Part shown: positions 1 to 64,000 of the stretch, one piece after another
Position numbering within the stretch: the stretch's first letter is position 1
How the letters are laid out: the number at the start of each line of letters is the position of its first letter
Origin: Escherichia coli
Lineage (GTDB): Bacteria > Pseudomonadota > Gammaproteobacteria > Enterobacterales > Enterobacteriaceae
DNA length: 64,000 nucleotides
Reading direction: 5' to 3' (one strand)
Assembly: GCF_003334405.1 (NCBI RefSeq)
Contig: NZ_QOWM01000002.1
The notes under the pieces: model-generated
The model's input: the letters and a program-made list of their open reading frames with translations, nothing else
What the model was told of the DNA's origin: nothing
The model's database searches: none
Program-made: the position numbers and the translations under genes

Positions 1-11239: not shown

Positions 11240-12130
11240 TTACTTTGTAATGAGATCGGGGTCAACTTCGCTTAACCGGCTTCGTTTTGACAGGTTGCCG
11301 GTCTTTCTTTTTTTCACTTTCGCCAGTTCTTCCGCAGAGTAATGCGACGCGACATCCAGCCGTCGAAGCCCCATTTTGATGTACTCGCTGTTGATCTCAA
11401 TACCAATGAATTTTCGTCCGCTGGCGATGGCTACGGCACCGGTAGTAAAGCTACCAGCAAACGGGTCGAGAACGATATCGCCTGGGTTGGAAGAGGCGAG
11501 AATAATGCGTTTCAGTAAGGCTTCCGGTTTTTGCGTCGGGTGGTTTTCATATTCATCCATCAAATAACGCACGCGCGGAAAATCCCAAACGTTACCCGGT
11601 ACTTTTTGATGATTGTAAGGCTGTGGAGGATTTTTGCGATAATCGATCAACGCGCGCTGCGATCCGGTTTTGGCTTCTACCAGAATAGCATCACCGTTGA
11701 ATGTGTAGTTCTTTGCGTCTTTCACCATCATCAGGATGGGTTCGTACATGGAGCCGTAGTGTTTTTTCGCCTGCACTCCAGAACTGTCATATGACCAGAC
11801 GATGCGACTTTTGATGGTAAAAAGCTTGCGGCACTGGAGATCGATAAAGGGCATGTTTTCCGTACTGTTCATGATGTACATGCTGCCCTGCTTTTTCAGA
11901 ACGCGGTGGCACTCTGCAATCACTTCAAACAGCCAGTCGATAAACAGATCTTCTTTCCAGGCTTCGATCAGACCATCAAAATTTTTACCGATGTTATATG
12001 GTGGGTCGGCAAAGATCAGATCGACACTTTCGGCGGGGATCTTTTTAAGTTCGGCAAGCGCATCACCGTGAATAATGGTCTTAGCTTCATTACCAAACCG
12101 GGTCGGTTCACATCCTGTTCTCATGGTCAC
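11240..12130 (-). CDS. yhdJ: Orphan N6-adenine DNA methyltransferase (beta-class)
   Basis: Motif IV DPPY (FADPPYNIG) near the N-terminus and SAM-binding FxGxG-like motif (DPFAGSFTTG) near the C-terminus; no adjacent restriction endonuclease ORF. Confidence 0.9.
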   Translation of the reverse strand: MTMRTGCEPTRFGNEAKTIIHGDALAELKKIPAESVDLIFADPPYNIGKNFDGLIEAWKEDLFIDWLFEVIAECHRVLKKQGSMYIMNSTENMPFIDLQCRKLFTIKSRIVWSYDSSGVQAKKHYGSMYEPILMMVKDAKNYTFNGDAILVEAKTGSQRALIDYRKNPPQPYNHQKVPGNVWDFPRVRYLMDEYENHPTQKPEALLKRIILASSNPGDIVLDPFAGSFTTGAVAIASGRKFIGIEINSEYIKMGLRRLDVASHYSAEELAKVKKRKTGNLSKRSRLSEVDPDLITK

Positions 12131-12209
12131 TCCCTTTGTGACACCTATAAAAAAGGCGCTTCCCCATGCCGAGTAGCGCCTTTTTAATCAAGCATTTAGC
12201 TAACCTGAA

Positions 12210-12506
12210 TTAGTTCATGCCGTATTTTTTCAATTTTTTACGCAGCGTACCACGGTTGATGCCCATCATCAGCGCAGCACGGGTCTGGTTACCACGGGTG
12301 TATTGCATCACCATGTCCAACAGGGGCTGTTCTACTTCAGCCAGTACCAGCTCATAGAGGTCATTCACATCCTGACCATTCAGTTGAGCAAAATAGTTCT
12401 TCAGTGCCTGTTTAACCGAGTCACGCAGGGGTTTTTGGGTTACCTGATCCTGAGAGTTAACGGTAGAAACGGTCAGTACGTCAGAATTTACGCGTTGTTC
12501 GAACAT
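12210..12506 (-). CDS. fis: Nucleoid-associated protein Fis
   Basis: 98-aa [24 protein letters not shown]...[13 protein letters not shown] with C-terminal HTH. Confidence 0.97.
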
Positions 12507-12531
12507 AGTTCTGTCAGCTCTTTATTTCTGT

Positions 12532-13497
12532 TTACGCAAAATTTTCGAAGTATGCCTCCAACGCCTCCAGCTGTTCGCTGGCATCCTCAATGGCGTTGAA
12601 TGTGCGCCGAAACTGGTCATTTGGAGCGTGTTCCTGGAGATACCAGGAAACGTGTTTACGTGCAATTCGGTACCCTTTTGCCGGACCATAAAAGTCATGC
12701 AGTTCCCGAACGTGCGCGCAAAGCAAGCGCTTAACCTCTGCCAAAGGCAGCGGGGGCAGCAACTCCCCAGTGTCCAGATAATGCTGGATTTCCCGAAAGA
12801 TCCAGGGTCTTCCCTGAGCTGCGCGGCCTATCATCAGGGCATCCGCCCCTGTATAGTCGAGCACAGCTCTGGCTTTAAGCGGGTCAGTAATGTCGCCATT
12901 CGCGATAACCGGAATGGAAACTTTCTGCTTAACTGCCCGAATACTGTCGTACTCAGCTTCTCCATTGAACAAACAGGCGCGTGTACGGCCATGAATGGTC
13001 AGAGCCTGAATGCCACAGTCTTCAGCCAGTTGGGCAATCTCTTCGCAGTTACGGTGTTCCGGTGCCCAGCCGGTGCGAATCTTCAGGGTAACAGGAACGT
13101 CCACTGCATTGACGACCTCGGTAAGGATCGATTTAACGACATCCGGGTACTGCAAGAGGGCTGAACCTGCGAGCTTGCGATTCACTTTTTTAGCCGGGCA
13201 ACCCATATTGATATCAATAATCTGGGCACCGCTTTCCACGTTAATACGTGCTGCATCTGCCATTTCTTTCGGATCGCTACCAGCAATTTGCACGGTGCGA
13301 ATACCGGGTTCATCAATGTGCACCATCCGTAAACGAGATTTGTCGCTTTCCCAAACCTGTGGGTTAGAAGACATCATCTCGGATACTGTCAATCCGGCTC
13401 CCATCTCGTAGCACAACGTCCGAAAAGGTCTGTCTGTAATGCCAGCCATGGGCGCTGCGATCAGGCGATTTCTGAGCTGATATTGTCCGATGCGCAT
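12532..13497 (-). CDS. dusB: tRNA-dihydrouridine synthase B
   Basis: 321-aa ORF, Dus-family flavin TIM-barrel protein immediately upstream of fis in the same operon. Confidence 0.95.
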
Positions 13498-13700
13498 GAG
13501 TTAAGAAATGACCATACTGTGACTGCAAGGCGGCGTATATTACGCATTTTTTGCACGAGATGAAAGGCCAAACTTTGACCAATCCTCTGAGATGGATCAA
13601 AGAATTGCATTTAAAATGAGCGTGGTGCGATAATTACTCATAAAAATCATCATATTAGAAAATAGTGACTAAAATTTACACTCAAAGAAATTTGAGTAAG
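13498..13700 (-). promoter_or_regulatory. dusB-fis operon promoter / upstream regulatory region
   Basis: AT-rich region directly upstream of the dusB start; positional inference only, no -10/-35 mapped. Confidence 0.35.
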
Positions 13701-13825
13701 TTCTCAATTTTTCTTTATGAATGAAAATTTTGGCACGCAAATTTGCGTAAATAATCGGCAAATTTACGTGCCTTTTGTGAGCTTGCTCGCACTTCGCCCC
13801 GCGTCACCCTACGGCGATGCGAAGG

Positions 13826-14707
13826 TTAATTCTTACGACCGGTAATACGGCACCACTCTTCTTTTTCCACGACCGGGTCCAGTGCGAAGCTATCGGCATA
13901 AGCTTCACAAACGCTCTCTGCCTGGCTTGCCAGAATACCGGAAAGGCCCAGCAAACCGCCTGAAACCGGCAGGACGCTGATTAACGGTGCCAGTTCACGT
14001 AATGGGCCTGCAAGGATGTTAGCGACCACCACGTCGGCTTTCATTTCTTCTGGCTGATCTTTCGGTAAGTAGAGTTCCAGACGGTCAGAAACGCCATTAC
14101 GTTCGGCGTTATCGCGGCTGGCCTGAATCGCCTGCGGATCGATATCAATACCAATGGCTTTTGCTGCACCCAGTTTCAGCGCCGCGATCGCCAGAATGCC
14201 GGAACCACAGCCAAAGTCGATGACTGTTTTACCGGTTAAATCGAGGCTGTCGAGCCATTGCAGGCACAGAGAGGTGGTTGGATGGGTACCCGTACCAAAC
14301 GCCAGCCCTGGATCTAACATCACGTTGACGGCGTTTTCGTCCGGCACATCACGCCAGCTAGGGCAGATCCACAGTCGTTCACCAAAGCGCATCGGGTGGA
14401 AATTATCCATCCATTCGCGCTCCCAGTCTTTATCTTCTAGTTGTTCGATTTTATGCGCGAAGCCTGCGCCGAGCAGCGGATGGTTTTCCAGAATCGCCAC
14501 CACGTCGTTCATATCGGTTTCAGCGTCGAACAGACCAATCACATCGGTGTCGCCCCACAGGCGCGTTTCGCCCGGCAGCGGTTCAAATACTGGCGTATCG
14601 TGGGTATCCTGAAAAGTGATAGAAACGGCACCCGCTTCCATCAGCGCATCGCTAAGATCTTCCGCGTTCGCGCCGGTGGTGTTCAGTTTCAGTTGGATCC
14701 AAGGCAT
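13826..14707 (-). CDS. prmA: Ribosomal protein L11 methyltransferase
   Basis: 293-aa ORF with SAM-binding motif [14 protein letters not shown]. Confidence 0.93.
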
Positions 14708-14718
14708 GGCAAAACTCT

Positions 14719-16170
14719 TTATTTATCAGTAGTCAAAACGGTAGCTTGCGGGACGGATGTACCGAAACGGTTTCCGACCAGGAAAGCCAGCAAACTTAGT
14801 AGTAACGAGGGCACGATAGGGTGGAAGCCCAGGTACTGAATATTCAGCGTCGCGAGTACGGCATACAGCACGCCGCCAACGATCATCGCACTTAGCGCGC
14901 CTTTGGCGTTGGCGCGTTCCCAGTAAAGACCCAGCACCAGCGGCCACAGGAAAACGGCTTCCAGCCCACCGAAGGCCAACAAATTCAGCCAGATGATCAT
15001 TTCTGGCGGCTTCCAGGCGGCAAGCAGCAGCAACGCGCCGAGAACTAACGTAATTACCGCCGACATCCGCTTCAGACGCGTCTCGTTTTGCATTTGATCC
15101 GGACGGATATTCAGATAGAGATCTTTAATGATCGTAGCGGAACTTTGCAGCAGTTGGGCGTTAATTGTCGACATGATCGCAGCCATCGGTGCAGCCAGGA
15201 AGATCCCGGCAGCAAACGGTGGCAGCACTTTTACCATTAACGTTGGGATCACCAGGTCCGGTACGGTGAGATCGGGGATCACCGCCCGACCTAACGCTCC
15301 GGCCAGGTGCATACCGAACATCAGAATTGCGACCACAATCGTACCGATGATGATCCCCCGATGTACGGCTTTGCTGTCTTTATAAGAGATACAGCGCACC
15401 GCAGTATGCGGCAGGCCAATCACGCCAAAACACACCAGTACCCAGAACGACGTCATAAAGGCAGGCGACAGAATATCGTCAGCGCCTTGTGGCGTAACCA
15501 GTTGCGGATCGATGGTTTGCAAGGTCTGTACTGCGTTACTTAAGCCGCCAGCGGCATGTACTACGCCAATAAGCAGCACAACGGTGCCAATCAGCATCAC
15601 AAGCCCTTGCATGGTGTCGTTCAGCACGCTGGCGCGAAAGCCACCAAAGGCGGTATATAACGCAATGCTGATACCAAAAATCAGCAGCCCGGTTTCATAA
15701 GGAATACCCGCCGCGGTTTCCAGCAGGCGCGCACCGCCGATAAACTGCACGGTCATCGCACCAACGAACGCAACCAGCAAACTCAAACTCGCCAGCCACA
15801 CCAGAAGACGACTCTGGTAGCGGGCAAACAGCATATCGTTCAGCGTCACTGCATTGTAGCGGCGCGCAAGAATCGCAAACTTCTTGCCGAGAATACCGAG
15901 TGAAAGCCAGACTGCAGGAAGCTGAATCATCGCCAGCAATACCCAGCCCAGCCCGTATTTATAAGCAGCTCCTGGCCCGCCGATAAACGAACTGGCACTG
16001 ATATAGGTCGCGGTGAGCGTCATCGCCAGCACAATACCGCCCATAGAGCGGCTGCCGAGGAAATACTCATTAAGGAAGGTGCCGGTGCTCCGTTTACGCA
16101 TCGCATAAACCGAGATACCGAACACCACCACCAGATAGGCGACCAGCGGTAGAATTACTTCAAGCTGCAT
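14719..16170 (-). CDS. panF: Sodium/pantothenate symporter
   Basis: SSS-family multi-TM transporter; probable start at [13 protein letters not shown] (ORF track begins 2 codons earlier at 16176). Confidence 0.93.
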
Positions 16171-16402
16171 CGTCATCCTCCAGTGGGATATCGCGATAGA
16201 TAAATTTCACCATCGCCCAGCACAGTCCAATAAACAGCAGCGGCGTCAGGATGCAGGCCATCTCAAACCAGCGCGGAAAGCCGGTAAAACCGGGGGCAAC
16301 GCCAGATAAGTAAGCGGCTACTAACCAAACTGCCAGATACAAAAGGGTCAGCCCCAGCGCCCAGCGCGCCTCTTTATGGGCCTGAACAAAACGAGTGTCC
16401 AT
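16160..16402 (-). CDS. yhdT: Small inner-membrane protein (DUF997), overlapping panF start
   Basis: 80-aa ORF with two hydrophobic helices; stop overlaps the panF start. Confidence 0.75.
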   Translation of the reverse strand: MDTRFVQAHKEARWALGLTLLYLAVWLVAAYLSGVAPGFTGFPRWFEMACILTPLLFIGLCWAMVKFIYRDIPLEDDDAA

Positions 16403-16510
16403 TTTTTGTCCCTGATGGGTGAAGAAAGCGGGGATTGTACCTTATGGGGGTTGTCGATCCCCAGTAATAAAAAAGGCCGGAAAATCCGGCCTTTTGACGC
16501 TTTAGCAGTC

Positions 16511-17860
16511 TTATTTTTCCTGAAGACCGAGTTTTTTCTCCAGATAGTGGATGTTAGTGCCACCATGCTGGAAGTTCTCGTCATTCATGATGCGGATCTG
16601 CAGATCAACGTTGGTTTTGATACCGTCGATGATCAGCTCCTGCAGCGCATTCTTCATGCGGGCAATCGCCACGTCACGGTTTTCACCGTAGCAAATCAGC
16701 TTACCGATCATTGAGTCATAGTACGGCGGTACGGTGTAGCCCGCGTAGATATGAGACTCCCAACGTACGCCAAAACCGCCAGGTGCGTGGAAACGGGTGA
16801 TTTTGCCCGGACTTGGCAGGAAGGTGTTCGGATCTTCGGCGTTGATACGACATTCCACCGCATGGCCGCGAACGTGAACTTCTTCTTGCTTGATCGACAG
16901 CGGTTGACCGGCAGCGATACGCAGCTGTTCTTTGATCAGGTCAACGCCGGTGATCATTTCTGTAACCGGGTGTTCTACCTGAATACGGGTGTTCATTTCG
17001 ATGAAATAGAACTCGCCGTTTTCGAACAGGAACTCGAAAGTACCTGCACCGCGATAGCCGATATCAACACACGCTTTAGCGCAACGTTCGCCGATGTAGC
17101 GACGCAGTTCCGGGGTAATGCCCGGTGCTGGCGCTTCTTCGACCACTTTCTGGTGGCGGCGTTGCATGGAGCAGTCACGTTCCGCCAGATAGATAGCGTT
17201 GCCCTGACCGTCAGCCAGTACCTGAATCTCGACGTGGCGAGGATTTTCCAGGTATTTCTCCATGTAAACCATATCGTTGCTGAAAGCAGCTTTCGCTTCC
17301 GCACGGGTCATGGAGATGGATTGTGCCAGTTCAGCGTCGCCGCGCACTACGCGCATACCGCGACCGCCGCCGCCGCCGGAGGCTTTGATAATCACCGGAT
17401 AACCAATGCGTTTAGCAATGGCACGGTTTTTATCCATATCGTCGCCCAGCGGGCCGTCAGAACCCGGTACGCAAGGGACGCCCGCTTTTTTCATCGCCGC
17501 GATTGCGGATACTTTGTCGCCCATCAGGCGAATGGTTTCTGCTTTCGGGCCAATGAAGATAAAGCCGGAGCGTTCAACCTGCTCGGCAAAGTTGGCGTTC
17601 TCGGAGAGGAAGCCGTAACCCGGATGGATTGCTACTGCGCCGGTGATTTCAGCGGCGCTGATGATTGCCGGGATGTTCAGATAACTTTTTACTGACGGAG
17701 CAGGGCCAATACAGACCGTTTCATCTGCCAGTAATACGTGTTTTAGATCGCGATCCGCGCTGGAGTGCACAGCGACAGTCTTGATGCCCAGTTCTTTACA
17801 GGCACGAAGAATACGCAATGCAATCTCGCCGCGGTTGGCAATAACAATTTTATCCAGCAT
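16511..17860 (-). CDS. accC: Biotin carboxylase subunit of acetyl-CoA carboxylase
   Basis: ATP-grasp protein starting [26 protein letters not shown] (ORF track extends 13 codons upstream to 17899). Confidence 0.96.
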
Positions 17861-17870
17861 GTTCGCCTCG

Positions 17871-18341
17871 TTACTCGATGACGACCAGCGGCTCGTCAAA
17901 TTCTACCGGTTGTCCACTTTCGACCAGAATTGCTTTCACGGTACCGGATTTGTCCGCTTCGATCTGGTTCATCATTTTCATGGCTTCAACGATGCACAGG
18001 GTATCGCCCACGTTGACTTTCTGACCCACTTCGATGAACGCTTTTGCGTCCGGGCTTGGGGTGCGGTAGAAAGTACCAACCATCGGGGAACGTACGATGT
18101 GACCACTGATTTCCGCTGCTGCTGGCGCTTCCATGGAAGGAACGGTCGCCGGAGCGGCTGCGTTAGATTGAGCTGGCTGCTGCATCATTGGTGCAGCGTA
18201 AGCTTGTTGCATCACAGGGAAACTTGCGGCAGGAGCTGCACGGCTAATGCGTACTGACTCTTCGCCTTCAGAAATTTCCAGTTCGGAGATGCCTGATTCT
18301 TCAACCAGCTCGATCAGTTTTTTAATCTTACGAATATCCAT
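17871..18341 (-). CDS. accB: Biotin carboxyl carrier protein
   Basis: 156-aa ORF with Ala/Pro-rich linker and biotinylation motif EAMKMM. Confidence 0.96.
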
Positions 18342-19318
18342 GAGTGGGTTCCGTACTCTTTGTTTAGTGTGATTGTGACAGGCGTTTCACCGCCGTCTGT
18401 AAAGCGTATGCCCCGACAGCTGTATGCATAGCGATAAATTCCAGCAGGCCGGGACGCCGGTCTATTTTGCCCCAGAGTGTCAATGTTAGACTTGACGGAC
18501 ATTGTGCAGCGATCTGCTGCTATCCTCCGGCAAAAAACAAAATATACCTTCGTTGCGCCAATGTCACCTTTTCCGCAGCGCAAAAACTGCGTCAGGGAGG
18601 ACGAGGTCGCACATTATAACGATTTCGTAGCAATTGGCAGCTAAATACTGGTCTTATCAGGGAAGATAATCAACAGCTAACATGTAAATAACCTTCAACA
18701 CCGTGTAATTTGCAACAAGCCGCACAATTCACGAAATTAGCGCCATCATCGACGGAACTTCTTATAACGTAAGGTGAAAAGCTGAAAAGCCAGCCCTGCG
18801 AAGATGAGGGGCTGCAATGAGATAATCTTCACAGACCACAAATAATGTAGGGATGCCAGGATCGCGACAAGATAGACGACATTACGCAGCGGTTGCTGGG
18901 GATTACCCAATTTTCACTGCATCGTCTGGATAGATGTGAATGCTAAAGCACGCAAAATTAACCGATTGACAATGCTCAGCATTAAATAGGTTCGAGTGAT
19001 TAATTTGTAGTCAAACAAAATCAGATTATTCACCCCATGGTACCAGAAATAAGTAAGGGGCTAAGCGTAGCGTCGCCCAGGCAAAGCACCATAAACCTAA
19101 CAGGCGACGGAGGCGTATCAATAATAGCTGTTTAGTGGAGTATCAATGCGCATCAATTTGTGGTCAGTCGAAATCATGACTTTCCAGTTTGGATGATGTT
19201 GTATAACTTCCTGACCAAGGTGTTCGACGAAAGCTGTCCGGCTAACCGCTTTTCCCGTTAACCGATTGAATAATGATTTCAAAATGAGTTCCCTCTCTTA
19301 TTATTCCCTGCTAAATGG

Positions 19319-20293
19319 TTAGTTAACCTTCACCAGCGTGCGACCCTGGATCTGGTTATTAATGATGGCCTCGGCAAAGTTCGGTGCCTCTGACAGAGAT
19401 ATCTCTTTTGCCGCCTGGGTATAGAATGATTCCGGTAAATCGGCGACCAGTCGCTGCCAGGCTTGTGCGCGGCGTTCTGGTGGCGTCATTACTGAATCCA
19501 CCCCTTGCAAACGGACATTACGCAGAATAAATGGCATGACCGTGGTTGGCAGAGTAAAACCACCCGCCAGACCACAGGCCGCCACGCAGCCGCCGTAATT
19601 CATTTGCGCCAGCACTTTTGCCAGCACTTTGTCGCCAACGGTGTCAATTGCCCCAGCCCAGACTTGTTTTTCCAGAGGACGGGATTCGGCAAACTCATCA
19701 CGAGGGAGAACACGGCTAGCACCTAAACTTTTCAGATATTCATGGGTACTTTCGCGACCGGAAACGGCAACGACCTGATAACCCAACTTATGCAGCAGCG
19801 CCACGGCGGTACTGCCGACGCCACCACTGGCACCCGTCACGACAATCTCCCCGTCCTGCGGGCGAACACCGGCATCTTCCAGCGCCATCACACACAGCAT
19901 GGCGGTAAAACCGGCAGTACCGATAATCATTGCTTTACGCGCGTCCAGCCCTTGCGGCATGGCAACCAGCCAGTCACCTTTCACTCGCGCCTGCTCCGCC
20001 AGCCCACCCCAGTGGTTTTCACCAACGCCCCAGCCAGTGAGTAACACCTCCTGACCGGCATGAAAACGCGGATCTTCGCTGGTGCGTACAGTTCCGGCAA
20101 AATCGATCCCAGGAATCATCGGAAAATTACGGATGATTTTTCCCTTACCGGTAATCGCCAGCGCATCTTTATAGTTCAGGCTCGACCAGTGAACATCGAC
20201 CGTGACATCGCCCTCCGGCAGGCGACTTTCGTCCAGAGTCTGTACTGATGCGAGAGTTTTGCCGTCCTGCTGTTCTAAAAGTAACGCCTGCAT
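19319..20293 (-). CDS. acuI: NADPH-dependent acrylyl-CoA reductase / quinone oxidoreductase-like (MDR superfamily)
   Basis: 324-aa ORF with nucleotide-binding motif TGASGGVGS. Confidence 0.9.
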   Translation of the reverse strand: MQALLLEQQDGKTLASVQTLDESRLPEGDVTVDVHWSSLNYKDALAITGKGKIIRNFPMIPGIDFAGTVRTSEDPRFHAGQEVLLTGWGVGENHWGGLAEQARVKGDWLVAMPQGLDARKAMIIGTAGFTAMLCVMALEDAGVRPQDGEIVVTGASGGVGSTAVALLHKLGYQVVAVSGRESTHEYLKSLGASRVLPRDEFAESRPLEKQVWAGAIDTVGDKVLAKVLAQMNYGGCVAACGLAGGFTLPTTVMPFILRNVRLQGVDSVMTPPERRAQAWQRLVADLPESFYTQAAKEISLSEAPNFAEAIINNQIQGRTLVKVN

Positions 20294-20444
20294 AAGTGGT
20301 CCTCATGTGCATGATGGATTGGAAAATAATTTCTGAAGACTATACTCGCTAATGGAAAAGCAAAGCCGATGAAGCGCAATAAATTGCGAGATAAATCTGA
20401 TTTGCTAGTATGCCCGCTTCCTCACTATCGGAGTTAACACAAGG

Positions 20445-22385
20445 ATGAGATTAACGACGAAATTTTCGGCCTTTGTTACGCTGCTCACCGGGTTAACAAT
20501 TTTTGTGACTTTGCTGGGCTGTTCGCTAAGTTTCTACAACGCCATTCAGTATAAGTTTAGTCATCGCGTTCAGGCGGTGGCGACGGCGATTGATACCCAC
20601 CTTGTGTCGAATGACTTCAGCGTATTAAGGCCACAAATTACCGAATTAATGATGTCGGCAGATATCGTTCGTGTAGACCTGCTCCATGGTGATAAACAGG
20701 TTTATACCCTGGCCAGAAATGGTAGTTATCGTCCAGTTGGCTCCAGCGATCTGTTTCGCGAACTGAGCGTTCCGTTGATAAAGCATCCGGGGATGTCGTT
20801 GCGTCTGGTTTATCAGGATCCGATGGGCAACTATTTCCATTCGTTGATGACCACCGCGCCGCTCACGGGGGCGATTGGCTTTATCATTGTTATGCTCTTC
20901 CTGGCGGTACGCTGGTTACAACGGCAACTTGCCGGGCAAGAATTGCTGGAAACCCGGGCTACTCGTATCTTAAACGGTGAGCGTGGCTCTAATGTGTTGG
21001 GAACCATCTATGAATGGCCGCCCAGAACCAGCAGTGCGCTGGATACGCTGCTTCGTGAAATTCAGAACGCACGCGAACAACACAGCCGTCTTGATACGCT
21101 GATCCGCTCTTATGCCGCCCAGGACGTGAAAACCGGCCTCAATAACCGACTCTTTTTCGATAATCAGTTAGCAACGTTACTGGAAGATCAGGAGAAAGTA
21201 GGTACCCACGGGATCGTGATGATGATTCGTCTGCCGGATTTCAATATGTTGAGCGATACCTGGGGGCACAGCCAGGTTGAAGAACAGTTCTTCACTCTGA
21301 CGAATCTGCTGTCGACATTTATGATGCGCTACCCTGGCGCACTGCTGGCGCGTTACCACCGCAGTGATTTTGCTGCGCTGTTACCGCACCGGACGTTAAA
21401 AGAGGCAGAGAGCATCGCCGGTCAGTTAATCAAAGCCGTTGATACCTTGCCGAACAATAAAATGCTCGATCGCGACGATATGATCCACATTGGTATCTGC
21501 GCCTGGCGTAGTGGTCAGGATACCGAGCAGGTAATGGAACATGCAGAGTCTGCCACGCGTAATGCGGGATTGCAGGGCGGCAATAGCTGGGCTATTTACG
21601 ATGACTCGTTGCCTGAAAAAGGACGCGGTAATGTTCGCTGGCGTACGCTTATCGAGCAAATGCTCAGTCGCGGCGGCCCGCGCCTTTATCAAAAACCGGC
21701 GGTTACTCGCGAAGGTCAGGTTCATCATCGCGAACTCATGTGCCGCATCTTCGATGGTAATGAAGAGGTTAGCTCGGCGGAGTATATGCCGATGGTCTTG
21801 CAGTTTGGCTTATCGGAAGAGTATGACCGTCTGCAAATCAGCCGTCTTATTCCACTATTGCGTTACTGGCCAGAGGAAAATCTGGCGATTCAGGTTACCG
21901 TTGAGTCGCTGATTCGCCCGCGTTTTCAGCGTTGGCTGCGCGATACGTTAATGCAATGTGAAAAATCACAACGAAAACGCATAATTATTGAACTTGCAGA
22001 GGCCGATGTAGGTCAACATATCAGTCGTTTACAACCTGTTATTCGTTTAGTGAATGCTTTAGGGGTACGGGTAGCCGTCAACCAGGCTGGTTTGACGCTG
22101 GTAAGTACCAGTTGGATCAAAGAACTTAATGTTGAGTTACTCAAGCTCCATCCGGGGCTGGTCAGAAACATTGAGAAGCGAACGGAGAACCAGCTGCTGG
22201 TTCAAAGCCTGGTGGAAGCCTGCTCCGGGACCAGCACCCAGGTTTACGCCACCGGCGTGCGTTCGCGAAGCGAGTGGCAGACCCTGATTCAGCGCGGTGT
22301 TACAGGCGGGCAAGGGGATTTTTTCGCGTCCTCACAGCCACTTGATACTAACGTGAAAAAATATTCACAAAGATACTCGGTTTAA
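20445..22385 (+). CDS. csrD: CsrB/CsrC sRNA turnover factor with degenerate GGDEF-EAL domains
   Basis: 646-aa ORF, N-terminal TM region; GGDEF position reads HRSDF and EAL position reads ELM. Confidence 0.9.
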   Translation: MRLTTKFSAFVTLLTGLTIFVTLLGCSLSFYNAIQYKFSHRVQAVATAIDTHLVSNDFSVLRPQITELMMSADIVRVDLLHGDKQVYTLARNGSYRPVGSSDLFRELSVPLIKHPGMSLRLVYQDPMGNYFHSLMTTAPLTGAIGFIIVMLFLAVRWLQRQLAGQELLETRATRILNGERGSNVLGTIYEWPPRTSSALDTLLREIQNAREQHSRLDTLIRSYAAQDVKTGLNNRLFFDNQLATLLEDQEKVGTHGIVMMIRLPDFNMLSDTWGHSQVEEQFFTLTNLLSTFMMRYPGALLARYHRSDFAALLPHRTLKEAESIAGQLIKAVDTLPNNKMLDRDDMIHIGICAWRSGQDTEQVMEHAESATRNAGLQGGNSWAIYDDSLPEKGRGNVRWRTLIEQMLSRGGPRLYQKPAVTREGQVHHRELMCRIFDGNEEVSSAEYMPMVLQFGLSEEYDRLQISRLIPLLRYWPEENLAIQVTVESLIRPRFQRWLRDTLMQCEKSQRKRIIIELAEADVGQHISRLQPVIRLVNALGVRVAVNQAGLTLVSTSWIKELNVELLKLHPGLVRNIEKRTENQLLVQSLVEACSGTSTQVYATGVRSRSEWQTLIQRGVTGGQGDFFASSQPLDTNVKKYSQRYSV

Positions 22386-22563
22386 CCTGCCGTTTAATCC
22401 GTTTTCACGTAGAATAACGCGCGCTGCGTCTCATGGGAGTGTGCTTGTCTGCTCGCCAGATTGTTGCAGCACATATGCAGATGAATGACCTTACGCGGTT
22501 GCAAACAGGCGAGGAATGCTGCTGATGCATTAAGCCTTTCTGGACTCAGGCAGAGATTTGTAA

Positions 22564-23733
<1,170 letters not shown>

Positions 23734-23740
23734 TCGGATG

Positions 23741-23773
23741 CAGGCAGGGGAAGTGTCTGTTTACCCTGCCTGG
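23741..23773 (+). terminator. Intra-operon hairpin (attenuator) between mreB and mreC
   Basis: Inverted repeat CAGGCAGGG...CCCTGCCTG directly after the mreB stop. Confidence 0.4.
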
Positions 23774-23798
23774 TCTGATACGAGAATACGCATAACTT

Positions 23799-25390
<1,592 letters not shown>

Positions 25391-25398
25391 AGGTTTCT

Positions 25399-25992
25399 AT
25401 GACTTCTCTGTATTTAGCTTCCGGTTCTCCGCGTCGTCAGGAGTTACTTGCGCAACTTGGCGTGACCTTTGAACGTATTGTTACGGGCATTGAGGAGCAG
25501 CGTCAGCCGCAGGAGAGCGCGCAGCAGTATGTTGTGCGTCTGGCGCGCGAGAAAGCACGGGCAGGTGTCGCGCAAACGGCGAAGGATCTCCCGGTGCTGG
25601 GTGCGGATACTATCGTTATCCTGAACGGAGAAGTGCTGGAGAAACCGCGCGACGCAGAGCATGCGGCGCAGATGTTGCGCAAATTATCGGGTCAGACCCA
25701 TCAGGTGATGACAGCAGTGGCGTTGGCCGACAGCCAGCACATTCTCGATTGCCTGGTGGTCACCGATGTGACTTTCAGAACGTTAACAGACGAAGACATC
25801 GCGGGCTATGTCGCCAGCGATGAACCGTTAGATAAAGCAGGTGCATACGGTATTCAGGGGCTGGGTGGCTGTTTTGTCAGGAAGATAAATGGCAGCTATC
25901 ACGCCGTAGTCGGCTTACCGCTGGTTGAAACGTATGAATTATTAAGTAATTTTAACGCACTGCATGAGAAAAGGGATAAACATGACGGCTGA
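25399..25992 (+). CDS. yhdE: Maf-family nucleotide pyrophosphatase
   Basis: Starts [22 protein letters not shown] (ORF track begins 20 codons upstream at 25339). Confidence 0.9.
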
Positions 25993-27451
25993 ATTGTTAG
26001 TAAACGTAACGCCTTCGGAAACGCGAGTGGCGTATATTGATGGCGGTATTCTGCAGGAAATTCATATTGAACGTGAGGCGCGACGCGGAATAGTAGGCAA
26101 TATCTACAAGGGTCGTGTAAGTCGTGTACTTCCGGGTATGCAGGCGGCTTTTGTAGATATTGGGCTGGATAAAGCCGCGTTTCTTCATGCATCCGACATC
26201 ATGCCGCACACCGAATGTGTGGCGGGTGAAGAACAAAAGCAATTCACGGTGCGCGACATCTCGGAACTGGTTCGTCAGGGGCAAGATCTGATGGTGCAGG
26301 TGGTGAAAGATCCGCTTGGCACTAAAGGTGCGCGCCTGACCACCGATATCACGCTCCCTTCTCGCTATCTGGTGTTTATGCCAGGGGCTTCTCACGTTGG
26401 GGTTTCCCAACGTATTGAAAGCGAATCAGAACGTGAACGCCTGAAAAAAGTGGTCGCAGAGTATTGCGACGAGCAGGGCGGGTTTATCATCCGTACCGCA
26501 GCGGAAGGGGTTGGCGAGGCTGAACTGGCCTCCGATGCCGCTTATCTGAAACGCGTCTGGACCAAAGTTATGGAGCGTAAAAAACGCCCGCAGACCCGTT
26601 ATCAGCTGTACGGCGAACTGGCGCTGGCGCAGCGTGTTCTGCGTGATTTCGCCGATGCCGAACTGGACCGCATTCGCGTTGACTCACGCCTGACTTACGA
26701 AGCGTTACTTGAGTTCACCTCGGAGTACATTCCCGAGATGACAAGCAAGCTGGAGCATTACACAGGACGCCAGCCGATTTTCGATCTCTTTGATGTCGAA
26801 AACGAAATCCAGCGAGCGCTGGAACGCAAAGTAGAACTGAAATCCGGTGGTTATCTCATTATCGACCAGACCGAAGCGATGACCACCGTGGACATCAATA
26901 CCGGAGCGTTTGTCGGTCATCGCAATCTGGACGACACCATTTTCAATACCAATATTGAAGCGACGCAGGCTATCGCTCGCCAGTTACGGTTGCGTAATCT
27001 GGGCGGGATTATCATTATTGATTTCATCGATATGAATAATGAAGATCACCGCCGCCGAGTGCTGCACTCGCTGGAGCAGGCGTTGAGCAAAGACCGGGTG
27101 AAAACCAGCGTTAATGGTTTTTCGGCGCTGGGGCTGGTGGAGATGACGCGTAAACGCACCCGCGAAAGCATTGAGCACGTACTGTGTAACGAATGCCCAA
27201 CCTGCCACGGTCGCGGAACGGTGAAAACCGTGGAAACGGTATGCTATGAAATCATGCGCGAGATTGTTCGTGTCCACCATGCTTACGACTCCGACCGTTT
27301 CCTGGTCTATGCTTCTCCGGCAGTAGCTGAAGCCTTGAAAGGCGAAGAGTCACACTCGCTGGCGGAAGTGGAAATTTTCGTTGGCAAACAGGTTAAAGTA
27401 CAAATTGAACCGCTCTATAACCAGGAGCAGTTTGACGTCGTAATGATGTAA
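25982..27451 (+). CDS. rng: Ribonuclease G
   Basis: RNase E/G-family protein starting [22 protein letters not shown]; start overlaps the maf stop. Confidence 0.94.
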
Positions 27452-27518
27452 ACAGATGCTGGGCCGCCATCCGGCAAAGGGTTTTTGAGTCACATTTTTA
27501 GCAGACAAGGAGTGACGG

Positions 27519-30500
27519 GTGAGGCGATTGCCGGGGATTTTACTGCTTACTGGAGCCGCGCTCGTTGTGATCGCTGCCCTGCTGGTTAGCGGCCTGCGTA
27601 TTGCTTTACCGCATCTTGACGCCTGGCGTCCGGAAATCCTCAACAAAATAGAATCCGCGACTGGCATGCCGGTAGAAGCCAGTCAGCTCTCAGCCAGCTG
27701 GCAGAATTTTGGCCCGACGCTTGAAGCACACGACATCCGTGCAGAACTAAAAGATGGCGGCGAATTTTCGGTTAAACGCGTTACTCTGGCGCTGGATGTC
27801 TGGCAGAGCCTGTTACATATGCGCTGGCAGTTTCGCGACCTCACTTTCTGGCAGCTGCGCTTTCGCACCAACACTCCTATCACCAGCGGTGGTAGTGATG
27901 ACAGTCTGGAAGCCAGTCACATCAGCGATCTGTTTCTTCGTCAATTTGACCATTTCGATCTTCGCGACAGTGAAGTCAGTTTCCTGACGCCATCCGGTCA
28001 GCGCGCCGAGCTGGCGATCCCACAACTCACCTGGCTGAACGATCCACGTCGACACCGTGCGGAAGGCCTGGTAAGCCTCTCCAGCCTTACCGGACAGCAC
28101 GGCGTGATGCAGGTGCGCATGGATTTGCGCGATGATGAGGGGTTGTTAAGCAATGGTCGCGTCTGGCTCCAGGCGGATGACATCGACCTGAAGCCGTGGC
28201 TCGGTAAATGGATGCAGGACAATATTGCGCTGGAAACGGCACAGTTCTCCCTTGAAGGCTGGATGACGATCGACAAAGGCGATGTAACCGGCGGTGACGT
28301 CTGGCTGAAACAGGGCGGTGCCAGCTGGTTGGGCGAGAAGCAAACGCATACGCTGTCGGTGGATAATCTGACCGCGCATATTACGCGTGAAAATCCGGGC
28401 TGGCAGTTCTCTATTCCCGATACACGGATCACGATGGACGGCAAACCCTGGCCGAGCGGAGCATTGACGCTGGCCTGGATACCGGAACAGGACGTTGGCG
28501 GCAAAGACAATAAACGCAGTGACGAACTCCGGATTCGCGCCAGTAATCTGGAGCTGGCAGGCCTGGAGGGCATACGCCCGCTGGCCGCGAAACTTTCACC
28601 TGCACTGGGTGATGTTTGGCGCTCCACACAACCGAGCGGCAAGATTAACACTCTGGCGCTGGATATCCCGCTTCAGGCGGCAGACAAGACCCGTTTTCAG
28701 GCATCGTGGAGCGATCTGGCCTGGAAGCAATGGAAATTATTACCGGGTGCGGAACACTTCTCCGGGACGCTTTCCGGCAGCGTTGAAAATGGTTTGCTTA
28801 CCGCGTCGATGAAGCAGGCAAAGATGCCTTACGAAACGGTATTCCGTGCGCCACTAGAAATCGCCGACGGCCAGGCAACTATAAGCTGGCTGAACAATAA
28901 CAAAGGTTTCCAGCTGGATGGGCGTAATATTGACGTTAAAGCCAAAGCCGTCCATGCGCGCGGCGGTTTTCGTTACCTGCAACCTGCTAACGATGAACCC
29001 TGGCTGGGTATTCTGGCTGGCATCAGTACCGATGATGGTTCACAAGCCTGGCGCTATTTCCCGGAAAACTTGATGGGTAAAGACCTGGTTGATTACTTAA
29101 GTGGCGCGATTCAGGGCGGTGAAGCGGATAACGCGACGCTGGTTTATGGTGGCAATCCGCAACTCTTCCCCTATAAACACAACGAAGGTCAGTTTGAAGT
29201 GCTGGTGCCGCTGCGCAACGCGAAGTTTGCCTTCCAGCCGGACTGGCCTGCATTAACTAACCTTGATATTGAACTGGACTTTATTAACGACGGTTTATGG
29301 ATGAAAACCGATGGCGTTAATCTGGGCGGCGTGCGCGCGAGTAATCTTACCGCAGTGATCCCTGACTACTCAAAAGAAAAACTGCTGATTGACGCTGACA
29401 TTAAAGGTCCGGGTAAAGCCGTTGGCCCTTACTTTGATGAGACACCGCTGAAAGATTCTCTGGGTGCGACCCTGCAAGAACTCCAGCTCGACGGCGATGT
29501 GAATGCTCGCTTACATCTTGATATCCCGCTGAACGGCGAACTGGTAACCGCGAAAGGTGAAGTGACGCTGCGTAATAACAGTCTGTTTATCAAACCACTC
29601 GACAGCACCCTGAAAAATTTGAGCGGTAAATTCAGCTTTATCAATAGCGATCTGCAAAGTGAACCACTGACAGCAAGCTGGTTTAATCAGCCGTTGAACG
29701 TGGATTTTTCCACCAAAGAAGGGGCAAAAGCCTACCAGGTAGCGGTAAACCTCAACGGTAACTGGCAACCGGCGAAAACCGGCGTTCTGCCTGAAGCGGT
29801 GAACGAAGCATTGAGTGGCAGCGTGGCGTGGGATGGTAAAGTGGGCATTGATCTGCCTTATCATGCTGGTGCGACCTATAACATAGAGCTGAACGGCGAT
29901 CTAAAGAATGTGAGCAGTCACTTACCTTCACCGTTAGCCAAACCTGCGGGTGAACCACTAGCGGTAAACGTTAAGGTTGATGGCAATCTCAACAGCTTTG
30001 AATTAACCGGACAGGCTGGTGCGGATAATCATTTCAATAGCCGCTGGTTGCTCGGTCAAAAGCTGACGCTCGATCGTGCTATTTGGGCGGCAGACAGTAA
30101 AACGCTCCCGCCGTTGCCGGAACAAAGTGGCGTTGAACTCAATATGCCGCCGATGAATGGTGCCGAGTGGCTGGCCCTGTTCCAGAAAGGCGCTGCGGAG
30201 AGTGTCGGTGGTGCAGCGAGTTTCCCACAACACATAACGTTACGTACGCCTATGTTGTCACTGGGAAATCAGCAATGGAATAACCTGAGTATTGTTTCGC
30301 AACCGACGGCAAATGGCACCCTGGTTGAAGCGCAAGGGCGTGAAATCAACGCCACGCTAGCGATGCGTAATAACGCGCCGTGGCTGGCGAATATCAAATA
30401 TCTTTATTACAACCCGAGCGTGGCGAAAACTCGTGGTGATTCAACGCCGTCATCACCTTTCCCGACAACGGAGCGCATTAACTTCCGTGGCTGGCCGGAC

Positions 30501-31319
30501 GCCCAAATACGATGCACAGAGTGCTGGTTCTGGGGGCAAAAATTCGGTCGCATTGACAGTGATATCACCATTTCTGGCGATACGTTAACGCTGACCAATG
30601 GACTGATTGATACTGGTTTCTCGCGGCTTACTGCCGATGGTGAATGGGTTAATAATCCGGGGAATGAACGTACCTCGCTGAAAGGAAAACTGCGCGGGCA
30701 GAAAATTGATGCCGCCGCAGAATTTTTTGGTGTCACGACGCCCATACGCCAGTCGTCATTTAATGTGGATTACGATTTACACTGGCGCAAAGCACCCTGG
30801 CAGCCAGATGAAGCGACGTTGAATGGCATCATTCATACTCAACTGGGTAAAGGCGAAATTACCGAAATCAATACCGGACATGCCGGGCAATTGCTGCGCT
30901 TATTGAGCGTAGATGCCCTGATGCGTAAGCTGCGTTTTGATTTCAGAGACACTTTTGGCGAAGGGTTCTATTTTGACTCCATTCGCAGCACCGCGTGGAT
31001 TAAAGACGGCGTTATGCACACCGACGACACGCTGGTGGATGGCCTGGAGGCGGATATCGCCATGAAAGGGTCGGTAAATCTGGTACGTCGCGACCTGAAT
31101 ATGGAAGCGGTTGTCGCACCAGAGATTTCTGCGACGGTGGGCGTGGCTGCGGCTTTTGCGGTTAACCCCATTGTTGGCGCGGCAGTGTTTGCCGCCAGTA
31201 AAGTGCTGGGGCCGCTGTGGAGCAAAGTCTCCATTTTGCGCTATCACATTTCGGGTCCGCTGGACGATCCGCAAATCAACGAAGTGTTGCGCCAACCGCG
31301 TAAAGAAAAAGCGCAATGA
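27519..31319 (+). CDS. yhdP: AsmA-like large envelope-spanning protein
   Basis: 1266-aa ORF with a single N-terminal TM helix and long beta-rich periplasmic region. Confidence 0.9.
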   Translation: MRRLPGILLLTGAALVVIAALLVSGLRIALPHLDAWRPEILNKIESATGMPVEASQLSASWQNFGPTLEAHDIRAELKDGGEFSVKRVTLALDVWQSLLHMRWQFRDLTFWQLRFRTNTPITSGGSDDSLEASHISDLFLRQFDHFDLRDSEVSFLTPSGQRAELAIPQLTWLNDPRRHRAEGLVSLSSLTGQHGVMQVRMDLRDDEGLLSNGRVWLQADDIDLKPWLGKWMQDNIALETAQFSLEGWMTIDKGDVTGGDVWLKQGGASWLGEKQTHTLSVDNLTAHITRENPGWQFSIPDTRITMDGKPWPSGALTLAWIPEQDVGGKDNKRSDELRIRASNLELAGLEGIRPLAAKLSPALGDVWRSTQPSGKINTLALDIPLQAADKTRFQASWSDLAWKQWKLLPGAEHFSGTLSGSVENGLLTASMKQAKMPYETVFRAPLEIADGQATISWLNNNKGFQLDGRNIDVKAKAVHARGGFRYLQPANDEPWLGILAGISTDDGSQAWRYFPENLMGKDLVDYLSGAIQGGEADNATLVYGGNPQLFPYKHNEGQFEVLVPLRNAKFAFQPDWPALTNLDIELDFINDGLWMKTDGVNLGGVRASNLTAVIPDYSKEKLLIDADIKGPGKAVGPYFDETPLKDSLGATLQELQLDGDVNARLHLDIPLNGELVTAKGEVTLRNNSLFIKPLDSTLKNLSGKFSFINSDLQSEPLTASWFNQPLNVDFSTKEGAKAYQVAVNLNGNWQPAKTGVLPEAVNEALSGSVAWDGKVGIDLPYHAGATYNIELNGDLKNVSSHLPSPLAKPAGEPLAVNVKVDGNLNSFELTGQAGADNHFNSRWLLGQKLTLDRAIWAADSKTLPPLPEQSGVELNMPPMNGAEWLALFQKGAAESVGGAASFPQHITLRTPMLSLGNQQWNNLSIVSQPTANGTLVEAQGREINATLAMRNNAPWLANIKYLYYNPSVAKTRGDSTPSSPFPTTERINFRGWPDAQIRCTECWFWGQKFGRIDSDITISGDTLTLTNGLIDTGFSRLTADGEWVNNPGNERTSLKGKLRGQKIDAAAEFFGVTTPIRQSSFNVDYDLHWRKAPWQPDEATLNGIIHTQLGKGEITEINTGHAGQLLRLLSVDALMRKLRFDFRDTFGEGFYFDSIRSTAWIKDGVMHTDDTLVDGLEADIAMKGSVNLVRRDLNMEAVVAPEISATVGVAAAFAVNPIVGAAVFAASKVLGPLWSKVSILRYHISGPLDDPQINEVLRQPRKEKAQ

Positions 31320-31334
31320 TTTGACGAGGGCGCG

Positions 31335-31800
31335 TAATTGCCCCAATCTCATAGGATAATCGTTGCCAAAGGCCAACGAGCCAGAACATAACCGTAGGTC
31401 GGATAGGGCGTTCACGCCGCATCCGGCAGCCGTTGCCTGATGCGACGCTGTGCGTCTTATCAGGCCTACAAACGGAACATAACCGTAGGTCGGATAAGGC
31501 GTTTACGCCGCATCCGGCAGCCGTTGCCTGATGCGACGCTGTGCGTCTTATCAGGCCTACAAACGGAACATAACCGTAGGTCGGATAAGGCGTTTACGCC
31601 GCATCCGGCAGCCGTTGCCTGATGCGACGCTGTGCGTCTTATCAGGCCTACAAACGGAACATAACCGTAGGTCGGATAAGGCGTTTACGCCGCATCCGAC
31701 AGCCGTTGCCTGATGCGACGCTGTGCGTCTTATCAGGCCTACAAACCGGAACATAACCGTAGGCTGGATAGGGCGTTCACGCCGCATCCGGCAGCCGTAA
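31335..31800. repeat. REP/BIME cluster: about 5 tandem copies of a ~91-bp unit, each with two REP palindromes
   Basis: Unit GAACATAACCGTAGGTCGGATAAGGCGTTTACGCCGCATCCGGCAGCCGTTGCCTGATGCGACGCTGTGCGTCTTATCAGGCCTACAAACG recurs at 31384, 31475, 31566, 31657 and 31749. Confidence 0.88.
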
Positions 31801-31824
31801 AAAATCCTCTACTGCAGTAACTAA

Positions 31825-33285
<1,461 letters not shown>

Positions 33286-33335
33286 TAATTTCACTATTTT
33301 CAGAAGGATAATTAATCTTTCTACGTGCACGAACG

Positions 33336-33379
33336 GTCCCCTCGCCCCTTTGGGGTGAGGGTTAGGGTGAGGGGAACCC
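33336..33379. repeat. GC-rich imperfect palindrome (CCCCTCGCCCC...GGTGAGGGG family)
   Basis: TCCCCTCGCCCCTTTGGGGTGAGGGTTAGGGTGAGGGGAACCC between convergent tldD and aaeR; related copy at 51192-51221. Confidence 0.45.
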
Positions 33380-33418
33380 GTTGGCACAGGTTTGTACAAC
33401 GTAACAGTACAATATGAA

Positions 33419-34348
33419 TTACTTCTCTTTCCCGCGCCCGTGCATCTCCTGAAACAATTTACCGACCTCAACAAAATAATCCGTCAGCGAGTTGATCACG
33501 ACCTGTACCTTCAGCGGCAGCTTATCTTTTTCGGTATATAACGCATAAACCGGGCGTGGATCTGACTGGTAACGCGGCAGCAGGATCTCCAGCTCCCCAC
33601 GATTGATCTCGTTGATCACCCACATCAGCGGCACGTAGGCGATCCCGGCACCCGCCGTCAGCCAGCGCACCAGCGTCATCGGATCATTAGTCACAAATCT
33701 TCCTTGTGGGATCAGGCGAGTCGAGATCCCTTCCGGTGCGATCAGTTCAAATTCATTGTCGGGCCGCACGCTGTATTCAAGCCATGAATGACTACTCAAA
33801 TCGGCGGGTTTTTCCGGTATGCCGTATTGTGTGAGATAGCTTTTCGCGGCGCACACCACCATTGGCATCGCGCCCAGACGGCGGGAAAACAGGCTGGAAT
33901 CCTGCAACGCGCCGACGCGGATCACCACATCCAGACCGTCGGCAATCAGGTCGGGGGCTGGAATTCCGGTAACCAGATTGACGCTCAAACCTGGGTATTC
34001 TTTCAGCATTTTGGCTGTCAGCCCGGCGAGAACATTTTGTGCCATAGTTGAAGAACAGCCAATGCGTAGCGTCCCGATGGGGGTGTTATTGAAGGCATAC
34101 AGTTGCTCATGAACATCCTGCACTTCATGAAGCATACGACGGCAGCCCTGGTAGTAAATTCTACCGGCTTCGGTCAGGCCAATGCTGCGTGTGCTACGGT
34201 TTAACAGCTTTACCTGCAACTCATCTTCCAGTTTTGATACCGTCTGACTGATGGACGAAACGCTCATCTGTAGCTGTCTGGCGGCGGCGGTAAAAGAGCC
34301 AAATTCAACTACTTTGGCAAACACCGACATGCGTTTTAGTCGTTCCAT
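33419..34348 (-). CDS. aaeR: LysR-family transcriptional regulator
   Basis: 309-aa ORF with N-terminal LysR HTH; divergent from aaeXAB. Confidence 0.9.
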   Translation of the reverse strand: MERLKRMSVFAKVVEFGSFTAAARQLQMSVSSISQTVSKLEDELQVKLLNRSTRSIGLTEAGRIYYQGCRRMLHEVQDVHEQLYAFNNTPIGTLRIGCSSTMAQNVLAGLTAKMLKEYPGLSVNLVTGIPAPDLIADGLDVVIRVGALQDSSLFSRRLGAMPMVVCAAKSYLTQYGIPEKPADLSSHSWLEYSVRPDNEFELIAPEGISTRLIPQGRFVTNDPMTLVRWLTAGAGIAYVPLMWVINEINRGELEILLPRYQSDPRPVYALYTEKDKLPLKVQVVINSLTDYFVEVGKLFQEMHGRGKEK

Positions 34349-34530
34349 TATTCACTCTGACTTAAAAGTGATTTAGATCACATAATATAGATAACAGCAT
34401 AACAGTTACGCTAATATATTAAATATCAATCTACAGCAATGTTGCTCTCGCCCGGCTTTCCATGCCCTTCTCTGCGGCGACAGATGCTGAAAATAATAAC
34501 GCCTGCTCTCTCTTTACAACCAAGGTCAAC

Positions 34531-34734
34531 ATGAGTCTGTTTCCCGTTATCGTGGTGTTTGGGCTGTCCTTCCCACCGATATTTTTTGAATTGCTTTTAT
34601 CACTGGCGATTTTCTGGCTGGTGCGCCGGGTACTTGTGCCAACAGGTATCTACGACTTTGTCTGGCATCCGGCGTTGTTCAACACCGCGCTCTATTGCTG
34701 CTTGTTTTATTTGATATCGCGACTGTTCGTTTGA
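34531..34734 (+). CDS. aaeX: Small membrane protein AaeX
   Basis: 67-aa hydrophobic ORF starting [23 protein letters not shown], directly upstream of aaeA. Confidence 0.8.
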
Positions 34735-34741
34735 GGTTGAA

Positions 34742-35674
34742 GTGAAAACACTAATAAGAAAATTCTCCCGTACGGCCATCACGGTCGTATTAGTCATTCT
34801 GGCCTTCATCGCAATTTTTAATGCCTGGGTCTATTACACCGAATCCCCCTGGACGCGTGACGCGCGCTTTAGCGCTGACGTCGTTGCGATCGCGCCGGAC
34901 GTTTCTGGACTCATTACCCAGGTGAATGTTCATGATAACCAGCTGGTGAAAAAAGGACAGATACTGTTCACCATCGACCAGCCGCGCTATCAAAAGGCGC
35001 TTGAGGAAGCGCAAGCCGATGTTGCTTATTATCAGGTACTGGCACAGGAGAAACGCCAGGAGGCCGGACGTCGTAACCGTCTCGGTGTGCAGGCGATGTC
35101 TCGCGAAGAGATCGACCAGGCCAACAACGTACTACAAACGGTTCTGCATCAGTTAGCGAAAGCGCAGGCGACCCGCGATCTGGCAAAACTGGATCTTGAA
35201 CGCACGGTGATCCGCGCGCCAGCAGATGGCTGGGTGACCAACCTCAACGTCTATACCGGTGAGTTTATTACTCGAGGATCAACGGCGGTTGCGCTGGTGA
35301 AACAGAACTCCTTCTATGTACTGGCCTATATGGAAGAAACTAAGCTGGAAGGGGTGCGTCCGGGGTATCGTGCAGAGATCACGCCGCTTGGCAGTAACAA
35401 AGTGCTGAAAGGGACTGTTGATAGTGTTGCCGCAGGGGTCACCAACGCCAGCAGCACGCGTGACGACAAAGGGATGGCGACTATAGACTCTAACCTTGAA
35501 TGGGTGCGTCTTGCGCAACGTGTTCCGGTTCGTATTCGTCTCGACAACCAGCAAGAGAACATCTGGCCTGCGGGCACCACTGCTACAGTGGTGGTCACTG
35601 GCAAACAAGATCGCGACGAAAGCCAGGATTCGTTCTTCCGTAAAATGGCCCATCGCCTGCGTGAGTTTGGTTAA
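34742..35674 (+). CDS. aaeA: Aromatic carboxylic acid efflux pump, membrane-fusion subunit
   Basis: 310-aa ORF with N-terminal TM anchor and HlyD-like coiled-coil/barrel region. Confidence 0.9.
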
Positions 35675-35679
35675 TCACG

Positions 35680-37647
35680 ATGGGTATTTTCTCCATTGCT
35701 AACCAACATATTCGCTTTGCGGTAAAACTGGCGACCGCCATTGTACTGGCGCTGTTTGTTGGCTTTCACTTCCAGCTGGAAACGCCACGCTGGGCGGTAC
35801 TGACAGCGGCGATTGTTGCCGCCGGTCCGGCCTTTGCTGCGGGAGGTGAACCGTATTCTGGCGCTATTCGCTATCGTGGCTTTTTGCGCATCATCGGCAC
35901 ATTTATTGGCTGTATTGCCGGACTGGTGATCATCATTGCGATGATCCGCGCACCATTATTGATGATTCTGGTGTGCTGTATCTGGGCCGGTTTTTGTACC
36001 TGGATATCCTCGCTGGTACGAATAGAAAACTCGTATGCGTGGGGGCTGGCCGGTTATACCGCGCTGATCATTGTGATCACCATTCAGCCGGAACCATTGC
36101 TTACGCCGCAGTTTGCCGTCGAACGTTGTAGCGAGATCGTTATCGGTATTGTGTGTGCGATTATGGCGGATTTGCTCTTTTCTCCGCGATCGATCAAACA
36201 AGAAGTGGATCGAGAGCTGGAAAGTTTGCTGGTCGCGCAATATCAATTAATGCAACTCTGTATCAAGCATGGCGATGGTGAAGTTGTCGATAAAGCCTGG
36301 GGCGACCTGGTGCGACGCACCACGGCGCTACAAGGCATGCGCAGCAACCTGAATATGGAATCTTCCCGCTGGGCGCGGGCCAATCGACGTTTAAAAGCGA
36401 TCAATACGCTATCGCTGACGCTGATTACCCAATCCTGCGAAACTTATCTTATTCAGAATACGCGCCCGGAATTGATCACTGATACTTTCCGCGAATTTTT
36501 TGACACGCCGGTAGAAACCGCGCAGGACGTCCACAAGCAGCTCAAACGCCTGCGGAGAGTTATCGCCTGGACCGGGGAACGGGAAACGCCTGTCACCATT
36601 TATAGCTGGGTCGCGGCGGCAACGCGTTATCAGCTTCTCAAGCGCGGCGTTATCAGTAACACAAAAATCAACGCCACCGAAGAAGAGATCCTGCAAGGCG
36701 AACCGGAAGTAAAAGTAGAGTCAGCCGAACGTCATCATGCAATGGTTAACTTCTGGCGAACCACACTTTCCTGCATTCTGGGCACGCTTTTCTGGCTGTG
36801 GACGGGCTGGACTTCCGGCAGTGGTGCAATGGTGATGATTGCGGTAGTGACGTCACTGGCAATGCGTTTGCCGAATCCACGCATGGTGGCGATCGACTTT
36901 ATCTACGGGACGCTGGCCGCGCTGCCGTTAGGGCTGCTCTACTTTTTGGTGATTATCCCTAATACCCAACAGAGCATGTTGCTGCTGTGCATTAGCCTGG
37001 CAGTGCTGGGATTCTTCCTCGGTATAGAAGTACAGAAACGGCGACTGGGCTCGATGGGGGCACTGGCCAGCACCATAAATATTATCGTGCTGGATAACCC
37101 GATGACTTTCCATTTCAGTCAGTTTCTCGACAGCGCATTAGGGCAAATCGTCGGCTGTGTGCTCGCGTTCACCGTTATTTTGCTGGTGCGGGATAAATCG
37201 CGCGACAGGACCGGACGTGTACTGCTTAATCAGTTTGTTTCTGCCGCTGTTTCCGCGATGACTACCAATGTGGCACGTCGTAAAGAGAACCACCTCCCGG
37301 CACTTTATCAGCAGCTGTTTTTGCTGATGAATAAGTTCCCAGGGGATTTGCCGAAATTTCGCCTGGCGCTGACGATGATTATCGCGCACCAGCGCCTGCG
37401 TGATGCACCGATCCCGGTTAACGAGGATTTATCGGCGTTTCACCGACAAATGCGCCGCACAGCAGACCATGTGATATCTGCCCGTAGCGATGATAAACGT
37501 CGTCGGTACTTTGGCCAGTTGCTGGAAGAACTGGAAATCTACCAGGAAAAGCTACGCATCTGGCAAGCGCCACCGCAGGTGACGGAACCGGTAAATCGGC
37601 TGGCGGGGATGCTCCATAAGTATCAACATGCGTTGACCGATAGTTAA
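35680..37647 (+). CDS. aaeB: Aromatic carboxylic acid efflux pump, inner-membrane subunit
   Basis: 655-aa polytopic ORF immediately downstream of aaeA. Confidence 0.9.
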
Positions 37648-37650
37648 GTC

Positions 37651-37680
37651 AAAACCGACGCCAAAAGCGTCGGTTTTTTC
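37651..37680 (+). terminator. Rho-independent terminator after aaeB
   Basis: AAAACCGACGCCAAAAGCGTCGGTTTTTTC hairpin plus T-run. Confidence 0.65.
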
Positions 37681-37738
37681 ATGGCTATACTTAGCGATGC
37701 ACGGCAGAACTCGCCGCGAAACGTGACGGTGGCAACAG

Positions 37739-38011
37739 ATGAATATTTATACCTTTGATTTTGATGAGATTGAGAGTCAGGAGGATTTTTATCGTGACTT
37801 TAGCCAAACCTTTGGTCTGGCGAAAGATAAGGTACGCGATCTCGACTCACTATGGGATGTGTTAATGAACGATGTCCTGCCGCTACCACTTGAGATTGAA
37901 TTTGTTCATCTGGGAGAGAAAACGCGTCGCCGTTTTGGCGCGTTAATATTGCTGTTTGATGAGGCAGAGGAAGAGCTGGAAGGGCATTTGCGTTTTAATG
38001 TTCGTCATTAG
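37739..38011 (+). CDS. yhcO: Barstar-like (ribonuclease inhibitor family) protein
   Basis: 90-aa acidic [30 protein letters not shown]..., recognised as barstar family; no barnase-like ORF adjacent. Confidence 0.8.
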
Positions 38012-38012
38012 C

Positions 38013-38040
38013 GCAAAAAAAAGCCCCCGAACCGGGGGCA
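38013..38040 (-). terminator. Terminator hairpin after yhcN
   Basis: A8 run plus hairpin GCCCCCGAACCGGGGGC on the + strand, which is hairpin plus T-run on the - strand. Confidence 0.45.
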
Positions 38041-38066
38041 ATATCGTCGGACAAGACGATGAGGGT

Positions 38067-38330
38067 TTATTTGTACAGTTCAGCCGTAGCGTGCCAGGTG
38101 TCACCGCTACGAGCTTCAGTAATCTGGTAGGCCGTTGCGCCTTTCTCTTCCGCTTTTTTGTTCAGCATTTCACGCATATCCATTGGCGAAGACGCCACAC
38201 CACTTACGGATACGGTCCCGATTGCTTCACGATTTTGTGCTTGTGCAGCATCAATGGAGTCGGCAGCGAATGCACCGAAAGAGAGAACAGAAAGTACGCT
38301 TAATGCAGCAACAGTGGTTTTGATTTTCAT
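38067..38330 (-). CDS. yhcN: Small periplasmic stress-response protein (DUF1471/YdgH-BhsA family)
   Basis: 87-aa ORF from MKIKTTVAALSVLSVLSFGAFA signal peptide (ORF track extends 17 codons upstream). Confidence 0.8.
   Translation of the reverse strand: MKIKTTVAALSVLSVLSFGAFAADSIDAAQAQNREAIGTVSVSGVASSPMDMREMLNKKAEEKGATAYQITEARSGDTWHATAELYK

Positions 38331-64000: not shown

Follow-up and report, generated by a model that had tools for sequence, protein, structure and literature searches.

A stand-alone ATGCAT methyltransferase gene, yhdJ, directly downstream of the fis terminator in Escherichia coli

The yhdJ locus and its product

The gene yhdJ lies on the minus strand of the E. coli DNA analyzed here as a single 64-kb stretch (hereafter the window), where it takes its place in the order panF, prmA, dusB, fis, yhdJ, then yhdU, with acrS convergent to this series and acrEF beyond (table 1). 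In the annotation, its neighbors comprise yhdZYX, acrFE, acrS, yhdU, fis, dusB, prmA, panF, yhdT, and accCB. The fis gene stands directly upstream, as the initial annotation had noticed, and 85 nt separate its stop codon from the ATG of yhdJ; on the other side, a scan of the interval between yhdJ and yhdU detected no terminator-like site. Positions 10900–12600 of the window match E. coli K-12 MG1655, in which yhdJ is annotated, at 100% identity, as they do many other E. coli genomes.

Table 1. Features of the yhdJ locus, with positions counted from the first nucleotide of the window.
Feature	Position	Strand	Remarks
yhdU, DUF2556 small membrane protein, downstream neighbor	10977..11156	-	Adjoins yhdJ in all enteric loci
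Promoter-like site TTTTCA-16-TATATT, yhdJ–yhdU spacer	11195..11222	-	Consensus match only, 9/12
yhdJ CDS (M.EcoKII)	11240..12124	-	294 codons plus stop; RefSeq annotation, NF008572, PF01555, MG1655 identity
Motif I variant F-A-G-S-F, SAM-binding loop	11447..11461	-	Residues 222–226; aligns with CcrM DPFFGVGTTG
Motif IV D-P-P-Y, catalytic motif	11996..12007	-	Residues 40–43; aligns with CcrM DPPY
GTG ACC, two extra codons	12125..12130	-	In the mechanical ORF; probably untranslated
Spacer from terminator U-tract to yhdJ ATG	12125..12148	-	24 nt; no promoter-like match
Shine–Dalgarno sequence GGGAG	12130..12134	-	5 nt before ATG; in the enteric alignment, position conserved, sequence variable
dusB-fis intrinsic terminator	12149..12185	-	Stem AAAAAGGCGCU / AGCGCCUUUUU; 14-nt loop with 3-bp inner helix
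fis, upstream neighbor, last gene of the dusB-fis operon	12210..12506	-	NCBIfam NF001659, 180.9 bits (cut-off 99)

The minus-strand ORF that was first delimited, from 11240 to 12130, counts 296 codons from a GTG. The ORF itself stands, but its upper coordinate does not: the RefSeq start of yhdJ is the ATG at 12124, which yields a product of 294 aa (WP_001258895.1) and is the point from which every enteric yhdJ orthologue aligns. The GTG, at 12128–12130, overlaps the Shine–Dalgarno sequence, so that the upper limit had been placed 6 nt too far and the two additional codons are probably not translated.

The identity proposed for this gene from the letters alone is established by three lines of evidence: its product reaches 589.5 bits on the NCBIfam equivalog NF008572 (cut-off 292), with residues 1–294 on profile positions 1–294, its DNA is 100% identical to that of K-12, and its synteny is conserved. 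The ORF is yhdJ, and it encodes M.EcoKII, a beta-class N6-adenine DNA methyltransferase. It is a real gene that was correctly read, an ordinary one and one already known: E. coli K-12 has four DNA methyltransferases, and the one encoded by yhdJ has been characterized since 2007. The YhdJ/M.EcoKII of K-12, with which it shares its entire nucleotide sequence, its neighbors, and its 294-aa product, is credited to Broadbent et al. 2007 (as cited in PMC4444293).

With regard to the fold, the Pfam family PF01555 (N6_N4_Mtase) matches residues 34–251 of YhdJ at 3e-64 (model positions 1–218 of 221), and the protein aligns collinearly, over its full length, with beta-class enzymes of known structure, namely CcrM (6pbd, 3.6e-33), M.MboIIA (1g60), and M.RsrI (1eg2). 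The motifs come in the order IV then I that defines the beta class, with a target-recognition region between them; the arrangement initially read as DPPY followed by a SAM motif is thus borne out by profile and structures alike, and the motif assignments held under profile validation. As for their placement, DPPY is indeed near the N-terminus, but the SAM motif, described as FxGxG-like and near the C-terminus, sits in the C-terminal third and not at the extreme end, within the loop D-P-F-A-G-S-F-T-T-G (residues 220–229). Motif IV LIFADPPYNIGK is invariant in 25 of 25 enteric sequences and, among the matches listed, present in 48 of the 56 other relatives. In motif I, the last G of FxGxG is an F throughout the subfamily, and since this F-x-G-x-F is common to restriction-enzyme-linked relatives too, it does not reflect an enteric degeneration; its F-A-G-S-F core is identical in every variant listed. 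A degenerate SAM motif was considered as the cause of the silence of the enzyme in E. coli (see below) and was rejected, F-x-G-x-F being normal for the subfamily.

The best solved-structure match, CcrM of Caulobacter (residues 10–265 of YhdJ), shares with YhdJ the beta-class motif order, the DPPY, HPTQKP, and DPF-x-G motifs, and the status of orphan methylase. However, CcrM has 366 aa and a C-terminal extension that the 294 aa of YhdJ do not include, and YhdJ falls below the cut-off of the CcrM equivalog NCBIfam NF050803 (135.4 bits versus 830, in two partial stretches), so that it is CcrM-like in its catalytic core only. CcrM targets GANTC, is regulated along the cell cycle, and is essential in several alphaproteobacteria.

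Activity of YhdJ in E. coli and Salmonella

When overexpressed, M.EcoKII methylates the second A of ATGCAT (ATGC(m6A)T) and blocks NsiI, whereas in K-12 the enzyme is silent and the deletion of yhdJ has no phenotype (PMC4444293). The K-12 allele that was tested and the yhdJ studied here have the same sequence, which is the basis for carrying over the ATGCAT specificity. ATGCAT methylation was not detected by SMRT sequencing of ER2796, which carries an intact yhdJ (PMC4444293), nor in E2348/69 (PMC8495745), nor in three natural E. coli isolates (PMC9911048), and no core ATGCAT methylation sites were found across 84 strains (PMC13360123); the specificity and phenotype of YhdJ are also covered in PMC13337833. 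S. Typhimurium has no ATGCAT methylase other than YhdJ, with 513 sites of which none is methylated in a deletion mutant. The bacterium nonetheless does not need YhdJ to grow, to move, or to infect macrophages and mice, and the enzyme has almost no effect on the transcriptome (PMC9239280). It is also the most condition-variable methylase of this bacterium, ATGCAT methylation going up in a metJ mutant as well as when SPI-2 is induced (PMC9239280). According to a 2026 preprint, Salmonella has more of its ATGCAT sites methylated when in mid-exponential phase than when in late stationary phase, and about 61% of sites are ever methylated (bioRxiv 10.64898/2026.01.27.702048). The target and the dispensability that the initial annotation had stated thus match the published record (PMC4444293; PMC9239280). 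The activity of YhdJ is proven only through overexpression and in Salmonella; native yhdJ-dependent methylation in E. coli was detected neither in K-12 nor in E2348/69 nor in the three natural isolates.

Dam, an alpha-class enzyme, and Dcm, a C5-cytosine methylase, are, like YhdJ, solitary methylases that are fixed in the chromosome and conserved widely among enterics. Unlike YhdJ, they are expressed and have nearly all of their sites methylated (PMC13337833; PMC13360123).

The Salmonella enterica YhdJ is an orthologue, 79% identical in the subspecies arizonae and diarizonae, and its locus resembles that of E. coli in the order dusB-fis-yhdJ-yhdU, in the terminator, in the motifs, and in the target ATGCAT, yet the Salmonella enzyme is natively active whereas that of E. 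coli is silent. The Shine–Dalgarno sequence of yhdJ looks weaker in Salmonella (UGGAA) than in E. coli (GGGAG), where it is flanked by a 5-bp hairpin, GUCAC/GUGAC, and the start region is predicted to be unpaired with a probability of 0.55 in E. coli versus 0.48–0.56 in Salmonella. A translation block as the cause of the E. coli silence was considered on this account and does not explain the difference, the predicted accessibility of the start region being equal. Given this equal accessibility and the weaker Salmonella Shine–Dalgarno sequence, the cause of the species difference is not visible in the yhdJ locus. As a separate observation, a GGDEF-EAL gene lies between yhdU and acrS in subspecies diarizonae, and a smaller insert is found at the same place in subspecies arizonae.

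Descent and retention of a solitary methylase

The absence of any restriction or specificity gene nearby, which had been claimed from the open reading frames, holds up against both the annotated neighbors and a profile search. The annotation lists 25 features in the 12 kb on either side of yhdJ, none of them an hsdS/hsdR or res gene, so that no specificity or Res subunit gene is there to make it a member of a type I or type III system, and no cognate endonuclease gene adjoins it as would be expected of a complete type II restriction–modification system. Even with every filter disabled, a profile of the partner enzyme described below, built from 39 sequences, gave no match in any of the six frames of the 64-kb window or of 24 enteric loci (best E-value 2.2).

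Relatives of yhdJ were collected by a scan of one genome per species, from which the best 80 loci were listed, 24 of them enteric and 56 non-enteric. Among these matches, the enteric order prmA-dusB-fis-yhdJ-yhdU-acrS is kept in all sufficiently long loci of Escherichia, Citrobacter, and Salmonella, and no yhdJ of Klebsiella or Enterobacter figures among the 80. The next-best relatives within the same set are 58–72% identical and belong to Pseudoalteromonas, Marinobacterium, Nostoc/Anabaena, Prochlorococcus, Bacteroidota, and Clostridia. Their gene contexts have nothing in common except one conserved gene of 345–395 aa, found immediately downstream of the methylase in 45 of the 56 non-enteric relatives among the matches listed. 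This gene matches the PADLOC profile PDLC03455, "Type II restriction enzyme," at 5e-70 to 4.5e-159; it is named by PADLOC only, as searches of Pfam, NCBIfam, and PDB sequences gave no match. In a midpoint-rooted neighbor-joining tree, computed without support values, the enteric yhdJ sequences form one clade nested among the restriction-enzyme-linked methylases.

Because its closest non-enteric relatives nearly always adjoin a type II restriction enzyme gene of which the enteric loci retain no trace, yhdJ looks like an orphaned methylase, and from these sequence comparisons we consider it very probable that the gene originated as the methylase member of a type II restriction–modification pair. 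The most economical reading would be that of an ATGCAT-type methylase orphaned and acquired once by an enteric ancestor: the methylase alone would have become fixed between fis and yhdU in the common ancestor of Escherichia, Citrobacter, and Salmonella, and would then have been kept by purifying selection. Systems of the NsiI/AvaIII type, which recognize ATGCAT, are the putative kin of the relatives paired with the PADLOC enzyme, which occur in Bacteroidota, Prochlorococcus, Nostoc/Anabaena, Marinobacterium, and Pseudoalteromonas, whereas the window holds neither the partner nor a remnant of it. AvaIII is an ATGCAT enzyme named for a cyanobacterium (PMC2779907), and this source fits the Nostocales relatives of yhdJ.

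Two possible vestiges of such a past were considered and rejected. One was yhdU as a relic of the partner enzyme, as the partner profile matches it neither in the window nor in the 24 enteric loci. The other was an avoidance of ATGCAT in the window as a footprint of past restriction: its 9 sites do amount to an approximately three-fold under-representation relative to dinucleotide shuffles (27.5 +/- 5.9), but ATGCAT ranks only 27th among the 64 six-base palindromes under an order-2 Markov model and 33rd under the maximal-order model, which amounts to a generic palindrome avoidance. In the loci that do carry the restriction enzyme gene, the ATGCAT ratio is 0.39 (rank 10 of 64 palindromes), a moderate depletion only.

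Within E. coli, yhdJ is present in 5,418 of 5,426 complete genomes (99.9%), at least 80% of the gene being found in 5,388 (99.3%). Compared with its counterparts in two Citrobacter species, a divergent E. coli, and E. whittamii, it has a dN/dS of 0.04 to 0.11. Synonymous substitutions have reached saturation between genera, and the comparisons with both Salmonella and with the remaining Citrobacter yielded no ratio because their dS was saturated. The ORFs are intact, at 290–294 aa, in the enteric loci long enough to show it. At the same loci, the Fis protein is 98–100% identical (100% in all but one locus), and the synonymous divergence of fis is very low. As judged from these substitution patterns, yhdJ is under strong purifying selection, and the low dN/dS together with the intact ORFs indicates that it is not decaying, despite its silence.

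It could still be argued that yhdJ is, in E. coli, a decaying and functionless relic retained by chance or by linkage to fis. Such a relic would agree with the lack of detected ATGCAT methylation in E. coli, with the finding of no core methylation sites across 84 strains (PMC13360123), and with the lack of a visible phenotype, and the high synonymous divergence of yhdJ is consistent with low expression. It is difficult, however, to reconcile with an ORF that is intact in every sufficiently long enteric locus and near-universal in E. coli, with a low dN/dS that also holds within Escherichia, with a motif IV that is invariant in the enteric clade and an F-A-G-S-F core common to every variant listed, and with a K-12 allele that is active when overexpressed (PMC4444293); the selection data bring this explanation close to refutation, and we regard it as extremely improbable. 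Conversely, yhdJ may have been retained as a "vaccine" against incoming ATGCAT-specific restriction–modification elements, its pre-methylation blunting their killing or addiction, or protecting exported DNA. This would explain the conservation of the gene without a regulatory phenotype, and would parallel proposals made for other solitary methylases. Strong purifying selection without a laboratory phenotype speaks for such a role, as do the close relatives, which in many phyla have a type II restriction enzyme for a partner, since near-identical methylases in distant lineages indicate that these restriction–modification elements are mobile; a role related to phage defense has also been suggested by the authors of PMC9239280. 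Yet protection needs real methylation, which is not detectable in E. coli and reaches only some 61% of sites in Salmonella, and the middling rank of ATGCAT among the palindromes of the window (order-2 Markov) denotes no special avoidance, so that we hold this role to be improbable, albeit far less so than decay.

Possible expression of yhdJ from the fis junction

The terminator of dusB-fis is predicted to fold strongly (-29.5 kcal/mol for the 101-nt stretch, z = -3.2) and ends in a U6 tract at 12149–12154, its A-tract making it a two-way terminator; it was missed by a simple scan because its loop exceeds 8 nt. It is near-invariant in 16 sequences of Escherichia, Citrobacter, and Salmonella, the only changes being the deletion of one loop base in C. 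amalonaticus and an A-tract of 4–5 nt. The start codon of yhdJ follows at a distance of 22–26 nt from the U-tract in all three genera, and the spacer of the window is too short for a sigma-70 promoter. Moreover, a consensus scan and a looser scan of the minus strand from 12100 to 12620, both of which cover the sigma-70 consensus only, found no sigma-70-like site above 7/12 in fis or in the spacer.

As yhdJ has no recognizable promoter and a start codon only 24 nt past the U-tract, read-through from fis is the most likely route to its expression, although we would put this route at somewhat less than an even chance. A small share of the dusB-fis transcripts would pass the terminator into yhdJ, which would yield a low expression biased toward the early growth phase, sufficient for the partial ATGCAT methylation of Salmonella but below detection in E. 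coli. Besides the anatomy of the junction (strong fold, near-invariant hairpin, short and constant spacer, and no promoter-like site of 8/12 or more), read-through is indirectly supported by the reported up-regulation of yhdJ, as well as of fis, in lag phase (PMC2780417), and by the observation that a relocated dusB-fis cassette with its natural terminators raised transcription downstream of it, in exponential phase only (PMC4751926). The excess of ATGCAT methylation in mid-exponential over late stationary Salmonella is indirect support of the same kind. Against it, a deletion of dusB-fis entailed no significant change in yhdJ mRNA relative to the engineered control (PMC4751926), but this is not a clean test because in that control fis and yhdJ are separated by a cat cassette. 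In addition, the same junction is found in the active Salmonella and in the silent E. coli, so that read-through alone fails to explain their difference, and the higher Salmonella methylation seen in a metJ mutant and upon SPI-2 induction speaks for SAM supply or other controls and not for a fis-like pattern. The literature searched yielded nothing direct on a mapped start of yhdJ transcription or on read-through at the fis terminator.

One may suppose instead that yhdJ has a condition-specific promoter of its own, independent of dusB-fis, situated in the 3' end of fis or overlapping the terminator and served by an alternative sigma factor or an activator, in which case the silence of E. coli would simply denote a missing inducing signal. 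The listing of yhdJ and yhdU as responsive in a CpxR screen (PMC9600279), the unchanged yhdJ mRNA after deletion of dusB-fis in one study (PMC4751926), and the increased methylation of Salmonella in SPI-2 medium (PMC9239280) would all be accounted for in this manner, and a weak extended -10-like element, TGAAAAAAT, can be discerned at about 12224–12232. However, the minus strand of fis and of the spacer holds no sigma-70-like site beyond 7/12, the 24-nt spacer cannot accommodate one, and transcription from any promoter further upstream must still pass the fis terminator; we consider such a promoter unlikely. At the other extreme, yhdJ could be promoterless and expressed by leakage of the fis terminator exclusively, its ATGCAT methylation being a by-product read-out of the activity of the fis operon, a proposition that we find doubtful, if slightly less so than a separate promoter. 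Were it true, methylation would mark DNA in early exponential growth, the silence of E. coli would reflect tighter termination or lower leakage, and the roughly 2% of E. coli strains in which a 17-kb phage-satellite-like island sits exactly at the fis terminator would amount to naturally occurring uncoupled mutants.

The junction between fis and yhdJ is not contiguous in 117 of 5,426 E. coli genomes. In strain TUM9754 (NZ_CP128939.1), a 17-kb island with integrase, primase, capsid, portal, and terminase genes separates fis from yhdJ; the island is phage-satellite-like and has 45-bp direct copies of the fis terminator on its flanks. In strain 58-3, a DUF6602 gene and an IS1 replace the segment from yhdJ to acrF.

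Overall, we are fairly confident in the explanation that combines these elements, namely, that yhdJ encodes a stand-alone ATGCAT methylase of probable restriction–modification descent, for which read-through of the fis terminator, at somewhat less than an even chance, is the most likely route of expression. With regard to the question of a growth-phase-coupled expression, which the initial annotation had raised from the position of yhdJ behind the fis operon, the anatomy of the junction strengthens it, and a coupling to fis is a reasonable hypothesis. In practice the gene matters little: methylation of ATGCAT blocks NsiI, and yhdJ is already inactivated in cloning hosts that are free of methylation, such as ER3413. 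From the perspective of the gene itself, a methylase that is conserved and under purifying selection, yet silent in E. coli and without a phenotype in Salmonella, is a puzzle recognized in the literature. To this puzzle the present analysis makes three modest additions: a likely origin, with a partner enzyme family now identifiable through a profile; a conserved anatomy from terminator to start codon, which gives the hypothesis of read-through a concrete form; and natural strains whose fis and yhdJ are set apart by an island.

Divergence and the yhdU flank

Across the compared loci of Escherichia, Citrobacter, and Salmonella, adjoining genes present a sharp contrast in evolutionary rate (window 12210-13497 versus 11240-12124). 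The Fis protein is 98-100% identical over the three genera, and 100% in all loci but one, with a synonymous divergence (dS) of 0.05-0.15 for fis and about 0.3 for dusB, whereas the dS of yhdJ is saturated (>2.5), for a protein identity of 75-81%. On the other side of yhdJ, past a spacer harboring a putative promoter-like site, yhdU ends 3 nt from the stop codon of the convergent acrS, and yhdU features in a list of CpxR-responsive genes (PMC9600279).

Further away, the window starts within the end of an rRNA operon. Upstream of yhdX, the K-12 annotation marks the substrate-binding gene as a pseudogene with a frameshift; strains 58-3 and TUM9754 both carry an intact copy. The four tandem naRNA4 matches are spaced by about 91 nt and score 71-77 bits each (Rfam gathering score, 59.5).

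Features of the window and of the comparison loci
Feature	Location	Strand	Genome or remark
rRNA operon tail: partial 5S, tRNA (annotated Thr), second complete 5S	window 1-351	+	
Substrate-binding gene of an amino acid ABC transporter	window ~3711-4735	-	
yhdU	window 10977-11156	-	
Promoter-like site, yhdJ-yhdU spacer	window 11195-11222	-	putative
naRNA4 x4, tandem (nucleoid-associated ncRNA, REP-type repeat)	window 31397-31739	+	Rfam
GGDEF-EAL protein gene, 699 aa	L015 5282-7381		Salmonella enterica subsp. diarizonae; between yhdU and acrS
yhdJ-less locus	L082 20092-23023		E. coli 58-3, NZ_CP050036.1
Stretch with IS4-like ISVsa5 transposase insertion	NZ_CM169476.1 472991-476029		E. coli EC25
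Phage-satellite-like island, ~17 kb	L083 3012-20100		E. coli TUM9754, NZ_CP128939.1; corresponds to window 12149-12190

Rearrangements around yhdJ

In subsp. diarizonae, the GGDEF-EAL product is c-di-GMP phosphodiesterase-like; no GGDEF-EAL gene occupies the yhdU-acrS position in the Escherichia and Citrobacter loci, and the insert at this same position in subsp. arizonae is smaller (about 0.9 kb). Within E. coli, the ISVsa5 copy of EC25 falls somewhere inside the acrS-yhdU-yhdJ-fis stretch, the remainder of which is identical to K-12. In 58-3, one of 8 E. coli genomes devoid of yhdJ, a DUF6602 gene together with a copy of IS1A stands in place of the entire yhdJ-yhdU-acrS-acrEF segment, with a breakpoint directly after the fis terminator.

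An island at the fis-yhdJ junction

The fis-yhdJ junction is split in 117 of the 5426 E. coli genomes scanned, about 110 of which carry two copies of it; the single example examined is TUM9754. In this strain, the island, which encodes a tyrosine integrase, a primase, HK97-type capsid, protease, and portal proteins, and a terminase, sits precisely in the fis-yhdJ interval, with a 45-bp direct repeat on either side (43/45 identical), the repeat being the fis terminator itself. In TUM9754, the island is predicted to cut yhdJ off from fis transcription.

Follow-up and report, generated by a model that had tools for sequence, protein, structure and literature searches.

The msrPQ (yedYZ) operon specifies a periplasmic methionine sulfoxide reductase and its haem-binding membrane partner, and the interval between acuI and accB is exactly where Klebsiella and Citrobacter have this pair intact. 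Transcription of accBC, the operon that follows, reportedly starts about 300 nt upstream of accB. The gene order acuI-yrdF'-yrdE-accB has been published, with yrdF and yrdE termed pseudogenes (J. Bacteriol., PMC7648144), and the K-12 MG1655 RefSeq record carries both, yrdF as b4697 (3404495–3404637) and yrdE as b4646 (3404638–3405031), without product names. The corresponding interval of the window, by which we mean the whole 64-kb stretch of Escherichia coli DNA analysed here, is the same DNA, one nucleotide apart over 977 bp. To the K-12 description we add the parents of the two pseudogenes, a DUF1444-like gene and an MsrQ paralogue, a map of the deletions that produced them, and a third dead gene, aroQ, lying inside the accBC leader. 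We propose, at a probability of roughly 0.92, that the interval is a scar of gene loss, and that the accBC promoter and mRNA leader are likely to be the only working parts left in it.

The interval occupies 18342–19318, between the end of the acuI ORF at 19319 and the accB ATG at 18341, both genes being on the minus strand, and the original prediction had placed it exactly. It had also reported that the gene-bearing strand holds no ORF of 60 aa or more apart from one of 89 aa, and our ORF listing confirms this: the single such frame starts with TTG and runs across the accB start (18314–18583), and the next-largest are two of 54 aa. The description of the gap as AT-rich is true but the bias is mild, with a GC fraction of 0.451 against 0.505 for the whole window. 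Its length, which had been called unusual, ranks second in the window when gaps are taken from a crude tiling by non-overlapping ORFs of at least 120 aa, a procedure that gives a median inter-ORF gap of 72.5 bp and leaves other long gaps that may contain small genes. Length is the only unusual property, because any non-coding DNA is without long ORFs. Two further stretches of the window, 37648–38694 and 4736–5639, each run for about 0.9–1.0 kb without an ORF of at least 120 aa in the same crude tiling and probably contain small genes.

The 977-bp stretch was found in every one of the 5426 complete E. coli genomes searched, and its K-12 MG1655 counterpart is 3404459–3405435 (window position = 3423777 − K-12 coordinate). 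No repeat or REP-like element accounting for the gap was found in it, only short repeats that probably arose by chance; one of these, also probably fortuitous, is an exact 12-nt direct repeat, TTAACCGATTGA, at 18958–18969 in yrdE' and 19258–19269 in yrdF'. The expectation that part of the gap would be accBC promoter and leader is borne out by a consensus match and by conservation across genera. The remainder had been regarded as unexplained, which does not hold, since the K-12 annotation already has yrdF and yrdE over 19282–18746. Of the contents that had been suggested for it, a small protein gene, an sRNA or a decayed gene, the last survives, as yrdF', yrdE' and the aroQ relic, and the first two gain no support. 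The gap is thus for the most part ordinary and already known, with annotations in place for two of its three relics; the aroQ relic, which had not been suspected, and a reconstructed ancestral order, acuI-(yrdF)-msrP-msrQ-aroQ-accBC, are a small addition.

The yrdE' pseudogene (18746–19139, minus strand; the K-12 yrdE annotation converts to 19139–18746) is the relic of an MsrQ/YedZ paralogue and retains codons ~69–196. It shares 77% nucleotide identity with codons 69–195 of K-12 msrQ across 382 bp, its protein is 67–77% identical to residues 69–195 of K-12 MsrQ, and its conceptual translation matches positions 70–193 of the 212-position NCBIfam MsrQ profile NF003831 (E = 7e-27). The score of 94.3 bits falls below the curated full-length cutoff of 130 bits, as a fragment would be expected to. 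The first ~68 codons are gone, a frameshift lies at ~19037–19043 and an in-frame TGA at 18916–18914, upstream of the native stop at 18748–18746, and yrdE' is therefore a pseudogene and not a member gene of the MsrQ/YedZ family (PF01794). In other strains PGAP labels it 'sulfoxide reductase heme-binding subunit YedZ' or 'cytochrome b family protein; frameshifted; internal stop; incomplete'. An intact 196-aa MsrQ encoded at the syntenic position (P0002) is 75% identical to it in amino acid sequence and has the same C-terminus, LRYKKFRR followed by the stop.

Compared with the msrPQ operon of Klebsiella and Citrobacter, the window has wholly lost msrP, no trace of which is present next to yrdE' in the gap, and what is left of its MsrQ copy lacks ~68 codons and carries a frameshift and a stop. 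The working msrPQ of E. coli is found at another locus, beside hiuH and hprRS (L006, K-12 2039478–2041118). That yrdE' sits where relatives keep msrPQ suggests that this working operon occupies a secondary locus, and it may be a relocated or a secondary copy; pairwise MsrQ identities all fall at ~80–85%, too alike to tell an orthologue from a paralogue of the syntenic copy. The msrP-msrQ junction of the acuI-accB locus occurs in no E. coli chromosome. Separately, five large E. coli plasmids (NZ_CP019456.1, NZ_CP047601.1, NZ_CP102245.1, NZ_CP172135.1 and NZ_CP148367.1) have msrP and msrQ side by side, with 78.8% identity to the syntenic msrPQ of an Escherichia-like relative (L012).

On the acuI side of yrdE', the yrdF' pseudogene (19140–19282, minus strand; K-12 yrdF converts to 19282–19140) is what remains of a 276-aa DUF1444-like gene, namely its TTG start and the first 48 codons. 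The 36-nt spacer that separates it from the acuI stop (19283–19318, minus strand) holds the Shine-Dalgarno-like GAGAGGG of yrdF, and spacer and motif match, in position and in sequence, those found 5' of the intact gene in strain 2013C-3250. There the complete 276-aa yrdF, which PGAP names 'DUF1444 domain-containing', forms part of a 1732-bp long allele of the interval, and gap positions 1–179 are 98.3% identical to one such allele (L003). The parent matches the DUF1444 models weakly, with an i-E value of 0.0063 and 16.5 bits over profile positions 15–254 of 264 for Pfam PF07285, and E = 5e-5 with 23 bits against a cutoff of 221 for NCBIfam PRK13668. The YrdF N-terminus, LKSLFNRL (19282–19259), happens to resemble residues 194–201 of MsrQ, LRSLFNRL, with 16 of 25 nucleotides identical, probably by chance.

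The open frame of yrdF' continues to a stop at 19118, giving a 54-aa ORF (19282–19118) that PGAP calls a hypothetical protein in some genomes. This frame keeps the native TTG and GAGAGGG of yrdF, begins 37 nt from the end of acuI without an intervening terminator, and, judging from the retention of these start signals, might be translated. What it encodes is nevertheless an N-terminal fragment of a 276-aa protein with six unrelated residues appended, in a region that the curated K-12 annotation treats as a pseudogene and where no small protein is annotated. The other frame from which a small protein could be made, an upstream ORF beginning at the aroQ ATG (18502), is without a protein-family match, and E. 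coli has AGCAG in place of the Shine-Dalgarno AGGAG that relatives have 5' of aroQ. We consider it highly unlikely that a small protein from either frame explains the gap.

The distribution of yrdF is very narrow. Only E. albertii gave a match among 100,044 species genomes, a set of 5.8 billion proteins contains 11 homologues, and Citrobacter and Klebsiella have no yrdF between acuI and accB. A more distant homologue, 63% identical, lies on a metagenomic contig (L008 3898–4731) among plasmid- or phage-like neighbours (KfrA_N, Aca2/YdiL and DUF7352), and this neighbourhood is a hint that Escherichia acquired yrdF as a mobile gene. By extension, the whole AT-rich stretch might be read as a horizontally acquired islet instead of decayed ancestral genes, a possibility that we regard as doubtful: it is applicable to yrdF only, the msrPQ, aroQ and promoter parts being syntenic across genera, and for yrdF it complements decay and does not replace it.

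The intact arrangement from which the relics descend can be read from metagenomic contigs of an Escherichia-like relative (L010, L011 and L012) together with two finished or high-quality genomes. One contig (L010) runs from acuI through an intact yrdF with 76% amino acid identity to the start of msrP, complete with a Tat signal, MQRRQILK; another (L012) carries the end of msrP abutting the intact 196-aa MsrQ, followed by promoter DNA identical to that of the window; and the third (L011) leads from the same promoter into an ORF of which 30 residues match type II dehydroquinase models (E = 6e-9). Klebsiella aerogenes has the order mreB-csrD-acuI-msrP-msrQ-aroQ-accB-accC-yhdT-panF-prmA, intact, and Citrobacter enshiensis has this order minus aroQ, with 394 bp between msrQ and accB.

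E. coli has two deletion alleles of the interval. The short, K-12-type allele of the window is carried by ~88% of E. coli genomes, and the long allele with intact yrdF by 669 of the 5426. Comparison by blastn of window 18342–19318 with two long alleles (L003 2501–4232 and L007 5965–7693) showed matches at gap positions 1–179 and 281–977; positions 180–280, corresponding to MsrQ codons ~69–100, are missing from the long allele, which for its part has the whole of yrdF, followed by a terminator-like hairpin, and a degenerate msrP start. Because each allele keeps DNA that the other lacks, neither can be derived from the other, and each is a separate deletion from an ancestor with yrdF-msrP-msrQ. 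Since the alleles are non-nested, one deletion event does not suffice to explain their history. The long allele is also present in E. albertii, collinear throughout and with the deletion junction included, which suggests transfer between the two species or a shared polymorphism of long standing. With two coexisting, non-nested alleles, one of them common to E. albertii, the interval is a marker locus for recombination and population history. The hairpin that follows intact yrdF in the long allele is trailed by a T-run (L003 3430–3458) and is missing in the window, where no site resembling a terminator is predicted from acuI to accB. With the yrdF terminator lost and none predicted in the gap, acuI transcription may read through towards accBC.

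Outside yrdF', yrdE' and the acuI-proximal spacer, 404 bp of the gap remain, and these make up promoter and leader. The third relic is found here. At 18364–18502 (minus strand), DNA alignments with aroQ-accB loci and a tblastn search identify what is left of aroQ, the gene for type II 3-dehydroquinase. The relic begins at an ATG (18502), continues through ~90 nt, or ~30 degenerate 5' codons, to an internal deletion of ~315 bp, and resumes with the last 14 codons and stop (18408–18364, the TAA at 18366–18364), so that ~315 of the 453 bp of aroQ are missing. The alignments used three loci in which aroQ lies directly upstream of accB (L013, L014 and L017), and the relic is collinear with aroQ at this syntenic position. 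When AroQ was compared with the whole window by tblastn, the best match was 18411–18367, with 14 of 15 residues identical (E = 3.4e-4). The 89-aa ORF that crosses the accB start is an out-of-frame reading through the same relic, and a frameshifted aroQ in one of the three loci (L013) yields the same 'RFTD..TITLNK' peptide.

Searches of the relic frames against the NCBIfam HMMs and the PDB gave no match, whether to the dehydroquinase family (TIGR01088, PF01220) or to any other, and a 51-aa query against the 5.8-billion protein set returned Escherichia self-calls only. The aroQ assignment thus rests on DNA alignment, synteny and the 15-residue protein match, and the relic appears to be recognisable only through DNA alignment with syntenic aroQ-accB loci. 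It is not annotated in K-12, and a full-text search, whose coverage is incomplete and hence no proof that the relic is unreported, found no published description of it. E. coli, E. albertii and Citrobacter have one and the same deletion junction; the relic is therefore old, and the loss of aroQ predates the divergence of the three.

Comparison with K. aerogenes defines what was lost and what was kept. Its aroQ-accB-accC locus has the same promoter block, 5' UTR, last 14 aroQ codons and aroQ-accB spacer as E. coli; relative to it, ~315 bp inside aroQ are gone from E. coli, E. albertii and Citrobacter, and the former gene has become untranslated leader. Upstream of the relic, the first part of the accBC leader (18503–18605, minus strand) corresponds in the alignments to the 5' UTR of ancestral aroQ and is 76–88% identical across genera. 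Downstream lies the 22-nt aroQ-accB spacer (18342–18363, minus strand), which includes the accB ribosome-binding region and does not differ among E. coli, E. albertii, Citrobacter and K. aerogenes; identity across genera is 97–100% over the 69 nt that immediately precede accB.

The accBC promoter region (18606–18745, minus strand), ancestrally that of aroQ-accBC, contains a near-invariant block at 18690–18606, which is 98% identical in E. albertii, 95% in Citrobacter and 92% in K. aerogenes; for the 70 nt upstream of the block, the corresponding values are 87%, 59% and 41%. A promoter scan placed within the block a sigma-70-type site with 10 of 12 consensus matches, CTGCCA as −35 at 18640–18635 and TATAAT as −10 at 18618–18613, with 16-nt spacing. 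A second promoter-like site lies in the first part of the leader (GTGACA at 18567–18562 and TATTTT at 18544–18539, 17-nt spacing), and both are conserved 5' of aroQ in K. aerogenes. From its match to consensus and its conservation, we infer that the block holds the accBC promoter, and if the TATAAT site is used the leader would be ~265 nt long, as against the reported start about 300 nt upstream of accB. The unannotated aroQ pseudogene is the reason for the unusual length of this leader, and the relic identifies the presumptive accBC promoter as that of the old aroQ-accBC operon.

An RNA 3' end has been mapped at K-12 3405373 on the plus strand in a Term-seq-type data set (Adams et al. 2021, supplementary file 3; PMC7815308), which converts to window 18404 on the minus strand, within the leader, 63 nt upstream of accB, in the conserved 3' part of the aroQ relic. 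According to a 2026 preprint, overproduction of OmrA represses accBC mRNA. Taken together, the 3' end and the OmrA effect make regulation at the RNA level within the accBC leader plausible. They could also be taken, with the leader as a hub of RNA regulation, to favour an independent or 5'-UTR-derived small RNA encoded in the gap or in the leader, and a match to the Yersinia sRNA Ysr190 (RF02764) at 18539–18638 (minus strand) points the same way. That match, the only one in the gap from Rfam 15, scores 25.3 bits where the gathering score is 66, so that no family reaches threshold and the sequence is not a member of Ysr190, and its well-aligned part, the first 30 positions of the model, falls on the conserved promoter and start region itself. 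The resemblance probably reflects the conserved region upstream of aroQ or accB, and Ysr190 may be the aroQ/accB leader of Yersinia. Moreover, the fold of the leader is not distinctive, being no better than that of shuffled sequence (z = −1.3), the gap has no predicted terminator-like site, and no sRNA is annotated here in K-12. A small RNA is thus quite unlikely to account for the interval, and a scar of gene loss that retains the accBC promoter and leader remains the preferred reading.

The pattern of constraint along the interval agrees with this reading. Between K-12-type and Nissle sequences, identity is 92–95% in yrdE', 98% in acuI, 99% in accC, and 100% in the promoter, leader and accB. 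E. coli and Citrobacter are 38% identical in the interior of the relic (18447–18411), a value consistent with neutral decay, against 78% for the first 55 nt of the relic and 97% for the last 69 nt before accB. Judged from such comparisons, the pseudogene parts behave as unconstrained DNA, and the promoter block and the accB-proximal leader are constrained. Since conservation between the aroQ ATG and 18448, and again in the last 69 nt, is far better than in the neutral relic interior, it is conceivable that the accBC leader is a gutted aroQ gene retained as a regulatory RNA, an idea that we advance only tentatively. Segments of the relic may serve in the control of accBC, for example in AccB autoregulation, in pairing with OmrA, or in forming the 3' end at 18404.

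The proposed history is built on the observed homology of each piece, the synteny, the deletion junctions and the pattern of conservation, from which we infer the order of the loss events. The ancestor would have had an msrP-msrQ operon and aroQ between acuI and accB, with aroQ-accB-accC read from one common promoter, and Escherichia would additionally have had the DUF1444-like yrdF directly after acuI. The older deletion, common to E. albertii and Citrobacter, would have removed ~315 bp from the interior of aroQ. In the lineage of the window, a single deletion from yrdF codon 49, through all of msrP, to about msrQ codon 68 would have left yrdF' and yrdE', and yrdE' would later have acquired its frameshift and stop codon. 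With aroQ internally deleted, transcription of accBC would now start at the old aroQ promoter and pass through a ~265-nt leader composed of the aroQ 5' UTR and the aroQ relic.

A conspicuous 'empty' interval of 1 kb beside an essential operon is thereby found to contain no hidden gene, which closes the question that it posed. In two E. coli sequences, NZ_CP024134.1 (H1) and NZ_CM132249.1 (L015 5198–5895), IS1 has inserted within the interval, and these insertions are consistent with its being dispensable DNA.

Follow-up and report, generated by a model that had tools for sequence, protein, structure and literature searches.

In E. coli, decay of the small RNAs CsrB and CsrC depends on CsrD, is mediated by RNase E and involves EIIA-Glc (PMC5027483, PMC5876332). 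EIIA-Glc binds CsrD at its EAL domain (PMC5027483), and two-hybrid assays have placed a contact of CsrD with RNase E at residues 499-597 of the nuclease (PMC13232886). In vitro, CsrD binds CsrB only non-specifically, and it does not stimulate the cleavage by RNase E of CsrA-protected CsrB, even with EIIA-Glc (PMC5027483). Neither synthesis nor hydrolysis of c-di-GMP has been reported for the protein (PMC5027483, PMC5876332), which is classed as the degenerate GGDEF-EAL protein of E. coli (PMC5635695). CsrD has been a characterised protein since 2006, and the degeneration of its motifs to HRSDF and ELM is on record, so the gene as such has low value as a discovery; an earlier note on this DNA had also called the degeneracy not novel, in agreement with the literature.

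Several described systems are close to E. coli CsrD. The CsrD of Erwinia amylovora, an orthologue, shares the GAPES4-GGDEF-EAL arrangement and has a degenerate GGDEF domain; it likewise promotes the RNase E-dependent decay of CsrB (PMC9276943). However, its motifs read FRSDF and EIL, the latter retaining the Leu, and its Kd for c-di-GMP is about 4 uM, whereas E. coli CsrD has Met at this position and does not bind the nucleotide (PMC9276943). In pull-downs, no c-di-GMP binding was detectable with purified E. coli K-12 CsrD or with the Erwinia L435M variant, which mimics the ELM of E. coli (PMC9276943). The earlier claim that CsrD acts through RNA turnover rather than c-di-GMP chemistry therefore holds for the E. 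coli protein but not for the whole family, since the Erwinia orthologue binds the nucleotide. LapD shares with CsrD the order of transmembrane helix, periplasmic domain, transmembrane helix, linker, degenerate GGDEF domain and degenerate EAL domain; it is an inside-out receptor of c-di-GMP that controls the periplasmic protease LapG, whereas E. coli CsrD has EIIA-Glc as its partner and acts in RNA decay. FimX of P. aeruginosa and Xanthomonas resembles CsrD in sequence, in fold and in its tandem of degenerate GGDEF and EAL domains. Unlike CsrD, it is cytoplasmic, has REC and PAS domains at its N-terminus, binds c-di-GMP through an EAL domain reading EVL and regulates type IV pili.

The window, which is the whole stretch of 64,000 nucleotides of E. 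coli DNA analysed here, contains an open reading frame of 1941 nt that starts with ATG and whose ends coincide exactly with the RefSeq annotation of csrD (Table 1). Its DNA is 100% identical to csrD of E. coli K-12-derived strains and of annotated E. coli genomes, and its product scores 974.2 bits against the NCBIfam CsrD equivalog NF008281 (cut-off 663), with a match that runs from residue 2 to 633 of CsrD and from position 1 to 632 of the profile, which has 633 positions. In the annotated region of strain ER1709, csrD lies between acuI and mreB, in the order acuI, csrD-mreBCD-yhdE-rng, and the open reading frames flanking csrD in the window match this setting. DNA identity, profile score and synteny thus bear out the name that the earlier note had given to the gene. 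We found no difference from E. coli K-12 CsrD (YhdA; RefSeq WP_001241469.1; NF008281), the RNase E specificity factor: DNA, length, neighbours, domain layout and the HRSDF and ELM motifs are all identical. The gene was formerly named yhdA. We conclude that the region 20445-22385 is almost certainly an intact and functional E. coli csrD, whose product keeps the GGDEF and EAL folds and has lost the residues that make or break c-di-GMP. No evidence spoke against the identity of the gene or the degeneracy of its motifs.

Scans for regulatory sites added little to this picture. The SELEX consensus of CsrA is RUACARGGAUGU, and a candidate site at the csrD start codon, ACACAAGGATGA (20437-20448), matches it at 10 of 12 positions. 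This candidate was rejected as statistically weightless: 11 matches with at most two mismatches occur in the window, against 10.96 expected. A scan for promoters and terminators over 20200-22700 gave counts no higher than those of shuffled sequence.

Table 1. Features of csrD and its product; positions are those of the window.
Feature	Position	Strand	Basis
csrD coding sequence, 646 aa plus stop	20445..22385	+	Open reading frame list, DNA identity, NF008281
Predicted transmembrane helix 1, about aa 6-31	20460..20537	+	Hydropathy and AlphaFold helix; approximate boundaries
Periplasmic GAPES4 domain, aa 34-130	20544..20834	+	Pfam PF17157, E 1.8e-35
Predicted transmembrane helix 2, about aa 133-159	20841..20921	+	Hydropathy and model helix 134-176; approximate boundaries
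Helical linker (HAMP-like / S-helix region), aa 160-223	20922..21113	+	Model helices 134-176 and 193-225
Degenerate GGDEF domain, aa 224-380	21114..21584	+	Pfam PF00990, E 6.7e-33
HRSDF, aa 305-309, at the GG(D/E)EF active-site hairpin	21357..21371	+	Alignments, AlphaFold model
Degenerate EAL domain, aa 403-628	21651..22328	+	Pfam PF00563, E 1.4e-37
ELMCR, aa 430-434, at the E-x-L-x-R / EAL motif	21732..21746	+	MAFFT alignments
Q483 replacing the metal-ligand Asn (LAIQVTV vs LSVNLSA)	21891..21893	+	Alignments
NQAG, aa 546-549, replacing DDFG	22080..22091	+	Alignments
TGVR, aa 603-606, replacing EGVE; catalytic base lost	22251..22262	+	Alignments

Pfam matches and hydropathy give the order of transmembrane helix, periplasmic GAPES4 domain, transmembrane helix, helical linker, GGDEF domain and EAL domain, and CsrD is an inner-membrane protein. 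The two helices were called from Kyte-Doolittle windows of 19 residues scoring above 1.6, which start at aa 6-13 and 133-141. Although a HAMP domain is described in the literature, CsrD has no Pfam match to one at E <= 10; in the fold search, the S helix of apo LapD is the counterpart of the linker in the CsrD model.

In the GGDEF domain, the motif HRSDF stands in the context ARYHRSDFAALLP. It falls opposite the cyclase signature in the phmmer alignment with P. aeruginosa MorA (aRyHRSDFaallP opposite aRmGGDEFtlllP) and in the MAFFT alignment with active cyclases, where RYHRSDF of CsrD is opposite RYGGEEF of DgcZ and RYGGDEF of DosC. In the AlphaFold model, a strand at 300-305, a turn at 306-307 and a strand at 308-314 place H305-F309 on the canonical beta-hairpin. 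A gapped BLASTP alignment of CsrD with DosC offered another placement, in which R295-Y-P-G298 lies on RYGG and, after a gap of eight residues, S307-D-F lies on DEF. This placement was rejected, because the phmmer and MAFFT alignments with four other proteins do without such a gap, the orthologues show no indel at this place, and the model has residues 294-299 as a loop with the hairpin at 300-305 / 308-314. Under neither placement is GG(D/E)EF formed.

The losses in this domain extend beyond the hairpin. The upstream D-x-D-x-F-K-x-x-N-D ... G-D set, which provides contacts to Mg and substrate, is absent from CsrD, where R262, P264, N267, S270, V278 and E279 stand for D, D, K, N, G and D of DgcZ and DosC. 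The Mg-binding Asp (R262 in CsrD) and the guanine-contacting Asn (S270) are among the residues lost; these roles are those established for PleD-type cyclases. The RxxD I-site, an optional feature of cyclases located five residues upstream of the motif, reads RSSD in DosC and Y296-P-G-A299 in CsrD. The active cyclases DgcZ and DosC thus share the fold with CsrD and can be aligned with it over the whole domain, but GG(D/E)EF and the Mg- and guanine-binding residues are theirs only.

In the EAL domain, ELM occupies residues 430-432 (nt 21732-21740) in the context HHRELMCRIF. The phmmer alignment with MorA sets hrELMcRi opposite gaEALlRw, and MAFFT sets ELMCR opposite EALAR of DosP, EVLLR of PdeK and ELLTV of PdeH. 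E430 and R434 are kept, and the central Leu of E-x-L-x-R is replaced by M432. With three alignments and the predicted model, HRSDF and ELM are confirmed as degenerate motifs at the homologous positions, as the earlier note had read them. ELM also occurs at aa 67-69, a chance match within the periplasmic domain; the bare string is therefore meaningless, and it is the homologous position that decides. Intact motifs elsewhere in the protein would have spoken against this reading; however, a string search of the whole of CsrD found no occurrence of GG[DE]EF, EAL, EVL, EIL, DDFG or EGVE.

The motif is degenerate, as the earlier note had said, but ELM does not by itself prove the loss of phosphodiesterase activity, because the catalytic Glu is kept and the active PdeH reads ELL. 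The other ligand positions are more telling. Where DosP, PdeK and PdeH have N, D and D, CsrD has Q483, N546 and Q547 (with A548 for the Phe), and the EGVE of the catalytic base has become T603-G-V-R606. Q483 in place of the Asn, N546 and Q547 in place of the Asp pair and T603 and R606 in EGVE therefore indicate a loss of phosphodiesterase activity; by the rule given in PMC12900916, EAL domains that lack the EGVE catalytic base are inactive. The glutamates of ExxE (E516 and E519), the catalytic Lys (K567) and Q623, the Gln of QG, are retained. The active enzymes DosP, PdeK and PdeH have the EAL fold in common with CsrD, whereas the full E...N...ExxE...DD...K...EGVE...Q set is found only in them. 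CsrD lacks nine of the catalytic or ligand positions of DgcZ/DosC and DosP/PdeK/PdeH, and the alignment of its domains with active GGDEF and EAL proteins, which the earlier note had proposed as a check, confirms the loss of catalytic residues. More generally, a variant EAL tripeptide alone is no sign of an inactive phosphodiesterase, and a check must also cover the metal ligands, Asn and Asp-Asp, and the catalytic base of EGVE.

These losses bear on whether CsrD, its altered motifs notwithstanding, could still be a cyclase or phosphodiesterase whose activity is cryptic or conditional. GNDEF and GGDQF domains are active in Zymomonas (PMC12900916), PdeH tolerates ELL as mentioned above, and catalytic activity has been mentioned for CsrD-like proteins of other Enterobacteriaceae (PMC12900916). 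However, the GGDEF domain of CsrD has lost both Gly in addition to the Mg-binding Asp and the Asn, the EAL domain has lost its Asn, both Asp and the Glu of the catalytic base, and the reports cited above record neither synthesis nor hydrolysis. We consider residual catalysis highly improbable.

The catalytic set is missing across the family. Among 93 full-length 50%-cluster representatives, none has GG[DE]EF or a complete set of EAL catalytic residues, and the motif positions vary widely among CsrD orthologues. Individual ligands are frequent in these relatives: the metal-ligand Asn is kept at the position of Q483 in 85% of the 93 representatives, and N483, D546 and E606, all absent from E. 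coli CsrD, are kept by 71-86% of relatives. Many non-catalytic positions are near-invariant across 60 relatives, and the near-invariant positions include R303, R434, E516, E519, G549, K567 and Q623. Compared with an E. coli allele of 97.8% identity, which has the same motifs, csrD has a pN/pS of 0.14, and the gene is under purifying selection. The wide variation of the motifs, together with an IS1 insertion that interrupts csrD in one E. coli strain, EcPF16, could suggest a decaying or dispensable gene, with the degenerate domains as leftovers of evolution. Against this, csrD is present at a coverage of at least 80% in every one of the 5426 complete E. coli genomes, its pN/pS is low, its domains give strong HMM scores and a confidently predicted fold, and so many positions outside the catalytic set hardly vary. 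The probability that the domains are mere debris is, in our view, negligible.

The AlphaFold model of CsrD has a mean pLDDT of 90.7. Its best structural matches are apo LapD structures, 3pjw (Pseudomonas fluorescens) and 6pwj (Vibrio cholerae), with a target-normalised TM of 0.87-0.89 (Foldseek: 3pjw, E 1.1e-27, 0.87; 6pwj_A, 0.89) and an rmsd of about 3.1-3.2 A over about 425 columns; the model was run without templates, and training on LapD crystal structures may have shaped it. The c-di-GMP-bound LapD 6pwk, in contrast, reaches a TM of only 0.56-0.59 in Foldseek. LapD is also the best match of CsrD in the PDB by sequence (E 1.6e-32), and its equivalog NF045673 is the second-best NCBIfam match, at 167.4 bits, which is far below the cut-off of 1020. 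The two proteins differ in the periplasm, where CsrD has GAPES4 and Pfam detects no LapD N-terminal domain.

This likeness raises the question of whether E. coli CsrD is itself a c-di-GMP receptor, as are LapD, FimX and the Erwinia CsrD, with the degenerate EAL pocket coupling the signal to CsrB/C decay. The closest solved structures are those of the receptors LapD and FimX, the Erwinia orthologue binds with the affinity given above, and the pocket keeps E430, R434, E516, E519, K567 and Q623. The Leu has nevertheless given way to M432, and the pull-downs with Erwinia L435M and with K-12 CsrD were negative (PMC9276943); earlier work saw no response of CsrD to c-di-GMP (PMC5027483), and E. coli CsrD is without the N483, D546 and E606 that most relatives keep. 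Taken together, these data make such a receptor role in E. coli improbable.

In the mechanism described in the literature, CsrD acts as a non-enzymatic specificity factor. Unphosphorylated EIIA-Glc is reported to bind the EAL domain during glucose uptake, and CsrD to contact the membrane-targeting region of RNase E. CsrA shields a necessary cleavage site close to the 3' end of CsrB and CsrC; in this account the shielding is thereby overcome, the small RNAs are degraded and CsrA is released.

From the resemblance of the predicted S-helix-GGDEF-EAL arrangement to apo LapD, which is autoinhibited, the cytoplasmic module of CsrD may undergo a LapD-like conformational change that is triggered by a protein partner instead of c-di-GMP. 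A more specific version, which we offer only tentatively and regard as possible but doubtful, is that CsrD would be a LapD-style switch with a swapped trigger: EIIA-Glc on the EAL domain would release a closed state like that of apo LapD, and the single change of Leu to M432 would have uncoupled the E. coli lineage from c-di-GMP. If this were true, the released CsrD would offer RNase E or CsrA-CsrB a newly exposed surface, or would signal across the membrane through GAPES4.

The csrD gene in the window is a textbook gene, already known and characterised before, and its ends are exactly those called in the earlier note. Many E. coli genomes, among them the K-12-derived laboratory strains ER1709 and XL10-Gold, carry an annotated csrD ('RNase E specificity factor CsrD') that matches it at 100% DNA identity, and all 5,426 complete E. 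coli genomes searched have a copy that spans 80% or more of its length (identity 95-100%). The flanks are those of E. coli csrD, with acuI upstream and divergent, and mreB, mreC, mreD, yhdE and rng downstream. With NF008281, the CsrD equivalog of NCBIfam (cut-off 663), the protein reached 974 bits; the runner-up model, LapD, gave 167 bits, under its cut-off of 1020. According to hydropathy, two membrane segments bracket the GAPES4 domain. In the mechanical ORF list, mreB runs from a TTG at 22615 to 23733 (+, 372 aa), whereas RefSeq mreB has 1044 nt (8246-9289 in the annotated ER1709 csrD region, window 22690-23733); the longer form is a longest-ORF artefact and not a genuine N-terminal extension.

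Features of csrD and of the window, with CsrD residues at positions of established function (GGDEF domain compared with DgcZ/DosC, EAL domain with DosP, PdeK and PdeH)
Feature	Position	Strand	Active enzymes	CsrD or remark
csrD	20445-22385	+		ORF of 646 aa, from an ATG to a stop codon
Periplasmic GAPES4 domain	aa 34-130			Pfam, 1.8e-35
GGDEF domain	aa 224-380			Pfam, 6.7e-33
EAL domain	aa 403-628			Pfam, 1.4e-37
GGDEF motif position	aa 305-309, nt 21357-21371	+	GGEEF / GGDEF	H305-R306-S307-D308-F309
EAL motif position	aa 430-432, nt 21732-21740	+		ELM
Mg-binding Asp	262		D	R
Second Asp	264		D	P
Lys	267		K	N
Guanine-contacting Asn	270		N	S
G-D pair	278, 279		G, D	V, E
I-site RxxD (optional)	296-299		RSSD (DosC)	Y-P-G-A
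Glu of EAL	430		E	E, kept
Arg of ExLxR	434		R (V in PdeH)	R, kept
Metal-ligand Asn	483		N	Q, lost
ExxE glutamates	516, 519		E, E	E, E, kept
DDFG	546-549		D, D, F, G	N-Q-A-G, lost (G kept)
Catalytic Lys	567		K	K, kept
Asp after Lys	569		D (A in PdeH)	H, lost
EGVE	603-606		EGVE	T-G-V-R, lost
Gln-Gly	623, 624		Q, G	Q, G, kept
naRNA4 (Rfam; REP/BIME-type nucleoid-associated RNA elements)	31397-31739	+		four tandem copies, ~91 bp spacing, 71-77 bits
rRNA operon tail	1-351	+		two 5S genes with tRNA between
First 5S		+		cut at window start
tRNA	121-193	+
Second 5S	236-351	+

The earlier note had placed HRSDF at the GGDEF position and ELM at the EAL position. Since a bare tripeptide such as ELM is uninformative, positional homology had to be tested; ELM also occurs at aa 67-69. 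With phmmer, CsrD aligned to MorA, a solved GGDEF-EAL enzyme, as aRyHRSDFaallP on aRmGGDEFtlllP and hrELMcRi on gaEALlRw. MAFFT set RYHRSDF against RYGGEEF (DgcZ) and RYGGDEF (DosC), and ELMCR against EALAR (DosP), EVLLR (PdeK) and ELLTV (PdeH). Both placements were thereby upheld: by three independent alignments the two strings stand at the homologous motif positions. Pairwise BLASTP with DosC differed locally, laying RYPG on RYGG before an 8-residue gap; this placement was rejected because residues 294-299 form a loop in the AlphaFold2 model, for which 60 relatives were used (mean pLDDT 90.7, pTM 0.78). In the same model, residues 300-305 and 308-314 form a beta-hairpin with its turn at 306-307, which puts H305-F309 in the canonical active-site hairpin. 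Intact motifs elsewhere would have contradicted the claim of degeneracy; a search of the whole protein for GG[DE]EF, EAL, EVL, EIL, DDFG and EGVE strings found none. The HRSDF motif is also recorded in a 2026 review (PMC12910134).

The earlier note also took ELM to show that the phosphodiesterase catalytic motif is not intact. Degeneracy stands, but ELM alone is no proof of inactivity, since its Glu is intact and the active phosphodiesterase PdeH has ELL there. For catalysis, the telling losses are those at 483, 546-547 and 603-606. With the Asn, both residues of the Asp-Asp pair and the catalytic base of EGVE gone, the two-metal site is disabled; absence of this base has been used explicitly as the mark of an inactive EAL domain (PMC12900916).

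The gene is repurposed and not decaying. Against a 97.8%-identical allele (E. coli strain E138), codon differences were 28 synonymous and 13 non-synonymous (pN/pS = 0.14), and all motif substitutions were the same. When 1.84 billion representatives were searched exhaustively with HMMER, 230 matched below 1e-30. GG[DE]EF was absent from all 93 full-length representatives within the best 150 of these, both from the corresponding column and from the rest of the sequence, and none had the full EAL catalytic set. The CsrD cut-off was exceeded by the closest representatives (P0004, P0007, P0010 and P0013), whereas more distant ones fell below it, and one of these, P0075, scored better with the LapD model. 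N483, D546 (first Asp of DDFG) and E606 (second Glu of EGVE) are kept in 85%, 71% and 86% of relatives, and all are lost in E. coli CsrD, which is thus among the more degenerate members, its clade beyond most relatives. Degeneracy is graded over the CsrD/LapD-like neighbourhood (P0013-P0150), in which nearly all lost both the second Asp of DDFG (present in 2%) and the Mg-binding Asp of GGDEF (1%). In a 60-sequence alignment, R303, R434, E516, E519, G549, K567, A602 and Q623 were invariant or nearly so; such invariance of non-catalytic and residual pocket residues is the pattern expected of a conserved binding surface.

Foldseek against the PDB placed the CsrD model nearest to the S-helix-GGDEF-EAL module of LapD in its apo, autoinhibited state (3pjw: E 1.1e-27, target-normalised TM 0.87, rmsd 3.2 A, 428 columns; 6pwj_A: TM 0.89). 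The comparison uses a predicted model, and the network behind it could have picked up the arrangement of LapD in training. In contrast, c-di-GMP-bound LapD (6pwk) gave a TM of just 0.56-0.59, and the active tandem enzymes MorA, PA0575, PA0861 and DosP 0.3-0.55 over the whole module. The isolated EAL domain matched those of LapD and FimX at 0.8-0.9. The model thus suggests that CsrD may hold a LapD-like switch.

[quoted passage not shown] CsrA bound at two 3' sites on CsrB shuts RNase E out of a necessary cleavage site, which is why CsrD is required, and during glucose transport unphosphorylated EIIA-Glc binds the CsrD EAL domain and activates decay (PMC5027483, PMC5876332). The mechanism has had no in vitro reconstitution so far (PMC5027483). 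By two-hybrid assay, CsrD interacts with RNase E constructs that include residues 499-597, the membrane-targeting region, whereas RNase G and RNase III gave no interaction (PMC13232886). The proximity of rng, which encodes the RNase E paralogue RNase G and is the fifth gene downstream on the same strand (window about 25964-27451; 11538-13007 in the ER1709 region), is therefore probably coincidental. Sarenko et al. list CsrD as the degenerate GGDEF-EAL protein of E. coli, whose GGDEF domain contacts that of DgcT (PMC5635695).

The view that CsrD acts through RNA turnover rather than c-di-GMP chemistry agrees with the EIIA-Glc/RNase E literature and with the absence of c-di-GMP binding by the E. 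coli K-12 protein (PMC9276943), but does not extend to the whole family: Erwinia amylovora CsrD, with FRSDF / EIL where E. coli has HRSDF / ELM, binds c-di-GMP via its E-x-L-x-R motif with a Kd of about 4 uM (PMC9276943). The L435M mutation, mimicking the E. coli sequence, abolished this binding (PMC9276943), so that, with the non-binding K-12 protein, the M of ELM is the telling residue for receptor function.

Some genomes carry altered copies. In EcPF16 (NZ_CP054224.1, 510547-513264), the two-piece csrD match spans 2718 bp instead of 1941, with an IS1A-family transposase annotated within the gene and the 3' part separately annotated 'EAL domain-containing protein', apparently a natural disruption by IS1. 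In E. coli O18ac:H14 strain 873.10 (NZ_CP061754.1), csrD is found at two places and its best piece spans no more than nt 179-1941, which could reflect insertion, duplication or misassembly. The same causes could account for the one plasmid-borne match among 5428 places in the collection.

The csrD start codon sits within ACACAAGGATGA (window 20437-20448, +), which matches 10/12 positions of the CsrA SELEX consensus, RUACARGGAUGU. Equally good matches numbered 11 in the window against 10.96 expected, not above chance. CsrA is reported to repress csrD modestly (PMC5027483), and the match agrees with this. Elsewhere in the window, the naRNA4 copies lie in the gap behind the long ORF ending at 31319.

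Follow-up and report, generated by a model that had tools for sequence, protein, structure and literature searches.

A probable BIME-2 array of alternating y and z2 REPs between yhdP and tldD of Escherichia coli, and its varying unit number

The spacer between yhdP and tldD in the analysed stretch of Escherichia coli DNA (64 kb, hereafter the window) very probably holds a BIME-2: tandem hairpins in which y REPs alternate with inverted z2 REPs, the GTAG of y lying on the sense strand of yhdP and tldD. This high confidence is for our best explanation as a whole, in which the RNA role and the turnover of units are drawn by analogy from other BIMEs. Knowledge of REP/BIME elements dates back to the 1980s, and there is nothing out of the ordinary in the array, whose type and locus are both in the literature already. 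Its only unusual point is the number of units, which is possibly unreliable.

Anatomy of the array and its REP hallmarks

TRF delimited a single tandem array at 31384-31798, with a period of 91, 4.5 copies, 97% matches, no indels and a score of 772; a separate repeat search gave start-to-start copy spacings of 91, 91 and 91. The array occupies 415 bp of a 520-bp spacer, and a tandem array of that length at 97% identity cannot be of chance origin. Exact matching placed palindrome 1 (CCGTAGGTCGGATAAGGCGTTTACGCCGCATCCGGCAG) at 31392, 31483, 31574, 31665 and 31757, with 2, 0, 0, 1 and 4 substitutions in the successive copies. The resulting periods of 91, 91, 91 and 92, with few substitutions, are those that the original prediction had read from the DNA. 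Its count of five units stands for palindrome 1; palindrome 2 (GCCTGATGCGACGCTGTGCGTCTTATCAGGCCTAC), however, has only four copies, starting at 31435, 31526, 31617 and 31708 and all identical, so that the array comprises 4.5 units. The range first given for it, 31335-31800, does contain the array, but 31335-31383 is unique spacer outside the repeat.

The elements of the locus are listed below. Genes were taken from open reading frames and the RefSeq annotation of identical DNA, the two non-repeat modules from their conservation across relatives, and REPs from exact matching; energies are those of hairpins.

27519..31319, + strand: yhdP, 1266 aa, WP_001253618.1
31320..31351, + strand: non-repeat 32-nt module directly 3' of the yhdP stop codon (TTTGACGAGGGCGCGTAATTGCCCCAATCTCA)
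31394..31428, + strand: y REP copy 1 (Ya), 35 nt, GTAG start, 'old' variant GGATAGGGCGTTCACGCC, -18.7 kcal/mol
31435..31469, - strand: z2 REP copy 1, inverted, GTAG on the minus strand, -20.2 kcal/mol
31485..31519, + strand: y REP copy 2, internal type GGATAAGGCGTTTACGCC
31526..31560, - strand: z2 REP copy 2
31576..31610, + strand: y REP copy 3, identical to y copy 2
31617..31651, - strand: z2 REP copy 3
31667..31701, + strand: y REP copy 4, one G>A change (...CCGACA)
31708..31742, - strand: z2 REP copy 4; the linker after it has 1 nt inserted (AAACCGG...)
31759..31793, + strand: y REP copy 5 (Yc), 'old' variant GGCTGGATAGGGCGTTCACGCC
31810..31839, + strand: non-repeat module before the tldD start codon (CTACTGCAGTAACTAACGAGTAGCAAAAACG)
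31840..33285, + strand: tldD, 481 aa, WP_000055909.1, same strand as yhdP

The order of elements is thus y+ z2- y+ z2- y+ z2- y+ z2- y+, i.e. five y and four z2 REPs with a y REP at both ends. A 6-nt linker, GCCGTT, joins y(+) to z2(-), and a 15-nt linker, AAACGGAACATAACC, follows z2, the unit repeating at 91 bp; the last period is 92 bp because of the 1-nt insertion in the linker after the fourth z2 copy.

Two marks identify REPs, a conserved GTAG tetranucleotide on the 5' side of the foot of the stem and, within the stem, an AA/GC mismatch (PMC3333891, PMC8266576); in E. coli, y and z2 measure 35 and 37 nt and carry GTAG and an A12A13-G26C27 bulge (PMC8266576). Here every copy opens with GTAG, the five y on the + strand and the four z2 on the - strand. 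Read from its GTAG end, the y REP is GTAGGTCGGATAAGGCGTTTACGCCGCATCCGGCA, 35 nt with the AA/GC stem mismatch, and the z2 REP on the opposite strand is GTAGGCCTGATAAGACGCACAGCGTCGCATCAGGC. The mismatch is A12A13 / G26C27 in the internal y copies, whereas the two end copies have A12G13.

Both types are imperfect palindromes of 30-40 nt that form a stem-loop. Folded as lone hairpins, y reaches -18.7 kcal/mol (z -3.9) and z2 -20.2 kcal/mol (z -5.9), with none of 200 shuffles as good. An adjacent y/z2 pair folds into one long hairpin of -45.3 kcal/mol, and the whole spacer has a folding z-score of -10.5. The array is extragenic, lying between the yhdP stop at 31319 and the tldD start at 31840, and its copies are dispersed: an array query matches a median of at least 29 places per E. 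coli genome, and near-identical units stand at REP325. The 64-kb window holds no further y or z2 copy elsewhere. The y and z2 types were assigned from identities of 97% and 94% with Y and Z2 of REP325, respectively, and from lengths of 35 and ~37 nt.

A BIME-2 consists of z2 and y with a short internal linker, in multiple tandem copies that are conserved within a locus and vary in number between strains (PMC3333891). The array has this make-up: y and z2 alternate, the tandem copies are conserved at 97%, and the number of units ranges from 0.5 to 4.5 among 5426 complete genomes. BIME-2 linkers vary in length and sequence (PMC3333891); against the published scheme of S plus s/l/r motifs, those seen here are the 6-nt GCCGTT and the 15-nt AAACGGAACATAACC. 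Together with TRF and the REP hallmarks, the listing of the locus as BIME-2 in PMC6379681 confirms the REP/BIME cluster first proposed between yhdP and tldD. That tldD-yhdP BIME-2 of K-12 shares the locus, the flanking genes and the y/z2 units with the array; relative to K-12 MG1655, the window has one more identical 91-bp unit, giving five y and four z2 REPs where MG1655 has four y and three z2.

The y copies differ in kind along the array. Copy 1 (GGATAGGGCGTTCACGCC) is identical to the lone y REP that ETEC1731, the one B1-like genome inspected, has at this locus, and copy 5 (GGCTGGATAGGGCGTTCACGCC) to the lone y REP of O157:H7; the end copies are thus lone-REP variants, while the internal copies carry another variant, the canonical one. 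Such a pattern would follow if the gain and loss of units homogenises the interior of the array.

Gyrase, IHF and reading frames within the array

Sutormin et al. 2019 reported that the BIME-2 'between tldD and yhdP' carries multiple in vivo gyrase cleavage sites (PMC6379681); the locus is a published hot spot of strong gyrase cutting. Their Table DS3 gives 35 Cfx, 13 RifCfx, 3 Micro and 10 Oxo sites at this locus (Cfx, ciprofloxacin; Rif, rifampicin, a transcription block), compared with 6, 4, 0 and 5 at sucB-sucC, the other BIME-2 named there as a gyrase cleavage cluster (PMC6379681). The latter has fewer sites and is shorter as annotated (166 bp vs 307 bp). In the same study y REPs are cut by gyrase more often than z2, and gyrase sites in REPs as a class persist or tend to strengthen under rifampicin (PMC6379681). 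Since REP sites persist under a transcription block and the locus keeps 13 of them under rifampicin, the array would constitute a fixed chromosomal entry point for gyrase.

The original prediction had such elements bind both gyrase and IHF. The first half applies here, in view of these published cleavage sites; the second does not, the array containing no IHF consensus. REP/BIME elements as a class are indeed cited as IHF sites (PMC3333891, introduction), and an element of BIME-1/RIP type recruiting IHF would, like the array, be extragenic and contain a y REP. IHF binding, however, belongs to the L linker of BIME-1, which is made of y and z1 with a long L linker holding the IHF site, in single copy (PMC3333891). 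In this array y is paired with z2, the long type, and there is no z1, the linkers are of 6 and 15 nt with no L linker among them, the units are in tandem, and the IHF consensus WATCAANNNNTTR has no match in 31320-31839, all four of its matches in the window lying elsewhere. With the locus also classed under BIME-2 in PMC6379681, we regard a BIME-1/RIP identity as very improbable and retain BIME-2, an identification that no observation contradicts.

Two further kinds of feature arise within the repeat: open reading frames from the ORF list, and matches to the Rfam family naRNA4 (RF02564).

31440-31622, + strand: 60-aa ORF
31531-31713, + strand: 60-aa ORF, overlapping the first
31557-31787, - strand: 76-aa ORF
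31397-31466, 31488-31557, 31579-31648 and 31670-31739, + strand: four naRNA4 matches, 71.1-77.3 bits

The two 60-aa ORFs are spurious, as first proposed, yet they are not identical: 59 of 60 residues agree, with A vs T at residue 57 caused by the G>A change in the fourth y copy. That the 60-aa and 76-aa frames encode small proteins has next to no probability. They are open and start with ATG, but they lie wholly inside the repeat, whose 91-bp period is not divisible by 3 and therefore shifts the frame with every unit. They also change or vanish with the number of units, and are missing from the ~66% of genomes that have a lone y REP. None of the three has an NCBIfam match at E<=1, and RefSeq annotates nothing there.

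The naRNA4 matches span the full model (1-77) and exceed its gathering score of 59.5; each corresponds to one y plus one z2 hairpin. The units could accordingly be read as genes for naRNA4-like nucleoid-associated sRNAs, which together with HU bridge DNA cruciforms and condense the chromosome. In favour of this are the four sense-strand units above threshold, the Y-Z2 two-hairpin design common to the array and REP325, and the HU binding and condensation claimed for naRNA4 by Qian et al. 2015 (PMC4550694). Against it, a 2026 re-examination by overlapping authors found that deletion or over-expression of REP325/naRNA4 leaves nucleoid size unchanged, and two thirds of E. coli genomes lack these units at yhdP-tldD. 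Since the Rfam model is just a y plus a z2 hairpin, a match to it marks a BIME-2 unit and not a function. The nucleoid-condensing role of naRNA4-like RNAs is now disputed, and we consider its operation here quite unlikely; the matches are better taken as BIME-2 units.

Unit number, its reliability and the origin of the array

Allele-specific queries against 5426 complete E. coli genomes bore out the strain-variable copy number that the original prediction had put forward, with 0.5 to 4.5 units at the locus.

0.5 unit (lone y REP): ~3569 genomes, ~66%
1.5 units: 11 genomes (8, plus 3 diverged)
2.5 units: 55 genomes
3.5 units: 1720 genomes, ~32%, MG1655 included
4.5 units: 19 genomes

At least 2.5 units were found in ~1850 genomes. 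A synthetic 5.5-unit query had no one-piece match, and alleles of 6.5 units or more were absent from spread samples. When the matches of a flank-only query were sampled evenly down their ranking (n=60), about 32 had a spacer of 155 bp, 26 of 429 bp, one of 338 bp and none of 520 bp. Inspection of one B1-like genome (ETEC1731), one O157:H7 and one B2 showed the 155-bp spacer, with one y REP and no z2, in all three. Since a single y REP at the locus is enough for ~66% of E. coli genomes, the species can dispense with the array.

The window allele is the longest found and among the rarest, and its flanks are K-12-like. The spacers of 338 bp (the K-12 GM4792 record), 429 bp (MG1655) and 520 bp (the window) differ by exact in-register 91-bp units: removal of one identical internal unit (31483-31573 or 31574-31664) yields the exact MG1655 allele.

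The array itself is certain, and its count of 4.5 units in the window is the least certain element of our description. There is an appreciable chance, short of even, that the array is real but was misassembled here, the true number being the usual 3.5 units. The two identical internal units form an exact repeat of ~190 bp at a 91-bp offset (estimated by inspection), uncountable by short reads. MG1655 (NC_000913.3) has a 429-bp spacer of 3.5 units, and across 14.5 kb of flank just 2 SNPs separate the window from it. As few as 19 of the 5426 genomes show 4.5 units, and all seven K-12/B laboratory records among them (TOP10, XL1-Blue, Stbl4, Origami2, BL21(DE3), BL21-RIPL and Rosetta2) come from the series CP080620-CP084529, whereas the sister strains MG1655, JM83, BLR(DE3) and BL21 TaKaRa have 3.5. 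In the TOP10 record, the last ~50 kb are made up of pieces of unrelated genes that carry the flag 'partial in the middle of a contig'; this record, the one inspected in the series, looks like a pseudo-chromosome built from contigs. Other K-12 assemblies have 1.5 units (OV2) or 2.5 units (EMG2, MC1061, GM4792), more scatter than a century of laboratory history suggests. Finally, the only RefSeq records that match 24.5 kb of the window in one piece are Stbl4, XL1-Blue, TOP10 and Origami2. The original prediction had warned that tandem repeats collapse in short-read assemblies, an apt caution given 3.5 units in MG1655 and a K-12/B allele of 4.5 units known from one accession series only.

Other evidence favours a genuine count. 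The window is imperfect against all those records (~5 mismatches in 24.5 kb, as estimated from the bit score), and would thus be a further source showing 4.5 units. The allele also exists in nature: five isolates, in five assemblies from China, Laos, Japan and Thailand, share one flank haplotype distinct from that of K-12. A change by whole units is, moreover, the reported behaviour of BIME-2 (PMC3333891). Whichever count is right, the identity of the element is unaffected.

At least 7 of the 12 natural 4.5-unit isolates also have a 7-unit REP325 (6 units in MG1655). Among strains with the 7-unit REP325, yhdP-tldD arrays of 1.5, 2.5, 3.5 and 4.5 units all occur. With K-12 assemblies likewise at 1.5, 2.5, 3.5 and 4.5 units, unit number at yhdP-tldD might change fast even among sublines of one strain, with some lineages perhaps expanding several BIME-2 arrays together; we hold this to be unlikely. 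If true, it would mean lineage-specific bursts of BIME amplification, RAYT activity being one possible driver, by which local supercoiling and the ratio of yhdP to tldD expression are tuned. A synthetic 7-unit REP325 query returned no laboratory strains among the 40 of 84 matches listed.

Comparison with relatives shows that the array is an insertion into an otherwise conserved spacer of 75-100 bp. Elsewhere in the Enterobacteriaceae, most of the yhdP-tldD spacers sampled measure 72-106 bp and are free of REPs. A lone y REP stands at the locus in E. whittamii and also in Escherichia sp. E1V33; in Salmonella enterica arizonae a single y REP is placed differently, and some Citrobacter species have a y/z2 pair. 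Both non-repeat modules are kept throughout the relatives compared, the one after yhdP (TTTGACGAGGGCGCGTAATTGCCCCAATCTCA) being near-invariant from Citrobacter and Salmonella to Escherichia with or without REPs, and REPs always lie between the two. Given the lone y REP of relatives and this constant position, we infer that a lone y is ancestral in Escherichia and that part of E. coli later expanded it into the tandem array. The divergent E. coli SCPM-O-B-8794 has a 2.5-unit array with ~10% divergence, in which two y copies have the paired changes GGCG/CGCC -> GGTG/CACC in common, so that the stem is preserved.

Expected effects on yhdP and tldD

The array lies in the 3' untranslated or downstream region of yhdP. 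A scan of 30800-32100 for sigma-70 promoters and intrinsic terminators found none in the yhdP-tldD spacer. On either strand of 31320-31839 there is no terminator-like site, i.e. no GC-rich hairpin followed by a T run; after the last y REP the sense strand reads AAAAAA. The first REP is 74 nt from the yhdP stop codon, beyond the 15-nt range cited for effects of REPs on translation.

The closest likeness is with REP325 (naRNA1-6), the yjdM-yjdN BIME-2, whose motifs are Y and Z2 according to its authors (PMC4550694). It likewise has tandem y and inverted z2 REPs between co-directional genes, with the GTAG of y on the sense strand, and its units are 97% (y) and 94% (z2) identical to those of the array. 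The two differ in period (91 in the array vs 100), in linkers (6 and 15 vs 12 and 17 nt, of unrelated sequence) and in unit number (4.5 vs 6). REP325 raises upstream yjdM mRNA and lowers downstream yjdN by ~8-10-fold, partly via Rho, and across the genome tandem gene pairs separated by REPs have a raised upstream/downstream expression ratio (bioRxiv 10.64898/2026.03.23.713779).

By analogy with REP325 and other BIMEs, transcription from yhdP would turn the array into a stack of stable hairpins. Such a stack may block 3'-to-5' decay of the yhdP mRNA and, assisted by Rho, may partly stop read-through into tldD. We therefore expect, as the orientation relative to the upstream gene is the same as in REP325, that the array protects the yhdP 3' end and damps read-through into tldD; REP325 is the only one for which the terminator-plus-stabiliser function was tested. 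Of the two genes, the Harris 2026 supplement contains tldD alone, and that solely in a differential-expression table.

Units may be gained and lost, again by analogy, through slippage, through unequal recombination between identical units or through the REP-associated transposase. The REPs of the array contain the GTAG and stem-mismatch determinants of a TnpA-REP substrate, a single-stranded REP that the enzyme cuts at a nearby CT (PMC3333891, PMC8266576), and each y/z2 pair is, as in REPIN-RAYT systems, an inverted REP doublet with the GTAG and mismatch that E. coli TnpA-REP needs in vitro. Unlike those systems, the array is a local tandem with gains and losses of whole units, for which recombination or slippage could suffice without a transposase. 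Whole-unit changes are explained equally well by slippage or unequal recombination as by TnpA-REP/RAYT.

As a discovery the array has little value, the locus being already named in the literature as a gyrase-cleaved BIME-2. It does call for practical caution: the element yields spurious ORFs, Rfam 'naRNA4' calls and unreliable unit counts in some 'complete' assemblies. Its alleles of 0.5 to 4.5 units may offer a natural dosage series in E. coli, in which the length of a BIME-2 could be related to gyrase recruitment and to the expression of its neighbour genes.

Flanks of the array and the conserved parts of its spacer

Over 14.5 kb of flanks, the window differs from MG1655 at two positions only, so it comes from a very close relative of K-12 that is not the reference strain itself. 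These differences are:

25964: A in the window, G in MG1655; changes GTG to ATG at an in-frame upstream start of rng
35827: C in the window, A in MG1655; in the aaeA/aaeB region

At the beginning of the window (1-351), a truncated 5S rRNA gene, cut by the window start, is followed by a tRNA gene and a second 5S rRNA gene. This order looks like the end of an rRNA operon that carries two 5S genes, and it bears no relation to the BIME-2 array.

Two modules of the yhdP-tldD spacer are kept in E. coli and as far away as Citrobacter and Salmonella, with or without REPs:

31320-31351: 5' module, 32 nt long, following the yhdP stop codon, with a GGGCG...GCCCC hairpin
31810-31839: 3' module, a block of about 30 nt before the tldD ATG, CTACTGCAG...GAGTAG

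The tldD-proximal module overlaps the probable ribosome-binding site. A sigma-70 consensus was not detected for either of the two modules.

A possible REP remnant, an IS1397 insertion and a diverged array

Upstream of the first y REP lies a small imperfect palindrome, TCGTTGCCAAAGGCCAACGA (31360-31379). Since it aligns with the site of an inverted y-like REP in Salmonella arizonae and Citrobacter werkmanii, it may be the leftover of a deleted REP.

In E. coli IAI39 (NC_011750.1), the spacer holds a lone y REP, and a copy of IS1397, of the IS3 family, is inserted in its loop. The junctions read ...GGGCGTT|TGAACTGC...TTCAGTTCA|GTTCACGCC, with a 3-bp duplication, GTT. REPs are specific insertion targets of IS1397 (PMC1525189).

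In E. coli SCPM-O-B-8794, the same spacer holds an array that has diverged; it spans 339 bp, has 2.5 units and uses the linkers GCCATT and AAGCTGAAATATAACC. The paired stem changes GGCG/CGCC to GGTG/CACC, which keep the hairpin, occur in two of the y copies; these shared changes are evidence of concerted evolution inside the array.

The 4.5-unit allele and REP325

All K-12 and B records with the 4.5-unit yhdP-tldD allele come from one accession series, CP080620-CP084529. In one of them, NZ_CP080620.1 ('TOP10 complete genome'), unrelated fragments of K-12 genes are strung together over 4455000-4500000: pgaA, nhaA/nhaR, the gat genes, 23S and 16S rRNA, IS pieces, tuf and rhs. The majority bear the flag 'partial in the middle of a contig', and the stretch gives the impression of spare contigs tacked onto a scaffold.

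REP325, the BIME-2 between yjdM and yjdN, has 7 units in 84 genomes (6 in MG1655). The 40 of these 84 matches listed include at least 7 of the 12 natural isolates that carry the 4.5-unit yhdP-tldD allele, along with strains that have 1.5 (MB46), 2.5 (027_SK3 and ABW_S38) and 3.5 units (ECCTRSRTH03) at that locus. Common ancestry may lie behind this overlap; alternatively, it may reflect a lineage whose BIME-2 arrays are unstable.

Follow-up and report, generated by a model that had tools for sequence, protein, structure and literature searches.

Why Escherichia coli should keep a gene for a barstar-family protein where no barnase-like partner is encoded is the question raised by yhcO. It was examined in a stretch of 64,000 nucleotides of E. 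coli DNA (the window), in which the gene order yhdP-tldD-aaeR-aaeXAB-yhcO-yhcN-argR-mdh-degS-degQ is that of the E. coli K-12 region.

37739..38011, + strand: yhcO coding sequence from the open reading frame list (ATG, 90 codons and a stop), encoding a barstar-fold protein; RefSeq "barstar family protein".

The original prediction had described yhcO as a 90-residue acidic reading frame of the barstar family, set between aaeB and yhcN, with nothing toxin-like on either flank and no partner ribonuclease. Each of these points stood up. The reading frame is as described and its product has a pI of 4.48, with 21 Asp and Glu residues against 10 Lys and Arg. According to both the reading frame list and the RefSeq annotation of MG1655, the gene before yhcO is aaeB, on the same strand, and the one after it is yhcN, in convergent orientation. 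No barnase-like reading frame was found in the 64-kb window, where the best tblastn match to barnase had an E-value of 3.2, as expected by chance.

The profile search and structural comparison that had been proposed as a check of the family assignment both returned the barstar fold. The Pfam Barstar profile PF01337 matches residues 1–81 of 90 (i-Evalue 2.4e-9, score 37.5); in a plain sequence search with phmmer, the match to B. amyloliquefaciens barstar is marginal (E 0.06–1). No NCBIfam family model matched YhcO. PDB entry 2CX6 is 100% identical to YhcO and the Salmonella entry 5F4C is 77% identical, both being titled "ribonuclease inhibitor Barstar". An AlphaFold model based on a multiple sequence alignment (pLDDT 96.3) superimposes onto 2CX6 with a TM-score of 0.99, and onto the barstar chains of 1BRS, 1B3S and 1BGS with TM-scores of 0.77–0.81 and r.m.s.ds of 2.0–2.6 Å (about 0.80 and 2.0 Å for barstar in the barnase complex 1BRS). 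A single-sequence model, with a pLDDT of only 68.6, was dropped in favor of the former. The profile, the fold and the DxxxD motif presented below place YhcO in the barstar family. Gene, family and structure had all been known before, and no functional study on E. coli yhcO was found in the searchable literature.

Barstar of B. amyloliquefaciens (1BRS chain D) is an established inhibitor, to which YhcO, a putative one, is similar in sequence and structure. The two proteins share their fold, length, acidic character and cytoplasmic location, YhcO having no signal sequence. They also share the helix-2 motif L-D-x-L-W-D, Asp35, Trp38 and Asp39 of barstar corresponding to D36, W39 and D40, and the acidic helix 4, in which Glu76 and Glu80 correspond to E75 and E79. 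They differ in that identity is about 20%, that no barnase is present in the genome region of yhcO, and that barstar residues Tyr29, Asn33, Thr42, Gly43 and Trp44 are replaced by D30, D34, M43, N44/D45 and V46, and Gly31 by Val.

The ribonuclease was also sought beyond the window. The yhcO region, used as a 1.1-kb query, matched all 5426 complete E. coli genomes, and in 5419 of them the match covered 80% or more of the query. When the ribonuclease/inhibitor operon of Serratia served as a DNA query on 5426 E. coli genomes, its barstar part matched yhcO in 4986 and its ribonuclease part gave no DNA-level match. At the protein level, neither Enterobacteriaceae plasmids nor phages yielded a barnase-type ribonuclease; the plasmid hits were confined to Bacillus, Clostridium and two Proteus chromosomes mislabelled as plasmids. 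Apparent matches of YhcO itself on "plasmids" were mostly mislabelled chromosomes or chromosomal segments and were set aside.

The genomic context of homologues was another check proposed with the prediction, and in other species the ribonuclease does accompany the inhibitor. A profile-free HMMER search with YhcO over 1.84 billion representatives returned only 112 relatives. A Xenorhabdus homologue (45% identity) lies 4 nt downstream of the gene of a 156-residue PF00545 ribonuclease, and the pair directly follows yhdP-CN_hydrolase-tldD, which is the chromosomal neighbourhood of yhcO. Eighty homologue loci were collected by scanning one genome per species with the retrieval pattern [FK][GV]xNLDAL[WY]D. 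An intact barnase-type ribonuclease reading frame is present in 76 of the 80 and ends −17 to +32 nt before the inhibitor start in 75 of these 76; a spacer of 597 nt separates the two genes in Chryseobacterium (locus L078). One of the four remaining loci is cut by a contig end and three lack an intact ribonuclease gene. The 77 ribonucleases analysed are 48–60% identical to mature barnase, have a hydrophobic export signal at the N-terminus, and all keep the barnase residues K27, E73, R83, R87 and H102. The lost partner of YhcO is, like barnase, an enzyme secreted with a Sec signal, rather than a classical toxin from a mobile toxin-immunity cassette. A fusion protein (P0214) was also noted on a 1.5-kb contig, hence without usable context.

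The gene orders of relatives at the same chromosomal spot give the history of the locus. Yersinia, Rahnella, Rouxiella and Hafnia paralvei have tldD-aaeR-aaeXAB-Aldedh-RNase-barstar, and Serratia has aaeB-RNase-barstar. Citrobacter koseri, Leclercia and two metagenomic Enterobacteriaceae have aaeB-Aldedh-barstar-yhcN-argR-mdh, the Aldedh protein being 72–91% identical across these taxa. Salmonella, Klebsiella and E. coli have aaeB-barstar, and about 30 nt of the 3′ end of Aldedh are still found in front of Salmonella yhcO. These arrangements identify yhcO as the surviving half of an ancestral ribonuclease/inhibitor operon. It is very probably the positional orthologue of the inhibitor from an Aldedh-barnase-barstar unit, whose ribonuclease gene disappeared by deletion in the common ancestor of Escherichia, Salmonella, Klebsiella and Citrobacter. 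A remnant of a lost toxin-immunity pair had been offered as an alternative in the original prediction, and as an account of origin it is well supported by the aaeB and Aldedh anchors and by positional orthology. In a neighbor-joining tree computed without support values, the Enterobacteriaceae orphans form one clade with a long stem, beside the aaeB-linked paired inhibitors.

The Enterobacterales ribonuclease/inhibitor operon, represented by Yersinia pestis P0231 (NCBI "ribonuclease inhibitor") and by the Serratia, Rahnella and Xenorhabdus pairs, shows 50–57% identity to YhcO. It occupies the same place past aaeXAB (and Aldedh) in the same orientation, the same sigma-S-like −10 element heads the unit, and the C-terminal half of its inhibitors is very similar to that of YhcO. 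These inhibitors are encoded beside an intact ribonuclease and almost always keep F-G-x-N-L-D-A-L-W-D...T-G, whereas yhcO has no ribonuclease gene and a derived, variable motif.

Partial losses are found at the same locus. Only the last 49 codons of the ribonuclease gene are left in Edwardsiella ictaluri, fragments are left in Hafnia psychrotolerans, and in Chimaeribacter only the last seven codons (KHFIRME*) remain after Aldedh. No ribonuclease remnant above chance was detected upstream of the inhibitor gene in E. coli, Salmonella, Citrobacter, Leclercia and Sodalis. Like yhcO, the inhibitor reading frames of Sodalis dw_96, Chimaeribacter arupi, H. psychrotolerans and E. ictaluri are intact beside a deleted or pseudogenised ribonuclease gene. 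Unlike that of yhcO, these losses are younger events; three of the four inhibitors keep the canonical motif, and that of Sodalis has gone further than in E. coli (D39Q).

Loss of the partner has not been followed by decay of yhcO. No genus examined has a broken reading frame; it is whole in Escherichia, Salmonella, Klebsiella, Citrobacter and Leclercia. Between genera, dN is 0.09–0.4 and dS exceeds 1 or is saturated or undefined; where it can be estimated, omega is about 0.05–0.11, against 0.08–0.13 for ribonuclease-linked orthologues, all these values being rough because dS is saturated. The protein is under strong purifying selection, and an intact coding gene so kept is not a dead relic. 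In relative-rate counts, 11–19 orphan-specific changes were found against 4–7 in paired orthologues, depending on the outgroup, with p-values from 0.004 to 0.3 for single triplets. The rates are symmetric for the neighboring TldD (33–39 vs 25–30).

The part of the protein that corresponds to the barnase-binding surface of barstar was delineated by alignments to barstar and to 77 ribonuclease-linked homologues.

37820..37876, + strand: codons for residues 28–46, equivalent to the barnase-binding loop and helix 2 of barstar.

Barstar contacts barnase through Tyr29, Asn33, Leu34, Asp35, Asp39, Thr42, Gly43, Trp44 and Glu76 (PMC4207830, Table 1), and the DxxxD motif on helix 2 (Asp35 and Asp39) is the signature of the Imm-Barstar family (PMC3482391). 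In YhcO, the motif is present as D36-S-L-W-D40 (D36 at 37844–37846, D40 at 37856–37858) and both Asp columns are invariant in alignment A1. Residues L35, W39, E75 and E79 are also kept. The segment otherwise contains D30, K31, V32, D34, S37, M43, an inserted N44, D45 and V46, among which K31, V32, D34, S37, M43, N44 and D45 are derived. The remaining residues of the barnase-contact and binding-loop set (Asn33, Thr42, Gly43, Phe/Tyr30 and Gly31) are absent from YhcO.

Since the retrieval pattern covers the motif, finding it invariant in the 80 loci is partly circular. As a control, 73 cluster representatives were therefore sampled independently, through word matches to the Y. pestis inhibitor, and compared with 84 unique Enterobacteriaceae orphan sequences, which had been filtered on a C-terminal motif. 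In barstar numbering, D35 (D36 in YhcO) and W38 (W39) are found in all 73 and all 84 sequences. Position 30 is F in 72 of the 73 and K, R, N, Q or S in the orphans; position 31 is G in 72 and V in 82 of the 84 orphans. Asn33 is invariant in the independent sample and is replaced by D in 74 orphans, being kept in 8, with polymorphism even inside E. coli. Position 36 is A in 72 of the 73, against S (51), T (27) or A (6) in the orphans. D39 is likewise present in 72 of the 73; 64 orphans have D and 20 have E (24% of unique sequences). Thr42 is found in 73 of the 73, and M (56), T (10), I (9) or V (9) in the orphans. Finally, Gly43, present in 69 of the 73, is variable in the orphans, which also have a one-residue insertion there.

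This variability is concentrated in the contact segment. When the orphans were compared with paired Yersiniaceae inhibitors, which are more diverged overall (mean identity 0.73 vs 0.81), sites variable in orphans only amounted to 8 of 19 within residues 28–46 and 4 of 71 elsewhere (p = 3e-4). With the positions of the retrieval pattern left out, the proportions were 4 of 10 and 4 of 71 (p = 0.007). The only motif-deviant protein in the 73-protein sample is P0281 from Sodalis sp. dw_96 (...GDSNLDELWQTVTH..., which includes D39Q). That its gene would be an orphan was predicted from the motif before the locus was inspected, and the prediction was correct: the locus reads aaeXAB-Aldedh-barstar-darP-pmbA, with no ribonuclease within 10 kb. 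Sodalis is a second, independent orphan. Together with the comparison of orphan and paired inhibitors, this indicates that the contact surface is strictly constrained as long as the ribonuclease is encoded, and that this constraint relaxes once the ribonuclease is lost.

Once the ribonuclease was lost, change was fast in the contact loop and helix, on which only loose constraint remains, and the rest of the protein stays conserved. The orphans keep L35, D36, L38 and W39, have an acidic residue at position 40 and retain the acidic helix E75–E79, the conservation at residues 69–80 being partly circular because of the C-terminal filter. A new fixed interface had been suggested by the first 6 orphan sequences; most of the derived residues are variable in the set of 84, and this idea was replaced by that of a relaxed interface. 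The variability could also reflect diversifying selection, as in immunity proteins, instead of relaxation. D36 and D40 are the counterparts of barstar's two largest hot spots; that they are retained would also be consistent with a barnase-type enzyme still being inhibited, at reduced affinity. No paper describing the operon history of yhcO or the relaxation of its contact surface was found in the searchable literature; both are new here, as incremental insight.

Two elements between aaeB and yhcO bear on how the gene is expressed.

37651..37679, + strand: intrinsic terminator of aaeB, hairpin and U-run, read from the sequence (fold −16.9 kcal/mol, z −5.6).

37684..37693, + strand: GCTATACTTA, putative −10 element of sigma-S type, lying just past the aaeB terminator and 45 nt before the start codon of yhcO.

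The terminator separates yhcO from the aaeXAB transcript. It was not listed by a consensus scan for terminators, probably because its T-run can pair with an upstream A-run. The sequence GCTATACTTA, which we take to resemble the sigma-S −10 consensus, is unique in the window, with 0.04 occurrences expected by chance. In Citrobacter, Leclercia, Yersinia aleksiciae, Rahnella and Chimaeribacter it is found ahead of Aldedh; in Serratia it comes after aaeB, with about 240 nt between it and the ribonuclease start, and in Salmonella it lies in front of yhcO. A scan for the sigma-70 consensus upstream of yhcO found no promoter. A sigma-S-type promoter element at this position, as the sequence suggests, fits the published RpoS dependence of yhcO in strain EDL933 (PMC2907692). 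The gene is also induced by acid (PMC2270276) and activated by LldR, in a report that states its function as unknown (PMC10272880). In Salmonella, deletion of the barstar-like STM3363, assigned here as the yhcO orthologue by gene order (locus L090), causes more swarming with an unchanged number of flagella (PMC4534456). This phenotype may hint, weakly, at a role independent of barnase.

These observations could be accommodated as follows. An ancestral Enterobacterales unit, directly downstream of aaeXAB, very probably consisted of Aldedh, a secreted barnase-type ribonuclease and barstar, behind a putative sigma-S-type promoter. The common ancestor of Escherichia, Salmonella, Klebsiella, Citrobacter and Leclercia very probably lost the ribonuclease gene by deletion, and the dehydrogenase gene was lost too in Escherichia, Salmonella and Klebsiella, leaving the inhibitor gene beside the aaeB terminator and behind the old −10 element. 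YhcO may still behave as barstar does: small, acidic and cytoplasmic, it would plug a basic cleft in which a partner protein binds nucleotides or nucleic acid. This putative partner would no longer be the ancestral barnase and could be an endogenous protein or a non-barnase ribonuclease toxin. The whole explanation, comprising the operon remnant, the relaxed contact segment and an acidic plug acting on a candidate new partner, is given a probability of about 0.5. Taken by itself, the proposal that YhcO is an acidic plug or nucleic-acid mimic directed at a candidate partner other than the ancestral barnase has an even chance at best. It is a more speculative proposal, with the odds against it, that YhcO was exapted as a sigma-S-controlled cytoplasmic factor with a candidate new partner, using its acidic helix as a nucleic-acid mimic and possibly tied to swarming in Salmonella.

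The most serious competitor to this explanation is that YhcO acts as stand-alone immunity, neutralizing barnase-family or BECR-fold ribonuclease toxins that reach the cell from other bacteria by contact-dependent inhibition (CDI), Rhs/T6SS or bacteriocin-like routes. There is precedent for it, as barstar-type immunity proteins pair with Tox-Barnase and Ntox21 in polymorphic toxin systems (PMC3482391) and a barstar-domain CdiI is encoded in a Pseudomonas CDI locus (PMC4725963). Many gut and soil Enterobacterales encode barnase-type ribonucleases, the D36-x-x-x-D40 signature is kept together with W39, E75 and E79, purifying selection is strong, and the variability of contact residues could be arms-race diversification. 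Yet F30, G31, N33, A36, T42 and G43, near-invariant when the ribonuclease is linked, are lost or variable in the orphan clade, and D39 is E in 24%, so that protection against the ribonucleases of competitors, the other alternative in the original prediction, appears somewhat disfavoured. The enterobacterial ribonucleases are exported by signal peptides and would have no known way into the cytoplasm of another cell. The surveys of Enterobacteriaceae plasmids, of phages and, at the DNA level, of 5426 E. coli genomes revealed no barnase-type gene; the neighborhood of yhcO is one of housekeeping genes and not a toxin/immunity island; and a PADLOC scan of YhcO and of the Serratia ribonuclease and inhibitor matched no defence-system model. 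Stand-alone immunity is considered rather unlikely. A type II antitoxin was rejected as an identity for YhcO, which has no DNA-binding domain (only Barstar) and no adjacent toxin, and whose ancestral partner bears an export signal.

Two other readings fare far worse. That yhcO is a functionless, undecayed leftover, transcribed by accident from the old promoter, would agree with the absence of the partner gene, the degraded contact motif and the fact that no function was reported as of 2023 (PMC10272880). The recurrence of ribonuclease loss with retention of the inhibitor in Sodalis, Chimaeribacter, H. psychrotolerans and E. ictaluri would agree with it too, but such a sequence of events is expected anyway because loss of the inhibitor first would be lethal. 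The reading is very improbable and largely refuted by dN/dS, with an omega of about 0.05–0.11 and not about 1. Moreover, the frame has stayed open in five genera despite saturated synonymous sites, conservation beyond the contact segment is high over most of the protein, none of the 5426 E. coli genomes lacks yhcO, and the Salmonella deletion shows a swarming phenotype (PMC4534456). Even less credit is given to a cognate barnase-type ribonuclease encoded elsewhere in the E. coli genome or in the pan-genome. Barnase and barstar genes need not adjoin, as the Chryseobacterium spacer illustrates, but neither the window nor Enterobacteriaceae plasmids nor phages, the last two searched at the protein level, yielded a candidate, and the Serratia ribonuclease DNA matched nothing in 5426 E. 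coli genomes, in 4986 of which the barstar part matched yhcO. A strictly kept partner should also preserve the contact motif, yet this motif is relaxed.

With an operon remnant as the preferred origin, yhcO can be set against the orphan immunity genes of polymorphic toxin systems (cdiI, rhs, colicin; Imm-Barstar). It resembles them as an inhibitor gene without its toxin and with the DxxxD motif (PMC3482391). It differs from them in lying outside toxin/immunity arrays and mobile islands, among aaeXAB, yhcN, argR and mdh (a setting shared by Salmonella, Klebsiella, Citrobacter and Leclercia), in being a core gene that is vertically inherited across the whole family, and in having lost a Sec-signal secreted enzyme rather than a contact-delivered toxin tip. 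Rather than an orphan immunity gene typical of such a system, yhcO is a descendant of a secreted-enzyme/inhibitor pair.

The locus amounts to a natural experiment, as it can be traced from an intact barnase-barstar operon via pseudogenised ribonucleases to a lone inhibitor, kept under purifying selection across a whole bacterial family while the surface that gripped the ribonuclease loosened. It makes testable in E. coli what preserves an inhibitor or immunity gene after loss of its partner, and which barstar residues serve barnase only. Exaptation, if true, would document that an enzyme inhibitor can outlive its enzyme and take on a new cellular role. A modest practical consequence is that annotation alone does not make yhcO a working barnase inhibitor.

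A further hairpin was found on the downstream side of the gene.

38023..38039, no strand assigned: GC-rich hairpin between the convergent yhcO and yhcN (minus-strand terminator scan 38039–38023; fold −15.1 kcal/mol, z −3.6).

Its T-run is on the minus strand, as the terminator of yhcN, and on the plus strand an A-run precedes the hairpin.

The barnase-type RNase gene has left remnants of various lengths in three loci:
L052 (Edwardsiella ictaluri), 7849-7995: 49 codons of the 3' end
L029 (Hafnia psychrotolerans), 7790-7995: scattered fragments
L026 (Chimaeribacter arupi), about 7973-7996: 7 codons
The degradations in these three species are independent events, and in every case the barstar gene is intact and retains the canonical barnase-contact motif. 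A further independent orphan is the barstar gene of Sodalis sp. dw_96 (L095/L096, 5001-5270), which is found in the gene order aaeXAB-Aldedh-barstar-darP-pmbA. Its contact motif is strongly degenerate, with the replacement D39Q (barstar numbering) among the changes. A large gene encoding a ToxA_N domain lies 3 kb downstream, on the opposite strand.

The aldehyde dehydrogenase gene (Aldedh) also shows traces of loss or decay. In the Salmonella locus L090, about 30 nucleotides (gtttctggaagtgaaacctctgcat...) located 5' of yhcO, at approximately 3900-3960, match the 3' end of the Aldedh gene of Citrobacter and Leclercia. The segment is a scar left by deletion of Aldedh. In three other loci, the Aldedh found 5' of the RNase gene appears as two overlapping alignment pieces or as two gene calls:
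L018 (Yersinia pestis), 5881-7313: split Aldedh
L046 (Rouxiella silvae), 3894-5329: split Aldedh
L086, 207-1617: split Aldedh
These split genes are probably frameshifted pseudogenes.

A putative promoter element was found upstream of yhcO:
37684-37693, + strand: GCTATACTTA, putative sigma-S-type -10 element
This sequence, which occurs once in the window, is close to the sigma-S consensus. Citrobacter, Leclercia, Yersinia, Rahnella, Chimaeribacter, Serratia and Salmonella have conserved it at the start of the Aldedh/RNase/barstar unit. The element is probably the ancestral promoter of the unit, nowadays directly driving yhcO.

Within E. coli, residue 34 of YhcO (codon at 37838-37840) is polymorphic: it is Asp in the window and Asn, the ancestral barnase-contact residue, in cluster P0007 (654 member sequences). 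A copy of yhcO (hit H46, 98.9% identity) lies at 328211-328480 of the 354-kb E. coli plasmid NZ_MG591698.1, and when complete E. coli genomes were searched, one of 5432 places of the yhcO region was plasmid-borne. Presumably, a plasmid captured a segment of the chromosome.

Enterobacterial-like RNase-barstar pairs are present in Bacteroidota (L033, L035, L051, L057, L071, L078, L082, L085) and Leptotrichiaceae (L055), the taxa comprising Niabella, Chitinophagaceae, Chryseobacterium and Leptotrichiaceae, which suggests that the pair was transferred across phyla. Identity to the enterobacterial proteins is 34-38% for the inhibitor and 44-61% for the RNase; in Chryseobacterium, 597 nucleotides separate the two genes. 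The pairs of Erwiniaceae (Erwinia, Pantoea and Mixta; L036, L038, L041, L061, L067, L068, L076, L084) adjoin neither tldD nor aaeXAB, and their inhibitors share less identity with YhcO (31-42%) than the inhibitors of Yersiniaceae do. In Erwiniaceae, the pair may occupy another insertion site or belong to a separate lineage. A barstar domain also forms the C-terminus of the 255-residue protein P0214, following an unannotated N-terminal region of 170 residues; it is encoded at 629-1396 of the metagenome contig L005, which is too short for gene context.

The extent of the neighboring yhcN depends on the gene call:
38067-38381, - strand: yhcN, 104 residues, mechanical ORF call
38067-38330, - strand: yhcN, 87 residues, RefSeq annotation
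At the yhcO locus, two yhcN paralogues lie in tandem in Salmonella, Klebsiella and Leclercia, whereas E. coli has a single yhcN.
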